Of a DNA stretch of 64,000 nucleotides, positions 1-64,000 are shown piece by piece. Location of the stretch: NCBI GenBank assembly GCA_951406725.2, contig OX597827.1, positions 75,826,001 to 75,890,000 of the forward strand. The letters run 5' to 3'. Numbering within the stretch: position 1 is the stretch's first letter; each line of letters opens with the position of its first letter. Source of the DNA: Octopus vulgaris (taxonomy: Eukaryota). Made by a program: the position numbers and the translations under genes. The notes under the pieces were generated by a model. That model searched no databases, was not told the origin of the DNA, and saw only the letters and a list, made by a program, of their open reading frames with translations.

Positions 1-52
1 ACACCAGCATTGGTTGTCAAGCAATGCTAGGGGGACAAACACAGACACGCAA

Positions 53-83
<31 letters not shown>

Positions 84-255
84 CATATATACGACAGGCT
101 TCTTTCAGTTTCCATCTACCAAATCCACTCACAAGGCATTGGTCAGCCCGGGGCTATAGCAGAAGACACTTGCCCAAGATGCCACGCAGTGGGACTGAAC
201 CCGGAACCATGTGGTTGGTTAGCAAGCTACTTGCCACACAGCCACTCCTGCGCCT
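1..255 (-). mobile_element. tRNA-derived SINE family A (cut by window edge)
   Basis: Minus strand starts GGAGTGGCTGTGTGGCAAG...GGTTCAGTCCC (A/B-box-like); near-identical copies at 3635, 28855, 32365, 54625. Confidence 0.85.
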
Positions 256-1387
256 ATGCTGATTTTGTATGACTAGATCATAGACAGGCCAGTTTCGATT
301 GGGACTGGCTGTTAAATTGATTTGACTTTGGTGAAATAATTGATTCCTTGTTTATTTAAAAATATGTGCAGCATGGTACAATGTTCTCTTCAACAGATGT
401 GATGCCGCAGATTTTTATAAAGGAAATAAGATTTGAGATTAACAGATGTGCAGGCCTTTGTTAGGATTGTTAGCAACTTGAATGATTTGAAATGGATATA
501 ATCAGGAATGGAAGTGCAATAATAGACCCAACTCATCAGATGCATTCACCTTCATAACATAAATATATTAAATGATGTTTTTTTTTACTTTCACTTTGGC
601 ATATGGCCACAAATTGGAAGGTGGGCGGATATAGTTGGATGAATCCCAAGAAAACACTGTTATTTATTTCATCAATCCCAGAAAGAAAAAAACGACATAG
701 GTTATAGGCATGGGTGTGTGGTTAAGAAATTTGGTTTGCAACCACATGGGCCTGAGCTCAATCCCATTACACAGCACCTTGAACAAGTTACCTCTCCATA
801 GCATCAGATTTATAAGTGAAATTTGGCTGATGAGCATTGTAGAGATGCCCATTGTATGTTGGGTTTAGCCTATTGTGTCAATCAAAGTGCTTATTTTATT
901 GATCTCTATTTGTCTAACAGCTAACTTGCATAAACAGGTTCATAAAGAGATGTTACACTTAGCTTTGGTTACTTATTTGTTTTAGACTGATGTCACATAT
1001 ACATATATTTACAACATTATACACACATACACAGAATATATAAACACACTCATACATACACACACACACAATATTGTGATTTGAGTGTTGAAATCACAAC
1101 CATAAGGTTGTAGGTTCATTTCCTAGAGTAGGTAGCAGATTGTGTTTTGAGCAAGGTACAACATTGTACACTACACCAGTCTCCTCAGTTAAAATGAGTA
1201 CCAACTTAGTGTTGGCCCAGCCCTTTCTCCATCACTAATGTTCCACTGTGTCAGGAGTGGGAGAGCCAATAGGGTGTTGATGACAGTTCAGTTATATAGG
1301 GGCTCAAAGCAATTACTGAATGTATGGTATATGTTATGAAATCATGCTCACTTGTAAGTAACAGCTATGGTTGGTTTCTGTACAGAA

Positions 1388-1570
1388 TCATCATCATCAT
1401 TTAACTTCCGTTTTCCATGGTGGCATGGGTTGGATAGTTTGACAGCAGATGGCAAGATGGAGAGCTGCACCAGGCTCCAATTGCCTGTTGGCACGGCTTC
1501 TATGGCTGGATGCCCTTCCTATTGCCAACCACTTTACAGAGGGTACTGGGTACTTTTTACATGACACTGA
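1388..1570 (-). mobile_element. 3' end of RTE-type LINE family C, (GAT)n tail, diverged
   Basis: (CAT)n-TTTAAC...GGATGCCCTTCCT motif shared with 43675-44574. Confidence 0.7.
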
Positions 1571-2347
1571 CATGGGTGTTTATTAAGTGGCACCAGCTCG
1601 GGTGCATTTTATATGGAACCGGCAGAGGTGCCTCTTACGTGTACTGGTGGCACAGTTGCTTTTTACATGACTGGACTGGTGCTTTTTATGTGGTCGTTTT
1701 TACTCCTCCAGTGGGGTTAAGAGGAGTGGAACTGGGTGGGGGGAGTAGCTGTGTGCCAGGTGAGTATGATAGTGGGACAAGGGAGATACTTGGCCACCCC
1801 AGTAAGACAAGGAAAGAAAAGGAAGGTGAGAGATAGTTAGAGAGAGAGAGAGAGAGAAATAGATGGTGGGTGTTGGAGATGTACTGGGGCCTACTCACAG
1901 TGAACAACAGTAAGGGGGAGAGTATAAATAGTGCAGAAGTTTTGAGTGGGGTGGAATGTTCAGGCTTCTGAACAGTATCCATTTACAAAACTTCAGTCAC
2001 AAGGTATTGCTTAACCCAAAGCTATGACCGTGATAAAAGACCCCTTCCCAGGGCCTCATAATTTGTAATCAAATCAGGAACCATGAAAGTTTGAAGCCAA
2101 TCTCCTAATCACACAGCAAAGTTTGTGCCATGGTTTCAGTTTATTGTCTGTAATGTTCGATATAACCAACCCTGTGTACCACCCAGACAATCCCACTGAA
2201 GCAGACCTACAGCAATGAAACTGTGGCTGAGGTAAAAAAAAAAAGAAAAAAAGAAAAGAAGAAATGCAGTGGGCAGCAGTGCCATCAATGGGCATTTGAT
2301 TGATTAGCTCTGTTGTTTAGTCCAAGATCAGCCCTCATCCAACAGAC

Positions 2348-2565
2348 TTAACCCATTATTCTGCTAAAATTAATCCTTTTTTTATCCATATTGCCTTGAA
2401 CTAATCAGGCATTATCTTGGTGCTATGAGATTTTGATGAGGTAGCTGTTAATTTTTAAAACGATATTGTAGGGCTGGTGTGAGAGACCAGATCTGACCAG
2501 TTTGAACATAAAACAGGCAGAATACTTTTGGCCGGATATGGCCGGTTTAAATGCTAAAGGGTTAA
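2348..2565. mobile_element. piggyBac-like MITE family 1
   Basis: TTAA-CCC...AAAGGG-TTAA ends; homologous to 6131-6357 and 49739-49947. Confidence 0.75.
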
Positions 2566-2743
2566 GACCAAACATGTTCCAGTCATTGCCATCCCAATAT
2601 TTTGTCAGCTATAATGTATTTAGGACTACATGACCCAATGTAAAGACAATGTAGTATGATTTGAGAGAGGTTTGGTTGTTGTTTCTAGCATGCTGAGTGA
2701 CCATGTAGAGGCTTTCTGAATGGTTTGTATATTAATCATGAAA

Positions 2744-3040
2744 AAACATTCGAGCGAGGTTGCTGCCAGTGCTGCTGGACTGGCTTCTGTGCAGATGGAG
2801 CATAAAAAACACCATTTGAACGTGGCCGTTGCCAGTACCACCTAACTGGTCCTTATGCAGGTGGCACGTAAAAGCACCCACTACACTCTCGGAATGGTTG
2901 GCGTTAGGAAGGGCATTGAGCTGTAGAAACTCTGCCAGATCAAGACTGGAGCCTGGTGCAGCCATCTGGTTCGCCAGTCCTCAGTCAAATCGTCCAACCC
3001 ATGCCAGCATGGAAAGTGGATGTTAAAGGATGATGATGAT
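2744..3040 (+). mobile_element. 3' end of RTE-type LINE family C
   Basis: GGCGTTAGGAAGGGCAT...GTTAAAGGATGATGATG tail. Confidence 0.75.
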
Positions 3041-3634
3041 GGTGATTACTGTTGTTGTTATTGCTGCTGTTGTTGTTTAGCTCCTGATTGAGCAGACTTA
3101 TGATTGAAGGTGTTCAAGTTGTGACCATCCAGCCTCTTGTTTTCAGAAAGATTGTGTATGTTCTCCTTTTAAGACTGTAGAGTGTGATTTGAGGGAGAGT
3201 GGTGGTTATTTCTAGCAGGTTGAGTGTCTGTGTAGTGGCAGCTCCATCGGTGTCACTCCTTAGAGTAATGAAAATGTTATATCATGATAGTTGATTGGAT
3301 TCCACTGTGTAAAGCTCCTATTTACTAATTAATTAGACAGTCTAGACTGGCATTCTGCCATTGACTCATCGTCTTCTTGCTTGTTGATTATAAGGAAACC
3401 TTGTTATTTGGTTGGTTTTTGTTGACCTCCAGGTCATCAGTGACTTCCTCGTCGTGACAGAGAATGGTCAGAAGTTGGGGGTGGGAAGTAAATCCATTGT
3501 GATGGTTGTGTCACTGAGCAAAGTAAATAACTTTGCTTGATCTAACATGGCTATTCAATCTGCTTGAAATAACAGCTAAATATCTCTTAAGGTCACACCT
3601 CACTGACTTCATCAAAGAGACTAACCCATCAGAT

Positions 3635-4020
3635 TACTCTTTCACTTGTTTCAGTCATTTGACTGCAGCCATGCTGGAGCACTGCCTTTTTTAGTCAAGC
3701 AAATCGACCCCAGGACTTATTCTTTGTAAGCCTAGTACTTATTCTATCGGTCTCTTTTGCCGAGCTGCTAAGTGACAGGGACATAAACACACCAGGATTG
3801 GTTGTCAAGCGATGTTGGGGTGACAAACACAGACATACACATACATATACATATATACGATGGGCTTCTTTTAGTTTCTGTCTACCAAATCCATTCACAA
3901 GGCTTTGGTTGGTCCGAGGCTATAGTAGAAGACACTTGCCCAAGGTGCCACACAGTGGGACTGAACCCAGAACCATGTGGTTTGTAAGCAAGCTACTTAC
4001 CACACAGCCACTCCTGCACC
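3635..4020 (-). mobile_element. tRNA-derived SINE family A, full length
   Basis: tRNA-like head, internal (TA/CA) microsatellite, tail ...GCATGGCTGCAGTCAAATGACTGAAACAAGT. Confidence 0.85.
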
Positions 4021-4687
4021 TATTGATAATTGAAAAACTAAAACAAGATAGGATCATAATGGCTAGAATGCATTTTGATTAAAAATCTTCTTGATGAGAG
4101 TTGACCTGGGGCTAAAAAAGAACAGCAACAACTGCTCCACTAAAAACAAATAACAATAATAATTCCATCCTTTGGATCATGCAAAGAATCCGTTGAATTT
4201 GATATAAAACAGTAAACAATAATTTTTGATCCAGATGACCATCATTAGTACAAGTAGTTGGTCAGTAGTAGCCTCTTAACTGAGGAAGTGATGATGCTTG
4301 ACTGAGGTCAGGCTTTTGTACTTTGGTGTGTGAAGTTGTGGCGTGTGTATCCTCAAGTATCCTATCAGAGTGTCCTTGTTTGACCACGAGTGAAGTGGAT
4401 GACACTTAGTCAAGTTATTTTACTCTTTCATAGTAACAGTGGTCAGGTTTTCACTAAGGTCACTGTGTTGGTGTTGGACATAAGTTTTTAACCTTTCTAT
4501 TACAGGCTTCTTTACAGTTTCTATCTACCTGATTTCAATTTAGAAGGCACTGGCAATTCATGGCTATGGTTGAAGATACTTGCTCAAGGAGCCATGCAGT
4601 AAGATCAAACCTGCAACCACATGGCTGCAAAGCAAACTTCTGAACCACATGGTCGTGTTTGCACTCCCCTAGAAGGTTTTCTGTGAC

Positions 4688-4906
4688 TTAAGTTCAAACC
4701 AGCCATATCTGGTTCAAATATTCCAACTGTTTTATGTTCAAATTGGCCAGATCCAGCCTCTTACACCTACCCAACAATGTCATTCTAAAAATAAACTATC
4801 ACATCATTGAAATCTCAAAGCTGCAAGATAAGGCATAATTAATTCAAGACAATGTGAGAAAATAAGCATGAGACTTGACAGAGTAATCTGATTGCTAAAG
4901 GGTCAA
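4688..4906. mobile_element. piggyBac-like MITE family 1, reverse orientation, degenerate ends
   Basis: Reverse complement of 6131-6357. Confidence 0.6.
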
Positions 4907-4956
4907 ATATGTTCTACGTATGGGTAAGAGGGGTTCCTGGCATTATTAAATGGAAA

Positions 4957-5056
4957 TAGGTTTGGTGGAAGATTTTAATTCAAAACTTATGAAAATAAGA
5001 CATTTGGACTACAGAGCCAGAGCCGGTTTCAGCTGGGTTGGTAACGAAAGGGTTAA
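4957..5056. mobile_element. piggyBac-like MITE family 2, right half
   Basis: Ends GGTAACGAAAGGG-TTAA; matches the right half of 50375-50603. Confidence 0.7.
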
Positions 5057-5423
5057 ATGGAAATGGCTTTCATGTGGTAGTGACAGATGGAGAATGAATG
5101 CTGGGTCTGGGCACTGAAAGTGGAGGGTAAATGTGGAAGAAATGGGGGGGGGTGGTGATGAGGTCTAATTGCCAGGTTGCTGGAAGTTACATATGACATG
5201 ACCAAGGCAAAATTACATACTGCAGATTTTCCCCCAACACTTACCTGCTTGATAAAAGGGATATTAACATGGTGGCTCCTAATAAGTCCACCTCCGTATC
5301 ACATATGTTTTTAGATTGATATGATGAGTAGACCAGTGAGACAGAATGAACACCTATACTCATTGCCATTAGTGAACTGGTTTACCATTTTAGTATGGTT
5401 CCAGTTGATATGCTTCTTATAAT

Positions 5424-5897
5424 ACCTATTTCTTTACTACCCACAAGGGGCTAAACACAGAGATGACAAACAAGGACCGACAAACGGATTAAGTCGATTA
5501 TATCGACCCCAGTGCGTAACTGGTACTTTTTTAATCGACCCCGAAAGGATGAAAGGCAAAGTGGACCTCGGCGGAATTTGAACTCAGAACGTAGCGGCAG
5601 ACGAAATACCGCTAAGCATTTCGCCCGGCATACTAACGATTCTGCCAGCTCGCCGCCCTAAAATGTATTTCTTTACTACCCACAAGGGGGGCTAAACATA
5701 GAGGGGACAAACAAGGACAGACAAAGGGATTAAGTCAATTACGTCGACCCCAGTTGAAAACTGGTACTTTATTTATCGACCTCGAAAGGATGAAAGGCAA
5801 AGTTGACCTCGGCGGAATTTGAACTCAGGACGTAATGACAGACGAAATACGGCTACGCATTTCGCCCGGCGTGCTAACGTTTCTGCCAGCTTACCAT
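5424..5897 (-). mobile_element. Two tandem copies of tRNA-derived SINE family B (Nin/Deu-like core)
   Basis: Head GGCGGCGAGCTGGCAGAA, B box GAGTTCAAATTC, core GACTTTGCCTTTCATCCTTTCGGGGTCGAT; copies ~5424-5659 and ~5665-5897. Confidence 0.85.
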
Positions 5898-6130
5898 CAC
5901 AAGAACTAGCAGTAAGAGTATACTGTTACTCCTTGGATGACCAAAACAGAGGAGTGAATTTGTGGAGGCACAAAGCCATGCCTCAGAAATTCAACAAGCA
6001 GAATGATGATACTACAGCAGATTTCTCTACATTGAATCTCATTCTGTCCTTTGAGGCAATGAGAGAACCTATCTCTCGTGGTTATTGCTAGAATAACAGT
6101 TGAATCTCTTTCAAATCACACCTTTCTAAC

Positions 6131-6357
6131 TTAACCCTTTAGTGTTCAGATTATTCAATCGAACATAATGCCTATTGATTCCCATTTATTTGAATTAATC
6201 ATGAATTATCTCATATTTTCAAGAGCTTGATGGTGTAATTACCTAATGTAGAATAACATTGTAGGGTAGGTGTGAGAGCCTGGATCTGATCAGTTTGAAC
6301 ATAAAACAGATTAACTATTTTGGCTGGATATGGCCGGTTTAAATACTAAAGGGTTAA
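6131..6357. mobile_element. piggyBac-like MITE family 1
   Basis: TTAA TSD at both ends, TIR CCCTTTAGT/ACTAAAGGG. Confidence 0.85.
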
Positions 6358-6967
6358 ATAAAAAAAATAGACACATTGAATAGACATTCCTTAGACAACA
6401 TATGCTGGAATGCATGTGACCAAGAGCCTGCTTGATCAGACCTGGGGCTAAACAGCACTAACCTTAATATCTTATAGAAATAAACTGAAAGAACAGATTT
6501 ATTTATTTAATATAACATTTAGTGAACAATATCCTCGTTGGTTAATAGGTTTCCAATGGGCCAATCATAAAAGTGATAAGGGAGAGTCTGTGCAACTTGG
6601 ACAGAACAAAAATGCCACAGGGTATTTTGTTCAAATATATCAATGAAAAATATATATCGTCACCTGATACCAGCTGTTAGTGAGGCTGTCCTGTATCCCC
6701 TAAGACTAAAGAATCTTCACTACTGTATGATGTGCTTATTTGCTCGAGGCAAGAGACCAAGAGGTGGGATAGAGATGAATGTTAACAGAAGTGAACAATG
6801 GTAAGTGTAAGCAATGAGTGTCAGTAAGTGGTTTGGGAGGAAAGGGAGTGATGACTGGCAGCACAGAAAAGGGGATGATGGGCAGGACCAGATACTGCAA
6901 ACATTACTAACTCTAGTGGCCATATTATAGTGAATAGATTATAGTGGATGTTAGAGGATGATGACGA

Positions 6968-7200
6968 TAAGGCGGCGAGCTGGCAGAAACGTTAGCACGC
7001 CGGACGAAATGCATAGCCGTATTTTGTCTGCCGTTACATTCTGGGTTCAAATTCTGCCGAGGTCGACTTTGCCTTTCATCCTTTCGAGGTCGATAAATTA
7101 AGTATCAGTTACGCACTGGGGTCGATGTAATCGACTTAATTCGTTTGTCTGTCCTTGTTTGTCCCCTCTGTGTTTAGCCCCTTGTGGGTAGTAAAGAAAC
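6968..7200 (+). mobile_element. SINE family B, full length
   Basis: AAGGCGGCGAGCTGGCAGAAACG...GTGGGTAGTAAAGAAA. Confidence 0.85.
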
Positions 7201-7599
7201 ATATAGTGAATAGAAATACAGGTAACTGGGGGGGGGGGGGGAGATGGGAGAGTGATAAAAAGATATGTGATGGGGAGGTGAGAGGGTATCAAAGAGGCTG
7301 GGCTGGAAGCAGGATATAGATCATACGGTACAGCATTGGGTAAAGTGTCGCATGATACTTGTTCTGGCTCTCTACATTCTGAGTTCAAATCTCACCATGG
7401 TTAATTTTATCTTTTCATCCCTTAAAGGATCAATAAAATAAAAATATTAGTCAAGTGTCTTGTCTTGAATATTCTGTTGGATCTGTAAGAGTCCAAAGAA
7501 TTTCTCTGTCTACTTGCAACTTATACAGACACCTAAAAACATTAGCAAATGGCATTGTGCAGACTATTACCAAGTCATTCTCAATGTATGACAACTGTA

Positions 7600-7637
<38 letters not shown>

Positions 7638-7750
7638 CACAAACACACACACACACACGTGCGCGCAGTGGGCCTAAAGTCAAGCACCAAAACAGTTGAC
7701 ATTTTATTTGTATTACTGGAGAAAAACGGAACCAGTGTGACATTCTTTGA

Positions 7751-8470
7751 GGGCATGTGGCTTAGTGCGTTGCACTCGTGATCTAGCAGTTGTGGTTTCA
7801 ATTCCTGGACTGGGTGGTGCGTTGTGTTCTTGAGCAAAACACTTCATCTCGTGTTGCTCTGTGATCACTTCAACACTTGATGCACGATACACAGTGCACC
7901 TGTTCTCTATCTATCTATCTATCTGCTCAGTCGAAGTCGACTCTCGGTTACTCGTTGGATCAGTGTCCTCCAGTCAGTTCTATCCTGGGCCGCTTCCTTC
8001 AGATTGGTTATGTCCATTCCGGTATCACTCTTGATGGTGTCAAGCCAGCGGGTTCTTGGTCAGCCTCTTCCTCTCTTGCCACTGACCATTCCGACCATGA
8101 TGTCCTTCTCCAGGGACTTTTTCCGCATAATATGACCGAAATATGCCAATCTATGCTTGGTGATCCTAGCTTCTAGCGACATTTTCGGCCTGATCTGCTT
8201 AAGAACTTCTCCATTGGTGAGCCTCGCTGTCCATGGAATCCGTAAAAGTCTTCTCCAACACCAAAGCTCGAATGCATTAATTCTCTTCTGGTCAGCTTTC
8301 TTTAGTGTCCAGGTCTTGCATCCATATGTTGCACCTGTTCAGACAACATCAGTTTGATGTAGGGGGTGAGTTCATGTGTGGCATGAACATTTGATTACTA
8401 TAAACAAATCATTTGTGCAGGTCTTTCAGCAAAAGCTGGATGCTCATGCGTCATCTTCGACAGAAGAGTC
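7751..8470 (+). mobile_element. Older tRNA-like SINE interrupted by a BovB-like LINE
   Basis: GGCATGTGGCTTAGTG (A box)...GGTTTCAATTCC (B box); resumes at 8341 after the insertion; (ATT)n tail. Confidence 0.6.
7906..8329 (-). mobile_element. 5'-truncated RTE/BovB-like LINE with 11-bp TSD
   Basis: Translates TYGCKTWTLKKADQKRINAFELWCWRRLLRIPWTAR...RLAYFGHIMRKKSLEKDIMVG...RGRG*PRTRWLD; (AGAT)n tail; TSD TGCACCTGTTC at 7895-7905 and 8330-8340. Confidence 0.9.
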
Positions 8471-8647
8471 CATTATTATTATTATTATTATTCTTCACCA
8501 TCATCATCATCATGTACAAATACATGTGTATTCATCATTATTTTATTTATTTTGTTCAATTTTAGAAAAACTGAAACTTGTCTCAAGCATATTCAACTTA
8601 TTTTGTGTGTGACTTTTGGCCCATCTTGTATGTGTATTTATATATAT

Positions 8648-8831
8648 AACGGGAAGGTTTACGAAAATAAGCAAAAGACGAAGGCAGGTGGAGTACAAAC
8701 AAACAAATGTATTAGTATGGCGCTCAGGAATAGAAATAGAACAAGTCTTTTACGTTTCGAGCCTACGCTCTTCGACAGAAAGATACACAGAAAAGAAACA
8801 AGGAGAGAAAAATATGCGTGTAGGAGCTAAC
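8648..8831 (-). mobile_element. Penelope-like terminal fragment containing a minimal hammerhead motif
   Basis: Between (TA)n tracts; minus strand tcttt-CTGTCGA-A-GAGC-GTAG-GCTC-GAAA-CG-TA-aaaga at 8746-8783. Confidence 0.6.
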
Positions 8832-8867
<36 letters not shown>

Positions 8868-8869
8868 CA

Positions 8870-9075
8870 TCATTATCGTTTAACATCCGCTTTCCATGCT
8901 GGCATGGGCTGGATGGTTTGACTGAGGACTGGTGAACCAGAGGCTGCACCAGGCTCAATCTGATCTGGCAAAGTTTCTACAGCTGGATGCCCTTCCTAAC
9001 GCCAACCACTCCAAAAGTGTAGTGGGTGCTTTTATGTGCCACCGGCATGAAGGCCAGTCGGGTGGTACTGGCAAC
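8870..9075 (-). mobile_element. 3' end of RTE-type LINE family C
   Basis: CATCATTATCGTTTAACATCCGC...GGATGCCCTTCCTAACGCC. Confidence 0.75.
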
Positions 9076-9260
9076 AAAATGTCCAACAGCCTCACTATAC
9101 GCTAGTAGGTTTCACACATTGATCACACCCCACTGGATCCTTTTTGTATAAAATTTCTTTCAGTCTTTTGGTTTAATTTACATTTGATAGTATTTTATTT
9201 TTACAGTTTGTTAATGTTGAATATCTTTTTCGAATTTTCAAACATATTTATCTAATTGTC

Positions 9261-9282
9261 ATTTTTTTTTTTCATTTTTCAG
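9261..9282 (+). promoter_or_regulatory. Putative 3' splice acceptor of the ZNF coding exon
   Basis: T11-CATTTTTC-AG|G, 148 nt upstream of the ATG. Confidence 0.65.
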
Positions 9283-9430
9283 GTTCATCTAATTTGTTTT
9301 TAACAAATTGGATTTGACAAGAGGAGATTTTTGAAAATTCAGAGCTGTCACTCATTTGTTGTGGTATTTAAGCTATTTTTTTTTTCTAAACCATAAATTA
9401 TATTTGAAAGGCAGTTAATCTCCACCCAAG

Positions 9431-12220
9431 ATGGAGAGATCTGCTGGTGTTCCATTCCACTATGACATGTATGGGATGCCCTTCCACCCAGCTCATAGTC
9501 TTCATCCTCAACGAATGTCTCACATTCCTGAGAAATCAATACACAATACTCTGGCCTCGGCCAGCAAACATTTCAGCCACAACAATGATCATGCACTGGA
9601 CACCCAGCGTATGTTGCAAAGTCACTCTGTTGAGAAGTCACTGCACAGTGACCTGAGTCGGTCCCAGTACAGCCATGGTCATGTCTCTCACAGCAGCCAC
9701 ACATCAAACCATGCCCAGCAGCAACGAATTATGTCAATCGCTGAGAAGTCTCTACATCAACACAACAATGAACTGACCAGCAAACACCTTCACCATAGAC
9801 AGAGTTCATCTCATTCTCATACCTCGTCTGCATCTCATTCTTCACACAGTTCACAGAGGTTATCACTTGCTGCTGACAAATCTATCCTCAACAGTGTTGG
9901 TAGTTCGTCTGGTAAACACTATTCACACGAACATGTGCAGGCCTCACAGAGAATGTCGCATGAAAAGTCATCTCATAGTCCCAGCATCATGGGAAAACAG
10001 TTTTCTCATGGAAACTCTCTTGATACTTCGAGGATGTCACATGTTCCAGAGAAAAACATTCACAACAGCATCTCCAGTAAACAGATCTCTTCCCACAGAC
10101 ATAACTTGGAGAAGGAGAGAATAGCCTCACCAGTTGACAAACCAGACAACAACAGCAACAGCGACCTGTCTGGGAGCCAGTTCTCTCATGAGTCGACTAT
10201 CGAGAGCCAGAGGCTGCCACTGCCCTATATTGGTCAGACAGTGTTTCCTGGTAACAATATGTACAGCAGCCAGTATTCTCAGCCATGTTACTTACCGACC
10301 ACTGACAGAATGCAGTCAAGCTTGGAGGGCGGACAATCATCCAAGGAGAGTTCTTCTCAAAAGACCTCCACTTCTAGTATTGATAAATCATTCCATGGTG
10401 ATGTGTCTCAAAAACAATACGGCCCGAACAAACTCTCGCAGAGCTCCATAAAACAACATCAACAGCAGCCGCAAGAGGATGATGAGGAGGAGGAGGACGA
10501 AGATGAACAACCCCGTCACGCTCAACCCCTCAAACAGCTCTTCTGCGATTACTGCGGCAAGAAGTTTGCTCAGGAATATTTGATGCACATGCACCGAAGG
10601 AAACATACGGGAGAGAAACCGTTCCAGTGCGACATCTGTCACAGACAGTTCTCTCGCAGAGATGTCTTAAAAAGACATCGCAAAAACCACTTAGCAGAAC
10701 CTAAAGCTCCAATTAGCAGCAGTTTTCCAACAATGTCATCACCCCCAATCCAAAGCCCAGAAGCTCAGTCCCCAAAGTATCAACCTCACCTCCAAATGCA
10801 GGCTTCTTTATCTCAAAAAAGCAACTCCAGCAGTTATCAAGGAGTCTCACCTGATATTCCTAGATTTGAAGATCTTCATAATGTCTCAGGTGGGAAGAAG
10901 TTTTATTTTTGTGACATCTGCCACAAGCAATTTGCCCAGCGCTACTACTTAGCCATACACCGAAGATCTCACACTGGCGAGAAACCTTTTCAATGCGACT
11001 TCTGCATTCAGCGGTTTTCCAGAAAAGATACATTAAAGATCCATCGTAGAACACACACTGGGGAAATGCCGTTCCAATGCGATGCTTGCCCTGAAAAGTT
11101 TTCGCAGAGAATTAAACTTCAGATGCACAAGAAGACACATATTAGCAAGAAGAAATATCAGTGTGACATCTGTCACAAGCAGTTTGCCCAACGCTATTAC
11201 CTGCGCACCCACATGACCATCCATACTGGAGAAAAACGGAACCAGTGTGACATTTGCTTCAAGCAGTTTGCCCAAAGGTACTATTTGCAAATCCACAAGA
11301 GGCTTCATACAGGGGAGAAACTCCTTCATTGCGATGTCTGCTTAAAAAAGTTCACCCAGAAGCATTATTTGGTTATTCACAAACGAACTCACACCGGCGA
11401 AAAGCCGTATCAATGTGATTTTTGTATCCAGAAATTTGCACGCAAAACTACACTTCAGATTCATCGACGGACCCACACGGGGGAGAAACCTTTCCATTGT
11501 GACCTCTGTCCCGAACAGTTTGCTCAGAGCAACAAACTACGAGCTCATAAGAAGCTTCATGAGAAGGTTTCTCAGAAACGTACCTATGTTACCACCATCA
11601 CTTCAATAAAAGGTGACATGACAAAGAAACATTACCAGTGTGATGTTTGTATGAAGCTGTTTGCCCAGAGGCATTATCTGCAGGTTCACAAAAGGTCTCA
11701 CACCGGGGAGAGACCGTTCCAGTGTGAGATTTGCTTCAAACAGTTTGCTCAGAGAAACACATTACAGATACACAAGCGAACACACACAGGAGAGAAACCA
11801 TTCCAGTGTGAAGTCTGCCTCAAGAACTTTGCCCACAAACACTACCTGCAATTGCATAAACGGACCCACACCGGGGAAAAGCCGTTCCAGTGTGACTTCT
11901 GCTTCAAGCAATTTGCACAGAGGAATTCCCTCCATATCCACCGCAGGACACATACAGGCGAACGACCGTTCCAGTGTGACTTCTGTTTCAAAACATTTGC
12001 CCAGAAACACTACCTACGACTGCACAAACGAACCCATACAGGGGAGAAGGCCTTCCACTGTGACTTGTGCCCTAAACACTTTGCTAGGAGCGACACACTA
12101 CATCGCCACAAGAAGACCCACAACAAGACTGCCAGTAAACCTCCAAAGACTTCTTCAAACTCCATCAACAAAACGGTTGAAGAATTTCCTCCTATGAGCA
12201 CTTATTTGTGGCAACTGTGA
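9431..12220 (+). CDS. C2H2 zinc-finger protein, 929 aa, 16 fingers (clusters of 2+8+6), His/Ser-rich N-terminus, polyQ/acidic patch
   Basis: Uninterrupted 2.8-kb ORF with repeated CxxC-x12-HxxxH and TGEKP linkers; no KRAB/BTB-type domain recognised. Confidence 0.96.
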   Translation: MERSAGVPFHYDMYGMPFHPAHSLHPQRMSHIPEKSIHNTLASASKHFSHNNDHALDTQRMLQSHSVEKSLHSDLSRSQYSHGHVSHSSHTSNHAQQQRIMSIAEKSLHQHNNELTSKHLHHRQSSSHSHTSSASHSSHSSQRLSLAADKSILNSVGSSSGKHYSHEHVQASQRMSHEKSSHSPSIMGKQFSHGNSLDTSRMSHVPEKNIHNSISSKQISSHRHNLEKERIASPVDKPDNNSNSDLSGSQFSHESTIESQRLPLPYIGQTVFPGNNMYSSQYSQPCYLPTTDRMQSSLEGGQSSKESSSQKTSTSSIDKSFHGDVSQKQYGPNKLSQSSIKQHQQQPQEDDEEEEDEDEQPRHAQPLKQLFCDYCGKKFAQEYLMHMHRRKHTGEKPFQCDICHRQFSRRDVLKRHRKNHLAEPKAPISSSFPTMSSPPIQSPEAQSPKYQPHLQMQASLSQKSNSSSYQGVSPDIPRFEDLHNVSGGKKFYFCDICHKQFAQRYYLAIHRRSHTGEKPFQCDFCIQRFSRKDTLKIHRRTHTGEMPFQCDACPEKFSQRIKLQMHKKTHISKKKYQCDICHKQFAQRYYLRTHMTIHTGEKRNQCDICFKQFAQRYYLQIHKRLHTGEKLLHCDVCLKKFTQKHYLVIHKRTHTGEKPYQCDFCIQKFARKTTLQIHRRTHTGEKPFHCDLCPEQFAQSNKLRAHKKLHEKVSQKRTYVTTITSIKGDMTKKHYQCDVCMKLFAQRHYLQVHKRSHTGERPFQCEICFKQFAQRNTLQIHKRTHTGEKPFQCEVCLKNFAHKHYLQLHKRTHTGEKPFQCDFCFKQFAQRNSLHIHRRTHTGERPFQCDFCFKTFAQKHYLRLHKRTHTGEKAFHCDLCPKHFARSDTLHRHKKTHNKTASKPPKTSSNSINKTVEEFPPMSTYLWQL

Positions 12221-12779
12221 TCTGATGGCAATTAATGCCAAATAATGGCCTATATTGCATACCTGTGTTTGATAAATTCATTTTTTATTATAAGATCCTA
12301 TATCTTTATTTTGTGTCTGTGTGTGTGTGATAAAACATTTACAAATCTATATATCTATGTTCATTCTATGTGTGTATGTAAACGTGTGATATATGCTGCA
12401 TGTATGTATGCATATATGCGTGTATATTTGTGTGTATATGTATATACATGCCCTGCACTGGCATAACGTCGAACAAAACAGTTAGACCTTGATTATCTGA
12501 ATAAGACAGGCAAAGAGTATTTTTGTTTGGGTAACTGATCTGATCATGAACAAAGGCAGCCGTGTTGAACTTAATTGTGGGACCTCGAGATTTCGTTTGG
12601 GAAACTGATGTTCAGATAATTAAAGTTTAACTGTGCATTAAACAAATTAATTTTTAAAAAATGAATGAAATGAAAGCGTGACCTGGTGTCAATGAGCATT
12701 AACATAAAGAAACTGCTGGTCTTAACAAATACAAACATGTACATACAGGCACACAAAAACATATACATATATATATATT

Positions 12780-12991
12780 AAGGGGGCGAGCTGGCAGAAA
12801 CGTTAGCGCGCCGGGCGAAATGCTTAGCGGTATTTCGTCTGTCGTCATGTTCTGAGGTCGACTTTGCCTTTCGTCCTTTCGGGGTCGATAAATAAAGTAC
12901 CAGTTTCGCACTGGGGTCGATGTAATCGACTTAATCCCATTGTCTGTCCTTGTTTGTCCCCTCTGTGTTTAGCCCCTTGTGGGCAGTAAAG

Positions 12992-12994
<3 letters not shown>
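12780..12994 (+). mobile_element. SINE family B (B-box region deleted)
   Basis: Matches 6968-7200 with an internal deletion. Confidence 0.8.
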
Positions 12995-13036
<42 letters not shown>

Positions 13037-15151
13037 TATGCATATATATGTATATATATACACCTACAGATGTGTGTATGCACATGCATTCAACAGCAGT
13101 GATAAATGATGACAAAACCAGCACTGAATGCCAAAAACTGAAAGCTAAGCAGCATATTATTTAAGGTGCTAATGCTCCACCAACTGAGCTACAACTGTCC
13201 ATACTCATACACACGCATACATGCGCATATATATACATACATTCGTGTTCGTGTATATATAGTGAGAGAGAGAGAGAGAGAGAGAACGAAAGATATTTAT
13301 GCAAAGAAATGTGTATTCACTATGAAATCATACAACAAAATACAAAAAAAAAAGCGAAACAAAAAAAAAAGGTGCTTATTGATTATATATATATGAAATT
13401 TTTTATTTTGCGGTTTGGTGGTGCAGTGGTTGATTGGCAGACAAAGTTTATGACCCAAGTTGTATTCTAATGTGAACAACACAGTTTCTTGTCCCTTCTG
13501 CATCTCATGCCTCACAGAATGAAATTATCATCATCATCATCATCGTCATCATCGTCGTCGTCGTGATTATTAATGAAATGTAATGAGCATCACATCTTCC
13601 CATTATTTCACTCCTATAAATCTGGGGCCTTGACTCTACACAAGACTGTGTGTGTATGTGTGTGTGTGTGTGTGTGTGTGAGTGCCAAATCTACAAACCA
13701 GTTTCTTTTGCCAGCTGGAGCTACTTAATTTTTTTGTCAGTGATCCCCTTTTTCTAGTTTCTATTCCTCCCCCCTCCCTCCAAAAAGAAAAAAACTCAGG
13801 TTTCAAGCCCATATTGGAAAAAAAAACAAAAAAAAACGTATATTATCATTATTATTATTATTATTTTTACTATTACAAAAAGCAAAAAAGAAGAAAAAAA
13901 ACAAAACGAAACGACAAACTATGGTGTGAGGCTGGCAGAAAACAGAAAGTGTTATATTTAATGTTTCTAAGTAATTTACTTTTGTTTCATTGCCATTTCT
14001 GATGTGAAATGCCACCCAGGTAGACATTGTGTTTCATATTTGATGAGGAGGCTGCCAGTCAAATAGGTACCAGTAAGATGTTGTTATTGATTCAGTTGGC
14101 TTCTTTTGTAAAAATATTGCTTGTTGCAACTAACTCGGAGGCTTACATTATATTGTCATTGTTGTAAGGCAAGTGAGCTTGGCAGAATTGATGGCACCCT
14201 GAACGAAATGCCTAGCACCATTTTGCTCATCACTACATTTTGAGCTCAAATTCTGCCGAGGTTGACTTTACCTTTCATCCTTTAAGTACCAGTTGCGTAC
14301 TGGGATCAATGTAATCGACTGACCCCCACCCCCAATTTTCAGGCCTTTTGACTATAATAGAAAGTATTATTGTTGTTGTTGTTGTTATTGATGTTAGGGG
14401 AGTCGGCCCACCCCTGACTAAATAATAGCAGGGTGCAGGAACTGCAATAAGTGGTGTGACTCTGTGCTGGAACAAACCCATTGTGACATTGTGGTTCATT
14501 TTGTAACTACATGGCTCTGGGTCCAGTTCCACAGAGCAACAAATGTTTGTTTTTGTGCCGTAGCCTCAGGTTGACTTATACAGTGTGAGGCAGATTTGGT
14601 AGAAGGAAACTGATGGAAGCCCTTCATGTATGTGTAAGCATGCAAACATACTGATATCCCATGGCTACACTTGTCACTGCCTGAGTGAAATGGTGATAGA
14701 ACATTCGCATTCCTTGTTGATATTACAACCAGTCGATCTATGTAGGGGAATAAAAAGGGGCTCTTGCTTGTAAACAGGTAAGGGTTGCTGACAGAAAGGA
14801 CATCAGGTCATAAAATATTGCCTTGAACAAATCCCCAGCCAGCATGGAAAAATGAATGTTAAGCAAACAAGTCCGTTTGGATGAGTTTCACTGATGTACA
14901 TCTTTGAGAAAAACTGAAGAATGGTGCTTTAGGAACAAGGTTCATTGCTATGTTTATTCAACATCAAGTTGCAGGTACTCCCTTGCCACACTCACTGTTA
15001 AAATGCAGTGAATCAGGGATTGGGCCATTGGAAACTTGCAAGCAATGATACAGTAATTCACAAAAAATGCGAAAATATAATGAAATAAAATAACCCATGC
15101 CAGTCAAGAAACATGGGCATAGAATAAGGATAATAAATTTTGTCTATTTTA

Positions 15152-15182
<31 letters not shown>

Positions 15183-15183
<1 letters not shown>

Positions 15184-15567
15184 GGGAAGCACTCCGTCGG
15201 TTACGACGACGAGGGTTCCGGTTGATCCGATCAACGGAACAGCCTGCTTGTGAAATTAACGTGTAAGTGGCTGAGCACTCCACAGACACGTGTACCCTTA
15301 ACGTAGTTCTCGGGGATATTCAGCGTGACACAGAGAGTGACAAGGCCGGCCCTTTGAAATACAGGTACAACAGAAACAGGAAGTAAGAGTGAGAGAAAGT
15401 TGTGGTGAAAGAGTACAGCAGGGATCACCACCATCCCCTGCCAGAGCCTCGTGGAGCTTTTTAGGTGTTTTCGCTCAATAAACACTCACAACGCCCGGTC
15501 TGGGAATCGAAACCGCGATCCTACGACCGCGAGTCCGCTGCCCTAACCACTGGGCCATTGCGCCTCC
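15183..15567 (-). mobile_element. Young full-length tRNA-derived SINE family D
   Basis: Head GGAGGCGCAATGGCCCAGTGGTTAGG...GGTTTCGATTCCC; CpG-rich; flanked by TTTAATATATATATAT on both sides (likely TSD). Confidence 0.85.
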
Positions 15568-16524
15568 TTTAATATATATATATATATACACAAAAGGTAA
15601 GGAGTGGAACAAGTGGTGTGGACTACAGTTGTTTCATAACAAGCTGAAGTCTGTTACATAAGTTGTAATGAGCACAGTCCACCTTGGCTAATCTTCAGGT
15701 CTCTGTTACCTCAACATTGTTTACATTGCTGCTTGCATCTGTGGATTGTACTTACCCATTGCTATTTATATATAAAATACACCACCACCACCACCACCAT
15801 TTCCAACAGAGCCATTTACCCCATGACACTCTACTTTTTTATGCTATATATGGAACACAAACATGTTTCGAAGGTTGTTTGTTCCTTAACTTTTTATGTC
15901 AATGCATCTCACTGAAGACAGACTGACAATGCTTGCTCTTTGAGCCATACCTTAGGGTCTTGAATCTGTAGAATTGTTAGACATTTGGACAAAATGCCTG
16001 CAGTATTTGGTTGTGGCTGTTTACTTTCTAAGCTCAATTTCTGTTGTGGTTAACTTTGTCTTTTGTCCTTCTGGTGTTCATAAAGTATCAGCTCGGCTCG
16101 TATAATGCTTCCTTACAAGTAAATGGAATCATTAGAGAAGACTTCACCTCTTGGAAAAGGGTTTCTGTTCAACACCATAAGCTGACATTTTTATCTATTA
16201 TCTGTGGTCCATGTTGCTTGAAGTTACCTGTTTGTATACACAAATGTGAGTTCAGTAGTGTTTGTTATCATGGACACAGCCCAGTGCTACTGACAAAATA
16301 CTGAAATGATAGCCCCATGCTGGTAGGCTGTCATTGTTAACTTTGCTAAGTAGGAGGTCAAGTCACCTTCAGATCACAGCCTACTCTCTTTTTTAAAAAA
16401 CGGATACAATGGCAAATATAATGCTGTATGTACTGTGTCCGAATAAAAAAGAAGGAATGGTCATGGCTGGAATAGATTTGCCCGTAGGTCTACTATGACA
16501 ACAACGATATAATGTATCATGGAT

Positions 16525-16720
16525 ATCATCATCATCATCATCATCATCATTTAACATCTGTTTTCCATGCTGGCATGGGTTGGATGGCTTGACAAGAACT
16601 GGCAAAGCCAGGGGCCCACACCAGGTCCCACAGTCTGTTTTGGCTTGGGTTCTGCAGCTGGATGCCCTTCCTAACACTAGCCACTTTACTGAGTCTACTC
16701 AATGCTTTTTACGTTGCACC
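16525..16720 (-). mobile_element. 3' end of RTE-type LINE family C, diverged
   Basis: (CAT)n tail plus GGATGCCCTTCCTAAC. Confidence 0.7.
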
Positions 16721-18121
16721 ATCACCAGGGATTTTTCTATGTACATGGCTCCATCATCAGTGCTTTTTATGGCCTAAACCCCCTACAAACAACATCAGCA
16801 TTTATCATGATAGAAGGGAAACTCCATATGGAACGGGTGGAGGGAGCTTTCTGTTGCCTTTTCATTACCATAAGAGAAATTTCAGCTCACCACTGTCAAC
16901 TAATACATATACACACATGCACAGACAGACCTATGTGTATGTGTGTGTATATATATATATATATATAAATAATCTGCCACGGCACTCTTCTCTGGACACT
17001 AGACACTCTCTAGAAATGAATTCACTGCCAAATATGATTTAGAACAAAAAAAAAAAAAAATGAAAATTTCAACAGAAAAAAAAAAGGTTAGCAAAACAGA
17101 GAGAGAGAGAGAAAAAAAAACACTTAACAACCCCCCACCCCACCCCATTCCAATGCAAAAAAAAAAAAAGAACAAAACAAAACAAAATAATCCTGTTATT
17201 GCTAACAGCTCGAAAGGAGAAATAGTCCAAGTCAGATGTAGACGTTTGTTTTCTGGATCATCTTCTGCTTCTCCTTTTATTATCTGGGCTCCTATTAAGC
17301 ACCACTGCCTCTGCTGTCACCACCACCACCACCACCACCACCATCATTATTACTACTACTACTACTACTACTACTACTATTACTATGTGTGTGTGTGTAT
17401 CTCCTAACTCAATGATGACTGCAACTCGCCACAGGCAGCCTCCGCTGCATCAAGGCTCAGGAAAATATATTTTGACATTGTGTACTACTTCTTCCTTCCC
17501 TCCCTCCCATCATCACCACCACCACCACCACCACCACAGCCATAACCCTGGGATTTTTTTTTTTTTGGCTTATCTTTGTGGTGCTTATTTTAATTTTTTT
17601 TTTTCCCATCATCTAATTTGTATTTTTTTCTTTCTTTTCCTGTTTTTTTTTTTTTTGACAACTTCACCCCCCTCCCCCATCTTCCTGGACAATTTTTTTT
17701 TTTTTTCATCACCTCATAATTATTTGAAACAAAAAAACAAAAATCATATTAATGAAGAACAATCAGAGAACACTTGGAGAAGGACTTTGTTAAAAAATAT
17801 GTCTGTGTGTGCCCATGGATTTACAAACGTATATATATATATATATATTTGTATGTATGTGTGCATCCATGCATGTGCACACGCACACACTCACATAAAC
17901 ATACTCAACACCAACCAAGAAACTTATTTTGGGCAGGGCTGCTACTATGGATTTTTCAAATTTTCCTCTGTATATACATCTGTATGTGTGTGTAAATGAT
18001 GGCTTTGGTCATGACCTTCGTATAAATAAGGAGTGTGTATATGTGGTATGCATGTACAAGTGTGTGTGTCTATATATACATAATTATACACTATATGTGT
18101 ATATGTACATATATATATATA

Positions 18122-18875
<754 letters not shown>

Positions 18876-19205
18876 TACACATACACATATGGTTTCAGAA
18901 CTTTGTGTAAGTTTGAGTAAAAGAAATGAATGTTTGTCTTTCTGCGTTTCTCTGTTTCCATACATCTGTGTGCGTGTGTGTGTGTGTGTGTGTGTTTTTA
19001 TGCACACAAAAATATTTATGCAAATTTTTCTTAATTCATGTTTTCATGCCTGTGCTTTGTTTTTCTTTTTTTTTCTTTCCCTTTTTTTTTTTTTTTTTTT
19101 GTAATCTTTCCGTGTGGGTGTGGATGTGTTTTATACTTGTGTGCATGTAAACATCCATGTATATATGTACACACATAATGTTGCATCTAATATCCCCATT
19201 CATAC

Positions 19206-19241
<36 letters not shown>

Positions 19242-19433
19242 TTCTATGGTACCTTTTGGTGTTTATTGTCTAGCAATGGACATCAACTAAAGACAACATG
19301 GCTTTCTTTGGGACTTCATGTTGGCCCCTACAAATATACCCACATATCTATGCACACCTCTTACTGGTTCTCTCGGCCCTTAAATCAACTTGCTTATATG
19401 CACACAAATACAAAAACATACAAATGAACACAC

Positions 19434-19690
19434 ATCATCATCATCATCATCATCATTTAGTGTCCGCTTTCCATGCTAGCATGGGTTGGACGGTTTAACT
19501 GGGGTCTGTGAAGCCGGAAGGCTTCATCAGGCCCAGTCAGATTTGGCAGTGTTTCTACGGCTGGATGCCCTTCCTAACGCCAACCACTCCGCGAGTGTAG
19601 TGGGTGCTTTTTACGTGCCACCTGCACAGGTGCCAGACAGAGCTGGCACAACGGCCACGAACGGATGGTGCTTTTACGTGTCACCGGCAA
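19434..19690 (-). mobile_element. 3' end of RTE-type LINE family C
   Basis: Tail plus GTGCTTTTTACGTG repeats. Confidence 0.75.
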
Positions 19691-21934
19691 TATATACATA
19701 CATACATATACACATACACACTTTTGTATATACAAGCATATACAAATACACAAACATAACTGCACACACACACACACACACTAACATAGAATCACATAAG
19801 TACACACGTACTTCCTCCTCAGTTGTTCATTCATATTGATGATGATGATCATCATCATCATGACATCATTGATGGCAGCATTTGGGGATTGGCCAACGAA
19901 ACCTTTTTGTCGATGTGTCAGTGGTTCTGAACCTTTCCAGCTGCTGACCTACTCACACCCTGTGACATCTTTTCTCATGAGACTACCAAGCATATCTCTC
20001 GGCAGCAAGACTCCCATGTCCCTGAAGCTCTAAATGCTAAAGTCTTTTTTGCAAGGAGGCCTCACCATTGCCCACTGATTAAGTATTTCCTTCTACAAGC
20101 ACAAATGTAGGAAAGACATTTCTAAAATATGACAGCGAGTCTCAGTCAGCCATAACTCTAAGCTCTCTGCGTAAAAGTGTGTGGATGTTGGCAGTTCAAG
20201 TGGCCACCATTCAACTTCACGGTGTAGCTGCTGTAAACAGTCTCCATCTCTCTCTGATATACAGCAGAGTTGGCAGAACAGCAGCTCTGTAGGCCTTCTG
20301 CTTGGTTTGATGGTCGAGGCCCTTCCTCGCCCAGATGTTCTTGTGAAGTTCACCAAAGGCTATGATGGACTTGGCCTTCTGCTCTTGACTTCATCAATAT
20401 GGATGATTCTTGAGAGAGTGGTTGCCAAGGATATGTGAGCTTGTTTGTTGGTGGTATGCAGATTCTGGTTCTTGACTGTGTTTGCAGGTGTGATTCACCC
20501 CTTATGAGGGGCTGAATGGTATGCATTGGTGTTGATGGTGAGGCTAATATCATTGCAGGCTAAAAGAACCTGTTTTATGCATCCCAAACGCTAAGCCGGC
20601 ACTGTGAGTACTGCCATCTGCAAACAGGACCACACATGCTGTATCAGCTTTCAGTTTGGTTTCATCCTGGAGTTTTTTTTTTCCCCAGGTTGATTAAGCC
20701 TGCCATCAGTGTTGTAGCCCTGGGTGAGACTGTCTTCTCAGTTCACGAAAAGTATCAGTCAACAAACTGTACACATACACTCACACACACACACACAGAA
20801 AGAGAGAAGGCTTTATATTAAAGTCTTTATTATCCTAGCAAAGAAGTGCTTTATATTATTAACTTTATTACTCAGGTAAATATCCAGTCAGAGATATTTT
20901 TTATTGATATAACCAAATGGTTTAGGGATTGTGCCCTTATCCCTTTCCAAACCCTCTCGATTTTGTGGTTACCAGCAAGGAAGTATTGTTGGGATGCAGT
21001 TTTAAAAAATTGGGTATTGACAAAGTAAAGGGAATAGGAGAAAGGGTTGAGTGTGAAATGCTAAGGGTGGGTGGTGAGCAAGGTTTGTCTGTTGGGTAAT
21101 CAAATTTGAATGCAATAAAAACTGTGCATGACAGGTGCACAGTTTCAGATGCATAACGTTCTAGTGTTGCGACTTACTTGAGGATCAGCTGTTGTTTAGA
21201 ACTGGTGTGTCACTAGAGGCCCAGCGTTTCTGGTGGAAATGCTGATTATTGGAGCCCCGTGGTGGCCATGAAGAGTAACCTGAGAATGTGATGGGAAGAT
21301 ATCACTTAGGGAAGAGGAGTTACAATTGAATAGACATGATCTTTAAGTTATGATGGGAGAGGAGTGGTTAGGGTTTCTAACCAGTCTCACAGCAATAAGG
21401 TTCTTCTTTGGAGAAAGTATTGGTTTGCATAACATGGGGATAGCAAATGGTTTCATGGGTGTGTTGTGGCCTGAACATACATGTATACATGCAATTGCAC
21501 ACACGTGTGTGTATGTCCATGTATGTATACACATGATTATTTGCATGGTAAGAGAATCAGCCCAGTGGCTCAAGAAATACTTCCTCCATATTATTTAAGG
21601 GGCCTTCCACCAGAACAGCAATCACCCTGCTAACAACAGATGGTCCCAAATGACACTAGACATATTCACGGCTAGTATATAGTAAGTAGGATAGCTAATC
21701 CACTGCCAATGTGTGTCCCCTTTAAGGGATTTTGGACATTCTCCTCACCTTGAAAGGGGATGCTCAAAAACTGTATCCTCTTTCACTGTAAGTGCATGTA
21801 TAAAGTCAACAATGTACGTGTGTGTGTGGTATAAGTATATATATATATATATATATGATGTGTTTATTTATATGCTTATGTGTATGAATATATATATACC
21901 CATATGTATTTGTGTGCACGTGTGTGTGTGTGTG

Positions 21935-21965
<31 letters not shown>

Positions 21966-21970
21966 GTACA

Positions 21971-22006
<36 letters not shown>

Positions 22007-22019
22007 CATACATATATAT

Positions 22020-22054
<35 letters not shown>

Positions 22055-22795
22055 ACATGTATGTATTGTACAGTTATTTATAGATATCAGTACATATAAG
22101 CATTGAAATGAATGTCTGCGCACACACTCACACACAGACACACACACACACATCTATGCATTGATAGTATTTCTATCCAGGCACTAGTATTACCAACACT
22201 TCTGAGTATTAAAGAAGAGGGGAAGGATAAAAAAAAAAAAACCTGGTTGATATTAACAATTATGAATGTTCCCAGTCTGCCTGGATGTCTGAGGGGTGAT
22301 GGTTGAAACACTGATGTGTATATTTGTATATTTGTTGTCATTTTTTTTTTGTGGGGGTGGGGGGGAAATATTGCCCCAACAAAGGCGGCTCTAATCAGCA
22401 AATAATTTATAATGAAGTTTGTTTTTGGATATATGCAAATAGAATTCTATGTAAAAAAAAAGTGTGTGTGTGTTGTATGTATATATGTGTAGATAGATGT
22501 ACACATATGCATACACACAAATGTAAAGCTATGTATATAGATGCATAATTTTTCTACTGCTGTGTATATGTACACATTACTGTGTTTATATGTGAATTCC
22601 ATGTGTGTGTGTGTATATATATATGTATGTATATATATGCACACGCATATATATTCTTATAATGTGTGTTTACTCTGCTCTTGGTGTTTATATATACTCT
22701 ACAATGAACAGTGAGACATTAAATGTATGCTTATTGATAAATTGATACATTTGCATGATTTCTGATGTGTGGTTGTATACGCACTAACACACATG

Positions 22796-22831
<36 letters not shown>

Positions 22832-23027
22832 CATGCATATGTGTCTATGTTTGTATATATGTATGCATATATGTGTATATATATATGTTTATGTGTGTGT
22901 ATATATGTATGGTGGTGCTATTAAGTTAGACATGGCCGAAACCTATCAAAGTATGCATGCATATGTGTCTATGTTTGTATATATGTATGCATGTATATAT
23001 GTGTGTATATATATACATACGTGCATA

Positions 23028-23058
<31 letters not shown>

Positions 23059-23467
23059 GTATTACCAATTGAGGGTTTGAACACAGCTTATTCTTAGTGG
23101 TTTCTTAATGTCGAATGGCAGAATTGATAAAGTGAAAAGATGCCTTTTTGCATTGAATTATGTTCTCGGTTCAAATTCCATTGGTCAACTGTAACTTTTA
23201 TTAGTTAAGGGGCCCATAAAGCAAGTACCATTCAAGAATTGGGCTCCATAGTAATCAACTGTACCTCCTCATTAATTTGTCCCTTCATACATGTCTAATT
23301 CCTATAACTACTGTTATTAACAGTAAAGTACAGGAAACATTTCTTACATCTTGTTATATTAAGTGTTCAAATCCTTGGTGAGTGAAGCCAGAACCTTTGA
23401 CTTACCAGGGTTCATTCAATCAACTATACTTTAACTCCAGCAATTTCTCTTCTGATGCCCATCTCAG

Positions 23468-23507
<40 letters not shown>

Positions 23508-25153
23508 CTTGTTCATTTCTTTTGGCCGTTTATGATTTGAGTTCAAATTCCGCTGAGGTTGAGTTTGCCTTTCATCCTTTCAGGGTTGGTAAAATGAACA
23601 TCAGTTGATCACTGGGGGTTGATGTAATTTATCAGCTCCCCACATGCGCACACTTCCTTCAAAATTTCAGGGTTTGTGTCTGTAGTATAAAGAATATTGT
23701 TGTTGTTGTTGTTTAGGCAACAAGCTGACAGAATTGTTAGAGCTCTTTTGAACGCGTCTCAGTTCAAATCCTTGAGATCTCATCCTTTCAGGGTCAATAA
23801 AATAAAGTACCAGTCAAATATCAGAGTCAGTGGTATTGACTCTTCCCCCACGCCACCTCCACTCCTCTGCTAGCTTTATGTCTAAATCAGAAACAATTAT
23901 TATTATTGTTGTTGTTGTTTATATTTTGGTTTAACAAGCAATAACTTCTTCCAACTTAATTATGAAATTATTCAACAGAACCTTTTTAAAGAGGGTCTGT
24001 GTCTTGTCCAACGTAACAGCTTCACAATCCCTGATATCTTTTCCTTACTGACCCCGTACAATAACAACTCGGCCCCCTTCCCGTATATTTTCTCCTCCCC
24101 TCTTGCTCGCTGTGTCTCCTTCTCTCAACAATCATCTCTGGTGGAGTTAGGGTGTCAAGACCAAATAAATTGTTGTTGGAGTCCACAACATTCTCCTCCT
24201 CACTTTCCAGAAAGCTCTAGAAAAATTGAATAACAGTCGATGGCCTGACTAAACTGTAAACTCAATCGGGTGACAGACTACTGTAGAACTGCTGTGATAC
24301 CCCCGTTGGATCTGTGTGCCTTCAAATCTACATGAATCACTAACAGTGTCACCAGCAAAGCATGCCCACACCATTCCATTTGCTTCATTTCTGTCACAAG
24401 GATTAGAACTTGGAACTCAACATTGCAAATTGGGAGCTGTCAGGCCCTGGGTTGAAAATCTCCTCTAATCCTAAGTTTACAGTTTGGTAACCTTCATTCA
24501 AATCCATGTTTATCTTTTCTGTTTATATCTTAAGCTATTTGAACATTGCAGTCGACTGGTTCAGGTCACACCTCTCGCTTGCAATGTTTACATTCTGGCA
24601 GGGAAAAATAAAATTTTAAAAAAAAAACACAAACATCTATTTTTCACCCATGAAATCTGTCTATGGTCGAAACATATTTAAGTGACATCACCACATTTTG
24701 GACAAAAAGCTAATCATTTACAAAAACCCATTTATGTAACAAAATTACTAATTATAATTTCATTGTTGTTTCATCTCTTAAACAGCAGATGTTGAAATGT
24801 GTTGTTTTCAATTTGAAGGAATTAAGGCCAACCTCTGTTGTTCAATGGCTTTTATAGCTCACAAAACCTTAACTGTTTGTCTGTAGGCTTCCTTACAGCC
24901 TCACACACAACTTCAATCCCTTAGTTTAATAAGAAGACATAAATTTTAGTAACTATCGCATATGATGATGCTCCACATCAGTGTCTCTGACTGGCTCAGT
25001 CTCGGATCATCCTAAATGCTTCTTAACAACATTAAAGCAGTATCAGAAATGAAGGTTTTCAGTTCAGATCCAACTTCTGGACGGATATATATATATATAT
25101 CCATACACACACACATATCCATCTACACACATATATATATGTATATATATATA

Positions 25154-25184
<31 letters not shown>

Positions 25185-26856
25185 CTCACACACACACACA
25201 CACACAAGCATATATATAATTTTTTTAAAGTTATCTCTACAGAAACTAGACCCAGCACTGAAAGTTTTGTGATTGAATCGCACTGCTAATAATACAGTGG
25301 GGTACGCAGTATTGACTTATGAACTTTTAATCTGCTTGGTTGGATCTGTGACTGCATAATGAAATACTGTGTCCCTACCAGCAATTTACACACACACACA
25401 CACACACACGTATAAGGAATGTAGTGGAGATCAGAGAACTCAGCCAAACCATGACAATGGTGATTAATGCCAATAGGAATGGTTTTTGCTTGTTATTTCC
25501 CTAGTTTGATACTTATGATAATCTCTTTGCTCCCGTACAAATAACTTTAACCTATCATTGCTCCCAAATCAATGAGAGAATCCCTATGTGGTTACATAGC
25601 TTATTAGAAATAGCAACCAAATCTCTCCCAAATTGCTTCCCAGATACTCCCTAATAATGTTGTTGTTGTTAAGCAACAAGAATAGTAAGGGTGATTAGGT
25701 GATGGTCTAGAGCTTAGGGGCGGGAGACCCCAGACCTTGGGGAAAAAAAAAACTTTGGTCATCTTGTAGTCGAGGGCTCTTCGTTGACGCCCGACACCAC
25801 TGGGAGGTGGCCCTCGAAGTCGCTGGAAATGGTGATCACCAGGTCCAAATTCTTGAACGGCCCCATATAATGTGAGATGGTCATCACTGGAACTATTTCT
25901 GTCATGGGTGTATTCTATCTGGGCTGACCCCTAGAGATGAGGATCAGGTACAATATAAATATAATATAGTTTAGGAAATATTTTAGAATTGTTACAAACA
26001 TCAGGGCAGCAGTTGTGTGTCACTAAACCTCTTCATTGGTTCTGTTTGAGCTAAAAGATGTGTGTGTGCGTGTGTGTGTGTGAATATATGTGGCTAAGAA
26101 TTAAGAATGCACATATGTGTCTATATGTTTGTGTATGTGTGAATTTTCATCATGAGCCTGTCTTTGTTTTTAAACATACATGTGTGTATGTATATATATA
26201 TATATATATGATTAATTTTAAAATCATATATGTACATATGTGTGTGTATGTATATATATATATGTACATATCTATACATTTACATGTTTATATGCATGTG
26301 CATATTTTAGTGTGTGTGTGTGTCTGCTTGCCTAGCCAGCAGGGTGGCATCTTTCAAAAGCTACAACAATGCAAGCAAGTGCATGGTGACCAGTGGTGTG
26401 TAACAGTGTCCGATAGTCTGGTCAATACAGTGGCAGTTGTGTGTGTGTGAACACAAGTATGGTCAAGTGGTTTAGAAGTTCACTTCACAGTCATAGGATC
26501 TCAGATTCAATCTCCTTCTGTGCTCCTTGTTGAGACTGTGTCTATTCATCTAACCCTGGGTTGATCCAAGCCCCGTGTGGGGAAATCAGGCAGACAGAAA
26601 CTGCAGGGGCCTAATGGATGGATTGCACTTCTGATCCAAAAGACGACCGGCCTTATCACACTATCAAACTGATTTTACCTGTGTGTTACCTTAAGAATAC
26701 CTGTGTCTGTGGAAAGTTCGATCACTAACACTAAAATTCCATTGGCAGGTGGTTCCGTTGATTAAAGAACTGGAATTACTCATCTTCAAAACCAACAGAG
26801 ATCCTTATATTTTTTGCTTCTATGTGTGTGTGTGTGTGTAGTTAACTCATTTAGTT

Positions 26857-27192
26857 CATCATCGTTTAACGTCCGTTTTCCATGCTAGCAGGGGTTGGAC
26901 GGTTCAACTGGGGTCTGGGAAGCCAGAAGGCTGCACCAGGCTCCAGTCTGATCTGGCAGTGTTTCTACAGCTGGATGCCCTTCCTAACGCCAACCACTCC
27001 GTGAGTGTAGTGGGTGCTTTTTACGTGCCACCTGCACAGGTGCCAGACGAGGCTGGCAAACGGCCACGATCGGATGGTGCTTTTTACGTGCCACCGGCAC
27101 AGGTGCCAGACGAGGCTGGCAAACGGCCACGATCGGATGGTGCTTTTTACGTGCCACCTGCACGGGGGCCAGACGAGGCTGGCAACGGCCAC
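26857..27192 (-). mobile_element. 3' end of RTE-type LINE family C with three ~63-65-bp internal tandem units
   Basis: GGTGCTTTTTACGTGCCACC...GACGAGGCTGGCAA repeated three times. Confidence 0.8.
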
Positions 27193-27957
27193 AATCCATT
27201 GTATTTTTATACCTCTGATAAAGGTGTGCAACTCTTCTCGTTCCACTCCTTACTTCACAGTCAAATGACCACTGGTCATTAAAAGAGGACAGCTATTCGT
27301 AGAAGCGTTTATTCTGAGCAACACCCATATGCAATCCCTTTGGAAAATGGATGTAAAAGAGCAACGTGTATATATTTATACCTATGCATGCATTATATAT
27401 ATATATATGTATATAAATACACACACGCGTGAGCATATACACCCTTCACACATAAACATGTATGCAGGCCTTTATAATGTGGTTTTATATTTTTACTTAA
27501 TGACTTGTCCACTTCTTTACTCCTTTATATGTCAATGTTTTTTTTTTACTACCTCAACAATTTGTATAAGATGGGTGTGTATATGATTGTGTGTATTTGT
27601 AGGTGTATATATGTGTATGCATATATATATATATACATATATCTATATCTATCTATCTATATATATATATATGCACGCATACACACACACGGGTTTATAT
27701 AACAAGCATGTACTGGAAGATATATATACACACATATATATATATATATAAACACTTCTATGTATACATGCCACCAACACAGTAACGTTTTTAATTCTAT
27801 ATTTTTTCTATTCAATCACATATGGGTATTGAATGAACTCCGTGGTCGTATTTTACCTCCCCCCATCTCTCTCTCCCCCCTCATTTCCCTCTCCTCTTTC
27901 TCTCTCTAATATCACTAATAATAATAATTATAATAATAACAATAATTATAATAACAC

Positions 27958-28030
27958 TGTAATGTAAACTGTTTTTCTACTTTTTTCAGTAATAAATCAT
28001 TGTGGGAAATACTTTGTTGTTTTATTATTG
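27958..28030 (+). terminator. Candidate distal polyadenylation site
   Basis: Two TGTA, T-rich run, AATAAA at 27991-27996, downstream TTTGTTGTTTTATT. Confidence 0.4.
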
Positions 28031-28069
28031 TATGTAATGTGATGTGTGTGTGTGTGTGTGTGTCTTTTA

Positions 28070-28463
28070 TCTCTCTCTATATAAAGCTGAAGTTGTCTGT
28101 GTACGGCAGGTTTGGTAGCCTTCAACTAACACTATCTCCTCTGAGACCCTGCAGCGCAAGTTGACCAAAATTGAGAGTATGATAGAAGGCAGCTTGCTCT
28201 TCCTTCTGTAGAAGAACAAATTCAAATCGGACCATGTTAACACCAAAAATTATTTACATCAAAAAGGTGCTTTTTTTTCTATGGAAATTCCTATTTTTTA
28301 CGATATTTTTTACTGCTGTGTCGCCATTTTTCGGTGTATTTCAACCAGAAAAATGTTCACTTAAAGAGAATAACAAGCTACATAATGCAAAATTGTTACT
28401 TTTCAAAAATTCCAATTCTAAAGGGTTGAAACAAACCTGAGCAACGCCGGGTGATACTGCTAG
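28070..28463 (+). mobile_element. Non-autonomous Helitron
   Basis: Inserted between A and T; 5' TC(TC)..TATATAAA; 3' hairpin CCTGAGCAACGCCGGG followed by CTAG. Confidence 0.75.
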
Positions 28464-28854
28464 TTGTTGGATATAATGAACCAAACTCCCCCTTAAGAAA
28501 TTCTGATAAAGAAATTGGGCTGGATCAGTGGCACTCTAAGGAGACCTCCAAGGTGCATTGCAAGACGAGAAGGAAAGAGGGAAGTTGGACGACCGAAGAA
28601 GACCTGGAAAGGATGTACGGAAAATGAAAGAAAAGCAGTCGGTCTCTCTTGGTCTGAAATCAAGCTGGTCACTCAAGATTATGTCCACTGACATGAAATA
28701 GTCATGATCTTATAATCCTAACTAACAACCATGCTTTTTATTGCTAATAATATTATGACTATTTCTGGGACATCTTTTACACATAGATGCAGTAGCGAAA
28801 TTGGATGATTTTTTTTTTAAACTCTCTTTCGTTTATATTTATCATCTCTTTCTC

Positions 28855-29241
28855 TTTTTCTCTTTTACTTGTTTCAGTCATTTGACTGCGGCCATGCTGG
28901 AGCACCGCCTTTAGTCGAGCAAATCGACCCCGGGACTTATTCTTTGTAAGCCCAGTACTTATTCTATCGGTCTCTTTTGCCGAACCGCTAAGTGACGGGG
29001 ATGTAAACACACCAGCATCGGTTGTCAAGCAATGCTAGAGGGACAAACACAGACACACACACATATATATATATGCATATATACGACAGGCTTCTTTCAG
29101 TTTCCGTCTACCAAATCCACTCACAAAGCATTGGTCGGCTCGGGGCTATAGCAGAAGACACTTGCCCAAGATGCCATGCAGTGGGACTGAACCCAGAACC
29201 ATGTGGTTGGTTAGCAAGCTACTTACCACACAGCCACGCCT
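28855..29241 (-). mobile_element. SINE family A, full length
   Basis: Highly similar to 3635-4020. Confidence 0.85.
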
Positions 29242-29289
29242 ATATCATGTTTGATATGAGTTAAAAGTTTTTTTATTTTGCAAGATTGA

Positions 29290-30693
29290 AGACTCAGATG
29301 TTGTTGTGGATAAATGCTGTTGGCATTCCTATTGCATGATGCCAATTGGAATATCCGTTTTTAGTAAAACAAGTATCAGCTTGAGCAGAAGTATTAAAGT
29401 GCTGACAAGCAAAACAAAACAAGGCTTTCTTTGAAAGAGAAACCATAAACGACCAGAAGTCACGGCTCTGGTTTCCATAAATTTTTGGATCAAACTTTGC
29501 TAGAACTGGCTGCACTGGTTGGCAGTCGACCTGTCCTAGATCATCCAATGAGGGTGTCAAACACTTTGCAAGACCTCCCTTCAGCTGCGAAACTTGGTTT
29601 GCAATTCTCTTCTGCTTAGCATTATTAGATGAATCAGATTGGAAATTCAGCAATGATTGCTTCAGTTTTCTTTTTCGGTTGTGATTCATTATTTTTGGGC
29701 ACCAATACTCGCAATAATTAATTCGAAGGTAGAATATCGTAGTAAGAGTAACAATTTCTTAAAATTTATGTATTTTTAAATTAAACTCGAAAGAGATTTC
29801 GGTTCAAGCAATTTTTTTTTTTTCAAATTATCCAAAGTTATGTTTTTTCAGTTAAACACAAAATAATTTCAGTATAAATTTTGTTCAAAGAGTAAGAAAA
29901 ATTATTCAGCGAAAGTTCTCACCTGGAAAAATACTTTCTGAATGTATATTTTGGGAAATTTCAAAAATTTTCTTTCCTTTTTCGCAAATAATAATCCTCT
30001 CTAACTAGTAAAAATAAAATGACTTTTTAATGTCCGTCTCTGTTCATATATATACGTGTGTAGTGATGCATTTACTACCATAAATCTCTAATTACAGCAA
30101 CAATTCTTCACAGACTTTTTTCAACAACAACAAGGACAATCACCAGCCACTCCATCGCCACCAACGACCACCACAGCAACAACAATAACAACAACTGACC
30201 CATTGTCAGCCAAATCCTTAATTCAACCTACAGTTGATGACCGGGTCAGCAGCCAATTCTGCGACAATAATTACATATTTCTTTATTACCCACAAGGGGC
30301 TAAACATAGAGGGGACAAACAAGGACAGACATAGGTATTAAGTCGATTACATCGACCCCAGTGCGTAACTTAATTTATCGACCCCGAAAGGATGAAAGGC
30401 AAAGTCGACCTCGGCGGAATTTGAACTGACAACAACAATAATTACAGCTACAACAAACACTTTGACCAGCTCTAATTTACCCACATTTTCATATTTACTA
30501 ACTGCTAAATCAAAAGAAATTCAATTTATTGCATCTTTAGCGACTTCAGATATTGCTTAAGAGTAAAAGGTGACGACAATGTATTTATCAAAAAAGTGGA
30601 TAAAACAAATTCTGATACTGGGGTGGAGGGGCTGAGATTCTAACTGGGGGTGCTGAGCACCCTATAGCCCCACCCCCCGTAGCTACGTGCCTG
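29290..30693 (-). mobile_element. hAT-superfamily transposon 5' relic (ZMYM/TTF-type zinc-finger N-terminus)
   Basis: ORF 29294..29689 has ALFCFACQHF..FTKNGYSNWHHA; GC-rich end CAGGCACGTAGCTACGGGGG at 30693; SINE B fragment inserted at 30275-30428. Confidence 0.65.
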
Positions 30694-31237
30694 CCTGCGC
30701 GTAAGAACAATAGTTAAAGTCAATGGTTTAGGACCTGTGATGGGGACATCGAAGCAAATCTGTGAGAAAAAAGAAAAAAAACCTAAACTGGTTTGTTAAG
30801 CAAGGGAGGTAACTCTGCTTCGCCTTATTGTAAGCTGCAAGGTTGGCTGACGGAATGGGTGAATATCCGTTTGACAATAACGAGTAAGTGGCTGTGTATT
30901 CCACGGATATGAATGACAAGGCTGCTTCTCTGAATTATAGGTACAATCTATTCTACTGATTTTTTATATTGTTTCCGTCTATCTGACTCCACTTACAAAA
31001 GTATGGGACGAACCGAGGTCGAAGAAAACAACATTTATCCTAGATACCAAGCAGCGAAGTCGAACGTCAAACCTTGTGGGTGAAATGCTGACTTCTTAAC
31101 CATTTGGCCATGCTGCACATCTCTCTCTTAACACGACACCACAGCAGTGAATGCTGAAAGGATTCCCTTTGAATCGATCCTCTTCCGCCATTCATTCAGT
31201 CCACTCCTCCTCGGCTCGATAAGGCCTCCAACTCTCT

Positions 31238-31465
31238 GGCGGCGAGCTGGCAGAAACGTTAGCACACCGGGCGAAATGCGTAGCCGTATTTCGTCTGCTG
31301 TTACGTTCTGAGTTCAAATTCCGCCGAGGTTGACTTTGCCTTTCATCCTTTCGAGGTCGATAAATTAAGTACCAGTTCACTGGGGTCGATGTAATCGACT
31401 TAATCCGTTTGTCTGTCCTTGTTTGTCCCCTCTATGTTTAGCCCCTTGTGGGTAGTAAAGAAATA
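31238..31465 (+). mobile_element. SINE family B
   Basis: Matches 6968-7200. Confidence 0.85.
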
Positions 31466-31989
31466 TATTTATGTACAATTGACAGCCCTGTTTTCACTTG
31501 TAACAACACATTCTCCTGGGTCGGTAACCCCTCCACCTCACTTGTCTTTAATGCTCTAAAAAAACAACCTGAAATACCTCGTGTTTTAATATATATTGTT
31601 TTCATAAACAAAATAGCAGCTAAATACCTTTTTGCATCACACCTTGATGTTTTAAAACAGGAAGGATATTAAGTATCAAGAAATATATTCTCCTATGCTT
31701 CAGAAAAAAAAAAAAAAAAAAGACGAGATGGTCACGGTGGGAAACTTTTCATACAAGTCTGCTAGATGAGGGTTGAACCCGGTGATGAAAATGAAATACA
31801 TCTCAGCAACAAGCGATAATGTAGTCCTGGACACTGAATAAAAGACGTAATGGTAAGGATTCGATCTACAGGATCAGAGTTGACCTAGGGTTGTAGAACA
31901 AACTTAGCAGCAAGATTAAAGACAAAATTGATCGAAATAAGATTTGAATTCGCTGAAAAGAGTTGCACAGAACTAATTAATGAAGTCCA

Positions 31990-32222
31990 CGGTTGAGTTG
32001 GCAGAAACGTTAGCACGCCGGGCGAAATGCGTAGCCGTATTTCGTCTGTCGTTACGCTGTGAGTTCAAATTCCGCCGAGGTCGACTTTGCCTTTCATCCT
32101 TTCGGGGTCGATAAATTAAGTACCAGTTACGCACTGGGGTCGATGGAATCGACTTAATACCTATGTCTGTCCATGTTTGTCCCATCTATGTTTAGCCCCT
32201 TGTGGGTAATAAAGAAATAGGT
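31990..32222 (+). mobile_element. SINE family B
   Basis: Matches 6968-7200. Confidence 0.85.
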
Positions 32223-32364
32223 TCTAGACGTAATATAATATATTTAAGATCACACATTATGGAAGTGTGCTTGCCATGTAAGTGATTTGATCCGAGTCCC
32301 AGTGTTGAAACTAGAGGGATTGCTGCGAAGAGGATACATGTTAGCCATTCACAAACACACAAAG

Positions 32365-32767
32365 ACTCTTTACTCTTTCACTTGTTTCAGTCATTTGACT
32401 GCGGCCATGCTGGAGCACCGCCTTTAGTCGAACAAATAGACCACAGGACTTATTCTTTGTAAGCTTAGTACTTATTCTATCGGCCTCTTTTGCCGAACCG
32501 CTAAGTTACGGGGACGTAAACACACCAGCATCGGTTGTCAAGCGATGTTGGGGGACAAACAGACACACACACACATATACGACGGGCTTCTTTCAGTTTC
32601 CGTCTACCAAATCCACTCACAAGGCTTTGCTCGGCCCGAAGCTATAATAGAAGACACTTGCCCAAGGTGCCACACAGTGGGGACTGAACCCGGAACCATG
32701 TGGTTGGTAAGCAAGCTACTTACCACACAGCCACCCATACGCCTTTAGCTACTTACCACACAGCCAC
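32365..32767 (-). mobile_element. SINE family A, with a duplicated head fragment at 32747-32767
   Basis: Matches 28855-29241; AGCTACTTACCACACAGCCAC occurs twice. Confidence 0.85.
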
Positions 32768-33419
32768 TAAATATTTATTACTTGTAATATGGAGTCAGAA
32801 TCCCAGTCGCTCGAAATTGCGACCCGGTCTTCTGACAACCTTACACGGCATCTCGTTTCCATGGAACTCATTTGAGGAGGATAAGATAGAGTTGTCTCCC
32901 TTTGACTACAAAATATTTTTCTTACACCATTCAACAATTTTCCAATATGCGAGTGTTTATAAAAGTTTACACGCACACGCATCATTAGTTTAAATTCCTG
33001 AGATTGAGCTTTTGTTATAACGATTACAATTTTTTGTCTAATGCGTCAAAATTGCTTTCATTTGGTCAAATGACATAGTTTATTAGTTTACTTAAAGTTG
33101 TTTCACTCCAGTTCTGAATAATTATTTGTCTCGTTAAACTGTAAATGTAATAGAAATTTTTTAAATAATATTTCATGTCTGAGGCGATTAATTGTCAGAA
33201 AAATATAATCGCATTAATTCGTGGTGTGTCAGACAACACTCACGACTGATTTACAATAAGTAGCAAAGTTACCTCCCTTTGACTGTATTTTAAGCATGTG
33301 ACAAACGCTTTTCCCATGTGATTTTTCTCAAGTGGCCATGCGTGTGTGTAAAAAATGTTTCCTTCTCGAGCCATGGCAGGCTCTTAAGCAGCCGGTTTCC
33401 TGGTTTCAGTGGCGCAAAT

Positions 33420-33767
33420 ATTCCTCGCCTCCTTATGAGAGCTCAAAATCTCTCGTGGAAGCGTCATCCAACCAAAATACAAATATATGGGAAACTACCA
33501 CCTGTGTCATCTCTTGTGAAAGGTAGGAGAGTCCAGTTTGCTGGACATTGTTGTAGAGCTGAAAAAGAGGTAATTTCTACTCTTCTTCTCTGGAAGCCAT
33601 CTACTCGCAACACCAGAGGGCACACACTCTCCTAACCTGATGTAATCTCCAGGGATATAGGCATCCAGCAACAGGACCTCCGTAATGCTATGATGGACCG
33701 TGAAGTCTGGCGTAGCATGGTAAATTCCATTGTCTCGACCACGGTCGAACAATGATGATGATGATGA
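33420..33767 (+). mobile_element. 5'-truncated RTE-type LINE of a different family, C-terminus plus (GAT)n tail
   Basis: RLLMRAQNLSWKRHPT...RRVQFAGHCCRA...LLWKP...AMMDREVWR then TGATGATG. Confidence 0.75.
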
Positions 33768-33877
33768 TATATTTTTCACCTGGACGAGAAGCAGGATTAC
33801 TCATTTTTGCCAGCTGAGTGCCTTGGAGCGACGTGAAATGATTGTAAGTCGAGAAGATGTGTTTTGGCTTCTGTATC

Positions 33878-34302
33878 GGTGGCACGTAAAAAGCACCAAC
33901 CGATCGTGGACGTTGCCAGCCTCCCCTGGCCCCTGTGCCAGTGGCACGTAAAAAACACCAACTATACTCACGGAGTGGTGGGCATTCAGCTGTATAAACA
34001 CTGCCAGACCAGACTGGAGCTTGGTGCAGCTTCCTGGGTTCCCAGACCCCGGTCAAACCGTCCAACCCATACTAGCATGGAAAACGGACGTGAAACGATG
34101 ATGATCTATGTATATCATCATCATCATCATCGTTTAACGTCCATTTTCCGTGCTAGCTCGAGTTGGACGGTTCGACCGGGGTCTGGGAAGCCAGGAGGCT
34201 GCACCAGGCTCCAGTCTGATCTGGCAGTGTTTATACAGCTGGATGCACTTCCTAACGCCAACCAATCCGTGAGTGTAGTGGGTGCTTTATACGTGCCACC
34301 GG

Positions 34303-34303
<1 letters not shown>
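33878..34303. mobile_element. Two RTE family C 3' ends in tail-to-tail inverted orientation
   Basis: + copy ends GATGATGAT at ~34105; - copy starts (CAT)n at ~34114. Confidence 0.8.
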
Positions 34304-34374
<71 letters not shown>

Positions 34375-34994
34375 TTCAGCAAAATTTAGATTCAGATGAA
34401 TATGGTACGTAAGTCAAAGGCATATATATATATATATATCTGTATCTATTTATATATATATATATATATGTGTTTATATATCTATCTATATATATATATT
34501 TATATATATATATTTATATATCTATATACATATCTATCTATCTATATATATAGATAGATAGATAGATAGATACATACATACATACACACATTTACATATA
34601 TATTCGTATGGTAAGTTTAAATGGTTAAACACAGTTAAATAGAGACAAGGCTCCAGTATGGCCAGAGATACTGAAAAACAGATATTGAATGAAACACTTT
34701 AACAAAAGCATTAAAATTAATAAAGATTTTTAATAACACATTACAAATGACATTATTTGCATATCTGCAATATGCACGAATATACGTTTCGATGAATGAG
34801 TCTGTGTGTACGTGTATACACATTTGTATATATTTGATGTATATAGACATGTATGTTTGATTGATGACGACTGTAAAACAGAGATGATCAATCGTGTTTT
34901 ATCAGAGATGCGATATATCTTGGTAAAACATATTGTGAAGGCATTTATGACTTATAAACTGCATAGATATGAATTCAGCTTTACATAGAGAGAG

Positions 34995-35570
34995 AGAGTT
35001 TGAGGTATGGGTTACATAGTGTATAGAAGGAGAAGCGTACATTGTGCAGTATCACTGATATTTTGTAAGTGTGTGTGTAGAGAGAGAAAGACAGTGTGAT
35101 ACAGATGATATACACAAGAGAGAGATATTGTGAGGTACCACTGCAATGTTGAGTGTGTAGAGAGAGAGGGACATAGAGTGAGGTACCACTGGTATATTGC
35201 ATATCTGGAGAGAGAGAGAGAGAAATCGAGGTACCATTGGTATATTGTGTAAGGAGAGATATACAGAGAAGTACTATTGGTATATTGTGCTGAAAGAGAT
35301 AGACATGAGGTAACACTGGTATATTATTGGTGTAGGCAAGGTACTACTGGTATAGTGTGTAGAGAGAGATACAGTGAGGTACTATGAGTATATTTTGTTT
35401 AGAGAGAGATACAATGAGGTACCACGGGTATACTGTGTAAAGAGCGATATACAGCAAGGTACCATTAGTATATTGTGTAGGAAGAGAGGTACCATTGGTA
35501 TACTTTGTAGAGTTCACAATGACGCATATGTATATATAGAGAGAAGGGGAGTGAGAGAGATGAAGTACCA
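34995..35570. repeat. Degenerate ~30-48-bp minisatellite, core (T)GAGGTACCAYTGGTATA
   Basis: About 13 recognisable units separated by variable (AG)-rich spacers. Confidence 0.85.
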
Positions 35571-35766
35571 GGGATGTATATGTGCGTGTGTGTAGATGTA
35601 TAGCAGAAGTGTGAAGCTTGATAGTGTGTGTAGGAAAAAGAATTACGCTAGATTACATGTGTAGAGAAGGGTACATATACATACATATATATATACATAT
35701 ACATCTATATACATGCACATACATATATATATATGCATACATATACATATATATATATGCATACAT

Positions 35767-35904
35767 GGCATTAGGAAGGGCATCCAGCTGTAGAAACATT
35801 GCCAGATCAGACTGGGCCTGGTGCAGCCTTCTGGCCTTCCAAACCCCAGTTGAACCGTCCAACCCATGCTAGCATAGAAAGCAGATGCTAAATGATGATG
35901 ATGA
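35767..35904 (+). mobile_element. 3' end of RTE-type LINE family C
   Basis: GGAAGGGCATCCAGC...GATGATGATG. Confidence 0.75.
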
Positions 35905-36348
35905 TATATATATATATATATATATGCATACATATATACACATACATATATATATGCATACATATATACACATACATATATACATGCATACATATATATA
36001 TGCATACATATATACACATACATATATATATGCATACATATATACACATACATATATATATGCATACATATATATATATGCATACATATATACGCACACA
36101 TATATATGCATACATATATATATATGCATACATATATACGCACACATATATACACACACATATATGCATACATATATACACACACATATATACACACACA
36201 TATATATGCATACATATATACACACACATATATATATGCATATATATATATACATATATATATATATGGATACACATATATGCATATATATATATACACA
36301 TATATGCATATATATACACATATATGCATATATATATATACACATATA

Positions 36349-36388
<40 letters not shown>

Positions 36389-36530
36389 TGCATATATATA
36401 TATACACATATATGCATATATATATATATATATATATATGCATGTATGTTTATATATATATATATATATACACACACAATGTATACGTATATGCATATAT
36501 ATATATATATGTATGCATACATATATATAA
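35905..36530. repeat. (TA/CA) compound microsatellite
   Basis: TATATGCATACATATATACAC units. Confidence 0.95.
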
Positions 36531-37414
36531 ACTAGGTCTGATTAATAAGTATCCGGACTGTTGCCATAGTAACGAGGCTATAAGACATATAGTGAGGCTG
36601 CTTGGAAAAGATTGACTCAGAACTCTGCTGTACATGCACACTAAGTTTCAGTGTTCTACCTCACTGCCTTTGTTTACAGCAATGCTTAGAAGGAAGGTGT
36701 GTAGCGTGCGATCATCGCATTGACCATGACAGAGTAAGATGTCATGGTGATACCTGCTCAGAGGCCTATGCAAGCTTGCAGAAAATGTAAATGGAGGAGA
36801 ATGGGAGTCGCATGGAAGTGTACAAGTGGTTCAGACATTCCCAAGATAGCCAAAATGTGTCACTACTGATGAACGTTCTAAGAGACCAGCAACCGGCAAA
36901 ACTGAGGAAGACATTGCAGATGTGTGTGCAGCTGCAAAGGGAAACTGTTGGATCACCATCTGTGAGTTATCAGATGTGCAGATTTGTTATGGCTCAGTTT
37001 AGTCCATTATCACTGAAGATTTGCGTATGAGACGCATGTCCGCCAAATTCGTGCCAAAATTGCTTTGAGCTGACCAAAGAAACAATTGGGATTCTGTGGC
37101 ACAAAATCTCTTTGATTGTGTCATGAATGATGATAACTTTTCCATAGGCGTCTGAACAGGTATCACCAAGCTTTAGGCAAAATTTGATGCAGATTCTCTG
37201 CCCACCTTCCTCTGTCATGGTCAATGCGACAATCACACGCTACACACCTTTTACTTCTAAGTACTGCTGTAGAAAGCAGAAGGGAGCTAAAGTGTTAAAA
37301 TAGTGCATATGCACAGTAAAGTTTAAGGTCAATCTTTGCCAAATGGCTACAATCTGCATGCCTCAGCTTCGTTACTATGACAATAACCCGGATAATTATT
37401 GAGCAGACCATGTA
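36531..37414. mobile_element. Mariner-derived element built from two inward-facing left ends
   Basis: TIR GGTCTGATTAATAAGTATCCGG / CCGGATAATTATTGAGCAGACC; + strand relics VYKWFR and AKFVPKLL; - strand QRICIKFCLKLG. Confidence 0.8.
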
Positions 37415-38450
37415 TACACATATATATATATATATGTGTGCATACATACATATGCATATATATATATACATGTATATACATATATACATACATACATACA
37501 TGCGTACATACATGCATGCATACATACATGCATACATATATACATGCATACATACATACATGCATACATACATATATACATGCATACATACATATATATG
37601 CATACAATATATATATATATATACATGCATACATACATATATACATGCATACATACATACATACATGCATACATACATACATATATATATACATACATAC
37701 ATATATATATACATACATACATATATATATACATACATACATATATATATACATACATACATATATATATACATACATACATATATATATATACATACAT
37801 ACATACATACACACATATATATATATATACATGCATACATACACATATATATATATATACATGCATACATACACATATATATATATACATGCATACATAC
37901 ACATATATATATATACATGCATACATACACATATATATATATATACATGCATACATACATACACATATATATATATATACATGCATACATACATACACAT
38001 ATATATATATATACATGCATACATACATACACATATATATATATATACATGCATACATACATATATATATATATACATGCATACAGATATACATACATAC
38101 ATATATATACATGCATACATACATACATACATATATATACATGCATACATACATACATACATATATATACATGCATACATACATACATATATATATATAT
38201 GCATGCATACATACATACATACATATATATACATGCATACATACATACATATATATATATACATGCATACAGACATACATGCATACATATATATACATGC
38301 ATACAGACATACATGCATACATACAGACATATATACATGCATACATACATACATATATACATACATATATACATGCATACATACATACATATACATACAT
38401 ACATATACATATATATATTTATGCACACATTTACACACACACATATATAT
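37415..38450. repeat. ~1-kb (TACA/TA) compound satellite
   Basis: ATACATGCATACATACATAT units. Confidence 0.95.
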
Positions 38451-38710
38451 GTCAAAGTTTGTATTTGTGAATGTATATATGTTAATATAATTCTATGCAT
38501 CATAATTGTGTGAATAACATATGTAAATATTTCAGAGTGTTTATGTGCACATGTATACAGATATATATATTTAGGTGAGAACACATATGTACATGTATGT
38601 TGATATATATATGTATACAAACATGTTGTGTTGGAGGGGACAGGAGAAAGAAAGGGACAGAGATTTATACTGGGGGGGGGGGGCATACTGCAGTTGTACA
38701 TGAATGGAGT

Positions 38711-40156
38711 TTATGTTTGAGGATGGACTGGGCCCCACAGAAGGTTCCCTGGGCTGTATTCCTTGATGTTTTTGCACAGTGTGGGCTTCATAAATACCTC
38801 GTGTGTCCTTTTGTGGCTCTCCAAGCTACTCATTGTTGCGCATTCCTTGTTGCACACATCGCACTGGAATGACATGAGGCCGGCGTGTGTCGTCTGATGG
38901 ATCTGCAATTCATCCCGTTCGCTAAACTGCAGCATGCACACCTCGCAGCAGAACAATTTGCTCATAACTGCATGCACGTGTTTCTTATGTGCCTGCAGCT
39001 GCACTTTACGTGTGAACTGCTCAGAGCACATGTCGCAATCAAAAGGTTTGTCGCCTGTGTGCGTCCGCATGTGAATCTGTAACTTATCCTTGCGTGCAAA
39101 GTCCTTCTGGCAGACATCACACTGGAACGGCTTCTCCCCCGTGTGAATTCTACGATGAATCTTTAAGTAACATCTCTGGACAAACTGTTTGGGGCAGAGG
39201 TCACAGTGGTAGGGCTTCTCCCCCGTGTGGGTCCTTCGATGGATTTTCAAACGATCGCTTCGTGCAAACTTCTTCAAACAGATTTCACACATAAACGGCT
39301 TCTCCCCAGTATGGGTCCGTTCGTGGATCTGTAGTTTGTCTTTCAGGACAAACTGTTTTGGGCAGTAGTTGCAATGGTAAGGCCTCTCACCCGTGTGGGA
39401 GCTCATGTGAATCTTTAACTTGTCCTTCCTAGAAAACTGTTTCGTGCAGATCTCACAATGGAACGGTTTCTCCCCTGTGTGAATTCGTTCGTGGATTTGT
39501 AATTTGTCTCGGTGAACAAACTTTTTGGCACAAAACGTGCAATGGAACAGTTTCTCGCCCGTGTGCAGTCTCTGGTGCAGCTGCAATGCACTTCTCCTGG
39601 CAAAGCTCTTTTCACAACTGCCACAATGAAATGACTTGACTGGCGTATCAGCTTTCTGAATGACTGGCATTGATTGGTATTTAGGGAGACTGTTGACCCC
39701 TTGGTGGACTTTGTTGTCGTTGGTGCTCAACTGTTTGTCGTGGCCCTGCGGCAGATAACAGTTCGGGACAAGCTTCTGTGGTGGGGCAACGTTAGGCAGC
39801 ATTCCATGGGGCTGTAAGTAATAACTGGACAACTGGTTGTTATAAATGCCCCCATAGAAAGGTTTGTCGTTCAGGGTGGATATACGAGGAATAATTGAAG
39901 TGCTAGTTGTTGCTACTGTTGTTGCTGGGGATGGTGGTTGTGGTGGCTGTGGAGGGGGTGGTGATGCTACTGCTGGGGTCGACACAACTGATGTCGCTGC
40001 AATTGGCGGTGTCGATACATTGTTGGCCTGTGACAATGCTGCAATGGCCGAGGGCAGTGGCCCCTGGTTAACAGCATACTGAAGTTTTCTGGTATATTCT
40101 ATGGGTAAAGAGTTTTCAGTAGAATATTTTATAAGGCGGTTCGGAGCAGAAGACAT
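38711..40156 (-). CDS. C2H2 zinc-finger protein, 481 aa, 10 fingers, Pro/Thr/Ala-rich N-terminus
   Basis: Uninterrupted ORF with tandem CxxC-x12-H fingers and TGEKP linkers. Confidence 0.95.
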   Translation of the reverse strand: MSSAPNRLIKYSTENSLPIEYTRKLQYAVNQGPLPSAIAALSQANNVSTPPIAATSVVSTPAVASPPPPQPPQPPSPATTVATTSTSIIPRISTLNDKPFYGGIYNNQLSSYYLQPHGMLPNVAPPQKLVPNCYLPQGHDKQLSTNDNKVHQGVNSLPKYQSMPVIQKADTPVKSFHCGSCEKSFARRSALQLHQRLHTGEKLFHCTFCAKKFVHRDKLQIHERIHTGEKPFHCEICTKQFSRKDKLKIHMSSHTGERPYHCNYCPKQFVLKDKLQIHERTHTGEKPFMCEICLKKFARSDRLKIHRRTHTGEKPYHCDLCPKQFVQRCYLKIHRRIHTGEKPFQCDVCQKDFARKDKLQIHMRTHTGDKPFDCDMCSEQFTRKVQLQAHKKHVHAVMSKLFCCEVCMLQFSERDELQIHQTTHAGLMSFQCDVCNKECATMSSLESHKRTHEVFMKPTLCKNIKEYSPGNLLWGPVHPQT

Positions 40157-40545
40157 ATTGTGTGGTGGTGGTGGTGGTGGTGGTGGTGGGGAACAGAAAG
40201 GAGAGAGAAAGACGGAGAAGGAGCAAATGGGAAGGCTTTGCTTTTGTTTAGTTAACGACCTTTTGAAATAGTTTTGTTTTAATTAAAATCATCAAAAACA
40301 CATTTGGTTCATGTCTTTGAACCGGTTTGATCTCGTTTTCCAATAAACGAAAAAATATAATAAAATACAAAGAATTTCAGCTTTTGTATTCGAAGCCAGG
40401 GTTACACACAGCATCTATGAATGACACAATGCTGGATGTGTTGGTGTGTGGTGCTGTAAACGGTGATTCCATTCATGAGGCCAGAGGCTGGTAATATCAG
40501 TCCAATTCAGGAATCTTCCTCTGGAGGGAACCTTCATTCACAAAT

Positions 40546-40575
40546 CTGAAAAAGACACAAAGAGAAAAATAAATA
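40546..40575 (-). promoter_or_regulatory. Putative 3' splice acceptor of the minus-strand ZNF exon
   Basis: Minus strand TATTTATTTTTCTCTTTGTGTCTTTTTCAG|ATT, ~390 nt upstream of the ATG. Confidence 0.6.
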
Positions 40576-40590
40576 CAATATATATAAATG

Positions 40591-40729
40591 GTGGTATGTT
40601 GTGAACTTAATGTGACAGTCCCATGAAAGGGAAGAATGCTACTGCTATTTAGCCCTAGGAAACACCACTAAATAGCAGTAGCATTCTTCCCTTTCATGGG
40701 AATGTCACATTAGGTTGACAACATACCAC
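40591..40729. repeat. Inverted repeat: 62-bp arms, 15-nt loop
   Basis: Arms 40591-40652 and 40668-40729, 3 mismatches. Confidence 0.92.
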
Positions 40730-41344
40730 TACTTTATCATGTTACTACTGTATAAATCTCTCCGAGAGACTTAGAAATGTATTATTTCTCTCTCTCTCAT
40801 ATATATAATAGTGGTTAGGGAGCTTGCTTCCTAGCTACATGGTTTCGGGTTCAGTCCCACTGCGTGGCACTTTGGGTAGGTGTCTTCCGCTATAGCCCCG
40901 AGCCGACCGGTGCTTTGTGATTGAATTCGGTAGGTGGAAGTTACTGCCGTGTGTGTATGTGTGCGTATAGCTGCTCAGTGCCTCTCCGAAAGAGAGAGAG
41001 GGGGGAATAATAATAATAATAATAATATATATATATATATATTTATATTTCTGTCTACCAAATTGACTCACAAAGCTTTGGTTGGCCGAGGCAATAGTAG
41101 AACACATCTGGCCAAAGTGCTCCCCACCCCCAGTGGAACTGAACCTGGGAAGGTCAATAATTTTGAGATGGGGTTGGGGTGGCATTTTAATACCTATACC
41201 CCAGTATTGATCACAAAGGATGGAAAGTGAAGTCAACCCTAGCAAAAATTGAACTCAGATCATAAGAAAAACAGAACACACATCATAAAACATTTGAATA
41301 TTGCTGTAACCATTATCACTGTTGTTAACAATAATCCTTTTTAT

Positions 41345-41740
41345 TAAGGGGCCACAAGGCCTGAAATTTAGCAGGGGGGGGGGGGACTAGTTGATTACAT
41401 TGACCCCAGTGTTTCACTGGTGCTTATTTCATTGACCCTGAAAGGATGAAATGCAAAGTCGACATCAGAGGAATTTGAACTCAAAACATAAAGACAGACG
41501 AAATACCCATTTCTTTACTACCCACAAGGGGCTACACACAGAGAGGACAAACAAGGACAGAGAAACTGAATAAGTCGATTATATCAACCCCAGTGCATAA
41601 CTGGTACTTATTTAATCGACCCCGAAAGGATGAAAGGCAAAGTCGACCTCGGCGGAATTTGAACTCAGAACGTAACGGCAGACGAAATACTGCTAAGCAT
41701 TTCGCCCAGCATGCTGACGATTCTGCCGGCTCGCCACCTT
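41345..41740 (-). mobile_element. SINE family B, older partial copy plus full copy
   Basis: Core GAAAGGATGAAAGGCAAAGTCGAC occurs twice (one variant). Confidence 0.8.
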
Positions 41741-41954
41741 TAACCCTTTCGTTACCAACCCGGCTGAAACCGGCTCCGAGTATAAATGTCTTGTTTTCAT
41801 AAGTTTTGAATTAAAATCTTCCACCAAACCTTAGTCACAATTTATGTTCCTAACACTAGCTTAATGATAAAGAAGTTAATTTACTAAATTCTTTGTTATA
41901 TTTAAAGTAATTGAAAGAAACACAGAGCATCTCAAAATAAATACAGTAACAAAA
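41740..41954. mobile_element. piggyBac-like MITE family 2, one end damaged
   Basis: TTAA-CCCTTTCGTTACC start; reverse of 50375-50603. Confidence 0.75.
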
Positions 41955-42475
41955 CAACAATAACAGCTGGTGTAGTTCCACCAAATCATTATTTTAAGTT
42001 CTTTTATCTAGTGAAGATAACATATCTATACCAGGAAGTAATATTTTAAAACTATTTATTAGTTACAACACACACCTCTACCCCCCCCCCCCACCACCAC
42101 CACCACTACCACCGCCGTCACCATTAAAGTATCTACTTCCTGTACTTATCCCTCTTATTCTTTTTACTTTTCTTGACCTCCAAACTGCCAGACCAGTTTT
42201 AGCTGTAGATCGGACAATAGATTTTTTTAATAATTTTAGTCTGTGTTCTTGAGCAATGTCCTCCGCATCACTCCTATCAAACACCTATCTTATCTGTAAA
42301 TGGTATACGTAATGGCCTATATAGAAAAACTGTGTTAGTCTGTGAACTGGTAAGAAAAGTACAAACACCGTTCATTCTATTTTCTCTTTGTTTGGTGTTT
42401 TTCCATTTATGTGGGGGAAAAAAAAAATCTGTTAATTTCTACACCTTTGAGAAATGGCATAGAATTAATATATAA

Positions 42476-42686
42476 GGGGATGCTGAAAAGTTCCTGGCTT
42501 TAAGGGTTATTGTGAAAGGCCTGGTTGGAGGCCCATCCTTCAAAGTTCTTTTACAGGGCTTAGAAAAACTGAAGGACCGCTACAATAAGTGTGTGAACCT
42601 GAGAGGAGAATATACTGAATAAGATCATAATTAACTGATCCTCCTGTATTTTTTTTTACCCAAAGCCAGGAACTTTTTAGCACCAC
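42476..42686 (+). mobile_element. Mariner-derived MITE retaining the transposase C-terminus
   Basis: TIR TGCTGAAAAGTTCCTGGCTTT / AAAGCCAGGAACTTTTTAGCA; encodes GLEKLKDRYNKCVNLRGEYTE*. Confidence 0.8.
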
Positions 42687-42730
42687 AAGGTGTGTGTGTG
42701 AGTGTGTATATATGTGTGTGTGTGGATATG

Positions 42731-42772
<42 letters not shown>

Positions 42773-43071
42773 AGTATGTACTCTTGTGTAAATATCACCA
42801 GGTGGTTGTAAATGAGCAACGCAGTGTTGTTTGTTTCCAATCTTCCATGAAGACCCAGTCTGGCCAGGGGGGTGGGCGAATATTACTTTGCTGGTAAACA
42901 GGTGAGGGTTGGTGACAGGAAGGACATCCAGCTGCAGAAAAACCTGCCTTGATATATTCCGTGTGACCCATGCAAGCAAGAAAAAGTGGATGTTAAAATG
43001 AGAATGAAAATGATGATATCACTGGAGAGTGGGGGGATGGAATAAACCTCAAACATCAGATAATCTTTTGT

Positions 43072-43290
43072 AGCACGCCCGGGCGAAATGTTTAGCGGTA
43101 TTTTGTCTGCCGTTACGTTCTGGGTTCAAATTCCGCCGATGTTGACTTTGCCTTTCACCCTTTCAGGGTTGATAAATTAAGTACCAGTTGCACACTGATC
43201 TCGATATAATCGACTTAATCTGTTTGTCTGTCCTTGTTTGTCTGTCCTTGTTTGTCCTCTCTGTGTTTAGCCCCTTGTGGGTAGTAAAAA
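43072..43290 (+). mobile_element. SINE family B, 5'-clipped
   Basis: Matches 6968-7200. Confidence 0.8.
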
Positions 43291-43674
43291 TGTGGAGCCT
43301 TGTTCCAAAAGACAAGACCACATCCCTTCACGTTCTGGGTTGAAATCAAGTTGGGTGTCAGATTTGTCCTTTATCTGGCAGGAGTCAATAAAATAATATG
43401 AAGTATATGCTAAGGGGTTGGATAAATCAACTGCAGCCCTTCTTGAAAATCTAAAGCTTTGAGCCGAAGATAAAACTTAGAGGACTAGTGAAGTACAAGC
43501 GTTGATATAATTATATTAATGATACGCATGCCTGTGGAACGCTCAGCCACTTACATGTTAATACAAGAGTAGTTATTTCACTTGATCAGATCAAGCAAGT
43601 TCTCACACACATGTGTATATTATATCTATGTATATATATGTATGTATGTATGTATATATAATGGAGAAATTGTA

Positions 43675-44574
43675 CATCATCGTTTAGCGTCCGCTTTCCA
43701 TGCTAGCATGGGTTGGATGGTTCAACAGGGGTCTGGGAAGCCAAAAGGCTGCACCAGGCCCAGTCTGATCTGGCAGTGTTTCTACAGCTGGATGCCCTTC
43801 CTAAGGCCAACCACTCCGTGAGTGTAGTGAGAGCTTTTTACACACCACCGGCACAGGTGCCAGACGAGGCTGGGAAACGGGCCACGATCAGATGGTGCTT
43901 TTTACGTGCCACCGGCACGGAGGCTGGCAACAGCCATGATCGGATGGTGCTTTTTACGTGCCACCGGTAGGGAGGCCAGTCGGGGCGGCGCTGGCAACGG
44001 CCACGTTCGGATGGTTCTCTTATGTGCCACTGGCACTGGTATCACAGCTACAATTTCCATTGATGTTGATCAATTTCGATTTTCCCTTGCCTCAACAGGT
44101 CTTCGCAAGTAGAGTTTTGTGTCCCAAGAAGGAAAGGTATGCATAAGTGGACTGGCTACATCCCAGGTGTAGGCCACGGATTATGGTCTCACTTGTCCTG
44201 CCGGGTCTTCTCACACACAGCATACTTCCAAAGGTCTAGGTCTCTAGTCATTTCCACAGTGAGACCTAAAGTTCGAAGGTCGTGCTTCACCACCTCGTCC
44301 CAGGTTTCTCCTGGGTCTACCTCTTCCACAGGTTTCCTCAATCGCTAGGGTGTGGCACTTTCTGACACAACTATCTTCATCCATTCTCGCCACATGACCA
44401 TACCAGCGCAAACGTCTCTCTTGCACACCACAACTGATGCTTCTTAGGCCCAACTTTTCTCTCAAGGTACTTACACTCTGTCGATTATGAACACTGACAT
44501 TACACATCCATCGGAGCATAATGGCTTCATTTCTTGCGAGCTTACGCATATCCTCAGCGGTCACGGCCCATGTG
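43675..44574 (-). mobile_element. 5'-truncated RTE-type LINE family C (ORF C-terminus plus 3' UTR)
   Basis: TWAVTAEDMRKLARNEAIMLRWMC...RRLRWYGHVARMDEDSCVRKC...GRGRPR; contiguous with the (GAT)n-tailed repeat seen throughout the window. Confidence 0.88.
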
Positions 44575-44601
44575 TACAAAATGTATAAATGGACGAGGAG
44601 T

Positions 44602-44675
44602 AAATCCCCAGCACAGCTTCGATTACTTGTTGTTGTCCAACAAGTAATCGAAGTGATAGTGGGTGGTGGGGATTT
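44602..44675. repeat. Short hairpin, perfect 16-bp inner stem
   Basis: CTTCGATTACTTGTTG-ttgtc-CAACAAGTAATCGAAG; outer AAATCCCCA/TGGGGATTT. Confidence 0.85.
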
Positions 44676-47600
44676 GAGAGAATTTCTCTGCTATTTCTAG
44701 CATGGAGCCTTCGCTGTTGGCTCGGAGCTGCAGGGGAGGTGTAAAAAGCCGGTGGTTTATATATAATTACTCCGTTTATTGTTAGTCATAATCTGATTCT
44801 AATCAAGTTTTGCTGATGTCTTTGAAACTCGTGTGTACATAGACTAATTATATTTATACAAAATATTTTTTCTTTGTTATTGTATATAAAATGATTCATT
44901 TCTGTAATGGTCAAACTACAGTATTTTTATGCAGCAAAATTATCTTGTAAACTGAACGAAATGGTTGAAAAACAAATAAATACGAACTTTAATATCGATT
45001 AGAAAGAAATAATTATATAGTTATATCGGAGAACATCCTTTGAAAACAATAAAAGTTATGGGACAAAATTCGAGGAAAGACTTCTGTCCCACAACTTTTC
45101 AGTTACACATTTAAAGAGGCAACAGATCGTAGATGCCCGATCAAACTTTGGCATTCTATAGTATACAATGCTAATAACGAGTAAAAGCTGAACGAAACAA
45201 AAGCCAAAACCAATGTAACGGGGGTGGATTTGAAAAGTGCGAATTAATTATTTGAACTTCATTGTCATTTAAAAAACCAAGGGGAGACAACTCCCTAGCA
45301 GGAGGAAGGCGAGCACAGCCTGGCCGGAACTGGAAATTAACAAAGCTTCTATGTAGTTGTCCGGTCAGCTAGAAATAACAGCCAAATTTTCATCTAATCA
45401 CACCTTACTGTTAGCAAAAAACGAATTTAAATAATGTAGCCCTAAATGTCTCTAAAATGATAGGAGGTGACGGCTAAAGTTAAACAACGACATCCCTACA
45501 GGTTTAGTGACAAGTTGAACTTGAAAGGATTTGTATTCCTTCGCTGACAAGTCCCTGGTCCCTTGGCAAATTCGCTTGATTCTTACTGATCTACAAATAT
45601 TATAAATTAAAACTTCCATTGTTACTTTCCGAGTTTGTTTTTCTTTTGTCATGGCCTAAACGCCTGCCCGTTTTCGTAAATATAAACAATAAATATATTA
45701 AAAGGGTTGCTAAAACTTATTAATGTTCAGCAAGTTTTTAGCCCATTGTTTTTTTTTATTTTGGTTTTGTCTATTGTGGCAAGAGCGAAAAAATACAAAC
45801 CATGACTAAAAACTTTAAACCGCCTAAAACTACTTCAACAGTACTATGTGATGGTATAATGAATAGTACACGTCTATAAGTAACAGACAGATATTCCATA
45901 GCTTGACCGGATGGTTTTTCGCTCCTCACACAGATATAATGGTTCAGAAAATAACTACCAACACAAGGAGAATGAACTTGAACAAATAACACTCAACGTA
46001 ATATCTAGTGGGTGACAATTGACCTCCTAGAACATGGCTAGCCATATTCGAAACATGAAACTAGCCACACTTAGCTAATTTCAATACGTTGCCATCGCCG
46101 TATCTTACAATATCAGTTTTTATATTTACACATTTGTCAACAGTAAAAAATAAAATCTTACACAAGTTTAGGAAGACCCTCAGAAAAAGCATGACCAAAA
46201 CTAATATCTTGATATACTAACTGGTAGGCCCTATCTGTGGAACAAGTTAGCCCCGTATAAAACCCATCTAGAAATATAAACTTCTATAACCTTGAATCAG
46301 TTTAAAGAAAGGTTGGATAAACGAACTCAGTGACAGAATGGAGGCTAAAGGATTCACATCTTTGGAATTAGGAGGAAAGTTGGAAATTTTTACTATCATC
46401 GTCAAAATTTTGCAGTGAATGTGATAATGTATGAAGAAAAATACTGGTAATACAACAGAGTTTACAACACTAGAGCTTGCAGTTAAACCGAAATGATTCT
46501 TTTAATCGCATCCTTAGTTATGAACACACCACAACGGACCAGTGGACTATCAGTCATGTAACAAATTTCTGACAGCAAGGAAGTGAAGCTGACTTTGGTG
46601 GACAGAAGGCGCATAGAAAGGGCGATATTCTTATAAGGCATCCGAAATGTGAACTTTAATTGAAATAACGTGAAGAGCAATTTGTGGTCGCTTCACCAAC
46701 TGGAAATAACATTTTTTTGTCTCAAAAACAGAAAAGATATATTGAACTAAGTACTTCTACAAACATAAAAGGGACATTTCGGTCATGGTTCAGAATGCTT
46801 TAATAATAGTAATTATAGTAAGTGTGGTGGATTAGTGATGATAAGGGAGCAAAATAAAACGAAAGATCTTGCGTAGAATACGGAAAATAGATGACAAAAG
46901 ACAGAATAAAAAAGAACGAGGGGAGGTAACTCAGTAAATAAAGTATATAAAGGAGGGAAAATGGGAAGAGGAAAGCGGAAAAGAAATTACGCGGAACTAC
47001 AGAATAGTATCGTCCTAACAGTTTCTGTTAACTTCCGAAATTGTTGATCGTCTCCTGATGAGCTTGACAGAGCTGAGCTGTGATCAGAAGTACTGCAACA
47101 CGATCAGACTGTTTTTTTTACGGGTATATTAGTTAATGTAGGTATATTAGTTATTGTAGGTGTAATCTGAGGGAGATTTGGCTGCTATTTCTAGCACACC
47201 AAGCAACCACATAGAGACGTCCTTGTTAACTTTCAAAGAGGCCGAGGGGAGGCAACTCGTATCACTTGCAGACAAAGCGAAGCCAAGAGAAGCGATACAA
47301 AATGGCTGGGACAAGTGGAAAAAACATTTCAACATCATTTAACATGATTTCGGGATGTTTTGTACAACATAGTCACGATGATAATTCTAGTAAATTCTCC
47401 CACAAAATAAATAATAAGCACTAGATAACTTTAAGGCAATATATATAGTCGCATTGTTCTGACACATTTCCGCTGTCCCGAATTAGATTTTCGTCTACTT
47501 TCGAAATTTCGAATATAAATAAATAGAAACTTTTTTTAAAAAATCATTAGTTTCTTGAGGATGTTTTAGATGTATAGAAAAAAATTAAGAAAAAATTTAA

Positions 47601-48273
47601 GGGTGTAATCATCCTTACTCCGTTCTGTATTTAACAACTGATTTTTTAAATATTTACATCGTTAATTACGGTTCGAAAGCGGAAGAGGCTTCTCAGTGGT
47701 CGCTTGATCTGTTAGAAATGACAACCTAATCTCACTCAAAACAAATCCAACCGTCTTAAACAAAGCAGAAGACTGGATAATGAAGTTCAAGATACACTGC
47801 CTCGAAATAAGTCCGGCTGATCTGCTAGAAACTGCAGCCTCATACCCAATCACATAGAAGGCTACCGTTTTAAATTAAAAAGTATATACTGGACAAGGTC
47901 ATCCAGTGTGTGCGTGTATATATATATAGAGAGAAAGATGTGTGTATGTAGGTCTCAGAATCAGGGTTGACCAAGGGCTAAACAACGAGCATTATTAGAC
48001 AAAAACGATGTATATATATATATATAAACAGAGTAGAGAGGAAATAAGAAGGTCGATGCTGGTAATGTTAGGTTTAAAACAAACAAACGAGTTGGGATAA
48101 ATTGGAATAAGTTAAGATGTTAAAGAGAGGGAGATTGAATGGAGATCACGAATTAAGGTCACCAAAAAAAAAAATATAAAGAATAGAGTTTCTTTTTGTT
48201 TAAATAGAAAAAAAAGGTTGGAATAATAAGAGAGTTTTTTACAAGAGTGGATTGGGATTATAATGGTGTTCAC

Positions 48274-48600
48274 CTTTGGAAGCCAGGCGACGGCCAGCCA
48301 TTATTATAAACGGTAACAGTTTCTCTCCTTCTCCCTCTCGGCAACGGCGGTGATGATGGCGGCGGCGATGGTGAATGAGTCGACCACCTCTTCTCTTCAG
48401 CAACACACCAGCTTTAATATAACACTCTCTCCCTCTCTCTCTCTCTTTCTATCTCATTCTTTGTTGTTGTTGTTTTTTCTTTCTTTATCTCTTTCTCTCC
48501 CCCCTTCTCTCTCTCTCTCTCTTCTTCATTGCTTTTTGTCTCTGTCTCTATCTCTCTGTCCCTGATTTCCTATCTCTTTCTTTCACTCCCTCCTTTCACA
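48274..48600 (-). promoter_or_regulatory. Candidate non-coding first exon/promoter of the minus-strand ZNF
   Basis: CpG-rich patch 48280-48390, (AG)-rich upstream tract, donor AAAG|GTGAAC at 48274/48273. Confidence 0.4.
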
Positions 48601-49738
48601 TACAACTTTTATAGATGAAAGCGCGTTAACGAAATACGATCTCCATATACACTCACATTCATATACTAAACTTATACTTACACACACACACACATACACA
48701 TACACACACACACATACACACAAGCACTCACACACTTTCACAAATAAGTTCTAAGAAAAAGTTGATAGGAACTTTATATATGAAAATTAGGATAATGCGC
48801 TGCATCAAGAAACTTTAAATTACACAAAGAACTCAATAAGCCAAAAGGACATAATAGAGTATATTTATTATAACAGATTACGTTGGCAATTAACTCCGAG
48901 TTTCTATCTTGCGACTGGACACTTCGTAACCAACTGCAAGAAGTAACATTATTCAGTTACATATATTTCACACACACACACACACACAGAGTGTATGTTT
49001 GATGTAAACTTCAGATGGCTAATATAAACTTATTTTTAAGTGGTGTATGGTGGTTGTTGTTGTGACTATGCTTCTCTACTCTGCTACGAATATAAACATT
49101 GAGCTAGCTCTCTTTATATATAACACGATTTCAACCTCATTTAATCTTGATTCTCGAGTGTGTATTTTTAGATGCGAACAAAAAATTACCAGAATATATA
49201 TTACGAAACTCCAAAAACAGAATTTATTCCAAAGGAAATTTACCATCTATGGTAGTGTGATGTACTCTACTTAGAATACCCAGGAAATATATTTATATAT
49301 ATACAGAGAGAGAGAGAAGGTGGGGTAAGTGTGTTTATTGACCGAGATAAAATCTCTCGTGAAGTTAAACATGTCGCTGTTGTTATGTCCCAGCATGAAC
49401 TGCCCTGAGCAAGGATATCAACGAATTCTACCAATACATATTTTTCTGTTATCCTGACAAACTTGTCTTCATAAAGGACTTCAAAAATGATCACCAAACA
49501 TGACTCACTGCCAGAAGTTCTCACTCTATGCTTTCTGGATGAGCCTCCAAATATCATCTAACAAGTCAGATGCATCCCAAATCCATGGATTGTCATTTGA
49601 TTGATTATGTAATAATGGAAAGCAAGGTGAGAAGAGCTTCTGCCTAACATGCAGGTGTCACTGTCCCCGCCATCTTTCAGACTTTACTATAAAGCAAAAC
49701 TTCTTTTCATCTACCATGAAAAAGAAGAAAAAAACTGC

Positions 49739-49947
49739 TTAACCCTTTAGCGTTCAGATTATTCTGTCAAATTTATACAGCTTTGAAGTAATCATGCATT
49801 ATATCATAGCAGATTTCAATGATGTGATTGTTTACTTTTAGAATGACATTGTAGGGTAAGTGTGAGAAGCTGGACCTGGCCAATTTGAACATATGGCAGG
49901 TAGAATATTTTGACCGGATGTGGCTGGTTTAAATGTTAAAGGGTTAA
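49739..49947. mobile_element. piggyBac-like MITE family 1
   Basis: TTAA-CCCTTTAG...TAAAGGG-TTAA. Confidence 0.85.
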
Positions 49948-50374
49948 TAAGCTCAGATATTCTTGGGCAAATCAATGTCTTGTCTCCTAAATTCAACAAT
50001 AAGGGGAGGGTGAGTCATCAGAGAAACAATAACCAATTCTGTCTCAAAACATTCCGGCAGATTTGAATGGGAATAACTGATCGCTGTTGATTTTGTTGTT
50101 GGAGAACACCTCCTCTCTTTCGACAGTGTGTGTTCAATAACACATGTGTTGGTGTTCTCTGATGACAAAACAACAGCAACCAGCATTGTGCATTCAAACT
50201 TGCCAGAACATATTGAGAATGAATAGATACATTATTGTTCGTATCCCAAATGTTCAGAATGCACCCATGAATTCCCATCGGAGCAGTTTGAATCATTATT
50301 GATTCAGTTGAGATCTTAGTTGTCAGGAAAGCTTCTAGGATATCTCTCAGACACATCATTTACACTGCCATCCT

Positions 50375-50603
50375 TTAACCCTTTTGTTACTGTATTTCTG
50401 TTGAGATGCTCTGTGTTTCTTTCAATTACTTTAGATATAACAAAGAATTTAGTAGAATAACTTGGTTATCATTAAGCTAGTGTTAGGAACATAAATTGTG
50501 ACTAAGGTTTGATGGAAGATTTTCATTCAAATCTTATGAAAAGAAGACATTTGTACTACAGAGCCAGAGCCGGTTTCAGCTGGGTTGGTAACGAAAGGGT
50601 TAA
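50375..50603. mobile_element. piggyBac-like MITE family 2
   Basis: TTAA-CCCTTTTGTTAC...GTAACGAAAGGG-TTAA. Confidence 0.88.
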
Positions 50604-50626
50604 GAATTGTTTCTCTAATATATATT

Positions 50627-50846
50627 TTAACCCTTTTGTTACTGTATTTCTGTTGAGATGCTCTGTGTTTCTTTCAATTACTTTAAATATAACAAAGAAT
50701 TATAAAATAACTTAGTTATCATTAAGCTAGTGTTAGGAACATAAATTGTGACTAAGGTTTGGTGGAAGATTGTAATTCAAAACTTATGGAAACAAGACAC
50801 TTGTACGCAGAGCTGGTTTCAGCCAGGTTGGTAATGAAAGGGTTAA
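50627..50846. mobile_element. piggyBac-like MITE family 2, second direct copy
   Basis: Same TIRs and TTAA, 23 bp from the previous copy. Confidence 0.88.
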
Positions 50847-51120
50847 AATCCTTAGACATTCAGCCTCTTAGAAATCCTACAGAAGTACTATCTGCATCCA
50901 ATATGGAAACATCAAGATTAGTTCTATGATAAGGACACACAACTTCATTGGAAAAATGCATAATTCACATAAACTGTTGATTAACAGCAAAAACTCTCTC
51001 TCTCCAGGAAGTAAATGTATAAGGAATGTAAGAAGATAGGGTCAGACTATTTTCAGGAGAATGAAGGAATTCAAAAACTTGACCAAAATGCCTCTATCAG
51101 AAAAACTGCTAAGACTTTAT

Positions 51121-51352
51121 TATTTCTTTATTGCCCACAAGGGGCTAAACACAGAGAGGCCAAACAAGGACAGACATATGTATTAAGTCAATTATATCGA
51201 CCCCAGTGCGTAACTGGTACTTATTTAATCGACCCCGAAAGGATGAAAGGCAAAGTCGACCTCGGCGGAATTTGAACTCAGAACGTAGCAGCAGACGAAA
51301 TACTGCTAAGCATTCCGCCTGGCGTGCTAACGTTTCTGCCAGCTCGACGCAT
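51121..51352 (-). mobile_element. SINE family B with TSD
   Basis: Flanked by ACTGC(T/A)AAGACTTTAT on both sides. Confidence 0.85.
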
Positions 51353-51794
51353 TTTTACTGCAAAGACTTTATATAAGGTTCTTAGCTTCCTGGATTTACC
51401 TAGTCCCAAGGAATTTGTCTGATCATTCAAATGAATTTAAATAACTCAAGGAATTACTGAGCTGACTATTTATCTTTGAACTTGTAGAATCCAAGAGCTA
51501 TATCATCTTTCCTGGGTGGAATTTGTCAGAGGTCAGCTGTTTGAAGGAGTCCTGACCTTCTTTGAAGTGTGGTTCCCAGAAGGCTTGCAAAGATTGGAGT
51601 CACTTCATCTTCTAATCTCAGCAGATCAACAAATAACAAAATAAAAATGAAAAAATAAAGAAGCTTTCTTTCCAACCATGTGGTGTTGGATTCACTCTCA
51701 TTGTGCAACACATTGCACAAATGTCTTCAACTATAAACCCAAGCTAACCAATACCTTGTGAATAAATTTCATAGAGAGAAACAAATTAGGTTCG

Positions 51795-52174
51795 ATTTCG
51801 AATTCAATTTTGATTTCACTTGCCTCAACAGATCTTCACAAGCAGAGTTTTGTGTCCAAAGAAGGAAAGGTATGCATAAGTGGGCTGGCTACATCCTGGT
51901 AAAGGCCATGGGTTATGGTTTCACTTGTCCTGCTGGGTCTTCTCATGCACAGCATATTTCCAAAGGTCTCGGTCACTAGTCATTGCCTCGGTGAGGCCTA
52001 ATGTTCGAAGATCATGCTTCACCACCTTATCCCAGGTTTTCCTTCCACAGGTTTCCTCAACGGCTAGGGTGTGGCACTTTTTTACACAGTTATCTTCATC
52101 CATTCTCGCCACATGACCATACCAGCGCAATCATCTCTCTTGTATACCACAACTGATGCTTCTTAGGTGCAACT
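51795..52174 (-). mobile_element. RTE-type LINE family C fragment
   Basis: RWYGHVARMDEDNCVKKC...KTWDKVVKHDL; homologous to 44070-44455. Confidence 0.85.
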
Positions 52175-52365
52175 TGAGGAGAAGAAAGATGGATGATGGT
52201 CACGTGTGAGAAACAAGAGAGAGAAAGAGGGGAGGAAAAGGGAATTAGAGAAGGATGGGGGAGAAAATAGTATGGAGTAGAGTTGCATTAAAAAGATTAA
52301 GATAAACTTACTTGAAAATGGATGTGTAGCATTCAATTAAGTAATAATATAAATAATATATATAT

Positions 52366-52566
52366 AAACGGAATTTTGTCAGTGAACAGGTCACGGTCTC
52401 AAAGCGAGAAAAATATTTTGACAAATTAAATTTAAATGTCAAAATGAATCTAATGGTTTTTGTGTGTTTCTTAAATGGCTTATAAACACCTTCCATGCTG
52501 CAATTGCTTTCGTTCCAGTACATGATCTCAGATCAGGTCACTTGCTATGCAAGTACATCTCCGTAA
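52366..52566 (+). mobile_element. Possible Penelope-like terminal fragment with a degenerate hammerhead outline
   Basis: Between (TA)n tracts; TTTGTCA-gtgaaca...GAAAAATATTT-TGACAAA. Confidence 0.35.
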
Positions 52567-53075
52567 TATATATATATATATATGTGTGTGTGTGAGTACA
52601 GGACTTCTTGTCAAACCGTCCTACCCATGCCGGCATGGAAAGCAGACGTTAAACAATGATGATGATGATGAATATATATACATACATACATACATATAAA
52701 TATACATACACACACACACACATATATATATATATACATACATACATACATAGAGAGAGAGAGAGAGAACAGAATTGTATACCCATTTCCGTTTGTACTC
52801 AGCAATGGCAATTCTTACTTCCCAATTTAACCGGAAGCTTCTTCCTGCTAAAGTTTGCCACAAAAGGTGTTTTACTTTTAACACTGTTTTTGAATACATA
52901 AATATGTGATCCATATATTTGTGTGTGATACCACCCTCGGTTACTACTCCTTTGTCTGAATTTCCACGCCATTCTCTCTCTCTTTCTTTTCACACAGAAG
53001 CAAAGAATACATTAGTATTCTGCTCTCCCAACATATCTCAGTTCCCGACCAGTTTCTAGTAACTTACCCTTTGTC

Positions 53076-53462
53076 AGTCAGCACCCGTATTGCTAGAAAT
53101 AAGAGCCAAAACAGCTCAATAGCCAACAAAAGCACTATCTTAATGAGCTGACAAGGGAGGCAGGCTCCCTATGGTCGCAGATACAGCCAGATCATCAATA
53201 ATTTTGTGTTCTGATGCTTAATGTTCATGAGTGGCTCTCACCACTCCAAGGGTTAAACTCATCTCATCTTGTCAGCTTATAGGCACGGTGAGAGCCACTG
53301 ATGAGCGTTAAGATGCATTAAGCATCAGAAGGTGAAACCATTGATGATCTGGCTGTGTCTGCGACCACAGAGAGCTTGCCTCCCTTGTCAGTTAATTAAG
53401 ACAGTGCTTTTGTTGGTATTGAACTGTTTTGACTCTTATTTCTAGCAATACTGGTGTTGATT
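53076..53462. repeat. Long inverted repeat, ~165-175-bp arms, ~44-nt loop
   Basis: Arms 53076-53242 and 53287-53462 pair by inspection. Confidence 0.92.
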
Positions 53463-53940
53463 AGTGCCCATGTTCACTTTAGTGCCATATATATTTCTGC
53501 CTTTAGGTTGTAAAATTCTGAATTGGCCACCCACATTATTTATATATATATATATAAAGGTTGGCTTTGTGCCATCGTAAATGATGGCTAATTGTAGTAT
53601 TGTATATATAAATATGGATGGTAAATCAAATTAACACACTTATCAATGTTATCTAGTGGTTGTCTTTTGAGATGTGACATCAATCATCGTTTGCTACTGA
53701 AAGAACGCTGGTTCACACATGCAAACGTTCCCATACTTCCCTTGTACATGCACACACATACATACATATACTCACGCAGAGTTGAAATGCTCCCACTGCC
53801 AGTTTGCCAGCAGCCCTTCCTTCTTTATTCCTCTATCACCCCTTCCTTTCTCATTCATATGTAGTGACAGAGAAAACACAAGAGTATTATTATAGTAGAA
53901 AATATATATATGTATGTGTATATATATAGATAGATAGATA

Positions 53941-53981
<41 letters not shown>

Positions 53982-54046
53982 TTTCTCTAGTTTCAGCTCA
54001 GAGCTGCGGCCATGCTGATGCACCGCCATTTAAATTATAGGGAGGC

Positions 54047-54114
54047 TGCCGTGACCAGGATTCGAACCTGGGTTACCACGGCCACAACGTGGGGTCCTAA
54101 CCACAAGACGATCA
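54047..54114 (-). pseudogene. tRNA-His(GTG) lacking the first ~4 nt of the acceptor stem
   Basis: TGATCGTCTTGTGGTTAGGACCCCACGTTGTGGCCGTGGTAACCCAGGTTCGAATCCTGGTCACGGCA; 5' GCCG replaced by (TA)n. Confidence 0.85.
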
Positions 54115-54373
54115 TTTATATATATATATATATATATATACAAATGGAGCAAAAACGCTACACAGGACGATAAAACATTCGGACAGACAGACGATACAAA
54201 GGCAGACAAGAGAAACAACAATTAGAAGGACAGGCAAAAAAAGATGGGTCATTCGTGGCTTTCTTTCCTCAGTCAAGTACCAGAAGTCATGACCATTTCG
54301 GGCAGTTACATATATATATATAGAGAGAGAGGTGAGAGAGTTGGTGTGTGAAAGCACATGGTTGGATGTATAA

Positions 54374-54625
54374 AAAATAGAAAAGAGTAAAAAAACTACA
54401 GAAGGCTTGTGTTATAAGGTTAAAGAATATATTTTAAGTTGTTATGTTAGAAAATTTTGTGTATAGTAACATAGTTTTTGAAAAGAAAATATACGAAACT
54501 GGTTATTTCTCAAAAAACTATGTTACTGTACACAAAATTTTATCACATTTTTCTAACATAACTTAAATATATGCTTTAACCATATAACACAAGCCTTCTG
54601 TAGTTTTTTCACCCTTTTTTATTTT
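54374..54625. repeat. AT-rich inverted repeat, ~110-bp arms
   Basis: AAAAAACTACAGAAGGCTTGTGTTATA...GTAACATAGTTTTT vs AAAAACTATGTTAC...TATAACACAAGCCTTCTGTAGTTTTTT. Confidence 0.88.
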
Positions 54626-54780
54626 AGGAGTGGCTGTGTGGTAAGTAGCTTGTTTACCAACCACATGGTTCCGGGTTCAGTCCCACTGCGTGGCACCTTG
54701 GGCAAATGTCTTCTACTATAGCCTCGGGCTGACCAAAGCCTTGTGAGTGGATTTGGTAGATGGAAACTGAAAGAAACCTG

Positions 54781-54828
<48 letters not shown>

Positions 54829-54948
54829 CTGTGTTTGTCCTCCTAGCATTGCTTGACAACCAATGCTGGTGTGTTTATGTCCCTGTCACCTAGCGGTGCT
54901 CCAGCATGGCCGCAGTCAAATGACTGAAACAAGTAAAAGAGTAAAAGA
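54625..54948 (+). mobile_element. SINE family A with an internal deletion; inverted partial copy at 55012-55145
   Basis: AGGAGTGGCTGTGTGGTAAG head; GGTGCTCCAGCATGGCC tail. Confidence 0.85.
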
Positions 54949-54961
54949 GGGAGAGAGAGAG

Positions 54962-55014
<53 letters not shown>

Positions 55015-55589
55015 ACTGGCTTCTTTCAGTTTCTGTCAGCCAAATCCAAACACAATGCTTTGGTTGACCCAAGGCTATAGTAGTAGCCATGCAGTGAGAC
55101 TGAACCTACAACCATGAAACTTCTTGCCACACATCTACGCCTGTCTATATATTAGTTAATATCAAGGATTTTCTGTTACAAAATTCTGGCTTGATAAAAT
55201 AGCTGAGCATTGTCTCATCCTAGAGCAGCTTGGAAGATAAAGGTTTTTGGGGGTTCTTTCCACTTCACTTCTGTTTCCTCTACTGTATGCCACATCTCTC
55301 TAAGTCTTCTATGACAGTTGTTCATCTATATTACACATCTCAAAGTTCACCCAAAAACCCAGCAAGGAAAACTATATACAATTGCTCAACCTCCTAGAAA
55401 TAGCAGTCAAATCTTTCCTCAAATCACAGCATACTATTTTGTAAAAGCAAAATACAGACAGACAGACTGATACACCAAATCAGAAAGATAGACCAAGCCA
55501 GACAGACTGATAGAGAGAGAGTTAGATAGACAGACAGGAAGACAGACATACACAAATAGACAGAAAGACAGGTAGAAAGAAAGAAATAT

Positions 55590-55620
<31 letters not shown>

Positions 55621-56029
55621 TACAGACATAGATATATAGATTGCTAGATAGATAGATAGATAGAAAGACAAGGTGATATCTGTTGTGTAAGGTAAAATAT
55701 GATATTCTAACTGTATGAAGTGGTATGGGTAGTGACTGCAAGAAGGGAGAGTAAGGGGTGCTTAGTCAATATCTGACAGGCTCGATTAGAGGTGGTTGGC
55801 TACCCATCACTGAGTTTGTGAATCAATGACCACACCAGAGATTTTAGTGTGTCTGCGTTGAGAGAGTAGAAGCAGCAACAGTAGTAGTAGTAGTAGTAGC
55901 AGCAGCGTGCTTAGTTGTTTTTGGATATATAGTTTTGGTAGATGAAAGTACCGATATAAAAACTATTGATACAAATCCGTCCTCTCTCAATATGTGTGCA
56001 CTTATGTATGTGTTTATATATATATGTAT

Positions 56030-56345
<316 letters not shown>

Positions 56346-57456
56346 TATGTATGCCTTTTATCCTTTTACTAGTTTCAACCATGTGTGTGTGTATGTATAT
56401 TGTATGTGTGTGTTTATTTTCCTATCTACCTATCTATCTATCTGCCTACCATTCTATCTCTTTACCTACCTACTTCTCTCTCTTCTCCATTTCTCCATCA
56501 ACCTACCAATATACTTACCTAGCTGTCATTCTAGCAACCTTTTTAAGACAGTTAATATTTCACAATGATATATATAAAGTGATTGCTTCGTTCGTCTGTT
56601 CCGGGTAATTTTATATACCAGTCACTTCTGATGTTAATATTTGCTACTATACTGTATGGCTAAAAGAGTCACTTGTACTTCATTCAACAGTGGCTGAGGA
56701 AGTGAATAGTCACTGAATCATTTAGATGTCTCATGGTAAATATTCCATATTTTCTCTGATTGGTGGTGATTTTTAAGTTCATTTCTTCCTGTTTGTGTAA
56801 CCTTTTTGTTACCCCATTTAGTTAAGAAGCTTACTTTGCAACAATGGGGTCTCCAGTTCGGTTTCACTGCTCAGCCCTTCGGATTAGCAGCAAACATCTT
56901 TTACTATAGCACCAGGCAGATCAATGCTTTGTGAGTCAATTTGGTAGACAGAAACTGTGTGGAAATCTTCATACACACACACACATATATATGTGTTTAA
57001 GTGTATATCTGCTGTTTAAAGATCAGTTGGGAACATGTTTCAGTCATTGGACTGTGACCATGCTGGAGCACTACTTTGAAATATTTAAGTCAAATAAACT
57101 GCCACCAGCACTTACGCTTTTGTTTTTGTCTGTTTTTAAGTCTGGTAAATATTGTATCACTCCCTTTGCTGAACTGCTAAGTTACAGGCACGTAAACAAA
57201 CTATTACCAGTTGTCAAACAGCAGGGGTGAGATAAACATGGACTCATAAACGTGTGTGTGTGTGTGTGTGTGTAAGGTGACAACTAGCAATTAAACATGG
57301 TGATGTTTCTGTTGTGATTTAGGGAGTTCATTGACAGACTTGGTTAATCAGAGTTCGATGATTGTAATGGTAACATTAATTTTTTAAAATGCATTTTTGT
57401 CCTTGAAGACAGACCTCCCAAGTGGTCAAATCGAAATAAATAAATAAATATTTATG

Positions 57457-57668
57457 TTTGCCAGCCTCGTCTGGCACCTGTGCCGGTGGCACGTAAAAAG
57501 CACTCACTACACTCACGGAGTGGTTGGCGTTAGGAAAGGCATCCAGCCGTAGAAACATTGCCAGATCAGACTGGGCCTGGTGCAGCCTTCTGGCTTCCCA
57601 GACCCCGGTCAAACCGTCCAACCCATGCTAGCATGGAAAGCGGACGCTAAACGAAGATGATGATGATG
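57457..57668 (+). mobile_element. 3' end of RTE-type LINE family C
   Basis: Ends GGACGCTAAACGAAGATGATGATG. Confidence 0.8.
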
Positions 57669-59369
57669 AAATAAATAAGGAAAGTAAATTACAAGAGCTG
57701 TCTGTTTATGAAAGGTTGAGTTCCTGCCAGTCTACAAAAAGGCATAAAATGATACCAAAAGATATATTTGAACGAATCAATTTCCTAATAGACTCCCATA
57801 GAACATGTGTATTCAATACAACCAGACAATTACTTTATGTAAAAAGCATAAAGTGGGGGGAAAAAAAACCCTCAGCGCACGATCAGAATTTCCGAATAAT
57901 TTACACCAAACATGACCAGAAAGACTTCTAGCTACAATTTCAGAACTCATTAATTATAGTCCAAGACGAGTTGCTGATCTTAAAGACAGCTTAAGAAGGA
58001 ATGTCACAAGAAAGTATTTATAGTGTAAAACGGTAATTGGCCAAGAAATGTTTCATAGGGCAGTAAATTTCCTAATAAAGTTATTACTGCAAAAATCTTG
58101 GAGTGTGTGGGTGTGTGTGTATGTGTGTGTGTGTATGTGTGTTTTCTGAATTTCCTGTCACATGAATTAATAAAAGCAACCGACCTTTGAGCGATAAACG
58201 ACTCTTATCATCTTCTAACGAACAATCAAACTATAGAAATAGGTTCTTTGTATCTTTAGTTAGTTAAAACTATTGTGAATTGTTACCCTGTAAGTGTATA
58301 CATACATACATACATATATATATATATACACACACATGTTTTATAAACGTTATATAATGTCCAACAAAGTACACTCGCTTATAGACGCATACATTTTTTC
58401 TGTGTTAGAAACACCGTATCATTTACGTGAAACAAGAACGTGTAAATGAGATAGATCAGTGACCAGATAAATAGATGGCTGATTTTAAACGATGTAACTG
58501 AGATGGTGAAAAAATAAACCTTGCAAGAACTGAAATTAACTCGTCAATCCTTAATAATGAAATCGAGTTTTTAGTTCATATCGTATAGAGTGATAATGAA
58601 TTGACTTGTTAGAGTTGTTTAGCCCGAGGTTAGTGGGCCTATCATCAAAGGCATAGTGTAGCTATGGCATTTTTTTTTTGTCAGCATTGTATGTCTACGA
58701 CTACATTATGCAAATATTTCCTTTACTTTTAAGACATTATCAGGTGCGATATGCAGGAAGTTTAATTTCTGTTATATGAAGGAATGCAGTTGGCGACTGT
58801 ACATGGTGGTGATACAGGAATTTTCGTGTGCCAGTGGAGTATGGAGCTGAATGTCAAACAGTGGTGGCTTTAATATCCTTTCCACTGTAGGCACAAGGCC
58901 TGAAGTTTTGGGGGAGGGAGCTATTCGATTACATCGACCACAGTGTCCTGACAGGATAAAAGGCAAAAATCGATCTCGGCGGAATTTGATCGCGTATCAT
59001 AAAGACGGACGAAATGCCGCCAAGCATTTCGTTCAGCGTGATAATGATCCTTCCAGCTCACCGCCTTAGCAGTGACTTTAACAAGAGCCATCTTGGCTGA
59101 GGAATATTGGAGACATAGAAAGTGATATGGGGCTTTACAAAGTTTGTAGAGATCTTCTCGGCCATTTAAGCCTTCGTTTTCCTCAGTCGTTTTGGTGTTG
59201 TTACAGTGATGGCTGAACACCTGATTTGGAGTAATGGTGGTTGACTTTCTCCTGGTTGTTTAGCCCCGAGTGGCCAAATAATTTCGAACCGTGTACGTAC
59301 AGCCAGTACCATCGTTTAGTGTCTCTGTCGTCCATACATAAATATTTTTAAACCCGCAATTTAATGTCA

Positions 59370-59935
59370 TGAATAATAAACGAGTGGTTACTGTCTGCAC
59401 GAATGGCGAAAATTATTGGATTGGAAGAGAAATTAGCAATTTAGCAAGCATGAAAGTGGTACTTCTAAAGCTAAAACAGGCTGAGATCAAGCTGCCTGCA
59501 AATCAACAGTGCAGAATATATATTCAGACCTCGGAATTTTATAAAGAAAAGGACAATTTAATTGCTGCTTCATCATCAAATTTTCAAACAACAAGAAACA
59601 AAAACGTTGTAATTATTGGAAAGGAACGTCCATTGATGTTGAACGAAGACTGACTCATTCTTCTAAATTAAATGACCATCAAAACGAAGTCTGTCAGTTT
59701 GCCGCAACCCAGAGAAAACGAAACTAAATGGGGAGATATCGAAAATTTTTGAGGAAGTTTCCCAGGTTTAGTAAACAATATTGAATAAAATAACACTAGG
59801 ATTGTATGAGAAAGGGTAAATACAACAGCAAGATGTCCTGCCATATTGAAAAATAAAATTGGAGACAGTGTTTATGCTGGTGAACAAATTATAAATGTTG
59901 ACAAAACAGGGTTGTTTTGGAAATGAATGTATAGG
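59370..59935 (+). mobile_element. Pogo/Tigger-like transposase relic
   Basis: 59863-59930 reads DSVYAGEQIINVDKTGLFWK*M (cf. QIFNVDETGLFWK). Confidence 0.6.
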
Positions 59936-60269
59936 AAATTTAAAGGATAGATCATAGATATAACGACAAAAATTGATTGTGTATAATTTCCTTTAATTTC
60001 CTAAATACTGACAAAGAAAAGAGACCTTGCCTGATTTTGCCAGTAAAGTTCCACTGCACATGGTTTGAGAAAATAGGTCATGTATGGAATTCAAACATGG
60101 AAAACCTTAGATATTGATCTCTAAAACAGAAAAAGTTGTGTGAATGTGTTTGTGAATGCACACAGATTTTGTGTTTTAAGAATTCAACTGAAATACGAAG
60201 GAAATGCTTGAGCCAACTGAATAATATACAACTGTCTCTAGTATAACTGGGATGAAATCAGTCGCAGGT

Positions 60270-60945
60270 CATCCTTCATGCTGATTGAGTCTTCCTTAGA
60301 TGCTTCTGCTCTGCCTCGCAACCAGACAGCAGGCATGGCTCAATTTGGTGCATGCCTCAACACCTGTACCCTACTTGATGAGTGCATTTGCTATGGAGTA
60401 ACCAAGTGCCTCAGCCTCCACATGTACACATCTCACAAATGCCATTGTGGGGCTGTCATTGACAAATTTGGCCTGCACCTGCTATCGTACTGAATTAATG
60501 CAGGCTGGTTGCTCTGATGTGTTGCTCTGAAAGACATCATCAAGAAGAATCTCGAAGCAGCTGACGTCTTGTTATAACTGGAACCAGCTGACCTTGGCCA
60601 TGGCAATGGTAAAACAACTTTCTTCCCATTTCAGGGAGGTAAATCCCTAACCAGGGATGCAATGTGTTGCAACATATCCTCTGTTTCCAACCTTGTCACA
60701 TTGGCTGTAAACCTGGGCACCAGAATCTACAATGAAGAGGAGAGGAAGATACACACATATTGGGCCTTGACTGACCACTTCCTTCTTGTACTGATCACCA
60801 TCAAGACCTCAAGTGTCTTCAGTCCCACGTCTGCAAAATTGGGTACACCGCAGCACATCTGATGAAGGGGACCCATGATCGTTGCAGCAGGTGTCACTGG
60901 CCATTCTCTGAGGCAATATCTTCACTATTTTGTCTGCAGGGTATA
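60270..60945 (+). mobile_element. Decayed non-LTR retrotransposon C-terminus (zinc knuckle plus restriction-like endonuclease, CRE-like)
   Basis: HKCHCGAVIDKFGLHLLS...ALKDIIKKNLEAA...LEPADLGHGNGK...FPFQGGKSLTRDA, with stops. Confidence 0.7.
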
Positions 60946-61191
60946 GCAGAATCAACACTCGGATTTTAGATGTAGTCTATCCTTCTCCCCTCCCCCTTCC
61001 TTTTGTTGCTTAATCCTCTTTCTTCTTTTTCTTTTTTCTCTTTACCCCCTCCCTTTCTTTTTGTTTCATTTAAATATTTTTTTAATTGTAAATATTATTG
61101 ATTGAAACAATAAAGCTGAAATGAAAGACAAATAGTACTGAATAATTTGTGTGCAAAGCAGATAAATGGCCCCCATGCAAGGAAAAATCAG

Positions 61192-61419
61192 TTAACCCTT
61201 TCATTACCGTATTTATTTTGAGGTGCTCTGTGATTCACTTAATTATTTTAGGTGTAACTAAGAATTTAGTGAAATAACTTCGTTATCATTAAGCTAGTGT
61301 TAGGAACATAAATTGTAACTAAAGTTTGGTGGAAGATTTTAATTCAAAATTTATGTAAACAAGACATTTGTACTACAGAGCCAGAGCCGGTTTCAGCTGG
61401 GTTGTAATGAAAGGGTTAA
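61192..61419. mobile_element. piggyBac-like MITE family 2
   Basis: TTAA-CCCTTTCATTAC...GTAATGAAAGGG-TTAA. Confidence 0.85.
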
Positions 61420-62842
61420 ACATAGATATATTTACTGACAGAAATACTTCTAACTGGGACAGAAGTTAACTACTATCCCAGGTAGACAGGAATACAAGCA
61501 AAATAACAATTGATGCACAGTTGCACTCAGAATACAGAGTTAGTGGTGGAGAGTCAGAAGAGTTTTGAAGAATGAGCCAAGCCAGTAGGGAAAGCAGGAT
61601 AGATTTTGATGTACTTTTATAGAAAATAATTAAGCTCCAGTCTCAAAGGAACGATGTGACAAATGACAAGTAAAATGGTTAAAACAAGCATGACAATGAT
61701 AGTGTAAAATGTTGGCAGTTGAAATGGCATTGATAGAAATGTCTAACGGAAAGCATTCAATGGAGAAAGAAAAATCACAACCTTCAGTACTTCCACTCAG
61801 TAACTCTTTTACTGAGTGAAGATGCTGCTAACATGTTCGTCCTTGCCACATGTTGTTTTGACCAATCAGAAGCTAGAAGTGTGTGGAAATAAATTTTTGC
61901 ATAAAACTGCATGAAAATGTATTTTGCTATCACTTAATGACAAAAAAAAAAACCCTTCTAATTTAGAGCAGCAATGAAGAGAATAATGGCCAAGATGAAA
62001 CAGATGAGATGGTGGTACAAATGGAAAAATTCACAAAGATTGTTCAAGATGGAAAGCAGATGATAATGGATGAAGATCCAAGTGTAGATAAGAGAGTGAT
62101 GTAAGAGAAGAGACAAGTGTGAAACGCATTCAAGTTGCTGTTATAAGGCCAGCAAAGAAATGAAAAAAAAGTCGAAACACTATTGTAGATAATTATGAAG
62201 CTGATTAAAATTTTGATGTATATGCTGATGCAACTCATTAAACTCATGAAACATAAAACTGAGTCTAGTTTCAGTTCTTTCCTTCTTTATTTCTATCGAT
62301 TTTCCATTGGGCTATTTTGGAAAATTAATTTAATGTTTCAGTCTAGACATTAATCAGCAAACTTAAATGTATGTATATGTATAAATACAAGACACATTCT
62401 TGTCTGTCTCCTATCAAAGCTTGTTCCTCCAGCGTTAGCCACCTTACATTGTTATGGCTTAGCAGCCCTTACTGTTTGTTTTTACTGTCCTGTTTTTGTT
62501 ACCAACTTTGACCCTCTGCAAATTCCAAATTTTATTTAATTTGCTTTGCAGGAGCAACTGTTTTGACGAATGTGCATCTTCTTGAAATTGCTCAAAATGT
62601 GGAGTAGATAAAACAGCCGACAAGTAATGAAGGGTCGATCTTTATGTTTCTTGTCTTCTTTTCCATTTGTTTCTTTCGTTGTTCGCAAAAAAAGTTTGTA
62701 TTCCATATTTTCGTATTTCATGTTGTTTATGTTCTCCGATGTCCTGTACCCATATATGCATATGTATATACATATATATGTAAGTATATACATATATGTA
62801 CATACATATATATATATATGCATATATTTATATTATTATATA

Positions 62843-62907
<65 letters not shown>

Positions 62908-63045
62908 AACAGACGTTAAAATAGCTTCATTAAGGGATAAAAATATCCAATGAATTACTGGTTTGTTTCCTATTATTATCTTTTTGTGCCTAGCAATATT
63001 CACAAAATAATAGGTTTAAGTATAAATCTTGGTTTATAAATATTC

Positions 63046-63504
63046 AAATTAAAATCCAGAAAATGGATATGTAGCATTAATATATAGTTTATTAACTGCA
63101 AAAATTCAACATATTCCTCTTACAGCTGTTTCGATTTTGCCCAAAGAATCAAATTCCTGTAATTAAAAACATTTTATCAGGCAAAATCTCATCAAAGGAG
63201 TAGAAAAGACTTACTGTTAGGTTATTAGATGTTAAGCTTCCAAATCATTCAGACTGAATATCATTTAATTAAATATCATTTAATTAAATGATATTCAGTA
63301 TGAGATTATTTGCAAGCATAACATCTAATAACCAAACAGTAAGTCTTTTCTACTCCTCTGATGAGATTTTGCCTGATAAAATGTTTTTAATAACTGGAAT
63401 TTGATTCTTTGGGCAAAATCAAAACACATGTAAGAGGATATGTTTGATTTTTGCAGTAAATAAATTATATTAATGCTACATATTCATTTTCTGAATTATA
63501 ATTT
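63046..63504. repeat. ~460-bp palindrome, each arm carrying a hammerhead-ribozyme-like motif
   Basis: Arms pair from AAATTAAAATCCAGAAAATG to CATTTTCTGAATTATAATTT; motifs at 63115-63199 (-) and 63354-63438 (+). Confidence 0.9.
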
Positions 63505-63533
63505 ATATATCTATATCTATATCTATCTATCTA

Positions 63534-63701
<168 letters not shown>

Positions 63702-64000
63702 CAGATGGTGTGGTGTTCTTGCAGCTAGCATTACCAATGTATATTGGCAAAAAATTGCAAATAAACAGAAAAACCAATGTTTTTATGAAGTCTTTTGAAA
63801 TACTTGTTCAACATCGCATTTCAAAGAATTTCCTTGTAATTCAAACCATCAGAAATGCAACAAACTAGTAGTTGGACAATTGGAAACCTGTAACCAATGA
63901 TATTATTCTTCACTCTTTGCAAAAGACAGAGAGGGAGAGAAACAGAGATAGAGAGTACTTTTTATCTTGTCAGAAATGTATCATCATCATCATCATATAT

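Follow-up and report, generated by a model that had tools for sequence, protein, structure and literature searches.

Units derived from C2H2 zinc fingers, devoid of Cys ligands, form the N-terminus of an octopus zinc-finger protein

Gene structure and domain organization

The window, by which we mean the whole 64-kb stretch of Octopus vulgaris DNA analyzed, carries on its forward strand a single-exon coding sequence (positions 9431–12220) for a C2H2 zinc-finger protein of 929 aa (the 929-aa ZNF) that contains no KRAB or other Pfam effector domain. The open frame spans 9419–12220, and because an in-frame TAA occupies 9416–9418, the ATG at 9431 is the first one of the frame. RNA-like contigs from three studies begin at a splice acceptor AG on the same strand (9281–9282), behind which the exon with the coding sequence starts at 9283, and a deep run reads through this site; the splicing assignment is based on RNA-like contigs ending at the acceptor, none of the listed runs being recorded as RNA. 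The loose end of one such contig maps to a non-coding first exon approximately 25 kb upstream, outside the window (contig C14 near 75,810,460), with a GT donor at the exon end. Given the upstream TAA, the acceptor, and this exon, a true start codon downstream of the N-terminal region, a possibility that the original prediction had itself raised, appears unsupported.

Sixteen intact C2H2 fingers lie in the same exon as, and downstream of, the N-terminal units described below: fingers 1 and 2 at 10544–10690 (forward strand; aa 372–420) and the fourteen fingers 3–16 at 10910–12121 (forward strand; aa 494–897). A Pfam scan of aa 8–370 up to an E value of 10 returned no family, and thus no KRAB, ZAD, SCAN, or BTB domain. 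At the other end of the protein, a peptide ending in YLWQL (12179–12217, forward strand) is found throughout the clade and is a candidate second effector motif; a peptide resembling EFPPMSxYLWQL occurs at or near the C-terminus of all 21 full-length clade proteins printed, 19 of which were caught by a pattern search. Searches with the tail pattern returned the known clade genes plus further matches, and the four of the latter that were fetched all lacked a finger open reading frame.

N-terminal fossil finger units

Between the start codon and finger 1 we delimited by hand approximately 10 finger-like units (U1–U10; aa 4–343; 9440–10459, forward strand), which we call fossil units. The original prediction had placed about eight Cys-less fossil fingers at 9500–10420; the array was borne out, with more units and a wider extent, and the five recurring units quoted for it were all present in the frame 9431–12220. 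U1 (9440–9523; aa 4–31), the best unit, retains the exact 28-residue register of a finger, so the predicted register-for-register alignment holds, in a unit that begins ahead of the predicted region. Both of its Cys codons are now TAT (Tyr), its first His has become Gln, and its last His is retained; it is homologous to unit 1 of the sister gene L067 and to unit 1 of P0058. U2 (9524–9625; aa 32–65) matched unit 2 of L067 (p 0.007), U3 (9626–9739; aa 66–103) carries a His/Ser insertion, and U4 (9740–9868; aa 104–146), which has a Ser/His low-complexity insertion, is the most decayed; neither U4 nor U5 (9869–9961; aa 147–177) was significant alone. U6 (9962–10042; aa 178–204) keeps the canonical Phe-Leu-His spacing and is followed by U7 (10043–10129; aa 205–233), U8 (10130–10222; aa 234–264), and U9 (10223–10318; aa 265–296), a clade-wide unit whose old recognition helix reads QxC[YF]. 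Only the front half of a finger is recognizable in U10 (10376–10459; aa 316–343).

None of the units has the C-x2-4-C pair of a functional C2H2 finger, as aa 1–337 contain a single Cys and none at a ligand column, and none has the H-x3-5-H pair, the first His being replaced in every unit. The last His is in register in U1, U5, and U6 and two residues late in U2. The predicted replacement of both Cys was therefore correct, but the residues named for it (Ser, Gly, and Asn) were an incomplete list, Tyr and Met also occurring, and the first His is lost as well. His makes up 11% of aa 1–337, with 8% Asp plus Glu and 9% Lys plus Arg; the acidic character that marks classic acidic activation domains is absent.

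Evidence for descent from C2H2 fingers

A tandem finger profile with its four ligand columns masked scored 36–38 bits on the N-terminus, compared with approximately 11 ± 2 for shuffles (z 12–15), and the real score was reached by 0/300 global shuffles, 0/300 local-15 shuffles, and 0/100 column-permuted profiles. One of the two finger sets used had been picked by similarity to the query, the clade's own arrays being the unbiased set. The internal spacer at aa 415–482, used as a negative control, scored z 0–1, and reversing the sequence likewise gave background scores. A masked profile rebuilt from non-clade fingers gave a z of 12.7, most of its source proteins having themselves matched the N-terminal profile. 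The N-terminus of P0003 was discarded as a negative control because it scored z 3–5 and contains fossil units itself.

The internal periodicity that had been predicted was upheld against composition-matched shuffles, with self-similarity of the N-terminus above 200/200 shuffles of each kind under permissive gap costs. Similarity to a finger profile was clear with the masked profile but marginal with the unmasked zf-C2H2 HMM, for which 3–8 of 300 shuffles reached the real score; a marginal result is expected here, since Cys carries most of the weight of a finger HMM. An automatic single-unit scan recovered seven units, four of which scored above the highest of 15 single-unit shuffles.

We also searched in the reverse direction with a profile (A1) built from four paralogous N-termini without any intact finger. 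Against the PDB, it gave four matches, the top two being a consensus zinc finger (E 0.029) and ZBTB24 (E 0.18). Among 1.84 billion proteins, it gave 50 matches, 49 of them with at least three intact fingers; 47 matched inside intact arrays and three through degenerate N-termini of their own. A profile of U8–U9 aligned with the intact fingers of the same gene at an hhalign probability of 88% (E 3e-6). At the codon level, 27 of 32 codons at the masked second-Cys column are one step from TGY, compared with a background of 24%, as are 18 of 32 at the first-Cys column, in units that share ancestry and do not count as independent. Aromatic residues occupy the second-Cys column in 16/32 units and the first-Cys column in 2/32.

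The units thus show a consensus match beyond chance at non-ligand positions, homologues with partial ligands, and near-Cys codons, the marks of degenerate fingers, and these sequence comparisons show descent of the fossil units from C2H2 fingers. The alternative that the likeness arose by chance from a Ser/His low-complexity region could appeal to the blank Pfam scan, the marginal unmasked HMM, and the several units that are not significant singly. The masked profile, the reverse search, and the Cys- or His-keeping intermediates among paralogues refute it, with the hhalign match and codon proximity pointing the same way, and we regard it as practically eliminated.

Clade genes and graded intermediates

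Genome searches identified 13 related genes on contig C14; the window contains two of them. At least 12 genes of one clade on this contig carry fossil units, from 1 to 14 per gene. The masked profile reached a z of at least 4 in 17 of 19 N-termini, comprising 12 long-enough clade genes and seven homologues from outside. The neighboring clade gene P0003 (38711–40156, reverse strand) has one or two fossil units at approximately 39746–39874 and a related tail peptide. A neighboring clade protein matches an Octopus vulgaris database record at every residue.

The original prediction had called for paralogues that retain the Cys, and such genes were found. Some units keep the first Cys in L026, L057, L062, and P0010 and the second Cys in L060 and P0041, and L058 has units with both His. 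The units of L058 bear the clade's own helix signature, which indicates that the fossils derive from the clade's own finger type. The QxC[YF] unit (U9 type) could be aligned in eight clade genes, with the Cys invariant in 8/8; we take these residues to occupy helix positions -1, +2, and +3, which contact bases in intact fingers.

In a phylogenetic tree, the 21 clade rows grouped with support of 94/97 relative to three long-branch outgroups, with the cuttlefish protein P0059 nested inside; P0057 and P0058 grouped with P0059 (100/99). P0059 bears the database label 'KRAB', which we rejected, there being no KRAB Pfam match behind it. No orthologue of the 929-aa ZNF outside its own genome was found in a set of 5.8 billion proteins.

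Among the large octopus-specific arrays, at least 100 open codons precede the first finger in 1 of 39 rows (approximately 35 loci; counted in the first-finger exon). Judged by these exons, the large octopus-specific ZNF expansions do not share the fossil-unit feature. The proposal that such regions supply effector domains to KRAB-less expansions may therefore apply at most to the small, older clade described here, of about a dozen genes per genome, and not to the large lineage-specific expansions, and our claim is limited accordingly.

Amplification and homogenization of units

Eight units of the 929-aa ZNF end in [QSE]R[MLI]. In U1, U2, U6, U7, and U8, whose register is anchored by Leu, this tail includes a hydrophobic column that is hydrophobic in only 4 of 196 intact clade fingers. 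Three fossil units occur in the sister gene L067: U1 and U9 match its units 1 and 3, U2, U6, and U7 match its unit 2 (p 0.007 or less), and U8 and U10 lean toward its unit 1. For U3–U5, comparison with the middle unit of L067 gave no useful match above shuffles (p 0.04–0.9). Mutual scores among U2–U8 were 31–62, compared with means of 18–27 against intact fingers, a difference explained in part by shared composition. Because the middle units share a derived tail not found in intact fingers, amplification appears to have followed decay; several duplications of a dead middle unit are the probable course, as the matches suggest for some of the units.

U7–U10 lie in a near-identical tract (10031–10470, forward strand) that is present in three genome copies, with DNA identity of 99.3% to L017, 0.45 Mb from the 929-aa ZNF on the opposite strand, and of 97–99% to L018, 1.8 Mb away. 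Unlike this tract, U1–U6 are saturated at silent sites. An assembly artefact is an unlikely source of the identity, given that contigs of independent runs collapse over 10040–10419; such contigs break at the tract borders in both the 929-aa ZNF and L017. U7–U10 were likely homogenized among the three paralogues by gene conversion, a process described among ZNF paralogues in the available text of PMC2604467. Since further near-identical tracts occur at 10525–10638, 11699–11928, and 12007–12225 (forward strand), which take in finger 1 together with portions of the array and tail, homogenization is not special to the fossil units. No A-to-G difference of the kind that RNA editing leaves was seen over the fossil array in contigs of four runs, an assay in which contigs drop rare variants.

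Purifying selection on the fossil region

The original prediction had pointed to approximately 900 nt without a stop or frameshift. The frame is indeed open throughout 9419–12220, but we do not accept this as a sign of function, because the exon goes on to encode 16 intact fingers, which force the frame. Selection was instead assessed between paralogues and from protein conservation of sister genes, no orthologue of the 929-aa ZNF having been found for cross-species dN/dS. Compared with L017, aa 1–60 showed 77% identity and a pN of 0.11 with silent sites saturated, and the DNA-binding array likewise had a pN of 0.11. Constraint was looser over aa 61–201 (pN/pS 0.32–0.49), where low complexity and uncertain alignments inflate identity. 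The U7–U10 tract differed from L018 by 12 silent and three replacement changes in 134 codons (P 2e-6).

In L067, 49–51 of 82 residues of the fossil region (approximately 60%) are identical to the orthologues P0057 and P0058 of the squid and cuttlefish branch, whereas the remainder of the N-terminus reaches 28/145 and 34/139 (P approximately 1e-9 and 4e-8), so that the fossil units are approximately 2.5–3 times as conserved as the adjoining disordered sequence. The cuttlefish protein P0059, whose gene model lacks the first unit, shares 36 of 82 residues with the fossil region of L067. A similar gradient was seen between L060 and P0041, with 59/114 residues identical in aa 1–120 and 11–21 per 60 further in. 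Conservation in the fossil units lies in the aromatic core, in the Tyr of the second-Cys column, and in the residues of the old helix, not in the His-rich stretches.

These patterns of substitution show purifying selection on the fossil region. The comparisons also show that three fossil units of L067 predate the split between octopus and cuttlefish, approximately 270 million years ago, and we infer the same for the 929-aa ZNF; the deep conservation rests on the sister gene, as no outside orthologue of the 929-aa ZNF was found.

Predicted structure

AlphaFold modeled aa 1–337 of the 929-aa ZNF with a pLDDT of 43.5, a pTM of 0.13, and no secondary structure, from an alignment of seven sequences and without metal. 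For aa 1–100 of L067, the values were 54.6 and 0.15, with no secondary structure over the units; both alignments were thin (7–9 sequences). The disorder that had been proposed for this region thus agrees with the models. Low AlphaFold confidence can nevertheless miss a real metal-dependent fold, as the available text on ZNF750 describes (PMC10465944). ESM Atlas returned no result for the 929-aa protein and, for aa 1–90 of P0008, no usable feature match, with structures at TM below 0.4.

The region combines conserved short hydrophobic motifs with predicted disorder and selection, a pattern expected of candidate effector sequence. SDLS words in U3 and U8 were considered as binding sites for CtBP, whose motif is PxDLS, and were rejected because the Pro is missing.

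Discussion

Tandem-ZNF genes number in the thousands in cephalopods, and the present results bear on the way in which their products act on transcription without KRAB. On balance, we favor the reading that the N-terminus of approximately 340 aa consists of former tandem C2H2 fingers that are under selection, are predicted to be disordered, and present aromatic motifs as a multivalent region for binding partners such as co-regulators. Such a region arose from fingers whose intermediates survive in paralogues; three units would have existed before octopus and cuttlefish separated, and the middle ones would have multiplied after the ligands were lost. Selection has kept the old aromatic core, the Tyr that replaced the second Cys, and the helix residues of QxC[YF], in units predicted to lack a zinc fold. 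The aromatic motifs, with Ser/His/Gln linkers between them, may then bind co-regulators or other copies of the protein, and a KRAB-less ZNF clade would have gained an effector region from its own dead fingers.

A bolder version, which we advance tentatively and hold to be more doubtful than the reading above, would have an effector region specific to coleoids begin with the dead finger, as a repeat that was re-amplified with a consensus of its own, that now recruits a co-regulator, and whose units are exchanged in blocks between paralogues by gene conversion. The hallmarks of that consensus would be Tyr at the second-Cys position, a tail reading QRM, and a helix with QxC[YF], and each gene would carry 1–14 copies. 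If true, a cephalopod ZNF clade would have a counterpart to the role that KRAB plays in tetrapods. The clade would in any case hold two conserved candidate effectors, the finger-derived N-terminal repeat and the C-terminal peptide, and a single genome preserves graded intermediates from a structured DNA-binding repeat to a selected, apparently disordered region invisible to Pfam.

The N-terminus might instead be a tolerated fossil spacer, its fingers having decayed in frame under loose constraint on disorder or composition, with the C-terminal peptide as the real effector. The 16 downstream fingers would suffice to retain the frame, such remnants are common (11/47 unrelated ZNFs; see also the available text of PMC2667407 and PMC2865497), clade genes differ in their number of units (1–14), and the tail peptide is visible in 21/21 full-length clade proteins printed. 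A mere spacer does not, however, account for U1–U2 being as constrained as the DNA-binding array, for the ratio of 12 silent to three replacement changes in the U7–U10 tract, or for fossil units in L067 with some 2.5–3 times the conservation of neighboring disordered sequence, and we consider this account unlikely.

Less probable still are two proposals that would give the units a residual metal site or fold. As a His-rich region that binds Zn or Cu loosely, the N-terminus could serve as a buffer or sensor; it has many His (11% of aa 1–337), the aligned genes keep the Cys of QxC[YF] without exception (8/8), and some 'degenerate' fingers bind zinc through alternative ligands according to the available text of PMC10465944. 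Yet a single Cys occurs over these 337 positions, conservation with the orthologues of the cuttlefish branch falls mostly on aromatic residues, Asp, Gly, and Gln rather than on His, and the His-rich stretches are the most divergent among paralogues, which leaves metal binding improbable. The units could also adopt a zinc-free finger-like fold on binding, with Tyr filling the metal site and a hairpin-helix forming on a nucleic-acid or protein partner so that the old helix is reused. Retention of the core Phe/Tyr and Leu spacing in U1, U6, U8, and U9, the enrichment of aromatics at the second-Cys column, and the conserved QxC[YF] at the base-contacting helix positions -1, +2, and +3 would fit such a fold, but neither AlphaFold model has secondary structure over the units, Pro residues frequently break the old helix or come after it, and insertions disrupt the spacing in U2–U5; we judge it equally hard to credit.

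The presence of degenerate fingers before an intact array is of an ordinary kind: the masked profile reached a z of at least 4 in 11 of 47 unrelated ZNF N-termini, and a z of at least 8 in eight of those. In mammals, degenerate fingers are described in poly-ZNF and KRAB-ZNF proteins, e.g., ZNF443, ZNF7, and ZNF252, in the available text of PMC2667407 and PMC2865497. Like the octopus units, these are ligand-deficient finger motifs in or beside an intact array; in the same text, however, they are single or few and are called non-functional, one paper counting only those with at least two ligands. By comparison, the 929-aa ZNF has approximately ten tandem units with zero or one ligand each, which make up the whole N-terminus, and the units of the octopus clade share derived residues, recur throughout the clade, and are under purifying selection. 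The Z* finger of ZNF750 is likewise off-consensus, finger-derived sequence with a low AlphaFold score, but, in the available text of PMC10465944, it retains four ligands and binds zinc as CCHC, whereas none of U1–U10 has a Cys pair or more than one canonical His.

Within cephalopods, the closest known systems are the coleoid C2H2 expansion clusters (Holzinger et al. 2025, PMC12513265), which are also tandem-ZNF genes with octopus and cuttlefish members, and the C2H2 clusters on the protocadherin chromosome (PMC9068888), which likewise lie together on one chromosome, each as given in the available text. We infer that the clade of the 929-aa ZNF belongs to one of the clusters of PMC12513265, in whose available text the coleoid-wide clusters show the highest expression. 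The words 'degenerate', 'N-terminal', 'motif', and 'conversion' are absent from the main text of that paper by a term search, the available text of PMC10547256 and PMC9068888 makes no mention of N-terminal motifs or degenerate fingers, and our literature search, conducted in main texts and with few subscription journals covered, turned up no account of cephalopod finger arrays that lack their ligands. What appears to be new here is a selected, clade-wide, partly re-amplified ligand-less array, for which we found no earlier description in that literature.

KRAB, ZAD, SCAN, and BTB are folded domains of unrelated origin, and KRAB typically lies on exons of its own. The octopus region differs from them in being finger-derived, repetitive, predicted disordered, encoded in the same exon as the array, and without a Pfam match. 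It resembles them, as accessory domains are presented in the available text of PMC10547256, in that a conserved N-terminal region stands ahead of a variable array and is common to a clade of genes.

Results and Discussion

Comparison of the main zinc-finger gene with two paralogues (L017 and L018) revealed a patchwork of near-identical tracts (window positions 10031-10470, 10525-10638, 11699-11928, and 12007-12225) that was restricted to coding sequence. The three genes lie 0.45-1.8 Mb apart in opposite orientation, and gene conversion is the likely source of this patchwork. Two of the presumably converted tracts flank an acidic Glu/Asp run (10460-10515), the position of which is occupied by poly-Gln in L017, while L018 carries neither run. 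Two other clade genes located 1.1 Mb apart, L058 and L062, share an identical stretch of approximately 22 residues near the C-terminus, possibly representing a further conversion tract.

Among the fossil finger units, the QxC[YF] unit (10241-10300) contains a single Cys that was invariant across homologous units in eight genes. This Cys is no canonical zinc ligand, and it lacks a conserved His partner. A second clade gene, located at 38711-40156 on the reverse strand with one or two fossil units, retains within its intact array one finger with a QRCYL helix, as in fossil unit U9.

Non-coding exon 1 of the main gene (in the sequence designated L019) contains, as read by eye, an upstream ATG opening a frame of approximately 29 codons (about 1375-1464 of L019) with a stop within the exon, a possible uORF. 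The cuttlefish clade protein P0059 (CAE1321465.1) carries the source label 'KRAB'; no KRAB Pfam domain was found in it, and its gene model seems to lack the true start.

Comparison of the C-termini of 21 clade proteins identified a peptide, conserved at the terminus, that follows the pattern (D/E)E(F/Y)P P(M/V)SxYLWQL (12179-12217 in the main gene) and is common to members from octopus, Argonauta, and cuttlefish. The peptide may be the main effector motif of the clade. It is reminiscent of terminal Trp co-repressor motifs, of which WRPW is an example.

What the first reader, a model, noticed from the sequence alone, without database searches (positions are those of the whole stretch)
34995..35570. 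Minisatellite that reads as a tandem array of bulged let-7 target sites on the ZNF strand
Seen: plus-strand unit TGAGGTACCACTGGTATA(T/G)TG. TGAGGTA occurs at 35001, 35131, 35179, 35306, 35375 and 35415, with GAGGTA twice more. Established: let-7 is UGAGGUAGUAGGUUGUAUAGUU, so the minus strand presents TACCTCA (7mer-A1 seed match); several units add TATAC, complementary to let-7 nt 15-19, across a central bulge - the architecture of a miRNA sponge. The array lies 3.1-3.7 kb downstream of the minus-strand ZNF stop and just before a candidate ATTAAA (34729-34734, minus). Inference: a repeat-built let-7 control module in a 3' UTR. Caveats: one chance match amplified in tandem would look the same, and nt 8 is unpaired. 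Alternative: an array of the palindromic DNA site TACCANTGGTA.
Basis: partly seen in the sequence, partly recalled or inferred. Interest (0 to 1): 0.72.

Follow-up and report, generated by a model that had tools for sequence, protein, structure and literature searches.

The report
Let-7 site array in octopus transcript
A unique, worn tandem repeat downstream of an octopus zinc-finger gene keeps the letters that would pair with the microRNA let-7 better than its other letters, so it likely is a repeat-built let-7 control element, but binding, repression and its link to the zinc-finger message are untested.

Summary
The array is real and single-copy: about 13 worn units of about 40 bp (35001-35582), 3.2-3.7 kb past the stop of a minus-strand C2H2-ZNF in an Octopus genome. 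Contigs of five probable RNA runs span the array. The first canonical poly(A) hexamer after the stop lies just beyond it. Seed arrays alone mean nothing here (464 genome-wide matches versus 722 control). What is unusual is the footprint: in ten core units, let-7-pairing columns differ 11% between copies and the others 46% (p 0.0003-0.025 in the shuffle and base-stratified tests). Against: no unit pairs nt 8 by Watson-Crick; the core units' 3' pairing is weak, in a register poor for let-7, and no better in energy than shuffles; paralogs lack arrays; cross-species conservation could not be tested; no read joins array and ZNF. Verdict: likely (about 0.6) a selected let-7 site cluster, more plausibly repressing its host mRNA than acting as a sponge. 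The scan's notes showed no earlier match.

The parts
35001..35582 (-). Degenerate ~40-bp minisatellite, 13 recognisable units; minus strand presents 6 7mer-A1, 2 6mer, 4 single-wobble and 1 decayed let-7 seed sites, separated by AG-rich spacers
   Evidence: single copy in genome
35001..35021 (-). Strongest site: 7mer-A1 seed, let-7 nt 8-10 unpaired opposite 2 nt, then 11 contiguous predicted pairs (nt 11-21; 9 WC, 2 G:U); 3' energy -10.6, total -21.3 kcal/mol; predicted accessible (0.66)
35561..35582 (-). Other terminal unit: G:U at seed nt 4, predicted pairing at nt 9-12 and 14-19; -20.2 kcal/mol; predicted accessible (0.63)
35131..35506 (-). Ten gap-free core units: seed columns 57 of 60 cells WC, 3 G:U, 0 mismatches; GTATA block 47 of 50
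35045..35116 (-). Two decayed units (35045, 35095) that have lost the seed match
34729..34734 (-). ATTAAA, candidate poly(A) signal; TGTA at 34742-34745 upstream and a U/GU-rich tract 34680-34710 downstream on the minus strand
   Evidence: roles from established knowledge of metazoan 3' end signals
34711..38710 (-). Inferred 4.0-kb 3' UTR (contains TA/TACA microsatellites and repeat remnants); continuity from stop to array not shown
   Evidence: no AATAAA/ATTAAA between 38710 and 34734; contigs cover only the distal kilobase that was laid
38711..40156 (-). C2H2 zinc-finger ORF, 481 aa from the first Met, 9 fingers by strict pattern; member of a chromosome-14 octopod subfamily

Best explanation
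The array is a single-copy, worn tandem repeat whose let-7-pairing letters are better kept than its other letters, and it likely is a selected cluster of let-7 sites at the far end of the ZNF's inferred 4-kb 3' UTR. One seed-bearing unit was amplified about 13-fold (inferred). Let-7/Argonaute would bind up to eight seed-matched units, most strongly the two open terminal ones, and lower the mRNA's stability or translation in cis. Many medium-strength 7mer-A1/6mer sites would add up to repression where let-7 is high, reported as non-neuronal tissues, and so help confine the transcription factor to neural tissue (inferred).
For: (2) Contigs of 5 probable RNA runs from 4 studies cover the array, 3 of them as one piece of 878-961 nt. 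(3) Footprint in 10 core units: pairwise difference 0.108 in 14 let-7-matching columns versus 0.458 in the other 8. Column permutation p=4e-5 with t1 left out, 0.006 with it; counting alleles only, 5e-4 and 0.007. With the seed fixed and nt 8-22 shuffled, 1 of 3000 shuffles match the contrast; with decayed or terminal units added 22, 10 and 14 of 3000; base-stratified p=0.013-0.025. (4) Unit 35001: best of 87 seed sites in 264 kb by total energy; 0 of 99 background sites reach its 3' energy or run length; a pattern drawn on it has 6 genome matches including let-7 itself, control 16. (5) First canonical hexamer after the stop lies just past the array. [quoted passage not shown]
Against: Seed triplets at this spacing are common by chance (464 versus 722 control). 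No unit has a WC pair at nt 8 (10 C, 2 T, 1 A of 13), so there is no 8mer or 7mer-m8. Mean duplex energy is no better than shuffled 3' ends (609 of 3000 for 12 units, 1102 of 3000 for the core); summed non-seed pairing 210 of 2000; non-seed mutation simulations 97-418 of 1000, and 51-75 of 1000 for 35001 alone; best-unit run 137 of 5000. Seed retention alone p=0.04-0.09. Both G2-to-A 'wobbles' sit in a CpG-decay context. Let-7a prefers 3' pairing at nt 11-16 with positive offset, and nt 17-19 have no detectable importance in worms (PMC8940178), yet the kept block pairs nt 15-19 at offset -1. Seven of 10 core seeds are predicted occluded (P unpaired below 0.1). None of 7 other ZNF genes checked has more than 2 seed matches downstream. 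The units were chosen and registered by me after seeing the data.
Confidence: 0.5

Rival explanations
1. Neutral minisatellite: one chance let-7 seed match was amplified in tandem and is decaying; any let-7 binding is incidental.
For: Hundreds of chance seed-triplet matches genome-wide, fewer than control; a 360-bp repeat nearby carries 4 GAGGTA copies with weak pairing (L017); energy tests null; two units have lost the seed; no array in paralogs; AT-rich columns mutate less, which shrinks the footprint p to 0.013-0.025.
Against: The footprint survives composition-preserving shuffles and base stratification in all four unit sets. The most diverged seed-bearing unit (35001) is the best site, not the worst. 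None of 5 variants between individuals falls in the seed or GTATA columns, though with 4 SNPs this is not significant (p about 0.25).
Confidence: 0.3
2. The RNA acts on let-7 rather than the reverse: a decoy, or a trigger of target-directed miRNA degradation (TDMD) through unit 35001, with the other units holding Argonaute nearby. It could be the ZNF UTR or a separate non-coding transcript.
For: 35001 has seed, central loop and 3' energy -10.6 kcal/mol, inside the -9.6 to -17.1 range of validated triggers (PMC10899785 section 11; different program). The kept block pairs the 3' end of let-7, which matters more for TDMD than for repression (inference). Let-7 is reported non-neuronal and LIN28 is listed as absent in Octopus (PMC9699675 table S2).
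Against: Longest WC-only 3' run at 35001 is 5 bp, below the 6 bp seen in 12 of 13 triggers; seed is 7mer-A1 while most triggers have 8mers; pairing from nt 11 at offset -1 is unfavourable. Eight to twelve sites are few beside more than 70 in ciRS-7 (PMC6108476). Expression level unknown.
Confidence: 0.1
3. The constraint comes from another ligand: a DNA-binding protein on the TACCANTGGTA palindrome, an RNA-binding protein, a small hairpin, or an octopus-specific miRNA with C at nt 8.
For: Column 8 is C in 9 of 10 core units; one unit shows a 9/13 double change that keeps the palindrome (35375); the array folds somewhat better than shuffles on both strands (z -2.3 and -2.5, 40 shuffles).
Against: Palindrome columns are not specially conserved (p=0.14-0.16; pairwise difference 0.178 versus 0.108); kept columns 2-5, 17, 18 and 20 lie outside it. 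The two other genomic copies of the 17-mer core are at control level and form no pre-miRNA hairpin.
Confidence: 0.1

Closest known systems
ciRS-7/CDR1as (miR-7) and circZNF91 (miR-23) site clusters (PMC6108476, passages)
   Same: Many nearby sites for one miRNA in one RNA; seed plus partial 3' pairing.
   Different: Here 8-12 sites, in a linear poly(A)-proximal tandem repeat, for let-7, in a mollusc; no circularity or binding shown.
C. elegans lin-41 let-7 sites (as described in PMC8940178, passages)
   Same: let-7 sites in a 3' UTR with imperfect or weak seed and extended 3' pairing; unit 35001 pairs from nt 11 as they do.
   Different: lin-41 has two sites with offset +1 and nt 11-19 paired; here offset is -1, most units pair only nt 15-19, and the sites come from a repeat.
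TDMD triggers such as Cyrano, HSUR1 (PMC10899785, section 11 read)
   Same: Seed, central loop and long 3' pairing at unit 35001; 3' energy within the reported range.
   Different: 7mer-A1 seed, two G:U pairs inside the 3' helix, WC run only 5 bp; no degradation shown.
SHISA7 3' UTR VNTR sharing miR-3681-5p sites (PMC7398795, abstract only)
   Same: A tandem repeat in a 3' UTR overlapping miRNA sites.
   Different: An LTR-derived human miRNA; here an ancient miRNA and a degenerate array with a pairing-shaped footprint.
miR-181a targeting of repeated C2H2 coding regions (PMC2978345, search listing and abstract start)
   Same: ZNF mRNAs gaining many sites for one miRNA through repetition.
   Different: Those sites are in finger-coding repeats shared by many genes; this array is non-coding and unique to one locus.

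Membership tests
Canonical miRNA target cluster | WC match to miRNA nt 2-7 (6mer or better) | tested here: met
   8 of 13 units (6 with A opposite nt 1)
Canonical miRNA target cluster | Cognate miRNA encoded in the genome | tested here: met
   one let-7 hairpin over the Rfam cut-off, L004
Canonical miRNA target cluster | Sites lie in a transcript, on the sense strand | tested here: inconclusive
   probable-RNA contigs cover the array; contigs give no strand; minus strand inferred from ZNF orientation and ATTAAA
Canonical miRNA target cluster | Preferential conservation of pairing positions | tested here: inconclusive
   met between copies; no diverged species was reachable
Canonical miRNA target cluster | AGO binding and miRNA-dependent repression | not testable with these tools
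   needs CLIP or reporter
miRNA sponge (ciRS-7 type) | Dozens of sites and abundance enough to titrate the miRNA | tested here: not met
   8 seed-matched sites versus more than 70; abundance not measurable from contigs
TDMD trigger | Seed pairing plus unpaired central loop | tested here: met
   unit 35001: nt 8-10 unpaired
TDMD trigger | At least 6 contiguous 3' pairs, 3' energy about -9.6 to -17.1 kcal/mol | tested here: inconclusive
   11 with two G:U, 5 WC-only; -10.6 by ViennaRNA against RNAstructure values; not met by the other 12 units (weaker than -8)
TDMD trigger | ZSWIM8-dependent loss of the miRNA | not testable with these tools
   needs knock-out and small-RNA sequencing
let-7 precursor (RF00027) | Covariance-model match on the plus strand | tested here: not met
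   genome-wide search gave only L004; no let-7 row among the 150 of 283 rows shown for 33500-38700

The most novel reading that the evidence does not exclude
A neural zinc-finger mRNA carries a repeat-built let-7 trap whose terminal unit triggers let-7 degradation. It would keep let-7 low in the octopus nervous system and stand in for LIN28, which one survey lists as absent in Octopus: a natural let-7 TDMD trigger, evolved by minisatellite expansion.
Probability: 0.07. Interest if true: 0.85.

Novelty: new member of a known kind. Interest (0 to 1): 0.5.

Why it matters
If true, it is a rare case where the birth of strong microRNA control by tandem duplication can be read from one locus, with the copies serving as their own conservation test. 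It links the ancient timing microRNA let-7 to a member of the cephalopod C2H2 expansion tied to nervous-system evolution, and it gives one defined site (35001) for a direct test of let-7 degradation in a mollusc. If false, it is one of many minisatellites with a chance seed.

Tried and rejected
No RNA holder listed on record as RNA; 'RNA' is the tool's guess. Contig ends: none of the 5 probable RNA runs covers 34600-34710, and X6 and X17 both stop at 34711, 18 nt past ATTAAA; the other three stop at 34741, 34775 and 34826. X6 and X17 share one study and the DNA run X2 gave no long piece on the stretch, so this does not meet the tool's bar for even a weak hint and is not counted as evidence. 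Cross-species test failed: runs labelled organisms B, C and D are 99% identical to the window, and organism E (X24) gave only two short spurious pieces. A metagenome scan gave 4 unrelated loci. No orthologue of the ZNF's N-terminal part among proteins of 262-837 aa, none of the whole protein among 120 listed of 2565. Rfam hits in the region are AT-repeat artefacts below gathering scores. Origin from the let-7 gene itself: no flank similarity by eye. The 12-unit run was off by one base and is replaced. A LIN28 knuckle search found nothing and its control did not ring, so it is inconclusive. Data S1-S4 of PMC9699675 (annotation, conserved sites) could not be opened past the file names; they may hold the 3' end of this gene and the full miRNA list, which bears on the UTR link and on the other-miRNA rival. 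Earlier scan notes held nothing relevant.

Full report
Setting. The window is G000:C14:75826001-75890000 of a 2.8-Gb genome. A protein named for Octopus vulgaris lies on a contig of exactly C14's length, 84,742,434 bp, so I treat the genome as O. vulgaris. A minus-strand ORF at 38711-40282 encodes C2H2 fingers, 9 by strict pattern. Its nearest listed relatives are cephalopod proteins at 48-49% identity, whose subfamily has five loci on C14 at 76.1-78.2 Mb.

Observation. The array is a worn repeat of about 40 bp with 13 recognisable units from 35001 to 35582 and one more worn unit at 35095. It is single-copy: BLAST found only itself and two 40-nt microsatellite pieces, and a loose two-unit pattern gave 5 matches, all in the array, control 0.

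Transcription. Twenty of 24 listed runs hold half or more of the words of 34600-35680; none is on record as RNA. I laid 8 of the 24. Five probable RNA runs from four studies cover the array: X4 34741-35680, X5 34826-35680 and X10 34775-35680 as single contigs, X6 34711-35538 with further pieces, X17 34711-35496 in two pieces. These runs hold 22-113 million letters against 1,859-3,306 million for the large DNA runs, so cover by stray DNA is unlikely (inference). Contigs give no strand. On the minus strand no AATAAA or ATTAAA lies between the stop and 34734, although weaker variants do (AGTAAA, TATAAA, CATAAA, AATACA). The ATTAAA has TGTA upstream and a U/GU-rich tract downstream. A 4.0-kb UTR is therefore inferred. 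It is ten times the octopus median of about 380 nt (PMC9699675 supplement PDF, passages), and no read bridges the microsatellites between stop and array, so a separate transcript remains possible.

Is the seed array beyond chance? By itself, no. Three seeds at 25-45 nt gaps occur 464 times genome-wide against 722 for the reversed control; the 100 listed rows are mostly homogeneous minisatellites.

The footprint. In the ten gap-free core units the seed columns hold 57 WC, 3 G:U and 0 mismatched cells of 60; column 10 and column 20 are 10 of 10; the GTATA block is 47 of 50. Pairwise difference is 0.108 in the 14 matching columns and 0.458 in the other 8. Column permutation gave p=4e-5 (0.006 if position 1 is counted as paired), and 5e-4 or 0.007 when only alleles are counted. 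With the seed fixed, nt 8-22 shuffled and the same freedom of register, 1 of 3000 shuffles reached the contrast; adding the decayed units and 35001 gave 22, 10 and 14 of 3000; exact permutation within base classes gave 0.013-0.025. Unit 35561 needs a gap and was left out of these column tests. The palindrome columns gave p=0.14-0.16.

The terminal units. 35001 differs most from the core yet is the best site: -21.3 kcal/mol, first of 87 seed sites in 264 kb, with nt 11-21 paired (9 WC, 2 G:U) and 3' energy -10.6. None of 99 background sites in 364 kb had a run of 10 or an energy below -8.9. 35561 scores -20.2 with a wobble at nt 4. Their sum was reached by 22 of 3000 shuffles, a test chosen after seeing the data. 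Both are predicted accessible (0.66, 0.63; median 0.16), while 7 of 10 core seeds are below 0.1.

Results against. Mean energy was not better than shuffled 3' ends (609 and 1102 of 3000). Summed non-seed pairing: 210 of 2000. Mutation simulations on columns 8-22: 97-418 of 1000 for the unit sets, 51-75 of 1000 for 35001; they were low (0-29 of 1000) only when seed columns were included, which is subject to ascertainment. Best-unit run 137 of 5000, mean run 745 of 5000. Seed retention alone p=0.04-0.09; both G2-to-A changes follow a C, as CpG decay would give. No unit has a WC pair at nt 8. For human AGO2-let-7a, pairing at nt 11-16 with positive offset is best, nt 13-21 at offset 0 adds only 3.1-fold, and worm nt 17-19 have no detectable importance (PMC8940178, passages); the block kept here pairs nt 15-19 at offset -1. 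This mismatch between what is kept and what should matter is unexplained. Five paralogs and two neighbouring ZNFs have 0-2 seed matches downstream. Five variants between individuals avoid the seed and GTATA columns, one falls in column 12, and the count is too small to weigh.

Mechanism. Shown: repeat, seeds, footprint, cover by probable-RNA contigs, genome-encoded let-7. Inferred: minus-strand transcript, identity with the ZNF mRNA, selection, repression. I put let-7-related selection at about 0.6, of which cis repression of the ZNF is 0.5 and decoy or TDMD 0.1; chance 0.3; another ligand 0.1. Let-7 is described as broadly expressed in non-neuronal tissues (PMC9699675 table S5, one row) and C2H2 genes as highest in nervous tissue (PMC12513265, passages); this gene's own expression is unknown. 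The published octopus target analysis used 8-mers only (PMC9699675 section 38), so it would not have counted these sites. The TDMD reading rests on 35001 alone against criteria in PMC10899785 (section 11); table S2 of PMC9699675 lists LIN28 as 0 in Octopus, and my own search was inconclusive.

In print. Eight searches listed no paper on a let-7 site array in a cephalopod ZNF transcript; PMC12513265 has no occurrence of miRNA, let-7 or UTR. The library lacks most subscription papers. Clusters of miRNA sites and repeat-borne sites are known, so this is a likely new member of a known kind. Interest 0.5.

Noticed in passing
window 40591-40729: Inverted repeat with arms of about 60 bp upstream of the ZNF ORF, probably intronic; MITE-like by eye.
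   Followed up: no
window 9419-12220 (+): Second single-exon-type C2H2 ORF, 933 aa, 16 fingers; poly(A) hexamers within 400-700 nt of its stop and one seed match 3.5 kb on.
   Followed up: partly
G000:C14 76.14-78.24 Mb (L061-L075) and about 55 kb left of the window: Six further C2H2 ORFs with 8-16 fingers, five sharing an N-terminal motif: a dispersed ZNF cluster; no let-7 arrays.
   Followed up: partly
window 36530-37410: Non-microsatellite stretch inside the inferred UTR that looks like a Tc1/mariner remnant (recalled resemblance, not tested); holds one plus-strand let-7 7mer site at 36657.
   Followed up: no
window 44244-44690 (-): Short ORF resembling the C-terminal end of a LINE reverse transcriptase (recalled motif).
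   Followed up: no
window 5427-5891 and 27013-27196: 241-bp two-copy and 63-bp three-copy tandem repeats inside common interspersed repeats.
   Followed up: no
L017 2306-3386: 360-bp-period repeat carrying four GAGGTA copies with weak let-7 pairing: an example of chance seed amplification.
   Followed up: partly
G000:C2:10779666-10783242 and C4:160.008 Mb: Long homogeneous minisatellites with dozens of TGAGGTA copies; transcription not checked.
   Followed up: no
whole genome: LIN28 listed as absent in Octopus in PMC9699675 table S2; PF21890 search gave no match, control silent.
   Followed up: partly
window 34893, 35037, 35154, 35207, 35426, 35495: Letter differences in laid contigs; 34893 C>A is in all six runs covering it, so the assembly may carry a minor allele; 35154 would read A-to-G on the minus strand but editing cannot be told from an allele.
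   Followed up: partly
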